Assembly: GCA_964389675.1 (NCBI GenBank)
Contig: CAYMEV010000009.1
Span: forward strand, 62,001 to 126,000
Direction: 5' to 3'
From: an uncultured Candidatus Sumerlaeota bacterium
Lineage (GTDB): Bacteria; CAYMEV01
Length of the DNA: 64,000 nt
The notes under the pieces were generated by a model. That model had not been told where the DNA came from, did no database searches, and saw only the letters and a list, made by a program, of their open reading frames with translations. Below, one piece after another: positions 1 to 64,000 of this stretch; the first letter of the stretch is position 1; the number at the start of each line of letters is the position of its first letter. The translations under genes and the position numbers were made by a program.

Positions 1-2682
1 AAGCTTTCCCTCCTGCAATTGTCCCTTAAAAAGCATTATGAATGCATCTTCATAATACAGGTCAAAAAGCAGCTCTGAATTATTGTCCATATTTTCCAGA
101 AGCAGCTTTCCCCTGCTTATATAGTATTGGGCATCATTATAGTTGTAAGCCTTTTTAAGGTCGCTGACTATCTCAAGGATCATCTGTACAGATTCCCTGA
201 TATGCAGTGATTTTTCCAGATGCTTGGATGCAAGGATCTTAAGCCTGAGAGGATTGTACATCCTTTTTGAATCCTCAGCCATATTCATGATATATTTGCT
301 TGCAAGATGGTGAAGCCTGATCTTATCCTCCTCAAGAAGCCCGAAATAAATTATATCCTTATAAAGCATATTCTTGAATATGTATATGTCAGGCGGCTGA
401 TAGAGATAAATAAATCCATATGTCGTCAGAATCTCAATAATATGGAATATGAAATCCTGGCTAAAATATTCTCCCAGTACATAATCAAGGAAATTAAGAG
501 GGAACCTTCCCCCGTAAACAGATGCAACCTGCAGAATCTTAAGCTGTGTGGGGTCAAGCTTCAGTATCCTGCTTTCTATTATAGCCTTTACATTGTTTGA
601 TATAAGGAGGGATGGGTTTTTCAGAATATCCGGTACTGAGATCCCTTTTTTCAGGTCTTCAATCACAAGGGCGACTATTTCAGTTGTAAAAAGGTGGTTT
701 CCCTGGGTTATCTGAAAGACCTTCTTGTTCAGGCTGTTAATATCGCCGGTACTGACAGCAAATTCAGAGAGTTTGTTCTTTATGTAATTTTTGATATCCT
801 TCTGTTTTAGCGGGCTGAAGCTGATCTCATAAACACGGCCTGAATTCTTAAAGCTGTAAAGAGAAGTTTTAAGATCCTCTGCAATGGTTTTAAAGCTGAG
901 CATAAACATCAGGGGGATACCCTGTAGGACGATATCTCTGATAACTTCAAAGGATTTGTGATTGATGAACTCAATATCCTCAAATATAATGCATATAGGT
1001 CTTTTATATGACAGATAACGGATATATTTTATGATAAAGTCCCTGAATATGGATGTGATATCCTTGGGTTTTTCACTGTGATAACCGAAGATATATGTCA
1101 ATGTATCAAATAGCTCCTGTGAATATAGCCTTATTGATGAAAGATACTTCTTCAGGTTCTGGATCTGTAAATCATTTTCAGGGTTTGTATCCACACTAAG
1201 AAGGGCTTTAAGGGGATCAAGCCAGACATAGAAGGGAATATCCTGCGTGAATGAGGAGCAGGTGTTGATCAGGCAGAGATACCCATTCTTCTGCAATATA
1301 CGTTTTGCATAAAGAATATAAGGCGTCTTTCCGCTTCCTGTACCACCATGCACTGTTACAATATCTGCTTTTTCACCGGTCCTTGAGCTGCTGAGCTGGC
1401 TGATGAATGAAAGTTCAGCCTCCCTGTCAATAAGCTCCATGCTTATTTCTTCGAAAGGCTTTTTGGACAGAAGCTCGTAGAGCTTCTCATCCTTTATGGT
1501 ATCCAAGCCGCGATAATTGAAAAGGTCTTTTGAAAGGTTATATATGGACGAATCAACCAGTATTGATGCCTTCTTAAGAGATGAATAGTGAATTGCTCTA
1601 GATATGCTGTCCAGAGCTATTGACCAGTCAAGCCTGCCCTCCGTGGTCAGCGGTATTCTCTGCATATTGATACCTAATTCAAAATTATCATCAATAACTG
1701 CAAGTACACTTCTTAAATACAGGGCACAGTCAAGGCCCCTCGAAATAATGTCCGCATACACATCAGCAGATCCGATGTTTATAATGTACACATCATCCCT
1801 GAACTGCTCCATATCGGCTTTATACTGCTCCAGCCCGCTTTCAAATACAGCTCTTGCAGCTGAAGTCTTAAGGAAAATTGTAACAATTGTCCTCCATTGA
1901 ACTACAAGATGCGGGCTTTCCCTGGGGGCTATAAGGTTCTTAATATCAGGCTGGCTTGCTTTTATCAAAAAAAGGAGCATGTCATCATTAAGATCGGAGC
2001 TTGATAAATACCGGTTGAGATCCTCAATAATCCTGTTAAGGATAAAATCGCTCTCCCTGTGCTTGTACTTTTTGATAATTTCCTGAACTCTGGATTCGCC
2101 GTACCTGTCTCCCTCATTTCCTTTTGCTTCTGACAATCCATCCGTGTAGATCATAACAATATCATCTTTCCTTAGCTCCAGCCTCTGAGTCCTGTATGTT
2201 GAATCCTTAAAAACCCCAAGGACTATCCTGTTTCCCTCATTTGATAAGGAATACAGGTCATTGCTCCTGCTCTTCAGATATGCATTCGGTATCCCTGCAG
2301 TCGAATACTCTATAATATGCTTCCTTGTATTCAGCTTATAGAAGCCTGCAGCGACAAAATTACCCCTGGGCAGTATATCATATATTTCCCGGTTTACACA
2401 TGAAAGGATCTCACCCGGGTCATAGACAGTTTTTGCCAGTTTTGAAACAATGGATTTAAAAAATGCGGCAATTATGGCTGAATTTATCCCTTTACCGCTT
2501 ACATCGCCAATCAAAATACCTATGTTCTCATCTCCAAGTTCATAGACACCATAGAAATCTCCGCTGACTTTATCCTCAGGAAACAGGTAGAAGCTTATGT
2601 CAAATGAATTGAATCTGATAAGCTGGTTGAAATACAGATCCCTCTGAAGCCTTTTTCTTTGTAAATGCATTTCCAGGTCCAT
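1..2682 (-). CDS. SpoIIE/PP2C phosphatase + degenerate class III cyclase-like domain + STAND (AAA_16-like) NTPase, probable TPRs; 3' end runs off the window
   Basis: Hand translation from ATG 2682 (MDLEMHLQRKRLQ). PP2C motifs VSGDFY, IGDVSGKG, IYTDGLSEA, LNDDM. Then LIDREAEL, Walker A GGTGSGKT, Walker B IIFEDIE, GNHLF, LQVASVYGGRF. No stop seen in the stretches translated; not in ORF track, consistent with no stop inside the window. Confidence 0.85.
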   Translation of the reverse strand, partial: MDLEMHLQRKRLQRDLYFNQLIRFNSFDISFYLFPEDKVSGDFYGVYELGDENIGILIGDVSGKGINSAIIAAFFKSIVSKLAKTVYDPGEILSCVNREIYDILPRGNFVAAGFYKLNTRKHIIEYSTAGIPNAYLKSRSNDLYSLSNEGNRIVLGVFKDSTYRTQRLELRKDDIVMIYTDGLSEAKGNEGDRYGESRVQEIIKKYKHRESDFILNRIIEDLNRYLSSSDLNDDMLLFLIKASQPDIKNLIAPRESPHLVVQWRTIVTIFLKTSAARAVFESGLEQYKADMEQFRDDVYIINIGSADVYADIISRGLDCALYLRSVLAVIDDNFELGINMQRIPLTTEGRLDWSIALDSISRAIHYSSLKKASILVDSSIYNLSKDLFNYRGLDTIKDEKLYELLSKKPFEEISMELIDREAELSFISQLSSSRTGEKADIVTVHGGTGSGKTPYILYAKRILQKNGYLCLINTCSSFTQDIPFYVWLDPLKALLSVDTNPENDLQIQNLKKYLSSIRLYSQELFDTLTYIFGYHSEKPKDITSIFRDFIIKYIRYLSYKRPICIIFEDIEFINHKSFEVIRDIVLQGIPLMFMLSFKTIAEDLKTSLYSFKNSGRVYEISFSPLKQKDIKNYIKNKLSEFAVSTGDINSLNKKVFQITQGNHLFTTEIVALVIEDLKKGISVPDILKNPSLLISNNVKAIIESRILKLDPTQLKILQVASVYGGRFPLNFLDYVLGEYFSQDFIFHIIEILTTYGFIYLYQPPDIYIFKNMLYKDIIYFGLLEEDKIRLHHLASKYIMNMAEDSKRMYNPLRLKILASKHLEKSLHIRESVQMILEIVSDLKKAYNYNDAQYYISRGKLLLENMDNNSELLFDLYYEDAFIMLFKGQLQEGKL

Positions 2683-2872
2683 CTGTCAACTTCCAGTCCT
2701 TTTAATTTGTTTAAGCAAATCAGGTTAATATACAGCTGATTCTATACTATAACAATATAAAATAAAAAATAATGTTTAAAATTTCAGTCAATAAAGCTTG
2801 ATTTATAACCTTTGAGATATTTATAATTAAAAGAGATACATAAACAATAAAAACATGGAAGGAGGTTCTTAA

Positions 2873-3337
2873 ATGCTTAAGAAGGTTTTGCTTTGCTGGG
2901 CCCTTATCCTTCTGGTCGCTTCAGCCTGCTTTTTTGGGCAGGATGAAATGACTTACTACGAAGAGCATTATAAGGCACATCTTGAAAAGGTCAGTGAAAA
3001 AATCAGACAGGAGATAATCTCTCATCTTCAGTCAAAAATAAAAGATTTCAGCATTAATGAAGAATTGTCAGAAAAACTAAAATCATATGTCGCTGCCTGC
3101 TCTTCATATGAAGATATTAACGCCTTTGCTTTTACAAAAGATAATGGAGTAAATTATTCCAAGATCTGGGCTATAAAGGGAAAGGTATTTTCTCAAAAAG
3201 ATATATCAGAGAAGCTTGATAAATACAGTACACTGTTCCAGAACCTGAATTCCCTGAAGGATATACAGCTTATGCTGTCAATGACAGGAGAGCTCGAAAA
3301 GGGTTTTATCTTCGTTCTTGTCTTTTATACCCCATAA
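2873..3337 (+). CDS. hypothetical exported protein
   Basis: 154 aa, N-terminal signal-peptide-like stretch, strong RBS AAGGAGG upstream; no recognisable motif. Confidence 0.7.
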   Translation: MLKKVLLCWALILLVASACFFGQDEMTYYEEHYKAHLEKVSEKIRQEIISHLQSKIKDFSINEELSEKLKSYVAACSSYEDINAFAFTKDNGVNYSKIWAIKGKVFSQKDISEKLDKYSTLFQNLNSLKDIQLMLSMTGELEKGFIFVLVFYTP

Positions 3338-3363
3338 AAAAAGTGGGGACTATGTCCCCACTT
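3336..3363 (-). terminator. intrinsic terminator downstream of tRNA-Pro (possibly bidirectional)
   Basis: AAGTGGGGAC-tat-GTCCCCACTT 10-bp stem (3341-3363), followed on the minus strand by a T-run; lies between convergent units. Confidence 0.8.
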
Positions 3364-3375
3364 CATATTTATAAG

Positions 3376-3449
3376 TCGGGGCGACTGGATTCGAACCAGC
3401 GACCCCTGGCACCCCATACCAGTACGCTACCAAACTGCGCTACGCCCCG
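3376..3449 (-). tRNA. tRNA-Pro (GGG), CCA not encoded
   Basis: Reverse complement CGGGGCGTAGCGCAGTTTGGTAGCGTACTGGTATGGGGTGCCAGGGGTCGCTGGTTCGAATCCAGTCGCCCCGA folds as a cloverleaf; anticodon loop AT-GGG-GT. Confidence 0.95.
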
Positions 3450-3451
3450 CC

Positions 3452-3766
3452 TTAATCAAGATCATCCAATATATTATACAAATCCTTTTTTATTTCAAGC
3501 AAAATATTATTCCTTTTGTCAATCTTTTCCTCCTGATTTTCCAGCTCCTTCCTGGCTCCGTCAATTGTCATCTTCTGCTCATAAAGAAGATTATGTATTC
3601 TTTTAACCAGTTCTATGTCCCTTCTGGTGTAATATCTTCTTTTCCTGACCTTTTTTGGCCTCAGCACCTTAAACTGCGTTTCCCAGTAGCGCAGGACAGA
3701 TGCAGCTATAGACATCAATTCAGCAACTTCACCAATTGTAAAATACTCTTTTTTCTCCCCTAACAT
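3452..3766 (-). CDS. MerR-family HTH transcriptional regulator (short type usually found next to tRNA-Pro)
   Basis: YFTIGEVAELMSIAASVLRYWETQF..RRYY..DIELVKRIHNLLYEQKMTIDGAR. Confidence 0.9.
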   Translation of the reverse strand: MLGEKKEYFTIGEVAELMSIAASVLRYWETQFKVLRPKKVRKRRYYTRRDIELVKRIHNLLYEQKMTIDGARKELENQEEKIDKRNNILLEIKKDLYNILDDLD

Positions 3767-3781
3767 ATTTCCTGCCAGATA

Positions 3782-3876
3782 TGGCGGAGGCGGGAGAGAA
3801 TCGAACTCACAACAACAGGTCCCCTATTGTCAATGGATTTGAAGTCCACGAGGTACACCAGCACCCTGCCGCCTCC
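3782..3876 (-). tRNA. selC: tRNA-Sec (UCA)
   Basis: 95 nt: 8-bp acceptor GGAGGCGG/CCGCCTCC, 6-bp D stem GGGTGC/GTACCT with TGGT loop, anticodon loop CT-TCA-AA, long variable arm GACAATAGG/CCTGTTGTT, TTCGATT T-loop, GCCA end. Confidence 0.93.
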
Positions 3877-3884
3877 TTTAAAAA

Positions 3885-4427
3885 TTATATTAGATACTTT
3901 TTTGCAAACATCAAGGCACAAATGACCAGGCTATGATTGATTTCACCATTCTCAATCATTTCATAAGCTTTATCAGCATCCACCAGTATGGTCTCAATAT
4001 CTTCATTTTCATCAAATTCCGGCTCCCTTTCATATCTGACCCCCCTTGCAAGAAAAGTGGAACACCTGTTTGACTGTATTGCAGGGTTGGGATCAACCGT
4101 CCCAATATGAAGCCATTCACCACCACAATAGCCGGTCTCTTCAAGCAGCTCTCTCCTGGCAGAGGATAATGCGTCCCTGTCCTGATGATCAATTGCCCCC
4201 CCAGGAATTTCAAGGTGGAATGCCCTTGAACCGAACCTGTACTGCCTGATCAGTAATAATTTATTATCAGCTGTGGTAGCCACAATGTTTATCCAGTCTG
4301 GAAGATCAATAATATAGAAAGATGCTTCATGGCCATCAGCTCCATTATTATAGGAATCCTGAAATATCTCCAGAAAGCATCTCTGAAAAATGCTTTTCCT
4401 CTTTAGGAACCTCCAGTCATAACGCAT
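3885..4427 (-). CDS. NUDIX hydrolase (ADP-ribose pyrophosphatase-like)
   Basis: Nudix box EIPGGAID..ARRELLEETGY; start moved to ATG 4427, directly after the asnS stop (track start 4472 overlaps asnS). Confidence 0.9.
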   Translation of the reverse strand: MRYDWRFLKRKSIFQRCFLEIFQDSYNNGADGHEASFYIIDLPDWINIVATTADNKLLLIRQYRFGSRAFHLEIPGGAIDHQDRDALSSARRELLEETGYCGGEWLHIGTVDPNPAIQSNRCSTFLARGVRYEREPEFDENEDIETILVDADKAYEMIENGEINHSLVICALMFAKKYLI

Positions 4428-4428
4428 C

Positions 4429-5811
4429 TCAGAACTCCAGCAACCCGGGCACCCTCGGGAAAGGTATGACATCTCTTATATTTGCCATTCCTGTAAGGAA
4501 CTGCAGCATCCTCTCAAAGCCCAGGCCGAATCCTGAATGGGGGACAGAGCCGAATCTTCTTAAGTCCATGTACCACCAGTAATCATCCTCCTTAAGGCCC
4601 TTTTCCCTGATTCTTCTCAAAAGCACATCATATCTTTCTTCTCTCTGGCTTCCACCGATAATCTCACCAATCCTGGGAACCAGAATATCCATTGCAGCAA
4701 CAGTTCTTTCATCAGCATTAAGCCTCATATAAAAGGCCTTTATCTCTTCAGGATAATCATAGACAATTACAGGTTTCTTAAACACCGTTTCAGTAAGATA
4801 TTTTTCATGTTCTGACTGCAGGTCGCATCCCCACTCAACCTTGAACTCAAAGTTCTTATTGTTTTTTTCAAGTATTTCCACAGCCTTGGTATAAGTAATT
4901 CTCTCAAAGCTGTTATCGGTTATGACCCTCAGCTTCTTTTCAAGGTCCTTTTCAATGAACCTGCTGAAGAATTCATATTCTTCTGCGCATTCATTCATTG
5001 TTTTATTTATAATTGACTTCAGAAAATCCTCTGCAAGGTCCATATCATCAAAAATATCAAAAAAAGCCATTTCAGGCTCAATCATCCAGAACTCCGAGAG
5101 ATGCCTTGCTGTATTGCTGTTCTCTGCCCTGAAAGTCGGGGCAAATGTGTATACCTTTCCCAGGCCGAGCGCCAGGACTTCTGCCTCCAGCTGGCCGCTG
5201 ACAGTGAGATGGGCCTTTTTCCCAAAGAAATCCCTGGAATAATCAATGTTTTTATTTTCTTTTGGCAGGGAATCAAGGTCAAGCGTGGTTACCTGGAACA
5301 TCTCTCCTCCGCCTTCACAATCACTTCCTGACAGTATCGGGGGATGAATATAATAAAAATTATTTTCCCAGAAATAGGTATGAATAGCCTTTGCCAGAGA
5401 GCTTCTCAGCCTGTTTATGCACCCAAATGTATTAGTTCTTACCCTCAGATGGGCAATTTTCCTTAGAAATTCCCAGGAGTGCCTTTTCTTCTGCAGGGGA
5501 TAGTCATTGGGGTCAGCAGTACCATAGATCATGAGCTCCTCAGGATAAACCTCATGCCTCTGCCCCTTTGCAGGGGAAGGTATGACCCTTCCTTTTATCA
5601 TCAGGCTTGAGCCTGTTGTAATCTCCATAAATTTATCATACAGAGGATGATTTTTATCTGCAACGACCTGTATATTGCTGATTGATGAACCGTCATTTAC
5701 CTCAACAAAGACAATATCTTTAGACTGCCTCAGAGTCCTGACCCATCCCCTGATTTCCACATTGTAATCTGATTTTTCATCATTTAAGATGCTTTTAATA
5801 TCCTTATACAT
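4429..5811 (-). CDS. asnS: asparagine--tRNA ligase
   Basis: OB-fold IRGWVRT, LTVSGQL, PTFRAENSNTARHLSEFWMIEPE, EIIGGSQRE, GFGLGFER, DVIPFPR. Confidence 0.97.
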   Translation of the reverse strand: MYKDIKSILNDEKSDYNVEIRGWVRTLRQSKDIVFVEVNDGSSISNIQVVADKNHPLYDKFMEITTGSSLMIKGRVIPSPAKGQRHEVYPEELMIYGTADPNDYPLQKKRHSWEFLRKIAHLRVRTNTFGCINRLRSSLAKAIHTYFWENNFYYIHPPILSGSDCEGGGEMFQVTTLDLDSLPKENKNIDYSRDFFGKKAHLTVSGQLEAEVLALGLGKVYTFAPTFRAENSNTARHLSEFWMIEPEMAFFDIFDDMDLAEDFLKSIINKTMNECAEEYEFFSRFIEKDLEKKLRVITDNSFERITYTKAVEILEKNNKNFEFKVEWGCDLQSEHEKYLTETVFKKPVIVYDYPEEIKAFYMRLNADERTVAAMDILVPRIGEIIGGSQREERYDVLLRRIREKGLKEDDYWWYMDLRRFGSVPHSGFGLGFERMLQFLTGMANIRDVIPFPRVPGLLEF

Positions 5812-5821
5812 AGAAAATCTC

Positions 5822-7426
5822 CTAAAAATATCTTATCTGGCCGAAATATTTATTCATAAGCCCAAGCGGAGGACATCCCAGGGATAATAGCCTATTGTGA
5901 AAATCCTTGAGATCCTTTTTTCCCCCTGTTTTTTCCCTGAGCTCCAGAATCATCCATTTTCCGTATGTGTACAGCATGTATCCCGGGTCAAAGGTAGCCC
6001 TCAATGCTTCCTGCAAAGCAGATTCCTCATCAAGATAGCAGAGCTCTGAGAACATGGACTTCGATTCCTCAAGGCTCATCGTTCCTGTATGTATTCTTAT
6101 TGAAGATATAAGCCTGACCAGCCTGACCATCTGCTCTCTTATCTTTGCAACTTCACCACCCGTGTCCCCCTTCCTAAAACCTTCCTCAAGCATCATCTCC
6201 TCGCAGTAGTGCGCCCAGCCCTCAGAAAACCCGTATCCATAGCTAATTTTGCTGACATCATTATCTATCCGCCTGCCGTAAACACTGTGAAGGAAATGTC
6301 CGGGCAATGCCTCATGTATTGCAAGATTTTCCAGCAGATAAGGGTTAAAGTTCCTCAGGAACTCCTCTTTCTTGTTTTTATCCCATGATTTATTTGGTAA
6401 GGTTACATAAAAGTGTGAATCCAGCTTATCCTTTATAAAAGGCCCGGGAGTGGACATCATTGCAGATGCCCATTCAAAATATGGGGGCATTTTCTCAACC
6501 TTCAATGTTTCAAGGTCATACAGGTCAACTATATCCTTTTCCCTGATAAATCCTGATATTTTACCAAGGATCTCTTCAATACACCTGAGGACATCCTCCT
6601 CTTCAGGATATTCTCCTAGGAAATACCTGTAGGTATCATTCAGAGGCATTTCAGGCTTGATCTCTCTTAAGCGTTTTTTCAGAGCATTAACCTCTTTTTC
6701 CCCTCTTTCAAGAAGAAGCTTTAGGTCCTCATCTTTAAGCTCATAGAAATAGACCAGCTTCTTTAGCCTTTCTGCACCAATACTGTATGGATTATTGTTG
6801 TTTATTCTGAGGTCTTTTACAAGCCTTACCATGTCACTGATTATGGACAGGCTCGGTTTTACTGAATTTTGAAGCCTGTTTTTAATATTTTCATCACTGA
6901 CTCTTTCTGCCAGAAGAGCCAGGTCAGAACTTACAGAATTAGCAAACCCGCTAAGGCTGGCCTGAAAAACTTCGAGTGCAGGGCTTGAAGCCATAGTCAG
7001 GTTGTTTTCCATGTATTTAAGCACATCATTGTAGGTACTTAGCCTGTTTAATATGCACTCTGCAATAAAATCAGGCGTTTTATTGCTTAGTTTCAGGAAA
7101 ATACTGTAATCAAGGTAATGAAAATAGAAGAAAGGATTGCTCTCATATTCCCTTTCAATAACAATCTCAAAAAAATCCTTATTGAGTTTCCACTCGATCA
7201 GGTCAGCATCATACTGGTCATTTATATTCTTCAGGCTGTATTTGTGTTTTTGAAGCTCATTTATAGACCTTTCAATAAGAAGCCTGTTCTGGTTCACCCT
7301 GCTTTCTGAAAGCTCTTCCGGGACAGGATAATATTCTTCCAGGCCCAAAAAGGAAGCTAAATAAGGGTTAAGTTCAAAATAATTATGCATGAGAGCATCT
7401 TTAAAGCTCTTGAAATTCCAGTTCAT
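5822..7426 (-). CDS. DUF885-family putative zinc metallopeptidase
   Basis: HEALPGHFLH, FSEGWAHYCE, YTYGKWMILELRE, LKDFHNRLLSLG. Confidence 0.85.
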   Translation of the reverse strand: MNWNFKSFKDALMHNYFELNPYLASFLGLEEYYPVPEELSESRVNQNRLLIERSINELQKHKYSLKNINDQYDADLIEWKLNKDFFEIVIEREYESNPFFYFHYLDYSIFLKLSNKTPDFIAECILNRLSTYNDVLKYMENNLTMASSPALEVFQASLSGFANSVSSDLALLAERVSDENIKNRLQNSVKPSLSIISDMVRLVKDLRINNNNPYSIGAERLKKLVYFYELKDEDLKLLLERGEKEVNALKKRLREIKPEMPLNDTYRYFLGEYPEEEDVLRCIEEILGKISGFIREKDIVDLYDLETLKVEKMPPYFEWASAMMSTPGPFIKDKLDSHFYVTLPNKSWDKNKKEEFLRNFNPYLLENLAIHEALPGHFLHSVYGRRIDNDVSKISYGYGFSEGWAHYCEEMMLEEGFRKGDTGGEVAKIREQMVRLVRLISSIRIHTGTMSLEESKSMFSELCYLDEESALQEALRATFDPGYMLYTYGKWMILELREKTGGKKDLKDFHNRLLSLGCPPLGLMNKYFGQIRYF

Positions 7427-7445
7427 ATAAAATCTCCTTATAGTC

Positions 7446-8612
7446 TTATACTTTTAGTTCTTCCAGAATATCTTTCAAACATTCACAGACATAAATAACA
7501 TCTTCATCCTTAAGAAGAGGAAAAATAGGCAGGGATATTGAAGATCTGTAGAATTTCATGCTGTTTGGGAAATCATCTTCCTTAAAATGATATAAATCCC
7601 TGTAAAAAGGGTGTATATGCAGGGGTTTGAAATGAACTGAGCCTGCAACACCCTTTTCATAAAGCCTGCAGAGTATTTTATCTCGAATAAAAGGGTTGTT
7701 GCTGGATCTGATAAAGATCTGGAATAGATGATAGCTTGTCCTTCTGTTGCTGTCAATATCAGGAATATGCACAGCAGGTATGCCTTTAAGGATTTCAGTG
7801 TAAAGCCTGTAAATCCGTTCTCTTTTTTCATAATTCGCTTTTAGTTTGTTCAGCTGCACTATCCCTATTGCTGCCTGAAGATCTGTCATATTATATTTAT
7901 AACCCAGACAGACAACATCATAGTCCCAGGGCTTTTCTGAACTTAACCTTGCCTGTCCAAAGCTGTCCATCCCATGGTGGATAAGCCTGTCTATGGATAC
8001 CTTCTGAGATTTATCCTGGAATACAAGCATTCCCCCGTCTGATGTGGTTATATTTTTTGTTGCATGGAATGAATAGCATGCAAAATCACCATAATCTCCT
8101 AATGGTTTCCCGCAGAATCTTGACTCAATGGAATGGGAGCAGTCCTGAATAAGCTTCAGCCTATTGGAACTTGCATATTCAGATAATTTATCAAGCTCGC
8201 ATGGAATTCCGCCAATATTTACGCATATTAATGCAGAAAGGCCACCATCAGCTTCTATCGTCTCAAGCTCTTTTATGCCTATATTTGGATTATCCCCTGA
8301 ACTGTCGACAAAGACTGGTTCTGCCCCTGAGTATAATATTGCATTTGCAGAAGCTGCAAAGGTATAAACAGGCACTATTGCCCTCCTGCCTCTTTTAAGG
8401 CCCGATAAGAGACAGCTGACATGCAGGGCAGCAGTGCAGGAGGATACTGCCCTGGCATTCCTGCCACCTGAATAATTCAGGAAAAGCCTTTCAAACTCAT
8501 CAACCCTTTTACCTTCTGAAAGCCAGCTTTCAGAATCCGGCATTCTCAGCGAATCCAGCTCTTTCCCATCAACTGAAGGCACATGAAAAGGTATTTTTTT
8601 ATTCTTATTCAT
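7446..8612 (-). CDS. DegT/DnrJ/EryC1/StrS PLP-dependent sugar aminotransferase
   Basis: SSCTAALH, QDCSHS, YSFHATKNITTSDGGM, GYKYNMTDLQAAIG, SLPIFP. Confidence 0.92.
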   Translation of the reverse strand: MNKNKKIPFHVPSVDGKELDSLRMPDSESWLSEGKRVDEFERLFLNYSGGRNARAVSSCTAALHVSCLLSGLKRGRRAIVPVYTFAASANAILYSGAEPVFVDSSGDNPNIGIKELETIEADGGLSALICVNIGGIPCELDKLSEYASSNRLKLIQDCSHSIESRFCGKPLGDYGDFACYSFHATKNITTSDGGMLVFQDKSQKVSIDRLIHHGMDSFGQARLSSEKPWDYDVVCLGYKYNMTDLQAAIGIVQLNKLKANYEKRERIYRLYTEILKGIPAVHIPDIDSNRRTSYHLFQIFIRSSNNPFIRDKILCRLYEKGVAGSVHFKPLHIHPFYRDLYHFKEDDFPNSMKFYRSSISLPIFPLLKDEDVIYVCECLKDILEELKV

Positions 8613-8645
8613 TTATCTTCACCCTAATTTTCCGGAGCTGGATAG

Positions 8646-9068
8646 TTAATCAATATCCCTGCCGGTACTCGACATGTTAATAGATACGTGCTTTATTCCC
8701 TTTGTAGCTTTCAGATTATTTGCAAGAAGCTGAGCCTGTGGAGGGTTGCCCCTTATAAGTATAACCTCAAAACAGTTATCATGATCCAGATGTATATGCT
8801 GGGATGATATGATAAGCTCATGGAACTGGTGCTGAATATTGGTAATTTTATTCAGGAGGTCCCTTTTATGGTGATTATATACGATTGATATTGCACCCAC
8901 TACTGATATGTTCTCTTGTTCAGTCCACTCATGTTTTACAAGTTCCTGCCTTACAAGATCCCTTATAGCCTCAGACCTGTTTGTATAGCCCTGCTTTCTC
9001 AACAGGTTTTCAAACCTTTCAAGAAGACTTTCCTCAACGGAAATACTGAATCTTACAAGCTCTGCCAC
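8646..9068 (-). CDS. nikR: nickel-responsive regulator NikR
   Basis: RFSISV ribbon, YTNRSEAIRDLVR, YNHH, HIHLDHDNCFEV. Confidence 0.95.
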   Translation of the reverse strand: MAELVRFSISVEESLLERFENLLRKQGYTNRSEAIRDLVRQELVKHEWTEQENISVVGAISIVYNHHKRDLLNKITNIQHQFHELIISSQHIHLDHDNCFEVILIRGNPPQAQLLANNLKATKGIKHVSINMSSTGRDID

Positions 9069-9242
9069 TCCATAAACTCCCTGATATCAGGCTTTATAAC
9101 AAGCCAGTTAATATTTACATCCTGCTAAACGGAAATCATAGATAACAAATACTATTCTTAAAATACCACGCTATTGTCAATATTTATTTTTACAGGAAAT
9201 AATACAGCAAGGGTCATTTTTCAATTAAATATCAAAAAATCC

Positions 9243-9271
9243 TTTACTTATGCTTATTTTTATGGTATATT
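9243..9271 (+). promoter_or_regulatory. candidate sigma70 promoter for the slt-nudix genes
   Basis: TTTACT-N17-TATATT with TG extended -10, in the divergent nikR/slt intergenic region. Confidence 0.4.
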
Positions 9272-9361
9272 ATAAAAATAATTAAAGATTTTTGTTGACT
9301 ATAATTTTTACATTGCTATTTTATCTTAATTTCCGAAGCCTAGGATAGGGAGGTGTTTTTT

Positions 9362-9991
9362 ATGGGAGGCAAAGGAATTTTGATAATATTATTGCTGTTG
9401 CCATTAATCAGTTTTTTCTATATTCCAGAAAGCAATTCAGGAAATCAGGAGTTTTATGCGCTGGTTGATTCTTACCCGAAATGCAGTTTCGAAGGGGAAA
9501 AAATCTTCAGCAGAAATATAATCAGGGAAGAAAAGAACGCAGTTATCGCTATTATCTCAAAACACAGGTATTCTCTTATAAATATGCAAATAGATGACCT
9601 TGCAAACCTGATAATCAAAATCAGCGGTAAATACGAACTCAGTCCAAGATTTATAGCTTCCGTCATTGCTGTGGAAAGCTCATTTAACTCATTTGCTGTA
9701 TCAAACATGGATGCCAGGGGGCTTATGCAGATAACACCTGAAACTGCAGAGTATCTGAATAATAAATATAAAGTTGCGCCTTCAGGCCAGGTAAACCTTT
9801 TTGATGTCAGGCAGAACCTTGAGCTTGGAACTCTTTATATCAGGGAGCTTATTCAGAGATATAGCAGCGTGAAAAAGGCTATGACTGCATACAACTATGG
9901 CCCAGGGCGTGTTGATACTTTTATTTCACAGAACATCAGCATGCCTGCAAAATACTATAACAGCATCAACAATGTCATGTTCGCTCTATGA
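9362..9991 (+). CDS. lytic transglycosylase (SLT domain), membrane-anchored
   Basis: IAVESSF catalytic Glu, [16 protein letters not shown]; start set at ATG 9362 after RBS GGAGGTG. Confidence 0.9.
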
Positions 9992-10395
9992 GCAAAAGGC
10001 CTGATACACCTTTATTGACCGTTGATATAATCATAGAGACCGGTGATGGAATCATACTTATTAAGAGAAAGAACCCCCCTTACGGGTGGGCTATCCCCGG
10101 GGGGTTTGTCGATATAGGAGAGACAGTGGAACAGGCTGCCCGAAGGGAGGCCAGGGAAGAAACTAACCTTGACCTTGTTGACCTCAGGCAGTTTCATGTC
10201 TACTCTGAACCGTCAAGAGACCCGAGAGGCCATGCTGTAAGCGTAGTGTTCACTGCCAGGGGAAAAGGATATCCAAAGGCAGCTGACGACGCCGAGGACA
10301 TTGCAGTGTACCGGATTGATGACCTGCCGAAACAGATTGCATTTGATCACAGGGAAATATTGAACGATTATGGATCAAAATTATCATATGCTTAA
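9988..10395 (+). CDS. NUDIX hydrolase
   Basis: [40 protein letters not shown]-like end. Confidence 0.93.
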
Positions 10396-10488
10396 TATTT
10401 ATTCTTGAATTATCCAGCCAAGATATTATACTTACCAGAGAATTTTTTGATAAATATTCATCATAAAATCTAAAAAAGGATACATCAA

Positions 10489-12963
10489 ATGACAGAGTAT
10501 AATTTCAGGGCATTAGAAAAAAAATACAAGCCAGTATGGCAGGATATCAAGCTATATGAAACAGGAAAGGATCCTGGAAAGCCGAAATTTTACTGCCTTG
10601 ATTTCTTCCCTTATCCATCAGGCTCAGGATTGAGTGTAGGGCACTGCAGGAATTATATACCATCAGACGTGATAAGCAGGAAGCTCAGAATGAACGGCTA
10701 CAATGTGCTTCACCCGATGGGATGGGATGCTTTTGGCCAGCCTGCGGAAGAATATGCAATAAAGGTAGGCAGACACCCCCTTGTAACAACAAAGGAAAAT
10801 GCAGAAACCTATAAAAAGCAGATGAAGCTTATCGAAGCCTCCTATGACTGGGACAGGGAAGTATTCTCATGCGACCCGGATTATTATAAATGGACCCAGT
10901 ATTTCTTCCTGCTTCTTTATAAAAGAGGGCTTGCCTACCAGGATTTTTCCTATCAGTGGTACTGCAATCACTGCAGGATAGTCCTGTCAAACGAGCAGGC
11001 TTCAAACGGGAAATGCTGGAGATGTGAAAAGGATGTTTCAAAGGTAAGGCTCAAACAGTGGTTTTTTAAGATTACTGACTATGCGGACAGGCTGCTTGAC
11101 GGCCTGGAAGATATTGAATGGCCTGAGTCAATAAAGGCCATGCAGAGAAACTGGATTGGAAAATCTGAGGGAAGCAGACTGGTTTTTAAGATTGAATCAC
11201 ATGATGGGGTTCTGCATGATCTTCCCGTTTTCACAACAAGGATTGATACTATTTTTGGAGCAACATTCTGCGTAATAGCCCCTGAGCACCCTCTTGCATC
11301 TAAAATCACGACACAGGAACACTATAATGAGGTTGATGAATATATAAGATGCTCGCTTAAAAAGAGCAACCTTCAGAGAATATCCACTGACGACAAGGAA
11401 AAAACAGGTGTCTTTACCGGGGCTCACGCCATAAACCCCTTTAATGAGAGAAAGGTTCCTGTATATATAGCTGACTATGTTTTGATGGAATACGGGACAG
11501 GAGCAATAATGGCGGTTCCTGCTCACGACACAAGGGATTTCGCCTTTGCCAGAAGATATAATATACCCATAATTGAAGTCATATCTCCAGATGGAATTCC
11601 TAAAAAAGACCTGGATGAAGCCTTCCCAGCAGATGGAATTCTGATAAACAGTGGACAGTTCAACGGGTTATCATCGAAGGATTCAGTATCGATAATGAAT
11701 AAATATGCAGAAGAAAAGGGTTTCGGCCATGCAGAGATAAACTACAGGTTTCATGACTGGCTTATCTCCAGACAGAGATACTGGGGGGCTCCAATTCCAA
11801 TAATACATTGCCCAGAATGCGGTACAGTACCCGTACCTCAGGATGATCTTCCTGTCCTTCTTCCCGAGATAGAGTCATTTGTACCTGATGATTCAGGTAA
11901 ATCACCACTGGCTAAGCTGAAAAGCTTCGTGGATACAGAATGCCCTGTCTGCAAATCTCCGGCAAAAAGAGAAGTAGACACTATGGATGGCTTTGCGTGC
12001 TCTTCATGGTATTTTCTGAGATTCTCGTCACCTGATTTTAGCGAAGGCCCGTTTGAGCCAGAAAAAGCAAAATACTGGCTGCCTGTTGACCTTTATCTTG
12101 GCGGGGCTGAACATGCGGTTATGCACCTTCTTTATGCCAGGTTCTGGACAAAGGTCATGTATGATGCCGGGTTAATTGATTTTGAAGAGCCCTTCACCAG
12201 GCTGAAGAACCAGGGAATGCTGCTTGGGGCTGATAATCAGAAGATGTCAAAATCAAAGGGAAATGTTGTCACCCCTGATGAGATGGTGGCAAAATACGGC
12301 ACCGATGCCTTAAGGACATATATCCTTTTTATGGGCCCTTTTGAAGCTGAAATCGCCTGGAGTGAAGAAGGCATTGCAGGATGCAGCCGGTTTTTAAGAA
12401 GGCTGTGGAGGCTGTATGCAGAGACACTGCCGTCTTCCAGCACCCGCAATCCGGTGATTGATGATAAGGCCAGAAAAGAAATGGAATACATGATTAACTA
12501 CACTATTAAAAAGGTAAGCAATGATATTGATAATTTCCAGTTTAATACCGCTGTAGCTGCAATAATGGAATTTACAAACTTCCTTTCACACCATCAGATA
12601 AAATCATCTGAATACGGAAATTTGTGGAGAAGGTCACTCCTTACCCTTATAAGGCTTTTGTCTCCCATAGCCCCGTTTATCACTGAAGAATTATATCACA
12701 GGATGAACGGCGAAGGCAGTAGTATTCACCAGCTTGAATGGCTCAGCTGGGAGGAAGAGAAGATCAGAAGGGATATGGTGACAATAGCAGTACAGGTAAA
12801 TGGTAAACTCCGTGACAGCGTTGATGTGGAGACAGATTCACCTCAGGAGACTGTTGAAAAGGCTGTTTTTGCAAGCCAGAAGGTGCAAAAACATATTGAA
12901 AACAGACAGATATTTAAGATAATATATGTTAAAAACAGAATAATGAATATAGTAATTAAATAA
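10489..12963 (+). CDS. leuS: leucine--tRNA ligase
   Basis: PYPSG, HPMGWDAFG, GTGAIMAVPAHD editing domain, ISRQRYWG, KMSKS, VQVNGKLR. Confidence 0.97.
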   Translation: MTEYNFRALEKKYKPVWQDIKLYETGKDPGKPKFYCLDFFPYPSGSGLSVGHCRNYIPSDVISRKLRMNGYNVLHPMGWDAFGQPAEEYAIKVGRHPLVTTKENAETYKKQMKLIEASYDWDREVFSCDPDYYKWTQYFFLLLYKRGLAYQDFSYQWYCNHCRIVLSNEQASNGKCWRCEKDVSKVRLKQWFFKITDYADRLLDGLEDIEWPESIKAMQRNWIGKSEGSRLVFKIESHDGVLHDLPVFTTRIDTIFGATFCVIAPEHPLASKITTQEHYNEVDEYIRCSLKKSNLQRISTDDKEKTGVFTGAHAINPFNERKVPVYIADYVLMEYGTGAIMAVPAHDTRDFAFARRYNIPIIEVISPDGIPKKDLDEAFPADGILINSGQFNGLSSKDSVSIMNKYAEEKGFGHAEINYRFHDWLISRQRYWGAPIPIIHCPECGTVPVPQDDLPVLLPEIESFVPDDSGKSPLAKLKSFVDTECPVCKSPAKREVDTMDGFACSSWYFLRFSSPDFSEGPFEPEKAKYWLPVDLYLGGAEHAVMHLLYARFWTKVMYDAGLIDFEEPFTRLKNQGMLLGADNQKMSKSKGNVVTPDEMVAKYGTDALRTYILFMGPFEAEIAWSEEGIAGCSRFLRRLWRLYAETLPSSSTRNPVIDDKARKEMEYMINYTIKKVSNDIDNFQFNTAVAAIMEFTNFLSHHQIKSSEYGNLWRRSLLTLIRLLSPIAPFITEELYHRMNGEGSSIHQLEWLSWEEEKIRRDMVTIAVQVNGKLRDSVDVETDSPQETVEKAVFASQKVQKHIENRQIFKIIYVKNRIMNIVIK

Positions 12964-12964
12964 T

Positions 12965-14107
12965 ATGCACTATAAAAAAGAATATTGGGAAGAAGCGGAG
13001 GAAAGGACACTAGCCCCATACGGGCTAAAAAGCAGGAATGCCAGGAGACTGCACCAGGAAGCCAATCCCGCTGTTAGCAGGACCAGTTATCAGAGAGACT
13101 GGAACAGGGTACTGCATTCACAATCATTCAGGAAACTGGAGTTTAAGACCCAGGTCTTCTCATTCGGCGAAGGCCTTGATATAACGAGAAACAGGCTCAC
13201 CCATTCTTTAGAGGTTCTCCAGATAGCCGTATCTATCGCTCACAGCCTCGGTGTTAACGCAGACTGTACAATGGCTATAAGCCTTGCCCATGATATCGGG
13301 CATCCCCCATTCGGCCATACCGGCGAAGATGCATTAAAGGAGCTTACGAGGGATTTTAACCACAATCAGCACAGCCTTGATATTGTCATGAACCTTGAAA
13401 AGCGATACCCCGACTATGACGGGCTTAACCTTACCACAGACGTACTTGAGGGATTGGAAAAGCATTCTACAAGCTATGATAAGCCTCCGCTTAAGAGCAT
13501 AATTTTCCCTGATACGAAATTCCCTTCCCTTGAAGGCCAGATAGTTGATTATGCAGATACAATAGCATACAGATGCCATGACCTTGAAGACAGCATCCTA
13601 TCAGGAATTATTGAATTTAACGATTTCATAAGCAACCCTCCAACGATAATCAGGGATATAAGGCCTGATAATATAAAGGATGATAAAAACCTGTTTTTGT
13701 CTCAGCTGACAAGGGCTCTGATAAATCTCTATGTCAAGGATATTGTAGAAAATACCAATAATAATATTGAAAAATATACTATATCATCAGTTGATGAAGT
13801 AAGGAAATGCTCTATAAAGCTTGTTGATTTCAGCGGGGGACTGAAAGCTGATGATAACAGCTTAGGCGAATACCTCTTTGCAAACTTTTATAAGGATTAC
13901 CGAATTATGAGAATGATGAACAAGGGAAAAGATATAATTAAAAGGCTTTTCCAAGCTTTTAGCTCAAACCTTTTTCTTCTTCCAAGAGAGGAACACAGAA
14001 AGATAGAAGAATCCAACTATTCCAGGGATAAGGTAATAGCAGATTATATCGCATCAATGACGGACAGGGAAGCACTTAAAGAATACAATTCAATATTTAA
14101 CAGCTAG
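12965..14107 (+). CDS. dgt: deoxyguanosinetriphosphate triphosphohydrolase (HD)
   Basis: RKLEFKTQVF, RNRLTHSLEV, AHDIGHPPFGHTGE, DYIASMTD. Confidence 0.93.
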   Translation: MHYKKEYWEEAEERTLAPYGLKSRNARRLHQEANPAVSRTSYQRDWNRVLHSQSFRKLEFKTQVFSFGEGLDITRNRLTHSLEVLQIAVSIAHSLGVNADCTMAISLAHDIGHPPFGHTGEDALKELTRDFNHNQHSLDIVMNLEKRYPDYDGLNLTTDVLEGLEKHSTSYDKPPLKSIIFPDTKFPSLEGQIVDYADTIAYRCHDLEDSILSGIIEFNDFISNPPTIIRDIRPDNIKDDKNLFLSQLTRALINLYVKDIVENTNNNIEKYTISSVDEVRKCSIKLVDFSGGLKADDNSLGEYLFANFYKDYRIMRMMNKGKDIIKRLFQAFSSNLFLLPREEHRKIEESNYSRDKVIADYIASMTDREALKEYNSIFNS

Positions 14108-14118
14108 GAGCATTTCTT

Positions 14119-14826
14119 ATGAAAAAAATAAGGCATATATTCTTCGACAGGGATGAAACGCTGCTATATCAGGACAAGTCGCTGAGGGATAAAGCGCTTT
14201 TTCATATCGCTGACAGGCTGGACCTTGACTTCAGCTATGTCACAGGACATTACAATATATGGTATGAATACATAAATGAACGCATCATAGAGGACTGGAG
14301 AAAGATAAACACCAGGGAAAAGGAAATCAGTTTCTGGATGGATGGTTTTGAAATGTTTTATGATATGCTTTTTGACAGCAGCAGAAACAGTGCAGAAAAA
14401 AAAGCTGCAGTGGGCCTGTTTTATGATAATTTGCTTTATTATAAGGTATATAACATGTTTGATGATGTTCTGGAGACACTGCAGGCGCTTAAAGGGCTTA
14501 ATTACCAGATGGGGGTTATCAGTGATACACTGCCTATGCTTAAGGAAAGCCTGGCCCATTTCCAGCTGAGTGAGTATTTTGATTCATTCACTGCTGCAGC
14601 TGATATCGGCTGTCTCAAACCGGACCCCCTTATTTTTAAAAAGGCTCTGGGAAGCATGAATGCCGACTCTGAACATTCATTATACATAGATGACCGCCCT
14701 GAAAAGATGCAAGGTCTGGATAAAATAGGCATAAGGGCTGTTCTTATTGACAGGAAGGACCTGCATCCTGAGGCTGAAAACAAAATTAGAAACCTGGCTG
14801 AGATTATCGATTATCTTATGGAATAG
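14119..14826 (+). CDS. HAD-superfamily hydrolase
   Basis: FFDRDETL, GVISD, KPDPLIF, YIDD. Confidence 0.88.
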   Translation: MKKIRHIFFDRDETLLYQDKSLRDKALFHIADRLDLDFSYVTGHYNIWYEYINERIIEDWRKINTREKEISFWMDGFEMFYDMLFDSSRNSAEKKAAVGLFYDNLLYYKVYNMFDDVLETLQALKGLNYQMGVISDTLPMLKESLAHFQLSEYFDSFTAAADIGCLKPDPLIFKKALGSMNADSEHSLYIDDRPEKMQGLDKIGIRAVLIDRKDLHPEAENKIRNLAEIIDYLME

Positions 14827-14833
14827 ATAGATT

Positions 14834-15490
14834 ATGAAAATATTAGCTTGCGGAGACATCCATAACTCCAAGGATAATTTTTCAATTATCTGCCAGAAAC
14901 ATAAAGATTCTGATCTGATAATTCTAAATGGAGATATCACTCAATTCGGAACTATTGGAGATTTCCAGCAGATAATCCGGAACCTTGAACAGGACAAGCT
15001 TTTCATCAATTGGGGAAACTGCGATACTCAGGATGTAATTGACAAAATTAAAGAAAGCAGTTACAATCTCGACAGCTCAGGATATATCTTGAAAAATTCA
15101 AATATAGGAATCTTCGGATTATCAGGCTCCAACAGAACACCGTTCGGGACATTTGCTGAATATTCGGAAGAGGATATCTATAAAAGGCTTGTTAAAGGAT
15201 ACAATCATATCTCTGAAGCAGGGATAAAAATATTATTCTCCCATCCTCCCCCTTACAAAACAAAGCTTGACAGGACTTTTTTCGGTTCACATGCCGGGTC
15301 CAGGTCCGTCAGGCGTTTTCTTGAAGAATATGCAATAGACCTCGGAATTTTCAGTCATATTCATGAAGCATGGGGAAAAGACATTATAAACAGTATTCCC
15401 ATATACAATATAGGGGCGGTTAAAAATAAAAGATTCTCAATAATCTCATCAGTGGATAATGGCATAAAAGTAGAACTTTTATCATTATAG
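14834..15490 (+). CDS. metallophosphoesterase (calcineurin-like)
   Basis: GDIH, GDIT, GNCD, SHPPP, SHIHE. Confidence 0.9.
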   Translation: MKILACGDIHNSKDNFSIICQKHKDSDLIILNGDITQFGTIGDFQQIIRNLEQDKLFINWGNCDTQDVIDKIKESSYNLDSSGYILKNSNIGIFGLSGSNRTPFGTFAEYSEEDIYKRLVKGYNHISEAGIKILFSHPPPYKTKLDRTFFGSHAGSRSVRRFLEEYAIDLGIFSHIHEAWGKDIINSIPIYNIGAVKNKRFSIISSVDNGIKVELLSL

Positions 15491-15494
15491 AATA

Positions 15495-17738
15495 ATGACA
15501 AAACTTATGAAAAGAATCAAAAGGCTTGCAGTATTTTTTGCCCTTTTGTTAATTGCAGTTTCCGCCCTCCTTACTGCAGTTTACTTCAAATACAGCAGGG
15601 ACCTGCCGGATGTCCGGGATATACCAGACCCAATACAAAGCTCCAAGATATATTCTGATGATGGTACTCTTATAGCTGAAATATATACCCAGAAAAGGAC
15701 TGTGGTAAAATCTGAAGATATTCCTGAGATGCTCGTTAACAGCATAATTGCAATTGAAGATCAGAGATTCTATTCACATAATGGAATTGACCCCTATGCA
15801 ATAATCAGGGCTTTTCTGAAAAACATAGAGAAAGGCCGGATAGCTGAAGGAGCCAGTACCATTACGATGCAGACTGCACGAAATATCTTTCTTACAAGGT
15901 TCAAAAGCCTGGACAGGAAGTTGAAGGAGGCTATTTTAGCCTTAAGGCTTGAAAAGTCTTATTCAAAGAGCGAGATTATGGCCATATATCTTAATAATAT
16001 ATATTTTGGAATGGGGTCATACGGGGTATATGAGGCAGCCAGGACCTATTTCAAAAAAGCCCTGAAGGATCTAAGCATAGAGGAATGCGCCTTAATTGCA
16101 GCTTTGCCCAAAGCCCCATATACCTACAATCCCTATAGAAACAGAAAGATTGCAAAAAACAGAAGGGATCTGGTGCTTAAAAACATGTATGACCTCAAAT
16201 TTATTGATTTTAACCAGTACAGCAGGGCAGTAACAACTCCTGTGACCCTCGCGGGCGAAGAGAGGGAGACTGGAGGCTCATATTTTATAGACTTCGTTAG
16301 AGCCAACCTTATCAATATAGTGGGAGAACAGAACCTGTATGAGGGAGGATTGAGGATAAAGACCACGATCTCGAATAATATCCAGAAGAAAGCTGAAGAA
16401 TCATTAAGAAAAGGATTAATAGCATATCAGAGAAAAAGGCCCTTTAAGAAAAGCACTGTAATATATGATGAAGAAAAAGAGTTCATAAAGGATATTCCGG
16501 GTTACAGGATTGCCAGGATCAATGACCTGAGCAGGTACAGGATATCCTTAGTGTTTGAGGACAATAATGAAACAGGATATCTGGATATTAATAATTCCGG
16601 TTTCAGCGATATTAAAGATTTCAGTCCTCATTTTGAAGCCGGGGAAAGAATAATGATCACTACAGATCCTGAAAGCAACAGACATATGCTGATGCCCTTA
16701 CCGGAAGCACAGGCATCGCTCATTGCAATTGACCTGAAAAACAACAGCATTATAGCTATGGCAGGCGGATTTTCCTATGAAAAATCACAGTTTAACCGTG
16801 CAGTCCAGGCAAAAAGACAGCCTGGGAGTGCTTTTAAGCCTTTTGTCTTTCTTTCAGCATTGATCTATGGCTACAGCCCAATTGATACAACATATGACCT
16901 TCCTCTGCTGGTAACAGAATACAGCCGGGAAAAGGACCCTGACCTGTCCGATGGATGGAAACCATCAAATTTTGACGGCCAATATCTTGGAAGCATCTCA
17001 TTTGCCACAGCGCTGTTTGAATCAAGAAACATTGTTGCAGTCAGGCTTGCACAGGAGCTGACGACTTTTCCTGTGAAGTACCTTGCTGTACTTGCAGGAA
17101 TAAACTCCCATATCACTCCCCATCTTTCAATGTCCCTTGGCTCCGCGTCTATAAGCCTTATTGAGCTTTGTCATGCATATACGATCTTCCCAAACCAGGG
17201 AAGGCTTCTCCCTTTGAGGTATATAACCGATATTTCAGACAGGGATGACAGGAAAAAGGAGCTTAAAACCCCTTTTGCAAGGAATATTGTACTTCCTCAG
17301 TATGCATATATCATGGTAAGGCTGCTTACCGGTGTAATTGATTTCGGTACTGGAAGCATGGCCCGGCCACTGGGTTTTGAGACTGCGGGGAAAACAGGAA
17401 CATCAAATGATTTCAGAGACAACTGGTTTATCGGTTTTACCCCTCAGATTCTCGTTGGGGTATGGGTAGGAAAAGATAATTTTGAATCATTGGGAAGGAA
17501 TTTTACAGGGGGGACAACAGCATGCCCGATCTTTACAGATTTTCTAAGCAACATTGACCTGGGCCCAAGTCAGTATTTTCATGCACCTAACGGAGTATTT
17601 ACCTATCCCCTTGATATTAATGGAATGATGACCTGCAGCCCTGAGAGGGATACTTCCTTCCAGGCATTAACAGATAAAGGCCTTTTCATTGAGAGCCCCA
17701 AACAGCTCGAGGGCGATGAAGATATAACTCAGTTCTGA
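15495..17738 (+). CDS. mrcA: class A penicillin-binding protein (PBP1A)
   Basis: GT51 EDQRFYSHNG and GASTITMQ; transpeptidase SAFK, SRN, KTGT. Confidence 0.92.
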   Translation: MTKLMKRIKRLAVFFALLLIAVSALLTAVYFKYSRDLPDVRDIPDPIQSSKIYSDDGTLIAEIYTQKRTVVKSEDIPEMLVNSIIAIEDQRFYSHNGIDPYAIIRAFLKNIEKGRIAEGASTITMQTARNIFLTRFKSLDRKLKEAILALRLEKSYSKSEIMAIYLNNIYFGMGSYGVYEAARTYFKKALKDLSIEECALIAALPKAPYTYNPYRNRKIAKNRRDLVLKNMYDLKFIDFNQYSRAVTTPVTLAGEERETGGSYFIDFVRANLINIVGEQNLYEGGLRIKTTISNNIQKKAEESLRKGLIAYQRKRPFKKSTVIYDEEKEFIKDIPGYRIARINDLSRYRISLVFEDNNETGYLDINNSGFSDIKDFSPHFEAGERIMITTDPESNRHMLMPLPEAQASLIAIDLKNNSIIAMAGGFSYEKSQFNRAVQAKRQPGSAFKPFVFLSALIYGYSPIDTTYDLPLLVTEYSREKDPDLSDGWKPSNFDGQYLGSISFATALFESRNIVAVRLAQELTTFPVKYLAVLAGINSHITPHLSMSLGSASISLIELCHAYTIFPNQGRLLPLRYITDISDRDDRKKELKTPFARNIVLPQYAYIMVRLLTGVIDFGTGSMARPLGFETAGKTGTSNDFRDNWFIGFTPQILVGVWVGKDNFESLGRNFTGGTTACPIFTDFLSNIDLGPSQYFHAPNGVFTYPLDINGMMTCSPERDTSFQALTDKGLFIESPKQLEGDEDITQF

Positions 17739-17784
17739 TGAAAATTGTTTTATGACCGGCTTTTTATATTGCAATACCCGACTA

Positions 17785-18942
17785 TCAGAGTAAAAAATCA
17801 ATCTTCAGAGTAGTTCCCTCTCTGTATTCACTCTTAACATATATCTGACCTGAGTGCAGGGCGGCGATCTCCTGGACAATACTCAACCCCAGCCCCAGGC
17901 CCTCAGATTTCTGTGAATCATCATCTACCATGAAGAATTTCTCAAATATCCTCTGAAGGTCCTTCTGCTTAATTCCGCAACCGGTATCTTTTATGGATAT
18001 GCTTAGCGTCTCATCTGATTTAAAGAGGATAGCCTCTATTTTTCCGTTCTGCTTATTGAACTTTATTGCATTTGATATAAGATGCTCAAACATCTCAGTT
18101 ATAAGGTTCTTGTCTCCCTTAAACATAATCCTGTCATTATTGGACTTAAAGCTGACTGTAATGTTCTTCTTTGCAAGATCGCCCTTGAAGTTCTTAAATA
18201 TATCCTTAAGGAGTTCCTTGATTTCAAAATTCTCTATATATGGCTTAACCTTCCCCAGCTCAAGCTTTGAACACAGTATGATCGAATGAAGCAGGCCATG
18301 CAGCTTGTCAGCCTCACCCTTGATGGTAGTAAGGTATTCCTTGATTATATCCTTTTCCAGTTTTTCTTCAACCAGCAGCAGGTCTATATAACCACTTATG
18401 ACCGTAAGAGGGGTTTTGAGATTATAGCTGAATTCTGAAATAAAAGTGGATTTTGTCTTGTCGATCTCTGCAAGCCTTTCATTCAGTTCCTCAAGCTGTA
18501 CGACATATCCCTTGAGCTCCTGCATAAGTCTCAGATTATTTCTCTTTAAGTAAATCTTTTCAATTGCATTTCTAAGTACTATCTTAATCTGCTCGACAAC
18601 AAGAGGTTTTTTAAGAAAATCATATACACCTTTCTTTATTGCCTCAATTGCATAATCCATGGACGGATAGGCTGTCATTATAATGATTGCAGAATCTGGG
18701 GAAACCTGATTAATCTCATCCATTATCTCAAGCCCTGTTTTCCCGGGCATCATAATATCCAAAAATATGACATCGACTTTCTTAGGGTCCTGCTTTATTA
18801 TTTCCAGTGCTTCGTCAGCATTTGCTGCAGACATAATATTATAGCCTTCATCTTCCAGAAGGTCATTGAACAGCTCCCTTATAAGATGCTCATCGTCAAC
18901 TACCAATACATTACCCCGGTTTGCCTGGTTATTATCTAACAA
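17785..18942 (-). CDS. receiver + HisKA-HATPase hybrid protein with atypical H-box
   Basis: Receiver VVDDE, FLDIMMPG, KKP; H-box reads SYNLKTPL; N/G boxes NAIKF, DTGCGI, GLGLGL. Confidence 0.88.
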   Translation of the reverse strand: MLDNNQANRGNVLVVDDEHLIRELFNDLLEDEGYNIMSAANADEALEIIKQDPKKVDVIFLDIMMPGKTGLEIMDEINQVSPDSAIIIMTAYPSMDYAIEAIKKGVYDFLKKPLVVEQIKIVLRNAIEKIYLKRNNLRLMQELKGYVVQLEELNERLAEIDKTKSTFISEFSYNLKTPLTVISGYIDLLLVEEKLEKDIIKEYLTTIKGEADKLHGLLHSIILCSKLELGKVKPYIENFEIKELLKDIFKNFKGDLAKKNITVSFKSNNDRIMFKGDKNLITEMFEHLISNAIKFNKQNGKIEAILFKSDETLSISIKDTGCGIKQKDLQRIFEKFFMVDDDSQKSEGLGLGLSIVQEIAALHSGQIYVKSEYREGTTLKIDFLL

Positions 18943-19030
18943 TTTAGAAGCTCCTTTTGCATTTACTTATACTCAATTGCCATACCTTTAAAAAACATAC
19001 CATAATATTACAAAAACATCAAAACAAACA

Positions 19031-19405
19031 TCAATTATATTTATTATCTGATATAGCCTTCAGGATCTCAGAAATTTTGAACGGCTTTGGTATAATGGTC
19101 TTTATACCAAGAGATTTTAAGATTTTAACATTATCCCTGCTCAAACAGGCAGAAATAACGATAATCTTCTGGCCGGGATTGCTGTCGAGAATTATCCTGG
19201 ATGCTTCTATTCCGTCCATGATTGGAAGCATCAAATCCATGAATATTACATCATAACACTTGTTCGTAACCATTGTGACAGCCTGTTCCCCATTAATGGC
19301 AGAATCAACGTAGAAGCCATGTATTTTAAGTACATCTGATATCAGATTGCGTGTATCATTATTGTCTTCAACAATAAGAATGGCTTTGCTATCTGCGCCG
19401 CTCAA
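19031..19405 (-). CDS. single-domain response regulator
   Basis: IVEDN, FMDLMLP, ISA, KPF. Confidence 0.9.
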   Translation of the reverse strand: MSGADSKAILIVEDNNDTRNLISDVLKIHGFYVDSAINGEQAVTMVTNKCYDVIFMDLMLPIMDGIEASRIILDSNPGQKIIVISACLSRDNVKILKSLGIKTIIPKPFKISEILKAISDNKYN

Positions 19406-19442
19406 ATTACTTTACTCCAGTTATATAATTGTATAAAACAAT

Positions 19443-19471
19443 ATCATATTAATTATATTCCAAGTTGTCAA
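19443..19471 (-). promoter_or_regulatory. sigma70-type promoter for the response regulator/kinase pair
   Basis: Minus strand TTGACA-N17-TATGAT, 37 nt upstream of the start. Confidence 0.6.
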
Positions 19472-19679
19472 AATTTTTTTCTCTGCTCATATTTGGCTGA
19501 AAGTACCCTGAATTGGTGTAATGTATTATATAAGCATGGTAAATTAATATATTGAATTTTTCCAGATTTGAGATAATATAATTATTAGATTTAATTTATT
19601 TCTATTTTATGTTGATTTGTAGGATAATAATATTATAATCTACAGTGAAGAATAATAACCCTGAGTTTTGGAGGGTAGC

Positions 19680-21386
19680 ATGAAACACCTATTTTTAAGA
19701 TTTTTTATAGCACTGATTACTGTTATGGCCTGCGCATTGACAGGCTTTCCAGCTAATCTTGATGATGTATCAATAAATACTCAAAGCCAGTTTACCATTA
19801 TAGGTTTTGAGTTTGATTCTGAAACTGATATTCCTTTTAAGACATATACATTAACCAATACCGAGAGAATATACTTCGATCTTTCAAACACTACAAAATC
19901 TCCAAAACTGTCAAATCTCTTTGTTGATGATGAAAGGGTCAGCCAGATAAGGCTGGGATACAAAGACCAGTCATCTGTCAGAATTGTGTTTGAGATTGCA
20001 AATTTTAGGGCATCTGAGTTAAATACAGAATATAAATATATATCTGACAAAATGTATTTTATAATTGCAAATCCCGATTACGAAATAATTATTGACGATA
20101 TAATCAATAAATATATCTTAAAGACAGAACCGGAGGAACAGGTTGCAGAAGACCCGTTAAGCAGCATTGAAGACACAGCTGAAGAAGATTCAGTTGATGA
20201 TGCAGCTCAGACCGAAGACAAACAGGAGGAAATTAGCCAGATGAATGAAGAAAGGGAATCACTGTCAGTACCTTCCATTTCATTTTTACCAGAATCCGTC
20301 AATGAATTTCTGTTTAAAGAAATTGTGCCGGGCTTTTATACGATTTATGCTGTCATATTAGTCATATTTCTATTAATTGTACTCTTTTTAATCTCGAGAA
20401 GAAAAAAATCCAAAAAAAAAGCCCTTTCAAACTATGTAGATCAGTATACGGAACCAGAGGAAACAGAGGGAGAGACACTTTTTGATGAAAAGGAGGACTA
20501 TCAGGAAACTGAAGAACTGAAGGTACCTCATCCTGCAGCACCCCTTAAAGATGAGGATACCGGGGAGGACTTCCTTTTTGATGATTCTCATGGAGATATT
20601 GCCAGTCCTGAAGAAGACGAAGAAATTGAGGTAGCTGAGGTTTTAGATGAAGAATCTGATTATATTGCCGAAGATATCGATGAAACAAAAGATACAGATA
20701 CAGATATTGAAGAAGTACCTTTACCTGAAACTTCCGAAAGGGAAATAGAGCCTGAAGAGCCCGATGAGTCATCAAAAGAAATAGAGAAGGAAATTGAAGA
20801 CAGCCTTGAGGTATTTGAAAAGGCCAAGACAAATGTTAATAATGAAATGGACCAGGAGATCCTTATAAAACTGGACGAAAAGGAACTCAGTGAAAAAACC
20901 CTTGAAGAGAGCCTGAACGAATCATTCAGGTATTACCCTCTTAAAGTCGGAAACGGGTGGGTCTGGAGATACAAAAACAGCCTGAGAAAGAGAATGATTA
21001 TCGGAAGAAAGGAACTGCAGGGCAAGGGAGAGGTTTTTAAGATCAAAGAAACTGTCCGTATTGGCGAACACAAAAAACAGACAATCTGGTATATCTATAA
21101 ATCCAACAAAGGCATTATAGAAAAAGCTGACCAGTACAAGAAAAAGATACTTGCCTTCCCCATTAAGATAAATAAGAAATGGGAAGATGACAGCAATAAT
21201 TATGAGATAGTCGGAATGAATGACACAGTGAACAATTTTGACAAATGCCTCAAAATACAGGTATCTCCAAAGGATATACCAATAAAGAGATATATCTACT
21301 TCAAAAAAGATGTCGGCCTGATAATGGACGAAGCTAAGGAAGAGCTGATAAAGTACAAGATTGATGGCGTAGAGTATAGTATATAA
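19680..21386 (+). CDS. AMIN-domain bitopic membrane protein with long acidic region and C-terminal beta-rich domain
   Basis: Signal peptide, AMIN-like RIYFDL..VSQIRLG..VRIVFE, TM helix followed by RRKKSKKK, D/E-rich stretch, YYPLKVGN..YFKKDVGLI; ATG 19680 follows GGAGGG. Confidence 0.7.
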   Translation: MKHLFLRFFIALITVMACALTGFPANLDDVSINTQSQFTIIGFEFDSETDIPFKTYTLTNTERIYFDLSNTTKSPKLSNLFVDDERVSQIRLGYKDQSSVRIVFEIANFRASELNTEYKYISDKMYFIIANPDYEIIIDDIINKYILKTEPEEQVAEDPLSSIEDTAEEDSVDDAAQTEDKQEEISQMNEERESLSVPSISFLPESVNEFLFKEIVPGFYTIYAVILVIFLLIVLFLISRRKKSKKKALSNYVDQYTEPEETEGETLFDEKEDYQETEELKVPHPAAPLKDEDTGEDFLFDDSHGDIASPEEDEEIEVAEVLDEESDYIAEDIDETKDTDTDIEEVPLPETSEREIEPEEPDESSKEIEKEIEDSLEVFEKAKTNVNNEMDQEILIKLDEKELSEKTLEESLNESFRYYPLKVGNGWVWRYKNSLRKRMIIGRKELQGKGEVFKIKETVRIGEHKKQTIWYIYKSNKGIIEKADQYKKKILAFPIKINKKWEDDSNNYEIVGMNDTVNNFDKCLKIQVSPKDIPIKRYIYFKKDVGLIMDEAKEELIKYKIDGVEYSI

Positions 21387-21398
21387 AGCTAATTCACA

Positions 21399-22469
21399 AT
21401 GACATCCTTTGATCAATATATGCAAAGAGCCCTCAATTTATCCTTGAAGGGCCTGGGCCATACACTGCATAATCCTCTGGTTGGCTGTCTCCTTGTTCAT
21501 AGAGATAAAATAATCTCTGAGGGATACCACTCAAAATATGGAGGGCCGCATGCTGAAAAAATGTGCCTTGACAGAATTGACCCTCCCCCTGGCTGCACCT
21601 TATTTGTTAATATGGAACCATGCTGTCATTATGGGAAGACCCCTCCATGTACTGACCTTATAATTGAAAAAAGGATTTCAAGGGTAGTTATTTCCACCAT
21701 GGACCCCAACCCCCTTGTAAACGGCAAGGGAATTGAAATACTTCGCAATAATGATATCGAGGTAATCAATGGCATATTAGAAGCGAAAGCCCTTTACCTG
21801 AACAGGGCTTATTTCCATTATATGAAATACAGCAGTCCTTATATTACCCTAAAATTAGGAAGCACGCTTGATGGAAAGATAGCAGACAGGGAGAAAAGAT
21901 CACAATGGATAACCAATGAGAAATCAAGGATTAAAGCACACTGGCTGAGAGGAATCAATCGTGCTGTACATGTTGGCCTGAATACGCTGTTTCATGACAG
22001 GCCAAGACTTTCCACAAGGTACCCCTACAGGCAGATGCCAACTCCGCTGAGGGTCATAATCGACAGGAACCTGAAACTAAAGGAGAGCATGGATTTATTA
22101 AATGATAAAAGAGATACTATATTGTACACTTATAAAGCTCCGCCGGATACCCCTTTTTCTTCAAATGTCCTTTATGTAATGATTGATGAAGGGACTGATA
22201 TTATATCTGAAGCAGTAAAGGATCTCGGAAAGCGTTCCATATCTACACTGCTTGTTGAAGGAGGTGGCGAGACTGCTTTTGAGTTTCTTAATAGAAAACT
22301 GGTTAATGAGCTTCATATAACATACTCACCCAGGATTCTCGGAGGGGAAAAAAGTGTATCTTCTTTTTCAGGGGAAGGGTTTTTGCTGGAAAATTCTGTT
22401 AAGCTTAAAGATTATCGAATCTACAGATTTGAAGAGGATTTTGAGGTTGAAGGAATTATTGAGGATTAA
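21399..22469 (+). CDS. ribD: riboflavin biosynthesis deaminase/reductase
   Basis: NPLVGC, HAE, EPCCHYGKTPPC, TLDGKIA, SQWIT, LLVEGGG. Confidence 0.95.
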   Translation: MTSFDQYMQRALNLSLKGLGHTLHNPLVGCLLVHRDKIISEGYHSKYGGPHAEKMCLDRIDPPPGCTLFVNMEPCCHYGKTPPCTDLIIEKRISRVVISTMDPNPLVNGKGIEILRNNDIEVINGILEAKALYLNRAYFHYMKYSSPYITLKLGSTLDGKIADREKRSQWITNEKSRIKAHWLRGINRAVHVGLNTLFHDRPRLSTRYPYRQMPTPLRVIIDRNLKLKESMDLLNDKRDTILYTYKAPPDTPFSSNVLYVMIDEGTDIISEAVKDLGKRSISTLLVEGGGETAFEFLNRKLVNELHITYSPRILGGEKSVSSFSGEGFLLENSVKLKDYRIYRFEEDFEVEGIIED

Positions 22470-22472
22470 CTG

Positions 22473-23123
22473 ATGTTTACAGGAATAATTGAAGAAATCG
22501 GCCAGATTGCCTGTCTTTCAAAAAAAGGGGAAGGCTATTATATTGGCATCCAGACCAGCTCACTGATTTTGGACAATAAGCTTAAAACAGGCGACAGTGT
22601 TTCAGCAAACGGCATCTGCCTTACAATAAGCAGCATATCCGGTCCTGTGTTCTATGCAGATCTATCAGAAGAGACATTTACTAAAACAGCAATGAGATAC
22701 AGCAGTAAAGGGACATATGTCAACCTTGAAACCCCATGCAGACCTGACAGCCTTTTAAGCGGGCATATTATATCAGGTCATGTTGATGATACCGCGCGGG
22801 TTATCAGAATTGAACGGTCAGGTAAATACAGAACAATAACATTTTCCACTGATGACAATAAATATAATAATCTCCTGCTGGAAAAGGGTTCGGTATCTAT
22901 TAACGGGATATCTCTGACCATATTCAATGTGCAGAAGAACATATTTTCCTCTGCAATAATACCTGAGACAATAAGAAGGACAAATCTGCAATACCTTAAG
23001 ACAGAGGATTTTGTAAATATTGAATTTGACATTATCGGAAAATATATTATAAAGTGGTTAGAAGGAAGAAAATCTAATAATACCGATCTCGGCAGTCTAC
23101 TAAAGAATTCAGGGTTTATGTGA
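22473..23123 (+). CDS. ribE: riboflavin synthase
   Basis: [33 protein letters not shown]. Confidence 0.95.
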
Positions 23124-23184
23124 TCCTGTTTTCCGCATGAGTTTATATAGTAATAAGCTCAAAGATTCACAGGAGGGAATAATT

Positions 23185-24387
23185 TTGGGTATAATTTCAA
23201 TTGAACAGGCAATAAGGGAAATGAAAGAAGGCAAATTCATTATTATAGTCGACAGTGAAGACAGGGAAAATGAAGGGGACCTGTGTATAGCTGCTGAAAT
23301 GGTAACACCTGAAAAGATTACCTTTATGGCAACTCACGGCAGGGGTTTAATATGCCTCCCCCTGCTTGCTGAAAGGCTTGAAGAGCTGAAGATCCCCATG
23401 ATGGTTGCAGAAAATACATCGAGATTTGAAACAGCATTTACTGTAAGCATAGAAGCAAAGGACGGTGTTTCTACCGGAATATCAGCCTTTGACAGGGCAA
23501 AGACCATACTGACGGCTATTGATCCGAAAACAAAACCGCAGGACATTGTTAAACCGGGACACATTTTCCCTCTCAGGGCAAAGAAGGGAGGCGTCCTTGT
23601 CAGGGCAGGACAGACAGAAGCAAGTATTGACATGGCCAGGCTCGCAGGTATGTACCCGGGAGCTGTAATCTGCGAGATCATGAAAGATGATGGTACTATG
23701 GCAAGAATGCCCGATCTCCTTGAGTTCAGCAGCAGGCACGATATAAACATCATTACTATCGAAGACCTTATCAGATACAGGACAAAGGAAGAATGCCTTG
23801 TATCAAGGATAGCTGAATCCATAATGCCTACAAGGTTCGGCGAGTTCAAGATCATTATCTATGAAAGCGAAGTGGATACAAAGGAACATATAGCTTTGAT
23901 ATACGGCGATATAAGTAACAGGGAAAGCGTGCTGGTAAGGGTCCATTCCCAGTGCCTGACAGGTGAAGTCTTTCACTCTCTCAGATGCGACTGCGGAGCA
24001 CAGCTTGACACTGCAATGAGCCTAATTGCAAAAGCTGGAAGCGGAGTTCTGCTCTATATGAAACAGGAGGGAAGAGGAATAGGCCTGTCCAATAAGATCA
24101 GGGCATATCACCTGCAGGACAATGGCCTTGATACAGTAGAGGCAAATATCAAACTAGGATTCAAGCCTGATCTCAGGGATTATGGCATAGGTGCACAGAT
24201 ACTGAAAGACCTTGAGATAACAAAAATGGACCTGCTGACAAATAACCCCAGAAAGATTGTAGGACTGGAAGGATATGGCCTGAAAGTAGTCAGGAGGATA
24301 CCCCTTGAGATTAGTCCTACCAAAGAAAACAAAGCCTATCTTAAAATAAAAAAGGAAAAATTAGGCCATTTACTGGAGAAGGTGTGA
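23185..24387 (+). CDS. ribBA: DHBP synthase / GTP cyclohydrolase II
   Basis: [35 protein letters not shown]; likely start TTG 23185 after AGGAGGG (track starts at 23137). Confidence 0.96.
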
Positions 24388-24388
24388 G

Positions 24389-24880
24389 ATGATGAATAAA
24401 TATCAAGGCAAATTAGATGCCAAAGGCATGAAATTTGGGGTTATTCTGCCCCGTTTTAATGATTTTATAGGACAAAAACTGCTTGAGGGCTGTATCGATG
24501 CAATTATCCGTCATAATGGAGATGAAGAAAATATTTCTCTCTTCAGGGTACCGGGTGCATTTGAGATACCACAGACAGCAAAGCTTCTGCTTAACCATTG
24601 CTCTTTCGATGTAATCATCGCACTTGGAGCAGTCATCAGGGGCTCAACATATCACTTTGATATAGTTGCAAATGAGGCAGCAAAGGGAATTGCAAAGCTT
24701 AGCCTGGATTACGACACCCCTGTTATCTTCGGCATTATTACTACAGATACTATTGAACAGGCAATTGAAAGAGCAGGTACCAAAGCAGGCAATAAGGGAT
24801 TTGACGCGGCTTTAGCAGGAATTGAACTGGCAAACCTCAAAAAGGAAATAGTGAAGATCAGCAGCCGTAAAACTAAATGA
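24389..24880 (+). CDS. ribH: 6,7-dimethyl-8-ribityllumazine synthase
   Basis: [36 protein letters not shown]. Confidence 0.96.
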
Positions 24881-25311
24881 GCAGAAAAAAATCAAGAGAG
24901 TTTGCACTTCAGATTTTGTACCAGGTTGATCTTTCAGATAAATGGGAAAGCTATACGAGAGCCGTATCTGAATTCTTTGAGGAGAGGAAAACCGATTCAA
25001 ATATAAAAGATTTCACTGAATATATATTAAAGGGTGTTGTTGAAAACCTTTCCTATATTGACCGTCTCATTGATGAAAATACCTCTACAAGCTCCATTGA
25101 ATCCCTGCACTATATCGACAGGAATGTCCTGAGGATAGCTCTATTTGAGCTTTTCTTCTCAGAGCTTGTACCCATTGATGTAGCTATTAATGAGGCAATC
25201 AACCTTGCAAAAAAATATGGTGAACAGAAATCCGGTGGCCTTATAAATGCCATACTGGACAGCATTAAAAATAAGAATAAAGAAAAGCTCGAATTCAAAA
25301 AGGACCTTTAA
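24877..25311 (+). CDS. nusB: transcription antitermination factor NusB
   Basis: [38 protein letters not shown]; follows ribH. Confidence 0.95.
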
Positions 25312-25314
25312 TCT

Positions 25315-26064
25315 ATGAAAATCGCAATAATAAGCGATATACACTCCAATCTGGAAGCTCTGAAAAAGGTACTGGAGTTTTATCAGAGCAAAAAGGCTGA
25401 TTCGCTGTTCTTCCTGGGAGACCTTGTTGGATACGGGCCCTCCCCCTGCGAGGCATGCGATCTCATGAAAAAGTATATCCATAACTCAGTAATGGGGAAC
25501 CATGATTATGCAGTAAGCTATGAGAACAACAGTGTACTGGATACTTTTAACCTTTCCGCAAGGGAAATGGTATTATGGACAAGGAACAAACTCAATGAAA
25601 AATCACCCGAATACCTGGAAATATTGAGGGATCTGCCTCTCCTGCGGGAAACAGAAAACCTGACATTTGTCCACAGTACACCCTACCGGCCTCAAGAATG
25701 GAACTATATATTCAATATTAGACAGGCATATTATATGTTCTATGAATTCAAAACTCAGATCTGTTTTGTAGGGCATTCCCATCAGCCTTATATTCTCGAA
25801 AAAAATCCCGCTGATGAACTGACATTGATAGATTCAAATTCAGTAACTATTAAAAAGGATCACAGGTATATCATTAATATTGGCAGTGTTGGACAGCCAA
25901 GGGATCTTGACAACAGGGCATGCATTGCCTTTCTTGATATTTCATCAGGTTCTGGAAGGTATGAGCTATACAGGCTTGATTATGATATAAAAAAGACGCA
26001 GCATAAGATGAGAGAAAGAAACCTCCCAAAATATTTAATTGACAGGCTGAAGGAAGGGAAGTAA
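25315..26064 (+). CDS. metallophosphoesterase
   Basis: SDIHSN, LGDLVGYG, GNHD, VGHSH, GSVGQPRD. Confidence 0.92.
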   Translation: MKIAIISDIHSNLEALKKVLEFYQSKKADSLFFLGDLVGYGPSPCEACDLMKKYIHNSVMGNHDYAVSYENNSVLDTFNLSAREMVLWTRNKLNEKSPEYLEILRDLPLLRETENLTFVHSTPYRPQEWNYIFNIRQAYYMFYEFKTQICFVGHSHQPYILEKNPADELTLIDSNSVTIKKDHRYIINIGSVGQPRDLDNRACIAFLDISSGSGRYELYRLDYDIKKTQHKMRERNLPKYLIDRLKEGK

Positions 26065-26076
26065 ATTAGATATAGT

Positions 26077-26469
26077 ATGTCTAGAAATAAACCTTTAAAA
26101 AAGCGGTCTATTCTCGTTGTTGAAGACTCAAGTACTATGCGCTCCTTTATCATTTCTGCACTTGAAGAGCTCTCTAATATAAACATACTGGAATCAGCCA
26201 ATGGCTTTGAAGCGATCAAGCTGCTTCCCCGCCACAAGGTAAACCTTCTGATTACTGATATTAATATGCCGGATATAAACGGGTTGGAGCTTGTATCATT
26301 TGTCAGAAAGCATCCTCTCTATAAAGATATCCCAATAATCATAGTAACAACAGAATCTACAGCACAGGACAGGAACAGGGGTTTATCACTCGGAGCAAAT
26401 GAATATATTACCAAACCCTTCCAGAACACTCAGCTGATAACTGCAGTCAAAAGGCTTGTAGGACAATAA
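26077..26469 (+). CDS. CheY-like single-domain response regulator
   Basis: VVEDS, TDINMP, VTTE, KPF. Confidence 0.92.
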   Translation: MSRNKPLKKRSILVVEDSSTMRSFIISALEELSNINILESANGFEAIKLLPRHKVNLLITDINMPDINGLELVSFVRKHPLYKDIPIIIVTTESTAQDRNRGLSLGANEYITKPFQNTQLITAVKRLVGQ

Positions 26470-26485
26470 AAAACAGCAGAAATAT

Positions 26486-26779
26486 ATGCTAAACCTTTAT
26501 ACAAAGGGAAATGCCACAATTATTCCAGCAATCGTAATTCCCAACAGCAAAAAGCAATCAATAACCCTGTTTGAAAATACGCTGAAAATACACATCACTA
26601 AACCTCCTGTAGAAGGCAGGGCAAACAGGGAGATTGTAGAATTCCTCTCAAAAGCGCTGAAAATCAAAAAGAAACAGATTAGCATTATCAGAGGAGCAGG
26701 ATCCAAAAACAAGCTGATAGCCATTGAGGATATATCAGATGAGGAACTTCTGTGCAGGCTCAGGCCTTTTTTTAAGTAA
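26486..26779 (+). CDS. DUF167/YggU family protein
   Basis: VIPNSKK, PPVEGRAN, IIRGAGSKNK. Confidence 0.85.
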   Translation: MLNLYTKGNATIIPAIVIPNSKKQSITLFENTLKIHITKPPVEGRANREIVEFLSKALKIKKKQISIIRGAGSKNKLIAIEDISDEELLCRLRPFFK

Positions 26780-26864
26780 GTATCCGGATCCTGTATAGAA
26801 GCCTGCATGCATGATCCCAGATGCACAAAAAAACAGTTAAGTGCCGGATCTTATTTTAATATTG

Positions 26865-27305
26865 TTAATTTTCCTTAAGATTCTCCCTCTTCAGTATTAA
26901 AATGGCTGCAACCTTTGAATCCTTTCCTGAACGAAGGTAAACAAGCTCAATCGTATCGCTGTCAATGAAGTCTCCAATGCTGTAGCCGTCATCATCAGCA
27001 ATATATATGGTCTTTTTATCTCTGCTTAAGGTGCCGACAAATTCTTCCATATGGTTTTCTGATACCTTTTTGCCATGGAAAAGACTCCCCTTTGGCTTTT
27101 CAAAGGTGAATTTTATTGAAAGCCCTGAAAAATAACCGACCTCTTCACTCTTATTATTTCGATGATTTGCTTCCCCGTTTATAACAGCTTCGCCTTCTGT
27201 ACCGACCCATGTGCCTTGAAGCACGCATTCATCAGCATAAACAGAACCTGAAAAGAGAATTGCCAGGATCAGCAGTGACATAAATAAACAATGCCTTTTA
27301 TGCAT
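26865..27305 (-). CDS. hypothetical exported protein
   Basis: Signal peptide (..VYA), LQGTWVG, beta-rich sequence; RBS GGGGGAG. Confidence 0.7.
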   Translation of the reverse strand: MHKRHCLFMSLLILAILFSGSVYADECVLQGTWVGTEGEAVINGEANHRNNKSEEVGYFSGLSIKFTFEKPKGSLFHGKKVSENHMEEFVGTLSRDKKTIYIADDDGYSIGDFIDSDTIELVYLRSGKDSKVAAILILKRENLKEN

Positions 27306-27348
27306 TTATATCTCCCCCTTTTGTCTTTTGTTTTATTATTTCAATATA

Positions 27349-27831
27349 TTAGATAACTTCAGGCTTTTCAATCTCCAGGACCTCAATCAGCTCTTCGGGT
27401 TCTGTCCGGTAAAGGCTCCCTTTCCCCTGGTAAAAACCATGATGCATAATGAGATGCAGCTGTATGTCCGTATAGGTCACTTCCTTTCCTGTCCTGTTGT
27501 TTTTAACAGTAATAACGCTTTTTGGAAGTATCTTACCGCATTCGAAGGGACAAGGCAGTTTCCCCCTTATAGTTTCAACGCTTACACTGAAATAGGGCTC
27601 CAGGTCAATAAAATCACCCAGCCCCTCTTCGCCCTTTTCCCTGAAATACAGCATCCTTTCTGCTATGGATCTATGGTCATAACCGAGCCTTCTGACCATA
27701 GAATCATCCTCTATCAGTATATCGACCAGGTTTCTTCTGTCATTTCCCAAGAATCCCGTCCTGGTCAATTTTCCAGGTCCAAGCCTCTTCTGTATCTTTT
27801 GCATCTTGACAGTCTGCTTCATATTAACCAC
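27349..27831 (-). CDS. uncharacterised protein, last gene of the nqr-like operon
   Basis: 8 nt after the nqrF stop; motifs GFLG, RGKLPCPF, HLIMHHGFYQGKGS; true start may be ATG 27822. Confidence 0.8.
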   Translation of the reverse strand: MVNMKQTVKMQKIQKRLGPGKLTRTGFLGNDRRNLVDILIEDDSMVRRLGYDHRSIAERMLYFREKGEEGLGDFIDLEPYFSVSVETIRGKLPCPFECGKILPKSVITVKNNRTGKEVTYTDIQLHLIMHHGFYQGKGSLYRTEPEELIEVLEIEKPEVI

Positions 27832-27839
27832 CTTTAATC

Positions 27840-28946
27840 TCAGCTGAATTTATCATAAAATATCAATTCCTTTCTCACGCCGCACTTGTTGACGAGTACA
27901 TCAACACATGCATTTATCATGCCAGGGCTTCCGCATAAGTAAGCCTCAATATCCTGACCATCTTTGATATGCTTTTCCACTATCCTGGTAATAAGCCCCG
28001 TTTCGCCCTCCCAGTTATCACTCTCTTCTGGCTGTGAAAGAGAAGGTATGAACCTGAAATCCGGAAGCTCCTTTTCCATCCTTTTCATTTCATCAAGCAG
28101 AAAGAGGTCTCTTTGGCTTCTTGCACCAAAAAAATAGACAGCCTTCCTGTTCAGCTGCCTTTCATTCATGTCAAGCAGCATTGATTTTATTGGAGCCATT
28201 CCAGAGCCTCCGGCAATGAATACTATATCCCTCTCACTCCCCCTCAGGTAAAAATCACCATAAGGACCGTTAACCATCACCTTTTGTCCCTCCCTGAGGT
28301 ATTTGTGTACATAGGTTGTACACAAGCCGTTCGGTACATATCTGATCTCAAGCTCTATGAGGGTTTCCATGGACGGGGCGGAAGATATTGAATAAGCCCT
28401 GTAAACAGGCTCGTATGTAAGTTCATACAGCGGAACCTCGAACTGGATGAACTGGCCTGCTTTAAAGCTTATAGTCTCATTATCAAGGATTTTTAATGTC
28501 ACCTGCTTTATATCATGGGTCAGATCAGAAATAGAAATTACTTCGGTACTGTATTGACGTATATTGAAAAGCTCTTTCGGAACAGTAATGTCAAAACGCT
28601 TCTTTACTTTTACCTGGCAGGACAGCCTTATATTCCTTTTTCTTTCCTCGGGTGTGATCCAGGGAAGCTCCGTAGGGAGGTATTCACCTGCCCCGCTATT
28701 GACCTGTAACTTGCATAATCCGCAGGAACCCTTTCCACCGCAGGCGGAAGGAATAAATATTTTTTTATCCTTAAGAGCAGACAGAAGTGGCCTGCCCCCA
28801 TCAACCACTAACCTCTTCTCTTTATTGATAACTATCTCCTGTTCCCCGTAATTTGCGATTGTTCTGTCTGCAATAACCATAAGTACAGCAAGAATTGTGG
28901 TTAAAGCTGTAATAATCAGGACTGTAACTATCAGTTCAGCAACCAA
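27840..28946 (-). CDS. nqrF: NqrF-like membrane-anchored 2Fe-2S/FAD/NAD(P)H oxidoreductase
   Basis: N-terminal TM helix, SACGGKGSCGLC..RLSCQ, RAYSISS, GPYG, AGGSGMAP, YLCGSP, FYDKF. Confidence 0.88.
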   Translation of the reverse strand: MVAELIVTVLIITALTTILAVLMVIADRTIANYGEQEIVINKEKRLVVDGGRPLLSALKDKKIFIPSACGGKGSCGLCKLQVNSGAGEYLPTELPWITPEERKRNIRLSCQVKVKKRFDITVPKELFNIRQYSTEVISISDLTHDIKQVTLKILDNETISFKAGQFIQFEVPLYELTYEPVYRAYSISSAPSMETLIELEIRYVPNGLCTTYVHKYLREGQKVMVNGPYGDFYLRGSERDIVFIAGGSGMAPIKSMLLDMNERQLNRKAVYFFGARSQRDLFLLDEMKRMEKELPDFRFIPSLSQPEESDNWEGETGLITRIVEKHIKDGQDIEAYLCGSPGMINACVDVLVNKCGVRKELIFYDKFS

Positions 28947-28958
28947 AAGACTCTCCTG

Positions 28959-29552
28959 TCAGTTTATATCAATCATACCTGAAAAACCTATGAAGGCAAG
29001 AGCCATGATCCCGGCAATTATCAGTGCTATACCGGCACCTTCAAGGCCCTTTGGTATCCTTGCTTTTTTTATCTTCTGCCTTATTCCAGCCATAGCAAGT
29101 ATCGCGAGAAACCATCCAATGCCTGATCCAAGCCCGTAGGCAAAAGATGAAAGCATACTGTATTCCCTTATTATCATAAACAGGCTTACCCCGAGAATGG
29201 CACAGTTGACAGTTATCAGGGGCAGAAAAATACCCAGTGAAAGATAAAGCGGATCTGATATCCTTTCTATTATCATCTCGACCAGCTGTACAAAGGCAGC
29301 AATTATCACAATAAATACAATATAGCGCAGGTATTCGATATTGAAGGGTACAAGGATATAATAATATGCAAGATAGTTCAGAACACTTGTGACAGACATC
29401 ACAAACGTTACAGCTATTCCAAGCCCAATAGATGTATTTACCTCCCTGGAGACTGATAAGAAAGAACACATTCCAAGGTAATTAGTAAGAAGAATATTAT
29501 TTGTAAATATTGCCGCAAAGAAAATAGCAAAAGACAGCATCCCCTCGCTCAT
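28959..29552 (-). CDS. nqrE: NqrE/RnfA membrane subunit
   Basis: YLGMCSF, FLPLITVNCAILG, six TM segments. Confidence 0.9.
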   Translation of the reverse strand: MSEGMLSFAIFFAAIFTNNILLTNYLGMCSFLSVSREVNTSIGLGIAVTFVMSVTSVLNYLAYYYILVPFNIEYLRYIVFIVIIAAFVQLVEMIIERISDPLYLSLGIFLPLITVNCAILGVSLFMIIREYSMLSSFAYGLGSGIGWFLAILAMAGIRQKIKKARIPKGLEGAGIALIIAGIMALAFIGFSGMIDIN

Positions 29553-30166
29553 TTTTTATCCTCCTGCCTGTCTCGTAATACTGCGCCTTTTATTACCCAT
29601 ATTAAGATCGCGAGCATGAAAAAAGCGCCTGGAGCCATGACCATTATAGACCAGTTTGTCCACCATTCTCCCATGACCCTGAATCCTGCAAGAGTCCCGG
29701 ATCCAAGTATCTCCCTGAAAATTGATATAATTAACAGGACATATGAATATCCAATTCCCTGGATAAACCCGTCAAACAGGGATAGTGCCGGCGGATTATT
29801 CAATGCAAATGCTTCTGCCCTCCCCATTACAATACAGTTTGTAATAATCAGGCCCACATAAGGGCCAAGCTGTGATGATATTTCAGGAGCATAAGCCTTC
29901 ACAATTATGTCAAATATGATTACATAGCATGATATGATCAGAACCTCTACCATCATTCTGATCCTGGCGGGAATAAGCTTCCTTAATACTGATATTGTCG
30001 AACTGGATAGTGAAAGAGTAAATATCAGGCCCGCACACATAACAATTGTATTCCTAACCAGGTTGGTGACTGCCAGGGTCGAACAGATTCCAAGGATCTG
30101 GTAGAAGACAGGGTTATTTGTAAAAAGCCCTTCTGATAGTACTTTTTTCAATTTCCTGTAATTCAT
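29549..30166 (-). CDS. nqrD: NqrD/RnfE membrane subunit
   Basis: NNPV..LGICSTLAVT, VGLIITNCIVMGRAEAFA, REILGSG, APGAF. Confidence 0.9.
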   Translation of the reverse strand: MNYRKLKKVLSEGLFTNNPVFYQILGICSTLAVTNLVRNTIVMCAGLIFTLSLSSSTISVLRKLIPARIRMMVEVLIISCYVIIFDIIVKAYAPEISSQLGPYVGLIITNCIVMGRAEAFALNNPPALSLFDGFIQGIGYSYVLLIISIFREILGSGTLAGFRVMGEWWTNWSIMVMAPGAFFMLAILIWVIKGAVLRDRQEDKK

Positions 30167-30771
30167 TCTATAAGCCTTGCATGTTCTTTCAATCTTTTGG
30201 AGGCTCTGTTTATGATATTCTTCACAGCCTGAGTGGTAAAGCTGGCCCCTGTAATTGCTTCAAACTCATCATCTCCGGTATCAGAACCCTCAGGCACATA
30301 ATCAATGGGAACTTTTTTCCCCTTAAACTGACTTATGAACCACTCTTCTGTTATTCTTGCCCCTAAGCCTGGAGTCTCGTTCTGAGAAACAAAATCTATA
30401 CCCCGGAGAGTTTCTAAATCCGTATAAAATGATACAAAAGCGTCTATATTGCCCCAAAGGCCCTTGCCTCTCACAGGCAATGCATATCCTTCAATCTTCC
30501 CTGCTTTATCATAAATCTCATAATATAGCAGAATCCCGTTGCTGTCAGATCTTTCCTGGAATAAATCCCGGTATATTCTGTCCGTCTCCATGCTGTTCGC
30601 TGGAATATCAAGCCCTGCAGAAGAAAACAGCCTCTGCTTTTTTACAGCTGATTCATTTATTCTTATTGTATCTTCGGTAATAAGGTATACTGAACTTACA
30701 AGTGAAATGGAAATAATTGTAATTACTGCCATAAAAAGAATAATATAAAGAGTGCTTTTATCTCTGTCCAT
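30163..30771 (-). CDS. nqrC: NqrC/RnfG FMN-binding subunit
   Basis: N-terminal TM helix, GKGLWG, ETPGLGARI, AITGAS flavinylation motif. Confidence 0.88.
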   Translation of the reverse strand: MDRDKSTLYIILFMAVITIISISLVSSVYLITEDTIRINESAVKKQRLFSSAGLDIPANSMETDRIYRDLFQERSDSNGILLYYEIYDKAGKIEGYALPVRGKGLWGNIDAFVSFYTDLETLRGIDFVSQNETPGLGARITEEWFISQFKGKKVPIDYVPEGSDTGDDEFEAITGASFTTQAVKNIINRASKRLKEHARLIE

Positions 30772-31714
30772 TCTGCTTTTTCCTCTTTTTCAGTTCTTTC
30801 AGGCCATGGTCAATGATCGGGATGAACATATTTGCTATAAGGATCGCAAACATTATTCCCTCCGGCCATATTGAAAATACTCTTATCAATGTAGTAAGAA
30901 CACCTATAATTAATCCGTATATCAGTTTGCCTTCCTTCAATGAGGATGCGGAAACAGGGTCAGTCGCCATAAAGAAGATGCCCAGCATAAATCCGCCGGA
31001 AAGGATGGCGTGAAGGCAAGGAATTGATCCCTCCACATTCGCTGTATTAAGTATAAAGTTCATTGCAAGCATTCCAAAGATACCGGACAATACTATCCTG
31101 TAATCTGCAACCTTCCTGATAATTAGAAACAGGCCTCCTATAAGAAGCATCAATGCGCTGGTTTCACCCAAGCATCCCGATATATTGCCGATAAAGAGCC
31201 TGAAAAGGTCAGTTTCCCCGCCGCCTGAAAGCCTTGCAAGAGGAGTAGCCTCCGTAACAACAGAACTGCTGTATTGTATAAATCCGCCTATGCCCTCGCT
31301 GAACGGCTCAACCCATCTGTTCGTCAAAAAATTCCCGAATGAAACATAAATAAATGCCCTGCCTACAAGGGCAGGGTTAAATACATTCCTTCCAAATCCC
31401 CCGAAAACCATCTTTCCAAAAACAACACCCGCAATAATACCAACTGCTGCCATCCAGTATGGTATAGTAGGAGGAAGGGTGAGGGTATATAGAAGGCAGG
31501 TAACAAATACTGAAGAATGGACATTCTCCCTGTAATGCCTTGCAAACATGTACTCGCTCAGATAACCGGCTGAAGCCACAACAGCAATAAGCAACAGGCT
31601 CCTCAAACCAAAAAAATATACGCTGGAAATGCAGGCGGGAATAAGGGAATAAAGTACCATCTTCATAGGTTTAACCCATTTTATCCCGGATGTTTGAAGG
31701 GAAAGGCCGCTCAT
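30758..31714 (-). CDS. nqrB: NqrB/RnfD membrane subunit (short, RnfD-sized)
   Basis: FGKMVFGGFGRNVFNPALVGRAF, TEATPL, GCLGETS, FMATDPVSA, EGIMFAIL. Confidence 0.88.
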   Translation of the reverse strand: MSGLSLQTSGIKWVKPMKMVLYSLIPACISSVYFFGLRSLLLIAVVASAGYLSEYMFARHYRENVHSSVFVTCLLYTLTLPPTIPYWMAAVGIIAGVVFGKMVFGGFGRNVFNPALVGRAFIYVSFGNFLTNRWVEPFSEGIGGFIQYSSSVVTEATPLARLSGGGETDLFRLFIGNISGCLGETSALMLLIGGLFLIIRKVADYRIVLSGIFGMLAMNFILNTANVEGSIPCLHAILSGGFMLGIFFMATDPVSASSLKEGKLIYGLIIGVLTTLIRVFSIWPEGIMFAILIANMFIPIIDHGLKELKKRKKQNGQR

Positions 31715-31748
31715 AAAATAATTATAGAATCAAGGTACAAGTGGTCAA
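31715..31748 (-). promoter_or_regulatory. sigma70 promoter, probably giving a leaderless nqrB transcript
   Basis: TTGACC(31748-31743)-N16-TATAAT(31726-31721)-6 nt-ATG; no Shine-Dalgarno. Confidence 0.6.
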
Positions 31749-31809
31749 GAAATATAATTGAGGGCAATTTTATTTGCCTTTTTTATCATTATTGATAATA
31801 TCGTTGAAT

Positions 31810-32517
31810 ATGGAAGAAAGACCGGTCGCTACATTCGGGATCCTGATGTATAATGAGCAGGAATCCATAACTGATATGTACAATAGCCTGAAAAATGGTC
31901 TTAAGGCCTTTCCTTACAGCTATGAGATACTTTATATAGACAATGGTTCAAACGACAGTTCCTCTGATATAGTGAAGAAACTCATGGAAAATGACGAGAC
32001 CATCTCCCTGTTCAGGATTGAAAACAACCAGGGTTACGGCAACGGGATAATAGAGGGGCTTAAAATGGCAAAAGGTGAAATAATAGGCTATATATGGGGA
32101 GATAACCAGGTGGATATAAGTGATATTATAAAGGTATATGAAAAAGCCGTTGCCAATCCTGACTGCCTGATAAAGATAAGCAGGGTAATGAGGGAGGATG
32201 GGGGATTAAGGATACTGGGCTCTTACATATACAATAAGCTGTATTCAATCCTGTTCTCAGTCAGGACAAAAGATGCAAACGGCTGTCCAAAAGTATTCAA
32301 AAAAGAGCTTTTTAACAGCATGGCCCTGAAGAAAAAAGACTGGCTTATAGATCCTGAGCTTCTCTACAAAGCACACAGGCTTGGAATCAGGATAATTGAG
32401 ATTCCTATCGTATTTCATAAGAGGAAAAAGGGCAGGTCATATGTCACACTTATGACTTTTGCATCCTTTTTTATAAAACTCATGATATCATATATAAAAA
32501 GGGATTTTAATAAGTGA
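31810..32517 (+). CDS. family 2 glycosyltransferase (DPM1-like)
   Basis: MYNEQE, IDNGSND, GYGNGI, WGDNQ, DPELL; start taken as ATG 31810 (track 31774). Confidence 0.88.
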   Translation: MEERPVATFGILMYNEQESITDMYNSLKNGLKAFPYSYEILYIDNGSNDSSSDIVKKLMENDETISLFRIENNQGYGNGIIEGLKMAKGEIIGYIWGDNQVDISDIIKVYEKAVANPDCLIKISRVMREDGGLRILGSYIYNKLYSILFSVRTKDANGCPKVFKKELFNSMALKKKDWLIDPELLYKAHRLGIRIIEIPIVFHKRKKGRSYVTLMTFASFFIKLMISYIKRDFNK

Positions 32518-35057
32518 ACAGAGATTTCAGGAATATAGACGAGCTTTTTACAAAAAGGGCGATCGCTGTAATGGTAAAGAATATACAGGATTGCGGGGAA
32601 AAGGAGGTACTGTTCCTCGGCAATCTAGATCCTGACAATATGGTTGATACCATAACACCCTATGCATGGGGGAATAAATACAGCGTTCCTGCCCTTAAGA
32701 AAACACTCCCTGACTATGATGTAGTTGTCCATAACCATCCATCCGGCGATTTAGAGCCATCCCAGGCTGATATAGCAATTGCGGAAGATCTCTCGAACAA
32801 TTATGGAACCGGTTTCTTTATAATAAATAATAATGCAACCGATCTATACACTGTAGTCAAGTGCCTCAAGAAGAAAAGCATCAGCAGAATAGAACCGTCT
32901 TCGATCATATCGTATTTCCAGCAGGATGGTTACCTGAAGGACCTTATTGAGAATTTTGAATACCGGATTGAGCAGAAGCAGATGGTTATAGATATTGTTA
33001 ATGCATTCAATGAAAATAAATTTGCATTAATTGAGGCAGGCACAGGGATAGGAAAGAGCTTTGCTTATCTAATACCTGCCATAATCTGGGCAAAGACCAA
33101 CAAGGAGAGGGTAATAATATCGACAAAGACAATTAACCTTCAGCAGCAGCTTATCCAGAGCGATCTTCCAAAACTGGTAAAAGACCCGGAGCTTAAGGCG
33201 GATTTTGCCCTGGCGCTTGGAAGAGGGAATTTTGTCTGCCTCAGAAAGCTTGCATATGTCACACAGGAAGATAATATAATGTTTGACATTGAATTTGATT
33301 TAAGTTCGATGGAAAGCCTGCTCAGCTGGGCAAAAAAAACGAAAACAGGCTTAAAAAGCGATTTTGTGGCTCAAATTGACAATGAACTGTGGAACCTTAT
33401 AGCATCCGATCATGAAAAATGCCACAAGATCAAATGCCCTTTCTATGAAAAATGCTTTTATTTCGAGCATAAAAGGAGGCTTTCTTCCTGCGATATTATA
33501 ATTGTTAATCATTATCTTCTTGCATATGATATTTTTCTTAAAAACAGCCTTATTTCCTTCGATGAGAATGCACTGCTTCCGCCATTCAAGCATATAATAA
33601 TGGATGAAGCACACCATATAGAGGATATAATGAGCAAATGCTTCACAATCGATGCGTCAAATCTTCAGATATACCATCTTCTGAAAGAGCTTCACAATCC
33701 TGTTAAGAACAGGGGTATTCTGCTTAAAATGCTGGTAAGGCAGAATCATCTGGATGTCCTCAGGCTTGAAAGTGAGATCCTGGACAGGCTTTCAGAAATA
33801 AAAGACAGGATCAATAATACTATAGCCGGTATCCATAAAATACATTTAAATATCGAGATTGAATATGACAGGATATTCAAGCTTTCATCGCAGTTTTTTA
33901 AGGACAGCTATTTTAAAAACGGTGAGATAAGGCACAGGATTGAAAATGACAATTCTGATTATTACAATACAATCAGCGAAAATCTTCAGAATATCTTTAA
34001 TATACTCAGCAGTCTTTACATTGAAATAAAATTCATTTATCAGGGTTATGCATGCCTCCCTCAGCAGATCCTCGACCTTATGGACATGGATTTTATTATA
34101 TTAAAAAGCATTTATAAAAAGCTGACATATATAATCTCTGTTTTTGAGTCTTTTTTCAATATTGAAGACGACAGGGTATACTGGATTGAATTATCAAAGA
34201 GATATAAAGCCCCCTTTTTCAGAATACTGAATGCACCTGTTCTCGTCGGGGACTTCCTGACAGACGCCCTTTACAGCAAACTGAGCAGTTTTGTAGCATC
34301 TTCAGCAACACTTAATGTAGAAGATGATTTTAAGTTCTTTGAAGAAAGGACCGGGCTATCAAATATTCCACCTGATCAGAAAATAAAGAGCGTATATAAG
34401 TCATCATTCCTGACGAATAAGCAGGCACTGCTTTTCATCCCTGAAGGGCTTTCATCCCCTTCTGAGGAGATGTTCTACCGTGAGGAGGTGATCACCGCCA
34501 TACACATGGTCTTAAGCCACCTTGAGGGAGGAGTGCTTATACTCTTCACGTCAAAGCTCTTTCTTGAAGAAGCTTATGACAAGCTCAGGGATGTAATACC
34601 TGCATTCGGTAAAATACCTATGAAACAGGGTGATATGCCAAGAGACCATCAGTTGATTGATTTTAAATCAAGGGAAAACGGGGTATTATTTGCTCTGGAT
34701 TCCTTCTGGGAAGGTATTGATGTCCCTGGAAAATCACTTCAGAGCGTAATAATTACACGCCTGCCCTTCCGGTCACCCGCTGACCCGATTGAACAGGCGC
34801 GATACCAGTATATTGAGAAACAGGGAAGAAATCCCTTTTATGAGTATGCCCTTCCTAAAGCAATATTGCTGCTGAAACAGGGATTTGGAAGACTTATCAG
34901 AAACAAAACTGACAGAGGTGTAGTATTTATCCTCGACAATAGAATAGTGCAGAAAAGGTATGGCAGAAGATTCCTGAATGCATTGCCTGAGTGCCCTGTG
35001 ATTCATGCAAGTTTAGGCATTATTACTGATAAGCTTAAAGAATATTTTAATAAATAA
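32514..35057 (+). CDS. dinG: DinG/YoaA-family helicase with N-terminal JAB/RadC-like domain
   Basis: HNHPSGDLEPSQAD; EAGTGIGKS, Fe-S cysteines, DEAHH, SATL, FWEGIDVPG, QGFGRLIR. Confidence 0.92.
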   Translation: MNRDFRNIDELFTKRAIAVMVKNIQDCGEKEVLFLGNLDPDNMVDTITPYAWGNKYSVPALKKTLPDYDVVVHNHPSGDLEPSQADIAIAEDLSNNYGTGFFIINNNATDLYTVVKCLKKKSISRIEPSSIISYFQQDGYLKDLIENFEYRIEQKQMVIDIVNAFNENKFALIEAGTGIGKSFAYLIPAIIWAKTNKERVIISTKTINLQQQLIQSDLPKLVKDPELKADFALALGRGNFVCLRKLAYVTQEDNIMFDIEFDLSSMESLLSWAKKTKTGLKSDFVAQIDNELWNLIASDHEKCHKIKCPFYEKCFYFEHKRRLSSCDIIIVNHYLLAYDIFLKNSLISFDENALLPPFKHIIMDEAHHIEDIMSKCFTIDASNLQIYHLLKELHNPVKNRGILLKMLVRQNHLDVLRLESEILDRLSEIKDRINNTIAGIHKIHLNIEIEYDRIFKLSSQFFKDSYFKNGEIRHRIENDNSDYYNTISENLQNIFNILSSLYIEIKFIYQGYACLPQQILDLMDMDFIILKSIYKKLTYIISVFESFFNIEDDRVYWIELSKRYKAPFFRILNAPVLVGDFLTDALYSKLSSFVASSATLNVEDDFKFFEERTGLSNIPPDQKIKSVYKSSFLTNKQALLFIPEGLSSPSEEMFYREEVITAIHMVLSHLEGGVLILFTSKLFLEEAYDKLRDVIPAFGKIPMKQGDMPRDHQLIDFKSRENGVLFALDSFWEGIDVPGKSLQSVIITRLPFRSPADPIEQARYQYIEKQGRNPFYEYALPKAILLLKQGFGRLIRNKTDRGVVFILDNRIVQKRYGRRFLNALPECPVIHASLGIITDKLKEYFNK

Positions 35058-35069
35058 AAGGAGGAGATA

Positions 35070-35600
35070 ATGGAAATTACCAGACACATTCCTGAAATTA
35101 ATGAGATTGTAAGTGAAGAACTGAAAAACAAGGTTGTAAAGATCTTTGAAAAGGCTCTTGATCTTGGAAAGTGGTCATATGCTGACCTCTATAAAATGCC
35201 TTTTACACTCCTGATAGAAGGCTGTCCAATGAATATGATCGAGCATATAAGGGGAGTGACAAATATATGCATAAAAAGCTATGATGTCTTTGCCGATATA
35301 TATGGAGACAGAAATCCGCTGGACAGAGATGTACTGATAGCCTCAGCCCTTCTTCATGATATCGGAAAGCTTGTAGAATATTCGATCGATGATAAGGGGA
35401 AATTCTATACAAGCCGTCTCGGCAAGCTGCTGAGGCATCCATTTTCAGGGGTCGGGCTGTGCTATGAATTTGACCTTGATCCGAAAATACTGAACGCAAT
35501 TGCATACCACAGTAAGGAAGGCAATCTTAATAAACGGTCACCTGAAGGTGTAGTTGTCTTCCATGCTGATTTTATAAATTTTGAACCATTTCATAATTAA
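35070..35600 (+). CDS. small HD-domain phosphohydrolase
   Basis: EHIRGV, ALLHDIGK, RHPFSG, IAYH, FHAD. Confidence 0.88.
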   Translation: MEITRHIPEINEIVSEELKNKVVKIFEKALDLGKWSYADLYKMPFTLLIEGCPMNMIEHIRGVTNICIKSYDVFADIYGDRNPLDRDVLIASALLHDIGKLVEYSIDDKGKFYTSRLGKLLRHPFSGVGLCYEFDLDPKILNAIAYHSKEGNLNKRSPEGVVVFHADFINFEPFHN

Positions 35601-35614
35601 AGAGGAGTATTAAT

Positions 35615-36862
35615 ATGGGAAAAACACTATCTGAAAAGATACTGGCGCTTAAAAGCGGAAAAGGTTCAGTTTCAGCAGGTGAGATAGTTGTAGCTCGCCC
35701 TGATTACGTACTTTCTCATGATAATGCAGCGGCTATTTCAAAAACCTTTGCAAAGATCGGGACTGATAAGGTTGAGATACCATCACATATTGTAATTATC
35801 CTTGACCATGTCATACCTGCATCCGACGCAAAGAATGCTGAAAACCACAAAACAATAAGGGCATTTGTTGAAAAGCACAAAATTCCAAATTTCTATGATA
35901 TCAATTATGGTATCTGTCACCAGGTACTGTGCGAACAGGGTTTTGCACTCCCCGGCAAGCTTATACTCGGAAGCGACAGCCACACAAATACCTATGGTGC
36001 TTTCGGAGCCTTTGCAGCGGGTATAGGCAGAACAGAGGTCGCAGCCCTGTGGGCTACCGGCAGGATATGGCTGAGGGTACCTGAGACCATGAAAATCATC
36101 CTGAAGGGTAAATTCCGTAAGGGAGTTGACTCAAAGGACCTGGCACTCAAAATTATTGGCGACATAGGAGCTGACGGTGCATTATATAAAGCAGTGGAAT
36201 TTGTCGGCCCCCTTGCAGAATCTCTTCCAGTATCTGACAGGATGGTTCTATGCAACCTGTCAGCAGAGATGGGAGCAAAGAATGGATATTTTCTGCCAAA
36301 CAGTGATGTGCTTAAATATATAGATAAGATAAAGAAGGACAGCTTCGAGATCATCAAAAGCGATGAAGATGCAAATTTCGAGAAGGAGCTTGTATTTGAT
36401 GTAACGAATCTCAGGCCCCAGATTGCAAAGCCTCATACTGTAGATAATGTTGTGACAATTGATGAGCTCGAGCATACAAAAATTGACCAGGTTCTGCTGG
36501 GAACATGCACCAATGGAAGGATAGGAGACCTGGAGAAGGCAGCCAGGGTACTCAAAGGCAGGAAAATAGCAAAGAGTGTCAGAATGCTTGTATTCCCGGC
36601 TTCCTGGGATATTTACAGGCAGGCGATAGAAAATGGAACCATTACTACACTGGTTGATGCCGGTGCTGTTATCATGAACCCCGGCTGTGGCCCATGCCTT
36701 GGAGCTCATGAAGGCGCCCTGGCAGACGGTGAGGTATGCCTCAGCACTGCCAACAGGAATTTTAAAGGCAGAATGGGAAACCCAAAAGCATCTGTCTATC
36801 TCTGCAATCCTGAGACAGCAGCAGCCTCAGCTGCAGCAGGCTATATTACCAGTGCATATTAA
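35615..36862 (+). CDS. leuC: 3-isopropylmalate dehydratase/homoaconitase-family large subunit
   Basis: DH, GICHQ, GSDSHT, GTCTNGR, GCGPCLG, STANRNFKGRMG. Confidence 0.9.
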   Translation: MGKTLSEKILALKSGKGSVSAGEIVVARPDYVLSHDNAAAISKTFAKIGTDKVEIPSHIVIILDHVIPASDAKNAENHKTIRAFVEKHKIPNFYDINYGICHQVLCEQGFALPGKLILGSDSHTNTYGAFGAFAAGIGRTEVAALWATGRIWLRVPETMKIILKGKFRKGVDSKDLALKIIGDIGADGALYKAVEFVGPLAESLPVSDRMVLCNLSAEMGAKNGYFLPNSDVLKYIDKIKKDSFEIIKSDEDANFEKELVFDVTNLRPQIAKPHTVDNVVTIDELEHTKIDQVLLGTCTNGRIGDLEKAARVLKGRKIAKSVRMLVFPASWDIYRQAIENGTITTLVDAGAVIMNPGCGPCLGAHEGALADGEVCLSTANRNFKGRMGNPKASVYLCNPETAAASAAAGYITSAY

Positions 36863-36876
36863 CAGGAGGTTATAAA

Positions 36877-37374
36877 ATGGGAATCATTAAAGGCAAAGTA
36901 TTCAAATATGGTGATAATATAAATACTGATGTAATATTTCCAGGGAAATACACCTACACAGTTACAGAACCTGAGGAGATCGCAAAACATGCCCTTGAGG
37001 ACCTTGATCCGGATTTTATAAAAAAGGTAAAACCCGGCGATATAATAGTAGCAGGTTATAATTTCGGCTGTGGTTCATCCAGGGAGCAGGCAGCCTTCTG
37101 TCTTAAATACGCAAAAGTTGGGGCAGTAATTGCCAAGTCATTTGCAAGGATCTATTTCCGCAACTGCATAAATGCAGGGCTTCCTATACTTATGAGCGAA
37201 GAGATAGTAGACAGTATAGAGAATAATGATGAAATAGAGATAGATTTTGAAAAGGGAAGCGTAAATACAGAAAAAGGCAAATTCAGCTTTCCTCCCCTCC
37301 CGGAAGAGGTTTTGCAGATACTTAATGCAGGCGGGCTTATTGAATATATAAAAAAGGGTCCTGATAAAGAATAA
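36877..37374 (+). CDS. leuD: 3-isopropylmalate dehydratase/homoaconitase-family small subunit
   Basis: GDNINTD, NFGCGSSREQA, SFARIYFRN. Confidence 0.9.
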   Translation: MGIIKGKVFKYGDNINTDVIFPGKYTYTVTEPEEIAKHALEDLDPDFIKKVKPGDIIVAGYNFGCGSSREQAAFCLKYAKVGAVIAKSFARIYFRNCINAGLPILMSEEIVDSIENNDEIEIDFEKGSVNTEKGKFSFPPLPEEVLQILNAGGLIEYIKKGPDKE

Positions 37375-37532
37375 AGCCTGAATTCCCCTACCTTCAGGCA
37401 TTGAGCATCAAACCACATCCAGGTTTGCCATGATCATGCCTGAGGGAGGATTTGATTTTTCATCAGAATAAAAAGGTCAGGCAGGATCATTCCCCTGCTG
37501 CCTGAGGCGAGGATATCCTCGTATCTAATTAA

Positions 37533-38186
37533 ATGAAGAAAGCCTTAAGATTATTCATTCTCATCTTTTTTTTAACAATTATTTCAGCAGCAGCTTATTA
37601 TACAATAACCATTATTAAGGCACGAAGAAAAACACCCGCTCTCATCAGCGGAATTCTAAAATCCGGTAAAATACAGATCAAGCTCTCAGACCTTCCGGAC
37701 GGATGGCTTGAAATTCTTCTTAAGGTAGAAGATCCCTGCTTTTACGAGCACAATGGTATAGACCTTGTTACTCCAGGCGCCGGGCTCACCACCATCACAC
37801 AAGGAATGGTTAAATACCTGTATTTTGAAAACTTCAAGCCCGGCATTGATAAGATAAGGCAGAGCCTTATTGCTGTCTTTGCCCTTGATGCACTTGTCCC
37901 AAAAAATCAACAGCTGCTTATCTTTATAAATACTGCATATATGGGAGAAAGCAATAACAGGTCCATCAGGGGCTTTCAGGAAGCAGCAGACGAGTATTTT
38001 CAAAAGCCATTTTCAAAACTGTCCGAGGATGAATATTTGGCACTGGTAGCAATGATCATTGCTCCTAACAGCTTCCATGTCAAAAGATACCCTGAAAGGA
38101 ACAGAAAAAGGGTATGCCGTATCAGGAAAATGCTGGCAGGAACATATACACCCAGGGAATTAATGGATCTTTACTATGATAAATAG
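37533..38186 (+). CDS. monofunctional GT51 transglycosylase-domain protein
   Basis: N-terminal TM helix, VEDPCFYEHNGID, TTITQGMVK, AADEYFQK. Confidence 0.8.
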   Translation: MKKALRLFILIFFLTIISAAAYYTITIIKARRKTPALISGILKSGKIQIKLSDLPDGWLEILLKVEDPCFYEHNGIDLVTPGAGLTTITQGMVKYLYFENFKPGIDKIRQSLIAVFALDALVPKNQQLLIFINTAYMGESNNRSIRGFQEAADEYFQKPFSKLSEDEYLALVAMIIAPNSFHVKRYPERNRKRVCRIRKMLAGTYTPRELMDLYYDK

Positions 38187-38224
38187 AAAATCCTTTTCAG
38201 TATCCTCAGTATGAAAAGGCCTGA

Positions 38225-39424
38225 TTATTCAGTTTCTTTTTCGACAATTCCTGGATCCGGGACATAAGAAGGCTTCATCACAGATAATGTAGAAAAACTG
38301 CCGTTCTTTACAACCATGACAGATACGCTTTTCTGGGGTACCTTATTGCCTCTGCTGTAGCTTATGGAACCTGCAATTCCAGGAAAATCCTTTATCCTGG
38401 AAAGGCTTTCAGCAATCTTTATGGGATCATCACTTCCCGCAAGTTTTATTGCCTCAGCAACAAGATTCATGGTATCATATCCAAGGACTGCAAAAGCATT
38501 TTCAGGCGCATTATTATATTTAGCACTGTACTTTTTAATAAATTCCTGCATATGTTCATCAGGGCTATTCAGGGAGATATGTGTGACAAAAACAACACCT
38601 TCAGCATGTTCTCCTGCTTCTTCAATAAGAAGAGGAGTATCAAATCCGTCTTCACCCAGGACAGGTACAGTTACTCCCCCCTTCCTGATCTGTCTGACTA
38701 TTAATCCAATATTTCCCGGCACAGCTCCTATATATACAGAATCAATTCTTCCGGACTTTTCACTCTCCTTAAGACGTTTTACAAGATCTGAATAATCAGT
38801 GGACCCCGTTTCAAAATAATCGCAGTATATAACTTCACCGCCGAAATGAGAAAATGCATCCTCAAAGTACCTGCTTACAATGATGCTGAAGTCTGAAGTA
38901 TTATCAATCCAAAGAGCAGCTTTTTTTAGCCCCATCTCTTTAAAGGCCCACTCCGCCATTACAGCGGCCTGTACATTATCCCCGAAGCATGCCAGCCATG
39001 CGGCTGTTTTATCCGGAATAAGGGGGTCGGTCGCACCTGGAGTTATAAATGGTATATTATGCTTCAATGCAATCGATGCTGCTGTCAATACCCAGTTAGT
39101 ATCGCTATAACCGATAATAACGGATACTTTATCCTTTTCTATCAAATCAGTGACTGCCCGGGATACTAATGAGTCGTCTGCCCTGGTATCAATACATTTA
39201 ACCATGACAGGCCTGCCAAGAATCCCGCCGGAACCGTTAATCTCATCTGCCGCAAGCTGTATGCCTTTCCAGGAGGGGCCGTCAATGGAGGCCCATGGCC
39301 CGGTCAGATTCTGTACTACACCAATTATCACCGGTTTTTCACCGGCCAGGTTGCTGTGCATAAACATGAAGCTGACAGCAATCAATAGAAAAAATACTAT
39401 TATTCTATCCGGGATTTGATTCAT
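38225..39424 (-). CDS. branched-chain amino acid type ABC substrate-binding protein (LivJ-like), orphan
   Basis: IGVVQNLTG, LAADEINGSGGILGRP, PGATDP, GYD; signal peptide. Confidence 0.88.
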   Translation of the reverse strand: MNQIPDRIIVFFLLIAVSFMFMHSNLAGEKPVIIGVVQNLTGPWASIDGPSWKGIQLAADEINGSGGILGRPVMVKCIDTRADDSLVSRAVTDLIEKDKVSVIIGYSDTNWVLTAASIALKHNIPFITPGATDPLIPDKTAAWLACFGDNVQAAVMAEWAFKEMGLKKAALWIDNTSDFSIIVSRYFEDAFSHFGGEVIYCDYFETGSTDYSDLVKRLKESEKSGRIDSVYIGAVPGNIGLIVRQIRKGGVTVPVLGEDGFDTPLLIEEAGEHAEGVVFVTHISLNSPDEHMQEFIKKYSAKYNNAPENAFAVLGYDTMNLVAEAIKLAGSDDPIKIAESLSRIKDFPGIAGSISYSRGNKVPQKSVSVMVVKNGSFSTLSVMKPSYVPDPGIVEKETE

Positions 39425-39465
39425 TTTTAAAAGACCTCCTGAATTACTGTTTTATTAAAGATTTT

Positions 39466-40008
39466 TTACCTTTCAATTTCCCATGCCATAACCCCATTGT
39501 TCAGCTTAACGCTCTGCATGGGAAATACCTGCTTGAGCATATCAAGGTAGGGATAATTCCCATCATAAGCAAACCAGCCATCGCTTGCATAATTATAGTG
39601 TATATAATCCCATACAGCTGTCCTGTCAAGGACCCATCCTTCCGGTGTTTTATATAAGAAGTCAGGGCCCAGGCTCCTGTCTTCAGGGTAATATACTATT
39701 GCAAGATCTGATAATATAAAAGTTTTTACAGGTTTGGAAAATTTTTTGGCTGTATCCCTGTACCTTTCTGAAATCTTAATAGAAGAGCCCCTTTTTCTCC
39801 ATTCCATATCAAAAATAGGCAGATCATAGCAATAAATGCCCTTTTCCATAAGCTTTAATTCAAGTCTTACAGTCTCCTCTGGTGTTGGCTGAGGTATATA
39901 GCATGCTTGAAGCTCCTTAATATCAGACTTGCCGGGTTTGCCTCCATAATCTCTTGAGCACATTGCAAAGCATACTGCAAGCATTGCTAATAGCATTATT
40001 TTTCTCAT
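39466..40008 (-). CDS. hypothetical exported/lipoprotein
   Basis: Signal peptide with cysteine; own TATAAT upstream; no known motif. Confidence 0.65.
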   Translation of the reverse strand: MRKIMLLAMLAVCFAMCSRDYGGKPGKSDIKELQACYIPQPTPEETVRLELKLMEKGIYCYDLPIFDMEWRKRGSSIKISERYRDTAKKFSKPVKTFILSDLAIVYYPEDRSLGPDFLYKTPEGWVLDRTAVWDYIHYNYASDGWFAYDGNYPYLDMLKQVFPMQSVKLNNGVMAWEIER

Positions 40009-40152
40009 AGCGCATCCTGCCTGAATGTATCTGATTTATTGACTATTATATCTCTTATATAAGTGTTTTCATCCTGCGCATCCCGGAAAACAGACAGCTT
40101 TCATGGGCTATTTACTGCAGACTGGCAATACATGGATGATGCTATCATCTGA

Positions 40153-41136
40153 TCAGCATTTTGCCCTCTTCAGTTCTTCAACAAAAGCGGGGATAAACTC
40201 AAACAGGTCATCCACTACTCCATAATCCGATATCTCGAATATGGGAGCTTCCGGATCCTTGTTTACAGCAATTATATACTTTGATGGATTCATGCCAACC
40301 TGATGCTGGACAGCACCACTGATGCCAAGAGCTATATACAGGGTCGGTGCGACAATCTTCCCTGTCTGGCCGACCTGATTTGAAAATGGCGCCCATCCCT
40401 GATCTACGACTACTCTCGATGCTCCCAGGCAGGCTCTTCCCTCAAACAGGTCAATAAGCTCTCCAACAGCTGATATCTTATCCTTATCCTGGATGCCCCT
40501 GCCCACTGATATGACAATATCTGCATCTTTAACATCCATGCTTTTGCCAAATGAATCATCCTGTTCATCGATGCCTTCAAATATCCATGAAAGAGAAGGC
40601 ATTAAAAGGTCGTACTCTATTACCTGGACACCCTTTCTATCTCCCTCTGGAGGAATTACTGAAAAGGACTTCTGCCTGAAGGATGCTGCGGCAGGAATGC
40701 CTTCTTCTATATCAGCAACAATCTTATCACCATAGAAAGGTTTTTTTAGACATAATTGCCCGGTAAATGAAAGTCCCGTGCAATTTTCATAAAAACTGCA
40801 TTTTTTTATGAAAGCAATTGAAGGCATAATTATATTTGTCCAATCTGTAGCGGACCCGAAATAAAAGTCATAATCCTCATCCTTCATGAGGCTGATAAGC
40901 GTAGCTTTATGATGTTCAATCTTATTGATGTCTTTAGGTTCTTTTGGAATATAAAGCCTTTCCAGGGAATAATTATTCAGCAGCTCTATCTGATCCTTGC
41001 TCAGGATATCTGGAGAATACCCTGTAATGGAAGTATCATTACCAAAGGTCTCCCTTAGATGAGACAGTATTTCAAAAGCAGATTTCTTTATCCTGGAATC
41101 CGAGGTATCAATAAGCAAAAATATTTTTTTCATCAC
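40153..41136 (-). CDS. etfA: electron transfer flavoprotein alpha subunit
   Basis: VISVGRG, GASR, QVGQTGK, GISGAVQH, AVNKDPEAPIF. Confidence 0.93.
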   Translation of the reverse strand: MMKKIFLLIDTSDSRIKKSAFEILSHLRETFGNDTSITGYSPDILSKDQIELLNNYSLERLYIPKEPKDINKIEHHKATLISLMKDEDYDFYFGSATDWTNIIMPSIAFIKKCSFYENCTGLSFTGQLCLKKPFYGDKIVADIEEGIPAAASFRQKSFSVIPPEGDRKGVQVIEYDLLMPSLSWIFEGIDEQDDSFGKSMDVKDADIVISVGRGIQDKDKISAVGELIDLFEGRACLGASRVVVDQGWAPFSNQVGQTGKIVAPTLYIALGISGAVQHQVGMNPSKYIIAVNKDPEAPIFEISDYGVVDDLFEFIPAFVEELKRAKC

Positions 41137-41145
41137 CCTTCTCCT

Positions 41146-41913
41146 CTATAAAACCTTAATTTCTTCGGATATAATCTCTGCCAGCCTCTTTACTATTTCC
41201 GGCCTTTCCCCTTTAAGAACCTCTGATTTTCTTCTGATTACAGGTACCGTAAGGTTCTGCACTTTTACCAATGAGCCTTTAATAATCTCCGGGTCAATAC
41301 TGACAGTATTAATCTCCTTTTTCTTGGCTTTCATGATATTTTTTAATGAAGGATACCTGGGTTCATTCAATCCTTTTTCGCAGCAGATTATTATTGGCGG
41401 TTCGCCTTTTTTTACAATCTTCCTGTTATCAATAATAGCTTTCATTTCGACACTGTTTTCATCAGGAAAATATTCAAAAGCCACTACAGACGGCATTATT
41501 TTGTAATTTAACAAATCTGCAAGATAAAAGGGAAGAGAAGAGATATCATAATCAATACTCTTTTTGCCTGTGAAAATGAATCCATATCCCTTGTCCTTGA
41601 GTTCATCCGAAAGTATTTTGGCTGATTTGTCTTCTGAAATGTTGTACCAGCTGTCAAGTGAAAGCCTGAAGGCTTCATCTGCTCCAACGCTCAGAGCCCA
41701 TTTCAGCTGTTTATCCGCAGTCTCCGGCCCTATACAGTAGATATCCACTGAGGAGTCTTGCAGCTTTTCCCTCAGCTTCAGAGCTTCCTCTACTGCATAT
41801 TCATCATAAGGATTGACGATAAAATCAATTTCACTTCTGTTAATATCCTTATTAAGGATTCTCAGTTTTGCTTCAGTATCTGGAACACTCCTGATTATTG
41901 CAGCAATTTTCAT
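41146..41913 (-). CDS. etfB: electron transfer flavoprotein beta subunit
   Basis: VPDT, NPYDEYAVEEAL, ALSVGAD, NEPRYPSL..IMKAKKK. Confidence 0.93.
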   Translation of the reverse strand: MKIAAIIRSVPDTEAKLRILNKDINRSEIDFIVNPYDEYAVEEALKLREKLQDSSVDIYCIGPETADKQLKWALSVGADEAFRLSLDSWYNISEDKSAKILSDELKDKGYGFIFTGKKSIDYDISSLPFYLADLLNYKIMPSVVAFEYFPDENSVEMKAIIDNRKIVKKGEPPIIICCEKGLNEPRYPSLKNIMKAKKKEINTVSIDPEIIKGSLVKVQNLTVPVIRRKSEVLKGERPEIVKRLAEIISEEIKVL

Positions 41914-41928
41914 AAATTTCCTCCTTAA

Positions 41929-44900
41929 CTATCCGAGTCTGTATTTCTTTATAAAGTCATTAAGTTTAAATGCCAGGGTATTTGTATTATAGATATCCCT
42001 TTTTAATATTCTTCTGCTGGATTCCTGTTTTGCTGAATCCCTCTTTTCAGGAAAATGCTTTTTCAGCTCGCTATAAAGAAGTTCGAGCATTTCTGTCCTT
42101 AATAGAGATGGCCTTGCAAAAGGCACAGCTTTTAATTCCATATCCTTTCCGTCAAAAAGCCTGAATGTCCCCTTATTATTATAAAATGGAGGAAGCTGTA
42201 AAAAGGGATCATCTGTACCTGGTTCAAACTCATCAATAAAAAACCTGTTTTCAATATTCCTTGCAGCATTATTCACCCTTTCATCAAGGAAAGGATTTTC
42301 TCCATAGAATATTCCGGAGGTAATATCGAGGCCTATGTCTGAATTAAAACCCTCTTCATATAATCCCCTCAGGTTTATTGCATCAGAGAAAATATGAATA
42401 TGAATCTCCTTTGAATTTCTCAGATTTCTTTTAAGAATTGCACAAAGGACTATTGTTTTCAATGAACATGCATTTAAGGCAATAGATATTTTATCATGCC
42501 TTCCTATTCTTTTCAGGATTTCATCTTTGTCCTTCTGAAGTGCATTATAGCCCTGGCAGGATTCAATCTCAGTGATAAATCCGTAAAAATCATCCTTCTT
42601 AAGCTTATCATCAGATATTAGATCCCGAACAACAGCTAAGAGAAGAGCCTCCAAATTTTCTTCCGTTCCGGCATCCAATGAACTGAGCCCGATATTCCAT
42701 ATCTTCTCTGCATCTCCATAAAGGGCGATTATATCCTTATTTGATTTCTTAAGGTTCCTCAAAAGAACATCCATAACCAGGTTGCCATCTTTCCTGTTTG
42801 GATTTGTCGCTATTATAAGGTCTGAACTGGCTAAAACATCAGGAGATTCTGACATTCTTATAATTTCTTCAGGCATATAGGCACTCATTATCCCGGTATA
42901 CTTTACTGAAAGAAGCTCCGAGATGGCTTTTAATATCCTTGCTTCCTCGTTTGTAGCAAATGGAGAAATATATATACCGGCAGATTTTCCATTAATCTTT
43001 CTTAATTTTTCCGCAAAATCAAAGATATTCTTTTTCTGTTTCTCCAATGAACCACTGCTGATATGATCATTTCCCATCCTGGTCAGCCCGAACCTTCCCT
43101 TTGCGCAGAGGCTGAAGGGTGTCAGGCTGTCATTGCCGGCTTTAACGCTTACAGGGATGCCAGCTTTGGAAAGATATGATATACTGCATAAATTAGAACA
43201 CAATATACAGGTGCTTTCATCTTCATCAAAGACAAAAGGCCCGGGAAGCCTTATGGGATATGCCTCTGTAAGAGCCCCTACAGGACATATATCAACACAT
43301 TCTCCGCAGCTGATACAATCAGATTCGAGAAGGGGCCTGTCAAGCACAGGCTGTATTTCAGCATTAAATCCCCTTTTTGTAAAGCTTATTGCCCATACCC
43401 CCCTGATCTCATCACATGCTCTGACACACTTGCCGCAAAGAATACATTTGTTCAGTTCATAGTTTATGAAGGGGTGAATGCTTTTCACAGGCTGGTCACG
43501 GTATTCAACCTTATTCTTATAATGGGATATATCAATTCCATACTTGCCGGCATATTTTTTCAGGTCGCAGTCAAATACTGCAAGACATCCGCAGCTCAGG
43601 CACCTTCCAGTTTCATTATATACATCCTCAGGGCTTAAGCCAAGCTCGACCTCATCAAATGTCAAGTTCCTTTCATCCAGGGAAAGTTCTGGCATCTTCA
43701 CCCTTTTTGTATCATTTTTGATATCAGCCGGTATGTATGTCTTATCGGATAAATTCTTCCTTAATGAATAAAACCTGTTTTCATCTTCAATAAAGCTTCT
43801 GCCTGTAAGATAATTCATAATGCCGTTTGCAGCCTTTCTTCCTTCTGCAATGGCACTGATTGCAATCCATGGACCCGTTGCTATGTCCCCGCCTGCAAAT
43901 ATTCCCGGAATATTGGTCTGTTTTGTATTCTCATCAACTTTGATAGTATTCCATCTTGTGTAGTCAAGCTTCTCTTCAACTGGATCTTCTTCCTTCTGCT
44001 TTGCCAGGCTTATAAAGGCTGTATCTGTCTGCTGGCCTATGGCAGCAATAACAGCATCACATTCTACAAGGTGATCGCTGCCTGAAATTGGGACTGGCCT
44101 TCTCCTTCCTGATGCATCAGGCTCTCCAAGCTCCATCCTAATGCAGTTGAGCCCTGTCAGGGATCCATTTTCATCAGTTTCTGCAGATAAAGGAGCTGAT
44201 AGAAAATGCATTTCAACACCTTCCTTTTCAGCTTCTTCTATTTCAACATCATTTGCTGGCATTTCTTTTCTTGTTCTTCTGTAAAGCAGGATAACCCTTT
44301 CAGCTCCTAACCTTAGCGCAGTCCTTGAGCAGTCGATTGCTGTATTTCCGCCTCCAATAATCATTATATTTCTGCCTTTTATATTATAACATCCTTTCTC
44401 AAAATCTCTTAAAAAGGATATACCCTCAATGATATCAGGATGGTCCTCACCCTTCATCCTCATCGAAGTGCTTTTATGAGACCCGATTCCAATAAATACG
44501 GCATCAAAATCCTGTTGGAGGCTTCTGAGTGTAAAATCCCTGCCCCATTCACTATTTGTATGGATTTTGACGCCCATATCAGTAATGAAGGATATCTCTT
44601 TTGCAAGAATATCCCTCGGAAGCCTGTAGGCTGGAATTCCCCATCTAAGCATGCCCCCCGGTTCCGGCAGTTTTTCAAAAATCTCGCATTCAAAACCGTG
44701 AATGCTTAGATAATATGCTGCAGAAAGCCCTGCAGGCCCGGCACCTATAATAGCTGCTTTTTTCCCGTTAGGTTTTTCCTTATCTTTGATTTTCCGGTAT
44801 TTAGACATCATGTCGATATCAGCGCAATACCTTTTAAGAAAGTCTATAGCCATACCTTCATCAACATCATTGCGCCTGCAGGCAAGCTCGCACGGCCTGG

Positions 44901-45345
44901 TACAAACCCTTCCGCATACAAGGGGAAGGGGGTTTGTCTCTTTGATAAGTTCTATGGCCTCTTCAAATTTTCCCATTGAGGCCAGTGCAATATATCCCTG
45001 GATATCAACCCCGGCCGGACATTCCTGAGTACAGGGTGCAATGCAGTCCGCATAATGGTTTGAAAGAATCAGTTCAAGGGCTGTTCTCCTGGCTTCGATA
45101 ACCTTCTCAGTATTGGTCCTGATCACCATATTATCTGCTGCTGGGGTTGAACAGGATGGCTTTAATGTCCTGAATCCCTCAATCTCTACAACGCACAAAA
45201 AACAGCTTCCATAGGGTTTTAACCTGTTATCATGACAGAGAGTGGGGATATCATCTATATTATTTTCCCTGATAACATCCAGTACAGTCTTGCCAGCATC
45301 TGCAGTATATTCTTTACCATTAATATTAAGATTCAGAAATTTCAT
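41929..45345 (-). CDS. StnC-like multidomain oxidoreductase (2Fe-2S + GltD/NfnL FAD-NADPH module + 4Fe-4S + degenerate NuoG/MopB-like C-terminus)
   Basis: PTLC..CFLC..C; APC..CP, CGRVCTRPCE, IIGAGPAG, IIGGGNTAIDC, YRR, AGGD; CILCGKCVRAC, CISCGECVDICP, CILC..C..CAKGRFG. Confidence 0.85.
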   Translation of the reverse strand: MKFLNLNINGKEYTADAGKTVLDVIRENNIDDIPTLCHDNRLKPYGSCFLCVVEIEGFRTLKPSCSTPAADNMVIRTNTEKVIEARRTALELILSNHYADCIAPCTQECPAGVDIQGYIALASMGKFEEAIELIKETNPLPLVCGRVCTRPCELACRRNDVDEGMAIDFLKRYCADIDMMSKYRKIKDKEKPNGKKAAIIGAGPAGLSAAYYLSIHGFECEIFEKLPEPGGMLRWGIPAYRLPRDILAKEISFITDMGVKIHTNSEWGRDFTLRSLQQDFDAVFIGIGSHKSTSMRMKGEDHPDIIEGISFLRDFEKGCYNIKGRNIMIIGGGNTAIDCSRTALRLGAERVILLYRRTRKEMPANDVEIEEAEKEGVEMHFLSAPLSAETDENGSLTGLNCIRMELGEPDASGRRRPVPISGSDHLVECDAVIAAIGQQTDTAFISLAKQKEEDPVEEKLDYTRWNTIKVDENTKQTNIPGIFAGGDIATGPWIAISAIAEGRKAANGIMNYLTGRSFIEDENRFYSLRKNLSDKTYIPADIKNDTKRVKMPELSLDERNLTFDEVELGLSPEDVYNETGRCLSCGCLAVFDCDLKKYAGKYGIDISHYKNKVEYRDQPVKSIHPFINYELNKCILCGKCVRACDEIRGVWAISFTKRGFNAEIQPVLDRPLLESDCISCGECVDICPVGALTEAYPIRLPGPFVFDEDESTCILCSNLCSISYLSKAGIPVSVKAGNDSLTPFSLCAKGRFGLTRMGNDHISSGSLEKQKKNIFDFAEKLRKINGKSAGIYISPFATNEEARILKAISELLSVKYTGIMSAYMPEEIIRMSESPDVLASSDLIIATNPNRKDGNLVMDVLLRNLKKSNKDIIALYGDAEKIWNIGLSSLDAGTEENLEALLLAVVRDLISDDKLKKDDFYGFITEIESCQGYNALQKDKDEILKRIGRHDKISIALNACSLKTIVLCAILKRNLRNSKEIHIHIFSDAINLRGLYEEGFNSDIGLDITSGIFYGENPFLDERVNNAARNIENRFFIDEFEPGTDDPFLQLPPFYNNKGTFRLFDGKDMELKAVPFARPSLLRTEMLELLYSELKKHFPEKRDSAKQESSRRILKRDIYNTNTLAFKLNDFIKKYRLG

Positions 45346-45359
45346 AACTATTACCCCCT

Positions 45360-47132
45360 CTATTCCTTAGTGATTGCTGAAAATTTACAGCTATCCAGGC
45401 ATTTGCCGCATTTAATGCACAATGACTGATCAATCTCATGAACTTTTTTGGGTTCGCCCCGAATAGCCGAAACAGGGCATACCTTGGAGCAAAGGGTACA
45501 GCCGATACATTTTTCCGGATCAATTTCAAATTTTATAAGGCTTTTGCAGGATCTTGCCGGGCACTTTTTATTGAAAATATGCTCTTCATATTCTTCCCTG
45601 AAATATTTGATTGTAGTAAGCACAGGGTTTGGAGCAGTCTGCCCCAGACCGCAAAGGCTGTTATCCTTTATCTGGGCAGCAAGTTTCTGAAGGAGTTCAA
45701 TATCACCCTCTTCTCCTCTGCCTTCTATTATCCTCTGCAAAATCTCCTCCATTCTCTTTGTACCAATCCTGCAGAAAGTACATTTGCCACAGCTCTCTTT
45801 CTGTGTAAAATCCAGGAAATATTTTGCCACGGCAACCATACATGTATCCTCATCCATTACTATCAGCCCGCCGGAACCCATAATTGCCCCAGTAGCTGTT
45901 ATTGATTCATAATCAATCTTTGTATCACCCATCCTTGCCGGAATACAGCCTCCGGAAGGCCCTCCCATCTGAACTGCCTTGAATTTCTTATCTCCAACTA
46001 TACCGTCGCATATATCATATACTATCTCATTTATTGTAATTCCCATCGGCACTTCAACCAGCCCGCTTCTCTTTATCTTGCCGGCCATTGCAAATACCTT
46101 AGTCCCCTTGCTTTTTTCTGTCCCGTATTTTGAATATTCTTTTGCACCATTTAATATAATCCAGGGGATATTGGCAAATGTCTCAACATTATTAATGTTT
46201 GTGGGCTTTCCCCACAGGCCTTTTTCTGCAGGAAAAGGAGGCCTTAATACAGGCATGCCCCTTTTTCCCTCCACTGATGCTATCAGTGCGGTTTCCTCAC
46301 CGCAGACAAATGCCCCTGCTCCCTCCTTTATATGTATATCGAAGCTGAAATTGCTTCCAAGTATATTTTCACCAAGAAAACCTCTCTCTTCTGAGTCCTT
46401 TATTGCCTTTTTAAGCCTGGCGACAGCTTTGGGATATTCAGCCCTGATATATATATAGCCTTCATCAGCACCAATTGCATAGGCACAGATTGTCATACCC
46501 TCGAGAATGCTGTGCGGGTCCCCCTCCAGTGTGCTTCTGTCCATGAAAGCACCAGGATCGCCTTCATCAGCATTACATATAACATATTTTTTATCTCCCC
46601 TGTTCTTCCTGGCAAAGCTCCACTTAAGCCCGGTAGGGAATCCTCCACCTCCCCTTCCCCTGAGGCCTGATTCCTTGATCTCATTAATGACATCATCATA
46701 TGACATGCTGCCTAATACCTTTTTCAACGCCTGATAGCCTTTATCATGAATATATTCATCAATTGATTCAGGGTCTATAACGCCTGACCTTCTCAGGACA
46801 ATCTTTACCTGCTTTTTAAAAAAGCTGTCATGACTGGTTTCCATTCTATCAGAATGCACAATAAACTCTGTGACAGGAACATTATCAACCAGGTGGCTCT
46901 GAATAATTTTGTCCAGTTTTTTTTCGTCAAGATTACCGTATATATAGTCTCCCTGATCATCAATAATCTCGACTAATGGCTCATTATAGCACATGCCTAT
47001 ACAGCCGGTATGCATCAGATCAATCTTACCTTCCTTTATCAACGGGTGCATTGACAGTTTTTCGTATAATACGCCTGCCCCTGCAGATACTCCGCAGCTT
47101 GACAAACCAACTTTAATTTTCATTTTTATCAC
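45360..47132 (-). CDS. NuoF/HydB/StnB-like NADH-binding flavo-FeS subunit
   Basis: SGLRGRGGGGFPTG, NADEGDPGAF, GAFVCGEET, ESCGKCTFCR, two C-terminal 4Fe-4S motifs. Confidence 0.93.
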   Translation of the reverse strand: MIKMKIKVGLSSCGVSAGAGVLYEKLSMHPLIKEGKIDLMHTGCIGMCYNEPLVEIIDDQGDYIYGNLDEKKLDKIIQSHLVDNVPVTEFIVHSDRMETSHDSFFKKQVKIVLRRSGVIDPESIDEYIHDKGYQALKKVLGSMSYDDVINEIKESGLRGRGGGGFPTGLKWSFARKNRGDKKYVICNADEGDPGAFMDRSTLEGDPHSILEGMTICAYAIGADEGYIYIRAEYPKAVARLKKAIKDSEERGFLGENILGSNFSFDIHIKEGAGAFVCGEETALIASVEGKRGMPVLRPPFPAEKGLWGKPTNINNVETFANIPWIILNGAKEYSKYGTEKSKGTKVFAMAGKIKRSGLVEVPMGITINEIVYDICDGIVGDKKFKAVQMGGPSGGCIPARMGDTKIDYESITATGAIMGSGGLIVMDEDTCMVAVAKYFLDFTQKESCGKCTFCRIGTKRMEEILQRIIEGRGEEGDIELLQKLAAQIKDNSLCGLGQTAPNPVLTTIKYFREEYEEHIFNKKCPARSCKSLIKFEIDPEKCIGCTLCSKVCPVSAIRGEPKKVHEIDQSLCIKCGKCLDSCKFSAITKE

Positions 47133-47619
47133 CTGCCTCTTTTTCTTCCTGCTTATAATAGCTGTCTATTATCTTTTTCAGCTGCTTTGGGGTAAGCCTG
47201 CCGTAGGTCCTGTCATTTATCATGATCACAGGTGCAAGTGAGCAACACCCCAGACATGCTACAGTAAGAAGAGTGAACATTCCATCCTCAGTTGTCTGGC
47301 CGTCTTTGATATTCAGTATGCTTACCAGTTCATCGTAAATCTGCTCTGAATTGTTAATATGGCAGGCTGTCCCGTCGCAGAGCCTGATCACGTTTCTGCC
47401 AAGTGGGATAAGCCTGAACTGGCTGTAGAAAGTTATCACTCCATATATGTGGCTTCTGGATACCTTAGTCCAGAGAGATATCTCGTCAATAGCCTTTTCA
47501 GGTATATACGAGAATTTTTCCTGAATATACTGTAGAAGAGGGATGACTGACCGTGGACTGCCTTCAAAACCTGCTTTCTGCACATAATCAGCTATATTTG
47601 CCGATATTTCCTGTTCCAT
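47113..47619 (-). CDS. NuoE/HydC/StnA-like 2Fe-2S subunit
   Basis: TFYSQF, CDGTACH, CLGCCSLAP; RBS AGGAGG. Confidence 0.92.
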   Translation of the reverse strand: MEQEISANIADYVQKAGFEGSPRSVIPLLQYIQEKFSYIPEKAIDEISLWTKVSRSHIYGVITFYSQFRLIPLGRNVIRLCDGTACHINNSEQIYDELVSILNIKDGQTTEDGMFTLLTVACLGCCSLAPVIMINDRTYGRLTPKQLKKIIDSYYKQEEKEAGDKNEN

Positions 47620-47699
47620 AGCATAAAACCTCCTGCAAAATTTAGCAAAGCCTTTGTCTGACTAGGTTATAGAATTTTATAACATTTTTTTGATATATT

Positions 47700-48983
47700 T
47701 CAAAAATAAATCATGGAGATAATTTCAAAGAGCTTATTTTTGATGCTGATTTTCGAGCTTTTCATCAACCTGTCTAATTCGCCTATACTGAGTATTATGT
47801 TTTTGAGTTTACTGCTTTTATGCCGCGCTGCCCAGATAAATACCTGATAAGCCCTGTAGGGATGAGAAGCAAGTATGTTTAAGCTTCTGTTCTGTACCCA
47901 GGAATCCTCTTTTTTCAGCTGTTCTACAAGATATTCATAGGTTTTTGATTTAAAAACATTATATCCTTTTTTTTCAATATCCTTCAGATTGTACCTATTA
48001 ATAAGCTCTTTCGCAAAAATGGCGTGGTGCAGATGAGAGACCATCTGCGGCAAAAGTATGAAAATGAAACTATCTATGTCGATTCCGTCAATAAGTACAT
48101 TTCCCTGCATTATATCAGTAACTATACCGTATGCAGTATTTAAATCAGAATCAAATATCTCATTAATAACATAGAATATATCAACAGTTGACTCTTTTTT
48201 AACAATTTCAGCAACCGCCTGCTCATTGATCAGGCGGTCCTTTAACAGAGACCTTAGCTTTACCAGCTCGTTCTTTATTGCATCAATCTTATTTGATGTA
48301 AATTCACAAAGCAGGGACACAGCTTCGTCTGTAATCCTTATGTTTTCCTTGTCTGCATATTCTATGATAAAGCTTTTTACTGAGGGAGACACAGTCTGGT
48401 ATCCATAAGCCTTTTTCCCTCTGATCAGATTGATGCATGTACAGCAAGCAGACATGTCCCTCATTTTTGCCTTATTGTCTTTTCCAGATATGAGTATGAA
48501 CAGTAGATTATGATCACTGGAATGCTCATGCAGGAATTTTTCGATATCTACAGAAACATCTGACATATCTAAATCCAGAAGGTTCAGTAGCTTTTCTCTT
48601 TTTGAGAATACAGCAATGCCGTCAAGGCCAAGCTGTTTGTATGTGTTTTTATCCATCCTGTTTACTGCATTATCGATAAAATCATCCAGGTCTGAATCTG
48701 CAGTCAGCTTCTCTATGAATTTCAAAGCCCCAGCAGGGTTTTTATCCATGTTTATGCCTTTTGATACCCTTTCCTTGTCCTCAGCAAAAAGGTTCTCTAT
48801 AATAAATGCCCTTTTTATTCTTATCAGAGGATTTGAAGAGATGGCAAAAAGGAGGCTTTTTATACCTGTTTTAGTAATATCATATTCAAGTATCTGCTTT
48901 ACATCAGGATACATTGATTCAATCTTATTTTTAAGCAATTCAATGCTGTCTGTTTCAACAATGTGGATAAAGCTATTCTTCAT
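47700..48983 (-). CDS. holA: DNA polymerase III delta subunit (long, divergent)
   Basis: ITDEAVSLL..NELVKL..VAEIV..IFYVIN, HPYRAY, LDRLMKSS; rpsT lies in the wider neighbourhood. Confidence 0.7.
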   Translation of the reverse strand: MKNSFIHIVETDSIELLKNKIESMYPDVKQILEYDITKTGIKSLLFAISSNPLIRIKRAFIIENLFAEDKERVSKGINMDKNPAGALKFIEKLTADSDLDDFIDNAVNRMDKNTYKQLGLDGIAVFSKREKLLNLLDLDMSDVSVDIEKFLHEHSSDHNLLFILISGKDNKAKMRDMSACCTCINLIRGKKAYGYQTVSPSVKSFIIEYADKENIRITDEAVSLLCEFTSNKIDAIKNELVKLRSLLKDRLINEQAVAEIVKKESTVDIFYVINEIFDSDLNTAYGIVTDIMQGNVLIDGIDIDSFIFILLPQMVSHLHHAIFAKELINRYNLKDIEKKGYNVFKSKTYEYLVEQLKKEDSWVQNRSLNILASHPYRAYQVFIWAARHKSSKLKNIILSIGELDRLMKSSKISIKNKLFEIISMIYF

Positions 48984-49977
48984 CTTGTATTTTTCTGATT
49001 TCTTTCAGCTTCAGGTTCTCCTTGTTAAAGAAAATGAATCCTACAAGAATCATGGGAAGCATCTGGCTTATATGCAGTACTATGGCAAATGATCCGATGC
49101 TTGACAGATTTTTTGAATATACCTTCAATGCATATTTTGCTGCTGCATGATAGGGGCCTATATAGCCCGGGCTTGAAGGGAGGGTTATGCCAATAGCAAC
49201 GAGAATAACTGTGAGCATTGCAGCCCTTAAAGGCAGCCCTTTAAGGTCCTCAAAACAGAAAAATGCATAATAAGCATTGAATATTACAGGTACCCAGATC
49301 AAAAAAGAAAGCAGTATCAGCCTCAGGAGGAATATGGGCTTTTTTATTGAATGGGAAGCCTCCAGAAATCTTTTTAAAATACTTTCAGCTTTTTCCTTTC
49401 CATGGTCATTCAAAAAGAATAATATCTTCCTGAAGATACGGCAGAACAGATCTTCTTTAATAAGGATTATAAAGAAAACCACAAAGGGCAGTGTTGCAAG
49501 CACGGAACCGAACATCAGGGTCTTCTGGAGCTCAGGGGACATGGAATCGTTTTTAATTAAGGTTATAATGAAGAATAATATAAAGATGACCAGCATGAAG
49601 AAAAGATCAAGTATCCTTTCCAGGAAAACAAGGCCTATCGATGTTGAAAATGTGGCCTTTGTCTTATCATTGATGGTCCGCGCTTTCAATACCTCACCCA
49701 GCCTTGCCGGCAGGACTCCGTTTCCGAAATAGCCTATCATTATCGCAGAAAAGGCATCCCAGAAATGCAGATTCACCTTTTTCTGAGCCATGACCTTAAA
49801 CCTGTAAGCCCTGAAAAAAAGGCTTGCCCACAATGCTATCTGTGAAGGGATAAGCCACCAGTAATTTGCTTTTTTCAGCGCATCTTTGATCTCTCCGAAA
49901 TCCATATTGTAAAATGTAATATAAAGAAAGATGGCGCTGATAAGAAGCCCTATAATAAGCTTAATATTCTTTCTCAT
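48973..49977 (-). CDS. lysylphosphatidylglycerol synthase TM-domain / flippase-like membrane protein
   Basis: FRAYRF, GNGVLPARLGE, ERILD, LPSSPGYIG. Confidence 0.88.
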   Translation of the reverse strand: MRKNIKLIIGLLISAIFLYITFYNMDFGEIKDALKKANYWWLIPSQIALWASLFFRAYRFKVMAQKKVNLHFWDAFSAIMIGYFGNGVLPARLGEVLKARTINDKTKATFSTSIGLVFLERILDLFFMLVIFILFFIITLIKNDSMSPELQKTLMFGSVLATLPFVVFFIILIKEDLFCRIFRKILFFLNDHGKEKAESILKRFLEASHSIKKPIFLLRLILLSFLIWVPVIFNAYYAFFCFEDLKGLPLRAAMLTVILVAIGITLPSSPGYIGPYHAAAKYALKVYSKNLSSIGSFAIVLHISQMLPMILVGFIFFNKENLKLKEIRKIQDEE

Positions 49978-51359
49978 GTTGCAAAGATCTTTTCGGGATT
50001 CATTATGCCCTTAGGGTCAAATATCCCTTTTATTTGTCTCATTATTGATATTTCTTTTTCATTATACTGATACTTCAGGAAATCTCTCTTTGTGATTCCG
50101 ATTCCGTGTTCTCCTGATATGCTTCCATCAATGCTGATCACATAATTGAATATTTCTTCCAGGCATTTTTCAGCCCTCTTGTTTTCCTCTTCCGAATCCT
50201 GCTTCAGTATCAGGTTCGCATGTATGTTGCCATCCCCGAAATGCCCGAAATTAACAATGTCTATATCATGCTTTGATGCAATCTCATATATCCTGTCAAT
50301 AGCATCGGGTATCTGTGATATGGGAACTACAATATCCTCATTTATCTTCCTTTTGCCAAGTTTGACGATTGCAGGTGAAACAGACCTTCTCAGCGCCCAG
50401 ATTTCATCCTCGGAAATTCTTTCGTCAGGGAAGATTATGTCCAGCATGTCTTTCCTGTCAATTAGATTGAATATCCTTTCTTCCTGATGGAGAATGGAGC
50501 TCTTGTCACCATCCCATTCCAGCAGAATGCACGCATCTACATTATCATTATCAGCGATATTAAAATTGCCCGGCTTTTTTGCAAACTGGAATGCCTTTTT
50601 ATCCATAAATTCAAGGCAGGAAGGGATTATGCCTGCTGATCTTATTGCAGTTACAGCCCTTGCTGCCTGTCTTTTATCATTGAAAAGGATAAGGCATATT
50701 CTCTTTGCTTCCGGCAGGGGAATAAGTTTTAGGCAAATTTTTGTAACAACTCCAAATGTACCTTCTGAACCGGTAATCAGGGATGTCAGATCATAACCGG
50801 CAACATTCTTTATTGTTTTTGAACCTGCTTTTATCAGTATTCCGCCGGGAAGAACAAGGTTGAGACCAAGGATATATTCTTTGGTGGTCCCATATTTCAC
50901 AGCCCTGGGGCCTCCCGCGTTTTCAGCAACATTTCCACCAATTGTTGAAAATTCCATGCTTGCAGGATCAACAGGGTAAAAGTAGCCAAATTGCCGTGCA
51001 TACCTGTTTATATCAGCTGTTATGACTCCCGGTTCCAGTTCCATAAGAGAAGAATCCCTGTCAAAACCTATAATTCTGTTCATCCTGGAAAGGCATAAGA
51101 GAATTCCGCCACGGAGAGGCACACTGCCACCGGTAAAGCCTGCTCCGCTTCCCCTCGGGGTGACAGGGATCATATTATCATCTGCATATCTTAGAATCCC
51201 GGCCACATGTTCTTCTGTTTCCGGAAATACAACATATTCAGGGGGGCTTTCAATTCCTGTAGCATCATAACTGAATGTTTTTTTATACAAAGGGTCCGTT
51301 TTGACATTATCCTTGGAAACAATACTACATAAATCCCTATAGATCTTATTTGATTTCAT
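49974..51359 (-). CDS. glcD: FAD-linked oxidase, GlcD/D-lactate dehydrogenase family
   Basis: PRGSG, YPVDPAS, IGGNVAENAGG, KYG, GSEGT, HFGDGNIH, SGEHGIG, FDPKGIMNP. Confidence 0.9.
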   Translation of the reverse strand: MKSNKIYRDLCSIVSKDNVKTDPLYKKTFSYDATGIESPPEYVVFPETEEHVAGILRYADDNMIPVTPRGSGAGFTGGSVPLRGGILLCLSRMNRIIGFDRDSSLMELEPGVITADINRYARQFGYFYPVDPASMEFSTIGGNVAENAGGPRAVKYGTTKEYILGLNLVLPGGILIKAGSKTIKNVAGYDLTSLITGSEGTFGVVTKICLKLIPLPEAKRICLILFNDKRQAARAVTAIRSAGIIPSCLEFMDKKAFQFAKKPGNFNIADNDNVDACILLEWDGDKSSILHQEERIFNLIDRKDMLDIIFPDERISEDEIWALRRSVSPAIVKLGKRKINEDIVVPISQIPDAIDRIYEIASKHDIDIVNFGHFGDGNIHANLILKQDSEEENKRAEKCLEEIFNYVISIDGSISGEHGIGITKRDFLKYQYNEKEISIMRQIKGIFDPKGIMNPEKIFAT

Positions 51360-52542
51360 TTAAGAACGATCTGACCCTTTCCATTCCCTTCTCTATGGTA
51401 TTCATATCTGTTGCATAGCTGAATCTGATATGATTATCCATACCGAAGGCAGCACCAGGAATAGCAGCGACCCCGCTGCTGTCCAGTAGAACAGATGCAA
51501 ATATTTCTGAACGCTCATTTGCGGGTTTTATACCCAGTCTGTCAAAATAGTAAGAGAAATCCGGAAAAACATAGAATGCAGCCTTCGGCCTTTTCAGTTT
51601 CACATTCTTATCGGAGCTCAGGCTGTCGTATATATAATTCCTCCTCTTTATATACTGAGTTTTCCATTCATCAAGAAAATCAAAATCCCCTGTGATAGCA
51701 CTCAGTGCAGCCTTCTGTGCAAAGGATGTCGGGTTACTCAGTATCTGTCCCTGAACCTTGTTTCCGGCATTTATTATCTCCGCTTCCGCGATGGCATATC
51801 CGATTCTCCATCCGGTCATGGAGAATGTTTTGGAAAAACTGTCGATTATAATGCTCTTTTCCTTTATTTCTTCTGAAAGAGAGGCGATGGATATATGCTC
51901 CAGGCCATCATAGATCAGCTCGCAATAGGTTTCATCGGATATTACATATAGATCATTCCTCAAAGCTATGTCTGCTATCCTGCACAGCTCATTGTAGGTA
52001 ATAAGCTCTCCAGTTGGATTAGATGGCGAATTAATAATTATTGCCTTGGTATTCTTATTTATCTTGGACACAAGGTCATCAAAGTCTATTTCAAAACCAT
52101 TTTCAGCCCTGCTCTCTACATAAACAGGCTTGCCTTTTACCAGATTCACAATAGGAGGGTAAGAAACCCAATATGGCTTTATTATGAGTACCTCGTCACC
52201 CTCCTGGATCAATGTAAAAAGCACATTAAATATTGCAGGCTTTGCCCCTGAACTTACCAGAACATTCTTTAACTCATACTCTACATTCTTCTTTCTTTTT
52301 GTATAGTCTGCAATTGCCGACCTGAGTTCCGGTATTCCTGCTGTTGCTGTATACTTCGTAAATCCCTCGTCAAGAGCCCTTTTACATGCTTCTACAATAT
52401 ATTCCGGAGTTCTGAAATCAGGTTCGCCTACAGTGAATGAGCAGATATCCCTGCCCTTTTTCTTAAGCTCAATTACCTTCGAGTTGATCTTGAGTGTCTC
52501 TGATTCCTTAATATTATTAATCCTTTTTGCTAGTGTAATCAA
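51346..52542 (-). CDS. aspC: class I/II PLP aminotransferase (aspartate aminotransferase-like)
   Basis: GEPDF, NSPSNPTG, SDETY, SFSKTFSMTGWRIGY, IRFSYA. Confidence 0.9.
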   Translation of the reverse strand: MITLAKRINNIKESETLKINSKVIELKKKGRDICSFTVGEPDFRTPEYIVEACKRALDEGFTKYTATAGIPELRSAIADYTKRKKNVEYELKNVLVSSGAKPAIFNVLFTLIQEGDEVLIIKPYWVSYPPIVNLVKGKPVYVESRAENGFEIDFDDLVSKINKNTKAIIINSPSNPTGELITYNELCRIADIALRNDLYVISDETYCELIYDGLEHISIASLSEEIKEKSIIIDSFSKTFSMTGWRIGYAIAEAEIINAGNKVQGQILSNPTSFAQKAALSAITGDFDFLDEWKTQYIKRRNYIYDSLSSDKNVKLKRPKAAFYVFPDFSYYFDRLGIKPANERSEIFASVLLDSSGVAAIPGAAFGMDNHIRFSYATDMNTIEKGMERVRSFLNEIK

Positions 52543-52546
52543 TTAA

Positions 52547-53464
52547 TTACCTCCTGATGCTTTCTAAATACTTTATGGTGTCCAATGCTGCCATGCATCC
52601 GGTACCAGCAGCTGTAATAGCCTGTTTGTACACCGGATCAGCAACATCCCCGCATGCAAAAACCCCTTTGATATTAGTCTTTGTATAATTGCCTGTCCTT
52701 ACATAGCCATTATCATCAAGTTCTACCTGCCCTTTGAATACTTCAGTATTAGGGTTATGCCCTATCGCAACGAATAGACCGTCAAAATCCAAAATTCTGC
52801 TTTTATCTGTTTTTGTATCCCTTATTCGAGCACCTGTTACAAAATTCTCCCCTAAAACCTCATCGACAACGGAATTCCACTGTATATCAATCCTGTCTTC
52901 ATTAAAAACCCTCTCTGCCATTATTTTACTTGCCCTGAGCTGATCACGCCTGTGTATCAGGTAAACCTTCTCTGCAAACCTTGTAAGATAAAGAGCTTCT
53001 TCACAGGCGGTATCTCCGCCTCCTACCACTCCGACAACTTTTCCTTTATAGAATGGGGCATCACAGGTTGCGCATGAGGTAACCCCTCTGCCTATAAACT
53101 TTTTTTCAGAATCCAGGCCCATCCATTTTGACGAAGACCCTGTAGCAATAATCAAGGATCTTGTTTCAATAATCCTGTCATCAACCAAAACTGTAAAAGG
53201 ATCTGCAAATAGATTGACTGCCTGAACATCACTTGTTATGAAACGTGCATTGAACTTTAAGGATTGCTTCCTTATATTCTCAATAAGCTTTGGCCCATCT
53301 ATCCCATTTGGGAAGCCAGGGAAATTTTCAACAGTTGTGGTTATAACAAGTTGTCCCCCAGCACTTAATCCCTCAATGATCAATGGATTAAATCCGGCTC
53401 TTGCAGTATATAGCCCGGCAGTCAGGCCTGCAGGCCCCCCTCCGATTATAATTACTTCTTCCAT
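52547..53464 (-). CDS. trxB: thioredoxin-disulfide reductase
   Basis: IIGGGPAG, ENFPG, CATCD, GGGDTA, HRRD, QAITAAG. Confidence 0.97.
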   Translation of the reverse strand: MEEVIIIGGGPAGLTAGLYTARAGFNPLIIEGLSAGGQLVITTTVENFPGFPNGIDGPKLIENIRKQSLKFNARFITSDVQAVNLFADPFTVLVDDRIIETRSLIIATGSSSKWMGLDSEKKFIGRGVTSCATCDAPFYKGKVVGVVGGGDTACEEALYLTRFAEKVYLIHRRDQLRASKIMAERVFNEDRIDIQWNSVVDEVLGENFVTGARIRDTKTDKSRILDFDGLFVAIGHNPNTEVFKGQVELDDNGYVRTGNYTKTNIKGVFACGDVADPVYKQAITAAGTGCMAALDTIKYLESIRR

Positions 53465-53503
53465 CAGGCAATCTCCTTTATCTTAATAAAACAGCTGTTT
53501 TGG

Positions 53504-54403
53504 TTATATCTTAAAAAGCTTTTCAAAATGATTCTTAATATTAGAATTTTTATCTACCTTTAATGATATATTATCCTTTGTCCCTGACATAATTGGGGTT
53601 ACACCAGGGCCATGGCCTGATATTCTCGAGTCTCCATGTATTACCACTCCAATGCTGACAGAACCTTTATTGTATCCAAAACCCTGTTTGCAGTTCTGGT
53701 CCATTAATGCAACTATATTGCCGAACCTGAGGTCCTTAAAATCCTCTCTTACCTCACCATTATGCGAAGTTGTCTGTATATCGTAATCCCCGACATTTGT
53801 ATGTCCTGTTCCTATACCGGAACCCATAAGCTCAGGAGGTACTATATGAGTGACAGGGACCTCAATTCCTCCATCCTTTTCCTCTATACCCAATGAAAGG
53901 AAAAGATCCGGGTCAACCTTCTGCAGCTTTATATCCGGATAATCAATAAGCCTGAGGCCAATACCGTAGGAATATATGGCAATCTTATCACCGATAATAA
54001 GGTGCCTGATTATATCCTCATCAAAATATACGTGTATGTCATCAATTCCTGCATGATTACCGGTTACAATACCCTTTTTTCCTTTAAGCTTCAATTCATC
54101 ATTGTCCAGCGCAGCTGAAACAATTACCGCCCTGTTCCCAATACACGGAAGCACATTAAGAGGAAGCTGTATGTCTTTTTCCTTCGACCTGAGCGATACT
54201 CCAGGTTCCAGGTGGTCAACCCCTTCCCATCCGTAAACATTATCTCCGGTTTTTACATTATATATGACTCCGCCAAGGCCATTTGCAAGGCTCTGTTTTC
54301 CTTGAAAATCTATTACATCGAGGCTGCGTCCCATTGTATAAGGCGCACATATATCACCTGTTACTGATACCCTGACCAATCGTTCTGCATTAATTCTTAA
54401 CAT
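53504..54403 (-). CDS. DUF4438-like protein
   Basis: GGVIYNVKTGD, DHLEPGVS, CIGNRA, MGSGIG, DYDIQT, HGDS..SGHGPG; family recognised from memory. Confidence 0.75.
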   Translation of the reverse strand: MLRINAERLVRVSVTGDICAPYTMGRSLDVIDFQGKQSLANGLGGVIYNVKTGDNVYGWEGVDHLEPGVSLRSKEKDIQLPLNVLPCIGNRAVIVSAALDNDELKLKGKKGIVTGNHAGIDDIHVYFDEDIIRHLIIGDKIAIYSYGIGLRLIDYPDIKLQKVDPDLFLSLGIEEKDGGIEVPVTHIVPPELMGSGIGTGHTNVGDYDIQTTSHNGEVREDFKDLRFGNIVALMDQNCKQGFGYNKGSVSIGVVIHGDSRISGHGPGVTPIMSGTKDNISLKVDKNSNIKNHFEKLFKI

Positions 54404-54410
54404 TGCTGAT

Positions 54411-55871
54411 CTATTCTCCTTTCTTATTATAAATTTGGTTTTTCAGGCTTTTGAACCTGTCTTTTCCGCAGGCAAGCCTGAGTGCTGAAAGATCCTTTGC
54501 TTTCAGTCTCTCTAATATTTCATTAGATAGATAACGTATTTCCCATTGGCTATGTTTATCAGACCTCAATCTGAAAAAATTATACAGTGACTTCATGTCG
54601 AACCTGCACAGAACTCTTCTTGAGCTGCAGTTCAACATGAAATAATCCCTGTATAACGGATTGCAATCCTCAATATCATAATAAATATCCCTGAAGAGAT
54701 TGACTGTATCTAAAAACATCTCCCTGGAAGATTCCGATTCAATAAGGATAGACGGCAGTATAACCGGGTTTTCCCAACTGTAATCCTGTGCAATAATCAT
54801 AGATTCCCTGTGCCTCTTGAGCTGGGCAAAACACGAAGCTGATACCAGAGCTTCAAATTCAACGGCAGCTGATTCAAATTCCCTGGGCATCATATGGTAA
54901 AAATCAATATCCCTGAATATATCATCAAAAATAGAGGCCCTCTCTTCGCAGGTTATCTCAGTTGCCCATCTATAAGCCTCACTGTAGGGAATTGAAGATC
55001 TTTTGAACCGGTATGAAGCAAGTATCTTTGTGTCTATGTCCTCATACAATCTTATTTTTTCAACTGCAGGAAGAAACTGCTGTTTTAGGTTCTTTGACCT
55101 TTCCCCGCATGGGGTTTTGATGCTGTCTGTGCTGGAGTGCTGGCAATATGCCCTGTCCGGGTCAGTGTATTTTATGACGCTTGGAGCAACTTCCCGGGTA
55201 ATCCCAAGCAGCTTTCCGGACAGATCGTCCAGCTCATCAATTCCCTGAGAACATAAAAAAGAAATCAGGTATTCAAGGGCCCTGGCATTTATTGTCATCC
55301 CAACCTGGGATTTAGTGCAAAGAGGCAGTATATACCTTGCATCTTCTTTAATCTTCTGCATAAGTACTTTTTGTTCCTGTTTTCTATATTGATCCTTTGT
55401 CCTTTCAAAAACATCATTGATTATGCCGCTGTAGCATTCATAGGCTTTCTGGAATGCAGCTTCAATACGCTTGATCAATCCTTTATCCCTTATTACAGAT
55501 GGTATATAAAAATCCCTGCCAAATGTGACATATCTCTGGCTTTTTTCTGTAAATGATCCGTATTTCACACTCTCCAGGTATTCGAGTGCAAGCCGGCTTA
55601 TGCCAAGAATATCTATATTGAAGACAGAGTGTTCAGCTACCGATGAATGGCCAAAGTCAAAGATCAGTTTCTGATTAAGCTCCCTCGCCTTTTCAATATT
55701 CTTCAGTGCTTCTTTCCTTAGTTCAGGGATGGTCTTTGCAGATCTTGAGATCTTGGCATAGGCACTTGAGAAGACCTCAGGGGTGAATAAATGCCTATAC
55801 TCTTCATCACAACCGCCAAACAGCTCTCTGGCAACATTATATCCTGCTAATTTTACATCCAGTTTACACAT
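54411..55871 (-). CDS. thyX: FAD-dependent thymidylate synthase, tandem two-domain form
   Basis: GHSSVAEH, ISR, EKSQRYV, EDARYILP in domain 1; QLKRHR, LR...HSQWEIR in domain 2. Confidence 0.88.
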   Translation of the reverse strand: MCKLDVKLAGYNVARELFGGCDEEYRHLFTPEVFSSAYAKISRSAKTIPELRKEALKNIEKARELNQKLIFDFGHSSVAEHSVFNIDILGISRLALEYLESVKYGSFTEKSQRYVTFGRDFYIPSVIRDKGLIKRIEAAFQKAYECYSGIINDVFERTKDQYRKQEQKVLMQKIKEDARYILPLCTKSQVGMTINARALEYLISFLCSQGIDELDDLSGKLLGITREVAPSVIKYTDPDRAYCQHSSTDSIKTPCGERSKNLKQQFLPAVEKIRLYEDIDTKILASYRFKRSSIPYSEAYRWATEITCEERASIFDDIFRDIDFYHMMPREFESAAVEFEALVSASCFAQLKRHRESMIIAQDYSWENPVILPSILIESESSREMFLDTVNLFRDIYYDIEDCNPLYRDYFMLNCSSRRVLCRFDMKSLYNFFRLRSDKHSQWEIRYLSNEILERLKAKDLSALRLACGKDRFKSLKNQIYNKKGE

Positions 55872-55921
55872 GGTTTTTTCTCTTAATGATTTATAAGTGA
55901 TGTATGATAAAAGTCAAATAT

Positions 55922-55956
55922 AAAAAAAGGGCTATGCATAATTATGCATAGCCCTT
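55922..55956 (-). terminator. intrinsic terminator / perfect 30-bp palindrome
   Basis: AAGGGCTATGCATAATTATGCATAGCCCTT (55927-55956) followed on the minus strand by a T-run, 22 nt downstream of the lipoprotein gene. Confidence 0.8.
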
Positions 55957-55978
55957 AAAGCCTATATGAAGCGCAGTG

Positions 55979-56644
55979 TTATTCCTGCGGTACTTCCTCT
56001 GTTTCTTCTTCAGGATCTGGTTTTTGAGTTCTTTCAGGGTATTCATCGACAAACTGCTTATTAATATTGTATTTTATAAGAGCTACCCCTTTGTTTTCAT
56101 TAAGAGAGATAAATACAAGCTTATCAGGATCCATCTCAATCATATACTTCATTATATAATAAGGTGTCTGATTCTCATCCAGCTTTTTCTCCAGTCCCCC
56201 TACAGGATTACCGAGAACATACACTACATCCTGGTCTGTCATACCCTTAGCAATCCGCTGAATCTCCTCTTTGGTAACATCCCCCTTATCAAGGCATATC
56301 TTCTCCATCTCAAGAAGTTCATTATTCTTTTCATCATATTTCAGCCCCTGATGGACAAATTCAAGTGCCTGATCATATCTTCCGTTGTCAATCCAGCCCT
56401 TTGCAAGGTTCTTGAAACCGTCAACAAAAAGATTGACAGCTTTTTTGTAGGCAGAAAGCTCTTTCGGTGTTTTCTTTATGAAGCCTTCAAGCTCAGCCAT
56501 GTATTTGGCCTGGTCTGTATTCTTCAGTACAGCTATCTTTTTTAGCTCTTCGTTAGCTTTATCTTCCTGTGACTGGCAGTTAAACATAAAAAATACCATG
56601 GACAGGACGATAAATAAAACGGTAAATCTTTTCATATAATTCAC
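55979..56644 (-). CDS. lipoprotein with TPR-like and SmpA/BamE-like segments
   Basis: Signal peptide ending MFNC, GRYDQALEFVHQGLKYD, IAKGMTDQDVVYVLGNP. Confidence 0.65.
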   Translation of the reverse strand: MNYMKRFTVLFIVLSMVFFMFNCQSQEDKANEELKKIAVLKNTDQAKYMAELEGFIKKTPKELSAYKKAVNLFVDGFKNLAKGWIDNGRYDQALEFVHQGLKYDEKNNELLEMEKICLDKGDVTKEEIQRIAKGMTDQDVVYVLGNPVGGLEKKLDENQTPYYIMKYMIEMDPDKLVFISLNENKGVALIKYNINKQFVDEYPERTQKPDPEEETEEVPQE

Positions 56645-56759
56645 CCCTCTATTAGGTTTTTTTTAATTCATATTCTTAAAGATAACAATATCATAATTTT
56701 TATGCATGTCAACCCAAAGATGTAATAAACAGGAATAGCTGATATAGTTATGAAATGCT

Positions 56760-57065
56760 TTATTCTGCTTTTTCAGTCTTGCTTTCTTTTTGCATTGTAT
56801 CTTTGATCAGGGGAACTATCTTTCTTGATATTCTTGATTTTTTCCTTGCTACAGTGTTCTTGTGAAATATTCCCTTTGTAACTGCTTTGTCCAGGGACCT
56901 TATTGTGTCCCTGTAGTCTTCTAAAAGCTGTTCTTTATCCGTAGCTTCCGGATTCAGCATAAGCTTTTTTATCTTCGTTCTCACCGCAGTCCTGAACATC
57001 TTATTTCTCATTCTTCTAACCTGACTCTGGTTAAAAGACTTTTTTGCTGATTTGCTATGAGCCAA
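56760..57065 (-). CDS. rpsT: 30S ribosomal protein S20
   Basis: AHSKSAKK, RN, LDKAVTKGIFHKNTVARKKSR; TTG start after GAGGAGG. Confidence 0.96.
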   Translation of the reverse strand: MAHSKSAKKSFNQSQVRRMRNKMFRTAVRTKIKKLMLNPEATDKEQLLEDYRDTIRSLDKAVTKGIFHKNTVARKKSRISRKIVPLIKDTMQKESKTEKAE

Positions 57066-57167
57066 TCCAATCTCCTCCTCAATAATATGTAATATTAAAT
57101 TGTAATTTCATTTCATATATGTTATATATTGCGATAGTCAAGAAAAAAACTGAATAAAAGATCCTGA

Positions 57168-57914
57168 ATGAAAAAATTTATTTTATTTTTAATCATATTA
57201 ATTAATCTCCATATATATGGATATGGCCCCGATTTCTCAGTGAAAACAAGGATTATTGACACATATATCGCTGTCATGCCCCCCTTATTTTCATCTGTAC
57301 TTGAGAAAAACAAAAGTATAATAATTGAGTCTTTTACCAGTCAACTGTCAATGCTTGAGAATCAATACCCGGTAATAGATGAGGGTGCATATAATTCAAT
57401 AATTAAAGTGCTTGAGGGTATAAAGAATGAACAAATCACAAAGATAAGAAAAAGGCCTAATTTCAAAGATATATCTAAAATATATGGCCTCCTTGCAGCA
57501 TATTCATTCTACCTTAATAATCCCATAAGCTATCTTGATCTGGAGGATAAACACAAATCATTGCTTGCAGACCAGTATTACAGATTAATGAGCCATAACA
57601 ACAGGAAATTCAGGATATTCTTTTACGGGTTTTATAATGATGATGCTATTTTAGGCATAGAACTGCTGAAGGAATTCTCCGGAAAGCTTCTAAGATCATT
57701 TATGAAAGATGATTACAGTATATACCCCTTCCTGCATTTTGACGAAAGGAGCATTCCTTTCGGAATTGTCCAGATGCATCTTAATTCCTCCTTCTCTTTT
57801 ACTACAATGTATTGGTTCAGCATATGGAAGGACTCCGGAGGCTATATAAAAGACAGCCCTTACTATAATAAATCACCGGCTCAGACGGGGCACTTCCTCG
57901 CCATTATTGACTGA
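57168..57914 (+). CDS. exported hypothetical protein, possibly degenerate S1/P1-nuclease/Zn-PLC fold
   Basis: Signal peptide; MPP, GLLAAYSFYLNNP, FFYG, FDERSIPFG, IWKDSGG. Confidence 0.55.
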   Translation: MKKFILFLIILINLHIYGYGPDFSVKTRIIDTYIAVMPPLFSSVLEKNKSIIIESFTSQLSMLENQYPVIDEGAYNSIIKVLEGIKNEQITKIRKRPNFKDISKIYGLLAAYSFYLNNPISYLDLEDKHKSLLADQYYRLMSHNNRKFRIFFYGFYNDDAILGIELLKEFSGKLLRSFMKDDYSIYPFLHFDERSIPFGIVQMHLNSSFSFTTMYWFSIWKDSGGYIKDSPYYNKSPAQTGHFLAIID

Positions 57915-59628
57915 AAAGCCCGGGATTCACCCTGTGTCCAGTTGCTTTTTCATAACCGTAAGCTACCTGAAGCAGAAGCCTCTCGTCGCCCTTTGAACCG
58001 ACAAATGTCACGCCTATTGGCTCCCCGTCGCCCTTATAGCCTGCTGGCACACATATGGCAGGATAGCCTGCAGCTGCATATATATATGACATATGATTGC
58101 TTAAAGAAAAAAGCAGGGTGAGGCCATTATCAGCCAGAAGATTGTCAATGACATCACCTGCAGCCTTCCTGTTTGATTCAGCAAGAGATTCAATCTCATC
58201 AGCTGTTGAATTATTATTCTCAGATGCTGTTAGCAGCTCCTGTCCGAAAGGCATTCTTTCTTCAGGATTTTCAAGATTGAATTCAATAATCTGGGCAAGT
58301 GACCTGCATTTCTGGCCTCTGGCAAGATTTTCCAGATAACTGTTAATACCGGATCTAAACTGATATTTAAATACAGACAGCACATCAAGCTTATCATAAA
58401 TGGATTCATCCATCTCAATAAAAAGTACCTCAGCTCCTGCCTTTTTAAGCTCACCAGCAATTCGAAGCTGTATAATCCCTTCACCTGTCCTGTAATAATA
58501 CTGCCTCATCAGATCATTCCCGACCAGTCCAAGGCGCATTCCTTTCAGTGGCTTGCCTGAAGGCTCTGACAATCTGTAGTCTGTCATGATTTCACTGCAG
58601 GAAGATGTAGCAGGGTCTGCCTTATCAATTCCTGCAATGACAGATAACATCAGTGCTGCATCCCTTACAGATGATGTTATAGGCCCTGCAGTATCCTGCG
58701 CCTCTGCAATCGGGATAATGCAATCACGGCTTACAAGACCCAGTGATGGCTTTAATCCTATTACTGAGTTCTGGCTTGCCGGATATACTATTGACCCGGA
58801 TGTCTCCGTTCCTAATGCCAAGGGAGACAATCCCATAGCTACAGCTGCTGCAGATCCTGAACTTGAACCACCAGCATCAAAACGGCCGTAGGGATTTACA
58901 GTCTGTCCTCCAAGGGATGAGAACCCATTTGAGGAATTCTCAGACATAAAATTTGCCCATTCGCTCAGGTTTGTTTTTGCAAGTATTATGCCTCCTGATT
59001 GTTTAATCCTGGATACAATAAATGCATCCCTTTTGCAAAAGCTGTTTTCCAGAGCTATTGCTCCTGCACTTGTCGGCTGGCTGTCTGAAGTACCTATATT
59101 GGCCTTGATAACCACAGGAATACCAAAAATGGGGTATTTTCCCATCTCATCCCTTTTGCTGTCCCAATAACTTGCTTCTTCCAGAGAGTTTTTATTTACC
59201 GAGAGAATTATATTCATTCCCCTTTCCTGTGATCTTCTCATCTTCAGGAGATAATAGGTTACCACATCGAGCACTGTTATTTCTTCAGAAAATTTCAGCT
59301 CAAATCTTTTAGAGAAAAAGGGAAACGGGCTTCTCCACACAATTCGGCCCTTAATTTCATTATCCCGGTAAAGATTCAAAATATCATGAGCATCTTTCCC
59401 ATGAAAGATATGATCATAGATTTTCTCCTTCCTTTCTGCAAAATGGTCCAGTTCTTCTCCGCAGAAGCTGAAATCAGCCTGCTTAGCCTTAAAGGAAGAT
59501 GCCTTTGGGGAATATTGAAGCATTACCTGTTCTGCAATCCATTTGTCTGCAATTCTTATTTCATCCCCAAGGACCAGACTTGAGATTATAAAGGATAAAA
59601 TAAGGGTTATAATATATGATTTTTTCAT
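57904..59628 (-). CDS. exported amidase-signature family enzyme
   Basis: VIKANI, AKTNLSEWANF, GGSSSGSA, GTETSGSI, GYPAICVP; signal peptide and N-terminal extension. Confidence 0.9.
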   Translation of the reverse strand: MKKSYIITLILSFIISSLVLGDEIRIADKWIAEQVMLQYSPKASSFKAKQADFSFCGEELDHFAERKEKIYDHIFHGKDAHDILNLYRDNEIKGRIVWRSPFPFFSKRFELKFSEEITVLDVVTYYLLKMRRSQERGMNIILSVNKNSLEEASYWDSKRDEMGKYPIFGIPVVIKANIGTSDSQPTSAGAIALENSFCKRDAFIVSRIKQSGGIILAKTNLSEWANFMSENSSNGFSSLGGQTVNPYGRFDAGGSSSGSAAAVAMGLSPLALGTETSGSIVYPASQNSVIGLKPSLGLVSRDCIIPIAEAQDTAGPITSSVRDAALMLSVIAGIDKADPATSSCSEIMTDYRLSEPSGKPLKGMRLGLVGNDLMRQYYYRTGEGIIQLRIAGELKKAGAEVLFIEMDESIYDKLDVLSVFKYQFRSGINSYLENLARGQKCRSLAQIIEFNLENPEERMPFGQELLTASENNNSTADEIESLAESNRKAAGDVIDNLLADNGLTLLFSLSNHMSYIYAAAGYPAICVPAGYKGDGEPIGVTFVGSKGDERLLLQVAYGYEKATGHRVNPGLFSQ

Positions 59629-59858
59629 ATTCTTCTCCTTAAACCATTACTGATCTATTCAAATTGATTATACAAAATCCCCTGTAAAGACACAATTTTT
59701 TTATCTTTAATTCCTGTTAAATATTCTGTATTATAATTAAAATCATTATTTATTGCTTATTCTTTTGGCTTGACTATTATTTTTTTAAACCATTTGGATC
59801 AATATAATGTCATAAAATAAACAAAGATGATTGATTAAAATAAATAAAGGAGATTTCT

Positions 59859-60425
59859 ATGAAATACCGGATTTTGCTGACACTTTCTGTCTTATTGCTG
59901 ATAACTGCTTTTTGGAGCTGCTCTACCATGCAGGAGCATCCTTCAGGAAAAAGGGTCGCCTTTGAAGTAGGGGCGATCGCTCCCAATTTTGAGGCAAAGG
60001 ATCTTGATGGAAATATATATAATCTATGGGACCTTAATGGAAAAAAGGTCATACTGAGCTTCTGGGCTACCTACGATGCAAGATCAAGGCTTCAGCTTGA
60101 TGATTTTCAGGAATTCTACAACAGAATGGATAAAGATAAGGCAGTACTCCTTGGCCTGACCTTCAAGGAACAGGAAGGCGATATAATCCCCCTGCTTCAG
60201 AGAAGACTGATAAATTATCCAAATATAGTCGACAGGCATGGCCGAATTGGAAGATATTACGGAATTACAATAATAGAAAATGTTGATGAGTTTGGCCATC
60301 AGATAATTGATCCGGATTCTGCAAGAAGCTTTCCAGTTACAGTCTTTATAAATGAGGACAGCACTATCGAGAAAATAATATCTGTGCAGATCAGCCCCCA
60401 GATGCTTAATGAATTTGCAATGTAG
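59859..60425 (+). CDS. TlpA/AhpC-TSA-like thioredoxin-fold lipoprotein lacking CxxC
   Basis: Lipoprotein-like signal (FWSC), APNF..DLDG..L..LNGKKVILSFWATYDARSR, cis-Pro FPVT. Confidence 0.8.
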   Translation: MKYRILLTLSVLLLITAFWSCSTMQEHPSGKRVAFEVGAIAPNFEAKDLDGNIYNLWDLNGKKVILSFWATYDARSRLQLDDFQEFYNRMDKDKAVLLGLTFKEQEGDIIPLLQRRLINYPNIVDRHGRIGRYYGITIIENVDEFGHQIIDPDSARSFPVTVFINEDSTIEKIISVQISPQMLNEFAM

Positions 60426-60504
60426 CATTAAAGCTGTTGCATCTTGACAGATTTTGCTTTCAGAAGGGGATAAATCAGAAATAGCAGGCTTTAAGAGATA
60501 AAAA

Positions 60505-61602
60505 CTATCTTTGCATTGATTCTACATAATCTGGAAACAGGTATTCAATCAGCTTAAAAAGAAGTCCGGCTGAATGGCTCTTGTCATCCTTGTCAAGCCG
60601 GTTGACATTGATAATTATTACTGCGTTTTTTAACGGCATATAAAACATCTCAGAAGAAAATCCAAATATTGTGCCGTTATGACCCCAGAAACCGCCTATA
60701 TCAAGTATTCCAAGGCCATATCGTACCCATTCAGGGCTTTTGTCCATCGGCAATGCCTTCATTTGCTGTTCATGAGTTTCTGCTGTCAGCAGAGACCCGT
60801 CATAAAGCGCCTGGACAAAAATCCACATATCGCTCATACATGATATTACCGCACCACCTGTATGTGGCACTGAAGGATTAAGCTCAGTTACATCCCTGAA
60901 ACTGTCATTTTCGAAAGAATATCCCCTGAGTGTGCCCGGGAGGGTATTTACAGTCGGGTATACTGTTTTCTCAAGCCGAAGTGCAGAAAATATATGCTCA
61001 TCAAACTCTGATTCAATGGAATTTCCCGTCACCTTTTCAATAATAAGCCCAAGTATACTGTAGTTGACATTACTGTAGACAACCTTTTCACCAGGGGTAA
61101 AAAAGCTGTCTGATTTCATTCCGGACATTTCGACAGCTTCTGAAATCGAGAATTCCATATCAAGATCTTCATACCATTTTGAAAGGAACTCATGGTCGGC
61201 AAAATCTGTAATTCCTGAATTCATATTTAACAGCTGCCTTATCGTTATAATATCTGAGTTCGGAAATTCGGGCAGATATTCTGAAAGGCTGTCATCCAGG
61301 CAGATCAGCCCTTCATCATGCATCTGCAGAATTCTCAGGGCTGTAAATGTTTTTGAGATGCTTGCAATACGGAATGGCTGATTTATTTTGCGAATTATGT
61401 TATTGTCTATATCAGCAAACCCGAAAGCTTTATGGTAGTTCATTTCTCCATTGATCCATATCAGCACTTCTGCACCCGGTATATTATTAGAATCTATATA
61501 AGTCTTTATAATTTCATCTAAAGGATCCACATTGTCCCTTTTTTGCTTCTGGCATGAACACATCATAAGGAAAATAGAAAATATAATCAGTATATTTTTC
61601 AT
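60505..61602 (-). CDS. serine hydrolase (beta-lactamase class C / D-Ala peptidase family) lipoprotein
   Basis: FRIASISK (SxxK), LLNMNSG, YSNVNY, WGHNG. Confidence 0.9.
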   Translation of the reverse strand: MKNILIIFSIFLMMCSCQKQKRDNVDPLDEIIKTYIDSNNIPGAEVLIWINGEMNYHKAFGFADIDNNIIRKINQPFRIASISKTFTALRILQMHDEGLICLDDSLSEYLPEFPNSDIITIRQLLNMNSGITDFADHEFLSKWYEDLDMEFSISEAVEMSGMKSDSFFTPGEKVVYSNVNYSILGLIIEKVTGNSIESEFDEHIFSALRLEKTVYPTVNTLPGTLRGYSFENDSFRDVTELNPSVPHTGGAVISCMSDMWIFVQALYDGSLLTAETHEQQMKALPMDKSPEWVRYGLGILDIGGFWGHNGTIFGFSSEMFYMPLKNAVIIINVNRLDKDDKSHSAGLLFKLIEYLFPDYVESMQR

Positions 61603-61643
61603 TAACTGCCCCTTTCCGGCTTTTTTATCCGCTTCTATAACGT

Positions 61644-63368
61644 CTATGATGACAGGTAGGAATCAAATACAAGCCTTTTATTCCCAAGATGTTCATATCT
61701 ATAATCTCTGTACCTGTTCACTCTTGAAAGTATTATATCCAGATTCTTTCTTTTTTTAAGAATTATTTTAATGCTTTCAGCACTTATTTCTATTCTTCCT
61801 GCATTGGAGAGGCAGGTATCAAAGATTTCTTCATCTTCCATATACATATCCATATCCCTGATAAAAAGCCTGTATATATTGTGCGAAAGAACTGTCATTA
61901 AAAAATCAAACCTGACATCAATATCCATCGATAAATAATCCTTATTGAGATGAAAAAGCATAATCTGCTTTTTTACCGGTTTTTTATTCAGGTATTTCTC
62001 AAAATATATCTGTGCTATTCTCTTCTTTTCAGTAAAAAAATCGTTTGTCAGAATTGATACCTTTGCTGAACTGTTCCTGTACAGGATATTAAGGTGCCTG
62101 AGCTTATGCTCTACCGGACTGTCTATTGGATTATATCCCGGATATAGAAGCTTCTCTTCATATACAAATATTTCAGGATTTCTTTCTTTGGAATTTTCAT
62201 ATAGATGAATATGGCTCATCAGAGGCAGATCAAGGTCCTTTCCAGTTGTCTTCCCGCCTGCCGTGGGATAAAACCTGTAGAACCTGATTCCATGCCTGTT
62301 CAGCTTTCCGAGATTTTCATGATCTGCCAATGAATAGTCAAAAGCCATGTATTTTGCAAAACTTTTTTTATCCTCAGAACGGCCGTACAGTTCTGCAAAC
62401 ATAAAGGCTTCCCTGTACAAATCCGGATAACTGCCCGGGTCTTTATACAGATCAATTATCTCCGTTTCGCTGTCATAGGAAAAAACAAGCAGTCTTTCTG
62501 TCAGCTGCTTTTTGCTGTATTCTGAAGGCATCCTCCAGCAGGGTATATTTATGGTATCTATGGTCACATGGCTCCCTAAAAGGCCCTTTTTAAGCCATAA
62601 TGAGTGCATCTTGACCAGGAGATCAAAAGTATATTTATTTTGCAGCTTCTCAGAATAGGATGTAAACCAGTATGGTCTGGGAAGGACTGATAGCCCTGCA
62701 AACAACCCCAGTCCCCTGTCCATGGAAAAAAGCTCTTCAGAGCTTTGCCTGTTCAGTTTGGACAGTTTCAGCGCAAGAAATGACATTATTATAGACATTT
62801 TTGAAAATCCGGGCATATCAGGCAAAATAGAATCATTTATGATTTTATCTATCCCGTATAGCTTAACATAGGGTATTAAAAGAAGTATACCGATATTTGA
62901 GCTTTGAAAGGCCTCCGGGGAAAAATCCAGGCTTATGCTGACTGACTCTTTTACAGCAGTTTTTTCAGACCTCTTTCTTTTTTTAAGCTTCTGAAAGCCC
63001 TCTTTTTTTAATAATCTGTAGCAATAGCTTTCTGATACCACACAGCCCCTTGCATCAAGTATGGACTTTATCTCCTGGATGGAGAAACCCTCTTTCCTCA
63101 GTGAGATAATCTCCTTCTTTATGTCATCGCTTATCCTTTTTGTTCTCTTTCCGGGTGATTTAACCTTGAAAAAATAATCATCCCGGGGATTAGTTTTCAA
63201 AAAAGCCTTGAATTCTCGCAGAAGAGAATAGAAAGATGACTGAGTATAGCCATATTTTTCTGCTACAACGGATGCAGGCAGATTATTCAGGTAATACTCC
63301 CTGAGTGCTTCATATTTCTTCTGTGAAGCGCTTCTGTATTTTCTGAAATATTCTTTCGGCTGAACCAT
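61644..63368 (-). CDS. DDE-transposase-derived protein, probably catalytically inactive
   Basis: HTH QKKYEALREYY..VAEKYGY, second HTH SESYCYRLLKKEGF, MDRGLGLFAGL, TID, AFD, ILTND; Y-x2-R-x3-E region reads YFEKYLNK; no terminal inverted repeats seen. Confidence 0.7.
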   Translation of the reverse strand: MVQPKEYFRKYRSASQKKYEALREYYLNNLPASVVAEKYGYTQSSFYSLLREFKAFLKTNPRDDYFFKVKSPGKRTKRISDDIKKEIISLRKEGFSIQEIKSILDARGCVVSESYCYRLLKKEGFQKLKKRKRSEKTAVKESVSISLDFSPEAFQSSNIGILLLIPYVKLYGIDKIINDSILPDMPGFSKMSIIMSFLALKLSKLNRQSSEELFSMDRGLGLFAGLSVLPRPYWFTSYSEKLQNKYTFDLLVKMHSLWLKKGLLGSHVTIDTINIPCWRMPSEYSKKQLTERLLVFSYDSETEIIDLYKDPGSYPDLYREAFMFAELYGRSEDKKSFAKYMAFDYSLADHENLGKLNRHGIRFYRFYPTAGGKTTGKDLDLPLMSHIHLYENSKERNPEIFVYEEKLLYPGYNPIDSPVEHKLRHLNILYRNSSAKVSILTNDFFTEKKRIAQIYFEKYLNKKPVKKQIMLFHLNKDYLSMDIDVRFDFLMTVLSHNIYRLFIRDMDMYMEDEEIFDTCLSNAGRIEISAESIKIILKKRKNLDIILSRVNRYRDYRYEHLGNKRLVFDSYLSS

Positions 63369-63480
63369 ATTTAATCTATATAATTACAGCCGAAAAGGTC
63401 AATATATTTGTATATTCAGTTATTTTTTCTTGTTTTTTTTTTAACACAGTATATTTTTTAGCTGAAATACGGGCTATATT

Positions 63481-64000
63481 ATGAAAATTGAAAAGATTTT
63501 ATTGATCAATCCGCCATACAGCTATGAAAAACAGCTTGGCTTTCTATCGCACAATTCCCCAAAGGTACCTCCAATGGGGCTTTTATCCATAGGTTCCTAT
63601 GCTAAGCATAATGGATATTCTGTCAGGATACTGGATGCCCAGACCCTTAATCTGAATGACAATGACATTTTGACCGAAATCAAATCCTGCAGGCCTGATC
63701 TTGTAGGGTTTACAGCCGTTACACTTAATATATCCGATGCATCACGCCTTGCAAAGAAGATAAAGGATAATTATCCCGGAATAATTACTGTAGTTGGCGG
63801 GATCCATGTAAGCGCACTTCCGGAAAAGACACTGGGAAAATACCCCTATTATGATTATATTGTACTGGGGGAAGGTGAAATAACCTTTTATGAGCTTCTA
63901 AATGCTCTTAATCAGGACCTTGATATCCATAATGTTGCAGGGTTAGCCTACCTTGATGAACATGGCAGATATTTCAGCACCGGAGCAAGGAAATTCATAG
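63481..64000 (+). CDS. cobalamin-binding radical SAM protein, N-terminal part (runs off the window)
   Basis: Hand translation MKIEKILLINPP..PPMGLLSIGSY..ILDA..PDLVGFT..VVGGIHVS..GEGEITF; not in ORF track. Confidence 0.85.
   Translation, partial: MKIEKILLINPPYSYEKQLGFLSHNSPKVPPMGLLSIGSYAKHNGYSVRILDAQTLNLNDNDILTEIKSCRPDLVGFTAVTLNISDASRLAKKIKDNYPGIITVVGGIHVSALPEKTLGKYPYYDYIVLGEGEITFYELLNALNQDLDIHNVAGLAYLDEHGRYFSTGARKFI

Follow-up and report, generated by a model that had tools for sequence, protein, structure and literature searches.

A probable domesticated IS4/Tn5-like DDE transposase in a marine-sediment bacterium

The locus and its genes

The window analysed here, a stretch of 64,000 nucleotides from the genome (G000) of a marine-sediment bacterium, carries near its end the gene for a 574-aa transposase-derived protein, P0001. 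The gene lies between a serine hydrolase gene on the same strand and a divergent radical SAM gene. Residues follow the 574-aa numbering of P0001, and window positions within the gene are given for the minus strand. The features are as follows.

60505..61602, minus strand: serine hydrolase gene (Beta-lactamase family; PF00144, 9e-51), product with a lipoprotein-like N-terminus
61644..63368, minus strand: coding sequence of P0001, transposase-derived, 574 aa, stop codon included, no internal stop
61773..62885, minus strand: Tn5-like transposase body, residues 162-532 (AF2 model, Foldseek, VIA-align)
61983..62006, minus strand: YFEKYLNK, residues 455-462, in place of the ancestral Y-x2-R-x3-E motif; R458 and the catalytic E462 are each now K (AAA)
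62337..62339, minus strand: D344 (GAC), second catalytic Asp column, retained (family alignment)
62556..62558, minus strand: D271 (GAT), first catalytic Asp column, retained (family alignment)
62994..63161, minus strand: HTH2, residues 70-125 (Pfam HTH_32)
63204..63317, minus strand: HTH1, residues 18-55, with the recognition-helix stretch YGYTQSSFYSLLREFK (Pfam HTH_28)
63369..63480, no strand: divergent intergenic region of 112 nt between the P0001 and radical SAM genes
63373..63402, minus strand: sigma-70-type promoter-like site TTGACC-18-TAGATT, or alternatively TTGACC-16-TATAGA (consensus scan)
63481..64000, plus strand: 5' part of a B12-binding radical SAM gene (PF02310 and PF04055)

The original prediction of an uninterrupted 574-aa open reading frame holds, with zero stops on the minus strand and 23-47 stops in the other five frames of the gene. 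The interval first assigned to it, 61644-63402, is the frame (to 63368) plus a TTGACC hexamer at 63402-63397. GC content is 37.7% in the gene (GC3 40.9%) and 40.0% in the genome. Both proposed neighbours were recovered by Pfam at the distances first reported: the hydrolase gene downstream on the same strand across a gap of 41 nt (61603-61643), and the divergent radical SAM gene, 480 aa in full and continuing beyond the window end, across 112 nt. No terminator-like site was found in the 41-nt gap, and the hydrolase is probably co-transcribed with the P0001 gene.

A promoter abutting the start codon had also been proposed, and TTGACC is present at 63402-63397. The promoter scan of the region returned 11 sites against 7.3 ± 3.0 in shuffles, an enrichment that is not significant, so the scan alone is weak promoter evidence. 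However, the TTGACC and TATAGATT blocks are kept upstream of the ortholog (P0002) in the sister species G001, where the spacing of TTGACC and ATATATAGATT to the ATG is also conserved. Since the ATG begins 4-6 nt past the putative -10, the mRNA would be leaderless or near-leaderless. By eye, the -35-to-ATG stretch also resembles the internal site that active elements carry (ACCTTT...GTAAT), but a matrix scan gave this likeness no support.

Domains, fold and the former catalytic site

Both N-terminal HTH assignments fall under the Pfam gathering scores: HTH1 matches HTH_28 at 20.7 bits (E 4.5e-4; gathering score 25) and HTH2 matches HTH_32 at 21.1 bits (E 4.7e-4; gathering score 33.7). All 10 HTH1 columns with a conservation of 90% or more across the parent family of insertion sequences (IS) are retained, and of the 15 strongly conserved columns in HTH2, P0001 keeps 11 and the ortholog 9. 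Model residues 14-124 match the bipartite domain of Tc3 weakly (1u78_A; Z 6.7, rmsd 8.8, 96 aligned), and likewise the Pax paired domain (6pax_A; Z 6.7, rmsd 9.7), this Z falling in the range that VIA-align calls common. These weak structural matches are consistent with a putative paired-like bipartite DNA-binding domain formed by HTH1 and HTH2.

In their predicted fold, residues 162-532 resemble Tn5 (IS50)/IS4 (PF01609) transposases, with matching positions of the two Asp and of the Y-x2-R-x3-E helix. This body comprises an N-core with the MDRGLGLFAG block, an RNase H-like core, a beta insertion and the helix of the former YREK motif; the block was correctly recognised at the outset and reads MDRGLGLFAGLSVLPRPYWFTSYS (residues 216-239). 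The AF2 model has a pLDDT of 86.2 and a pTM of 0.79, a high confidence that comes partly from the family alignment rather than from the P0001 sequence. Its best Foldseek match is the Tn5 transposase 4dm0_A (E 5.7e-7), and Tn5 transposase chains top the VIA-align list (Z 15.8-16.9), 1mm8_A aligning 323 residues within model residues 162..532 at Z 16.9 and rmsd 4.8. Sequence searches of the PDB with P0001 and with the family profile returned no transposase (best E 0.025, the HTH of ribosomal protein S15); the tie to Tn5 came only through comparison of folds. Pfam returned no DDE family for P0001 at E ≤ 1 and none for P0002 at E ≤ 0.01; relatives at 33-39% identity score 36-41 bits with PF01609, for which the gathering score is 23, and four of four active relatives tested pass it (36.5-40.9 bits), whereas P0001 has no match. 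A PHROGs search of P0001 gave N-terminal HTH-level matches only, and a PADLOC search gave no defence family. The ortholog matched Csx19 in PADLOC (E 0.0086) with no stretch passing, which was treated as noise.

In the 156 full-length members of the family, the catalytic triad is present as D (153), D (150) and E (147), and the motif Arg in 146. At the D/D/R/E columns of the family alignments, P0001 has D271, D344, K458 and K462. The two Asp lie in VTID and MAFD as first described, with ILTND at residues 439-443, and the proposed erosion of the catalytic site is borne out, the Glu column being K462 and the motif Arg column K458. The ortholog has E, S, K and R at the same four columns, and its motif reads YYNKFILR. 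A search for a Glu at the catalytic position was negative: E457 of YFEK aligns two residues past the Tyr, off the catalytic column, and is Asn in the ortholog. Standard DDE transposase activity is predicted from these alignments to be impossible in both species; the G000 copy, with two Asp left, may retain metal binding or nicking.

Parent family, mobility and the sister-species ortholog

Homologs with PF01609 at 33-39% identity number about 600, mostly on ~2-kb contigs, and P0001 matches this parent family with an E-value of about 1e-107, 98-100% coverage and the same domain order. Its members are widespread ~2.07-kb insertion sequences with 34-nt bipartite inverted repeats, for which 65 ends from 34 loci gave one 34-nt consensus. 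In active members the repeats read CAYRGATTTTCAYG...CGTA or CCCTAA. Just before the ATG, these elements have a third, internal site as well. At least eight copies occur in one Saprospiraceae MAG chromosome (OZ252053.1); in this single multicopy genome, perfect 5-bp target duplications flank five of the seven copies compared. Contigs of the family are labelled as many bacterial phyla and as Thermoplasmatales archaea. A metagenome scan with P0134, from a degenerate lineage of the family, returned no match. None of the NCBIfam IS models reaches its cut-off even for active relatives (best IS1380, 34-46 bits vs 180), which places the parent family outside the named families of that library.

P0001 has HTH stretches in common with a 'type B' subgroup of active elements (for example L007, end CATAGATTTTCATGT...CCCTAAT), and the SSFYSL form of its HTH1 is that of active elements with inverted repeats of the CATGTA...CCCTAA type. 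In a quick tree of the family, P0001 and P0002 sit on a long stem (0.78) nested in a clade of active members (SH-aLRT 99). Catalytic degeneration is also seen in at least three other, independent lineages of the family, which lie on long contigs.

The P0001 gene is single-copy, with one match in the 3.57-Mb G000 assembly by protein and by family profile, and G001 likewise has one match, at the corresponding locus. No further IS copy of the family was found in either assembly; both are metagenome bins, of 93.8% completeness in 58 contigs and 91% in 270 contigs, from which multicopy IS may have dropped out. The flanks measure 41 and 112 nt here, whereas those of active elements measure about 50 nt and about 290 nt. 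No inverted repeat flanks the gene, in line with the original prediction: the best bracketing pair is 74% complementary and sits on the two neighbouring start codons, and scores of the locus with the family end matrices run from -0.2 to 10.8 bits vs true-end medians of 25.6-37.4. Neither a family-type repeat nor an internal transposase site was seen in 63369..63480, where the best matrix score is 1.4 bits; 7 of the 12 control sites reach 14-21 bits.

Across the G000 genome, the core end matrix reached 16.8 bits (shuffled maxima 21-28; true-end median 31) and the type-B matrix 19.8 bits (shuffled 15.7-19.1; true ends minimum 20.5, median 37.4), with no family-type end clearly above shuffled genomes. 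The top core-matrix matches, C4:80130, C6:56108 and C1:148520, all fall within long open frames and are attributed to chance, and several inner-matrix matches resemble reverse-complemented contexts of a ribosome-binding site and ATG. Contig pieces at least 99% identical to the locus, from four runs of four studies at low cover, showed no joints or rearrangement and one G>A difference. A search for RNA runs containing the locus listed none. Copy number, ends, gene order and base composition together argue that the P0001 gene is immobile and vertically inherited.

The ortholog P0002 is 50% identical to P0001. The order radical SAM gene, transposase-derived gene, serine hydrolase gene is common to G000 and G001, with the same divergent arrangement and a gene-hydrolase gap of 35 nt in G001; both outer flanks differ. 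Record L090 is the G001 species again, with a 100% identical protein and the same gene order. A scan with the alignment of P0001 and P0002 returned that species and four active relatives at ~36% identity, and no third ortholog; synteny and selection are read from one species pair, the two species in which the gene is known.

Between the two genes, pN is 0.33 and pS 0.74 (synonymous sites saturated) at a nucleotide p-distance of 0.41; with dS saturated, omega can be bounded at roughly ≤0.2 overall and ≤0.45 in the core. The dN of 0.43 is 2-3 times that of the neighbours (0.15 and 0.23). All five indels are in frame. Under neutral simulation, every one of 5000 replicates lost the open frame, at 20 stops on average. 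Recent decay, for which dN/dS would be near 1, is not what this syntenic pair with two intact frames displays. The divergence is concentrated in the catalytic half, as had been claimed: the orthologs share 57-59% identity over residues 1-265 but 32-36% over residues 266-440, and when P0001 is compared with the active-family consensus, residues 266-350 are 21% identical and HTH1 54%. Within residues 266-350, 15 of 49 strongly conserved columns are kept. Two near-identical G001-type variants differ by five amino acids, all in residues 293-383. We conclude from sequence comparison that selection maintains the protein, and that it acts most strongly on the putative bipartite HTH at the N-terminus, on the N-core and on the C-terminal part.

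Domestication and the competing explanations

The loss of the catalytic Glu, the single copy, the absence of ends and the selected, syntenic ortholog support the domesticated transposase envisaged in the original prediction. The roles suggested there, a transcription factor or a repressor of cognate IS elements, would be candidate functions. We consider it probable that P0001 is an exapted (domesticated) IS4/Tn5-like DDE transposase. The account as a whole, which joins domestication to a history and a DNA-binding role, we hold to be likely with slightly less assurance. As the alignments suggest, a ~2.07-kb IS would have inserted between the radical SAM and hydrolase genes before the two species split. 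The element would then have shed its two terminal inverted repeats and its leader of ~290 nt, together with the catalytic Glu and the motif Arg, where both species now have basic residues. The two Asp would no longer have been held afterwards, being kept by chance in G000 and becoming Glu and Ser in the sister species. P0001 would act by binding specific DNA sequences, non-catalytically and probably as an oligomer formed via the retained Tn5-like body. Its gene would probably be expressed from the conserved putative promoter, leaderless and in first place in an operon that includes the hydrolase gene. Its most likely role would be that of a host regulator or architectural protein; the host-regulator mechanism as such we propose tentatively.

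Domestication could also have a target outside the host genome. A fixed gene for a dead transposase might confer heritable immunity against its own IS family, the protein, with ancestral end specificity and oligomerisation surface still in place, occupying the inverted repeats and the start-codon internal site of incoming elements or forming inactive mixed complexes with their transposase. The HTH1 (SSFYSL) and HTH2 (SESYCYRLL) stretches are nearly those of active type B elements, HTH1 retains every strongly conserved column, and constraint extends beyond the DNA-binding domain to the entire Tn5-like body. The host genome contains no matching site, meaning no resident target if specificity is retained, and neither G000 nor G001 has an active copy despite the wide phylum spread of the family. 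However, repeats are often missing from metagenome bins, so that IS absence from these two counts for little, and the changed columns of HTH2 in both species leave room for a shift in specificity. Sporadic invasions would less easily account for steady purifying selection, and no bacterial precedent appeared among the literature matches listed. We regard such a guarding role as unlikely; if true, it could be a recurrent bacterial strategy, given the several independent degenerate lineages of the family.

It is more doubtful still that the gene is a functionless IS remnant in decay, its frame open by chance or through polarity on the hydrolase gene. Catalytic residues and ends are gone, the gene evolves faster than its neighbours and lies upstream of a probably co-transcribed hydrolase, and the differences between the G001-type variants all fall in one stretch of the core. 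Yet both species have full-length frames at a distance where none of the simulated frames stayed open, every indel is in frame, and constraint on the frame alone would not hold 50% identity, or the higher N-terminal value, at saturated synonymous sites. A still active recombinase, using D271 and D344 of G000 with another acid (for example E457, on the same helix five residues before 462) or a partner protein on diverged ends, would fit the two of three catalytic residues present and the predicted intact fold, but is highly improbable in view of an equally selected ortholog that lacks all three residues and carries Asn at 457, the 34 of 49 strongly conserved core columns changed, a single-copy, syntenic gene without flanking inverted repeats, and the lack of joints or rearrangement in the low-cover contig pieces.

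The domesticated transposase that we favour differs from Tn5/IS4 enzymes in having Lys for the catalytic Glu and for the motif Arg, in its additional, putatively paired-like N-terminal double HTH, and in being encoded by a single gene copy without inverted repeats or target duplication. Active members of the parent family have the D-D-E triad, the ends, the internal site and short repeat-like contigs, and the window gene has none of these. The Tn5 Inh protein (PDB 1b7e) is a structural match to the P0001 model (Z 13.1), and P0001 resembles it as a transposase-derived, non-transposing protein that could interfere through oligomerisation. Inh comes from the element's own gene in an N-terminally truncated form, which lacks the end-binding domain and keeps the catalytic residues. 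P0001, in contrast, is encoded by a fixed host gene, keeps the full N-terminal domain, its best-conserved part, and has lost catalysis.

Similar patterns are described for other transposase derivatives. A single-copy, vertically inherited, housekeeping-like pattern is the reported argument for RAYT domestication (PMC5581495), and P0001 follows this pattern. Loss of catalysis with retention of the protein, as in P0001, is reported for TldR, derived from TnpB (PMC10705468), and for ALP1/ALP2 (PMC7282668). P0001 belongs to another enzyme class than RAYT/TnpA-REP (Y1) and TldR, and neither a REPIN-like repeat population nor a guide RNA was seen with its gene; the eukaryotic DDE derivatives (ALP1, PGBD, Pgm-like, PiggyBac) come from another domain of life. 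Transposase domestication in eukaryotes is well documented. In prokaryotes it is known, to our knowledge, mainly for other classes, namely Y1 RAYTs, TnpB-derived TldR and Cas12, and Cas1.

The locus would add a clean bacterial case, a full-length IS4/Tn5-like DDE enzyme whose active parent family is known with defined ends, whose catalytic loss predates the species split and whose orthologs are syntenic and under selection. The 34-nt ends, the internal site and the matching HTH variants are reagents with which a host regulator could be tested against a guard directed at the family. The other degenerate lineages in the parent family suggest that the event was not unique.

Descent of P0001 from a transposase

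The original prediction described an uninterrupted 574-aa transposase homologue with an eroded catalytic site. The reading frame was borne out, and all the sequence details it gave were found where it had placed them.

61644–63368, minus strand: P0001, uninterrupted ORF of 574 aa
Residues 216–239: MDRGLGLFAGL...WFTSYS block
62558–62556, minus strand: D271, held in VTID
62339–62337, minus strand: D344, held in MAFD
Residues 439–443: ILTND
62006–61983, minus strand: YFEKYLNK (residues 455–462)
63402–63373, minus strand: promoter-like site TTGACC-18-TAGATT (consensus scan)

Against Pfam and NCBIfam, the N-terminal HTH regions alone were recognised (HTH_28, residues 18–55, and HTH_32, residues 70–120, both below the gathering score); the NCBIfam IS481 model matched the N-terminal part only (1.5e-8), and neither collection yielded a DDE domain at E ≤ 1. 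Of 8000 candidates scored in a homology search, 629 proteins nevertheless reached E ≤ 1e-3. The closest is P0002, the ortholog in the genome of the sister species (G001; 49% identity, 570 aa, without a recorded Pfam domain). The 118 further homologs among the best 120 of the 629 share 33–39% identity over 98–100% coverage (577–653 aa); all carry PF01609 (DDE_Tnp_1), some also PF13701, and most lie on contigs of ~2–3 kb, the usual signature of repeated elements. HMMER, run in full against 1.84 billion representatives, agreed (P0002, 6e-174; next match, 2.7e-84).

The AF2 model of P0001, built from a 60-sequence alignment (pLDDT 86.2, pTM 0.79), has Tn5 transposase chains as its top structural matches (Foldseek E 5.7e-7; VIA-align of residues 162–532, Z 16.9, rmsd 4.8, 323 residues aligned), followed by the PiggyBac transposase (Z 13.6), while residues 14–124 weakly resemble the bipartite HTH domains of Tc3 and Pax (Z 6.7). 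We conclude that P0001 descends from a Tn5-like IS transposase.

Family motifs, read from 20- and 60-sequence alignments, are NLDFTTIPYWG (first Asp), YLVFDSKFT (second Asp) and RKYSRRWLVEK (Y455, R458, E462), and in 156 full-length members the D, D, Y, R and E occur in 153, 150, 154, 146 and 147, respectively. At these columns P0001 has D271, D344, Y455, K458 and K462, and the P0002 residues are E, S, Y, K and R. Both species have lost the catalytic Glu and Arg, and one of them has lost all three acidic residues. The predicted erosion thus holds, as no Glu occupies the catalytic position in the family alignment; E457 of YFEK falls two residues past the Tyr, off the catalytic column, and is Asn in P0002. 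Secondary structure in the model agrees with RNase H topology, with D271 within the first core strand (267–279), D344 at the end of strand 340–344, and position 462 at the end of helix 448–461, past the beta insertion. Because codon 462 is AAA in G000 (the genome encoding P0001) and AGA in G001, the change is compatible with one ancestral Glu-to-Lys replacement followed by Lys-to-Arg.

The parent family and its ends

Members of the parent family are genuine, active insertion sequences whose ends can be defined. When species-representative genomes were scanned, 224 loci were confirmed; among the 80 retained, the labels span many bacterial phyla as well as Thermoplasmatales archaea. At least 8 copies sit in one Saprospiraceae chromosome; the 7 compared are identical across ~2065 bp, and 5 of them have perfect 5-bp direct repeats at their borders. 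All four active relatives tested pass the PF01609 gathering score and none reaches an NCBIfam IS-family cut-off (best IS1380, 34–46 bits vs a cut-off of 180), and we therefore regard the family as unclassified and IS4/IS1380-like.

All 65 ends taken from 34 loci match one 34-nt consensus (CAYRGATTTTCAYGGTAA, ~9 variable nt, then ACGTAnTT, or ...CATGTA...CCCTAATT). The terminal repeats are bipartite, with CAYRGATTTTCAYG and, ~12 nt further in, ACGTA or CCCTAA. The left end starts ~280–330 nt upstream of the ATG; the right end is ~36–97 nt past the stop, mostly ~50 nt. In active elements the inner half occurs a third time, as an internal copy (e.g. TTTATCACGGTAATAATAATACGTAAT) that ends at or just before the ATG and matches the end variant of the element carrying it; this copy has the look of a transposase-binding site for autoregulation, lying over a leaderless start. 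Terminal repeats and internal copies were read from loci L007–L079 (e.g. L028, 2699–2732 and 2973–3000; L032, 2713–2746).

End type was compared with the N-terminal 60 residues of the proteins from 33 active loci. CACGG...ACGTA ends go with the HTH1 recognition stretch FGYTYRGFTT, and CATGTA...CCCTAA (type-B) ends with GYTLSSFYSL; residue 47 parts the two groups cleanly (T in 21/21 and Y in 12/12, respectively), a candidate protein–DNA specificity code for the family.

The P0001 locus and its DNA-binding domain

The gaps to the neighbour genes are 41 nt downstream and 112 nt upstream, as predicted, and both predicted neighbours were recovered: a Beta-lactamase-family serine hydrolase on the same strand (PF00144, 9e-51) and a divergent B12-binding radical SAM gene (PF02310 and PF04055). 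Of the predicted TTGACC promoter near the ATG, the promoter-like site itself stood; the scan of the region as a whole was not significant (11 sites vs 7.3 ± 3.0 in shuffles). The TTGACC block and a ATATATAGATT block are common to the upstream regions of both species at equal distance to the ATG. Since the ATG starts only 4–6 nt past the −10, the simplest interpretation is that the mRNA lacks a leader, and the gene would be expressed from this conserved promoter, without a leader, at the head of an operon that includes the hydrolase. An A-rich run (AAAAAAAAAACAAGAAAAAATAA, gene strand) at 63418–63444, within the divergent intergenic region, is partly conserved in G001; the read comparison passed over it as a repeat.

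G000 (3.57 Mb, 58 contigs, 93.8% complete) gave one match by protein query and by family profile, as did G001; both are metagenome bins, a type of assembly prone to losing repeats. The trio is the same in G001 (divergent radical SAM gene, ortholog at C21:4603–6312, hydrolase 35 nt downstream), and the outer genes differ on both sides. The gene is a single syntenic copy. Metagenome contig L090 belongs to the same species as G001, because it has the G001 arrangement and a 100% identical protein; only these two species are known to carry the gene. Of 40 relatives searched, G001 alone shares the genus; the remaining 39 are related at domain level only, and the G000 lineage (marine or sediment metagenomes) appears almost alone among species-representative genomes (GTDB 232). 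The 16S rRNA gene of G000 is only partial (model positions 9–902) and lies at C7:144814–145697, near the end of the C7 stretch examined.

As predicted, a search for inverted repeats on either side of the gene gave no meaningful pair. Position-weight matrices derived from the family ends were scored on G000 and on shuffled genomes. With all ends, the G000 best was 16.8 bits (shuffled maxima 21–28; true-end median 31); with type-B ends only, it was 19.8 bits (shuffled maxima 15.7–19.1; true-end minimum 20.5, median 37.4). The P0001 locus itself scored −0.2 to 10.8 bits, and the inner-half matrix gave 1.4 bits upstream of the gene vs 14–21 bits at 7 of 12 control internal sites. The family ends have been lost at this locus.

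P0001 and P0002 both have a GYTLSSFYSL-type HTH1 with Y47, and share the HTH2 stretch SESYCYR with the active type-B element L007; their DNA-binding domain looks close to that of active type-B elements, while the type-B matrix scan found no type-B end site in the G000 assembly. This combination keeps alive, beside a host regulator with shifted specificity, the reading that P0001 guards against incoming elements of its own family, which we consider unlikely.

Selection, possible roles and other degenerate lineages

Comparison of G000 and G001 genes and of P0001 and P0002 by region (Nei–Gojobori counts; one species pair, dS saturated)
Transposase-derived gene: amino-acid identity 49.8%, pS 0.74 (saturated), pN 0.33, dN 0.43
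Radical SAM gene: amino-acid identity 76%, pS 0.713, pN 0.139, dN 0.154
Serine hydrolase gene: amino-acid identity 67%, pS 0.752, pN 0.199, dN 0.231
Residues 1–145: identity 57%, dN 0.326
Residues 146–265: identity 59%, dN 0.337
Residues 266–350: identity 32.5%, dN 0.68
Residues 351–440: identity 36%, dN 0.72
Residues 441–500: identity 52%, dN 0.363
Residues 501–574: identity 54%, dN 0.346

The orthologous genes differ at a nucleotide p-distance of 0.41, with five indels, all in frame and within residues 309–390. In a neutral simulation (substitutions only, half the corrected distance per lineage), 0 of 5000 frames stayed open (mean 20 stops), and 40 of 5000 did at 0.05 per lineage; the gene's five alternative frames contain 23–47 stops. 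Its GC (37.7%) and GC3 (40.9%) are in line with the genome (40.0%) and neighbour genes. Identity kept at saturated pS, in-frame indels and the simulation together show protein-level maintenance of the gene dating from before the two species diverged. The HTH domain, the N-core and the C-terminal part are under the strongest purifying selection. Compared with a consensus built from 118 active members, HTH1 of P0001 scores 54% (active-member mean 61%) and keeps 10/10 strongly conserved columns; residues 266–350 score 21% (mean 80%) and keep 15/49 (lowest active member, 42). Constraint on the former catalytic core is relaxed, not absent. P0002 and P0270, a near-identical G001-type variant, differ at 5 of 570 residues, all between 293 and 383 in that core, which agrees with the relaxation between species.

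We conclude that P0001 is probably a domesticated protein with a host role; that this role is host regulation itself is a tentative proposal. It would bind DNA sequence-specifically without catalysis, probably as an oligomer. A frame kept open for the downstream gene alone would not keep 50–59% amino-acid identity at saturated synonymous sites. A functionless relic is very improbable, and residual recombinase activity is hardly credible. Among the best literature matches, the domesticated DDE transposases were eukaryotic, and the prokaryotic cases were RAYT/TnpA-REP (PMC5581495), called the first prokaryotic domesticated transposase (PMC8266576), and TnpB-derived regulators (PMC10705468). No domesticated IS4/Tn5-like DDE transposase in bacteria was reported among the best matches of a full-text search, which is not proof of absence in print.

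A quick maximum-likelihood tree of 49 members groups P0001 with P0002 (SH-aLRT 99; stem 0.78, tips 0.63 and 0.72) and places the pair within a clade of active members (SH-aLRT 99; tips 0.07–0.4). P0122, P0125, P0128, P0130 and P0134 also have degenerate D-D-E or YREK positions, a label for which the starred branches force at least three changes. The placement of P0134, which groups with the P0001 pair through a very long branch, is unsure; P0122, P0125 with P0128, and P0130 are spread over at least two further regions of the tree. The degenerate members come from long contigs (17–63 kb, not ~2 kb), and their spread over the tree suggests repeated immobilisation within the family.
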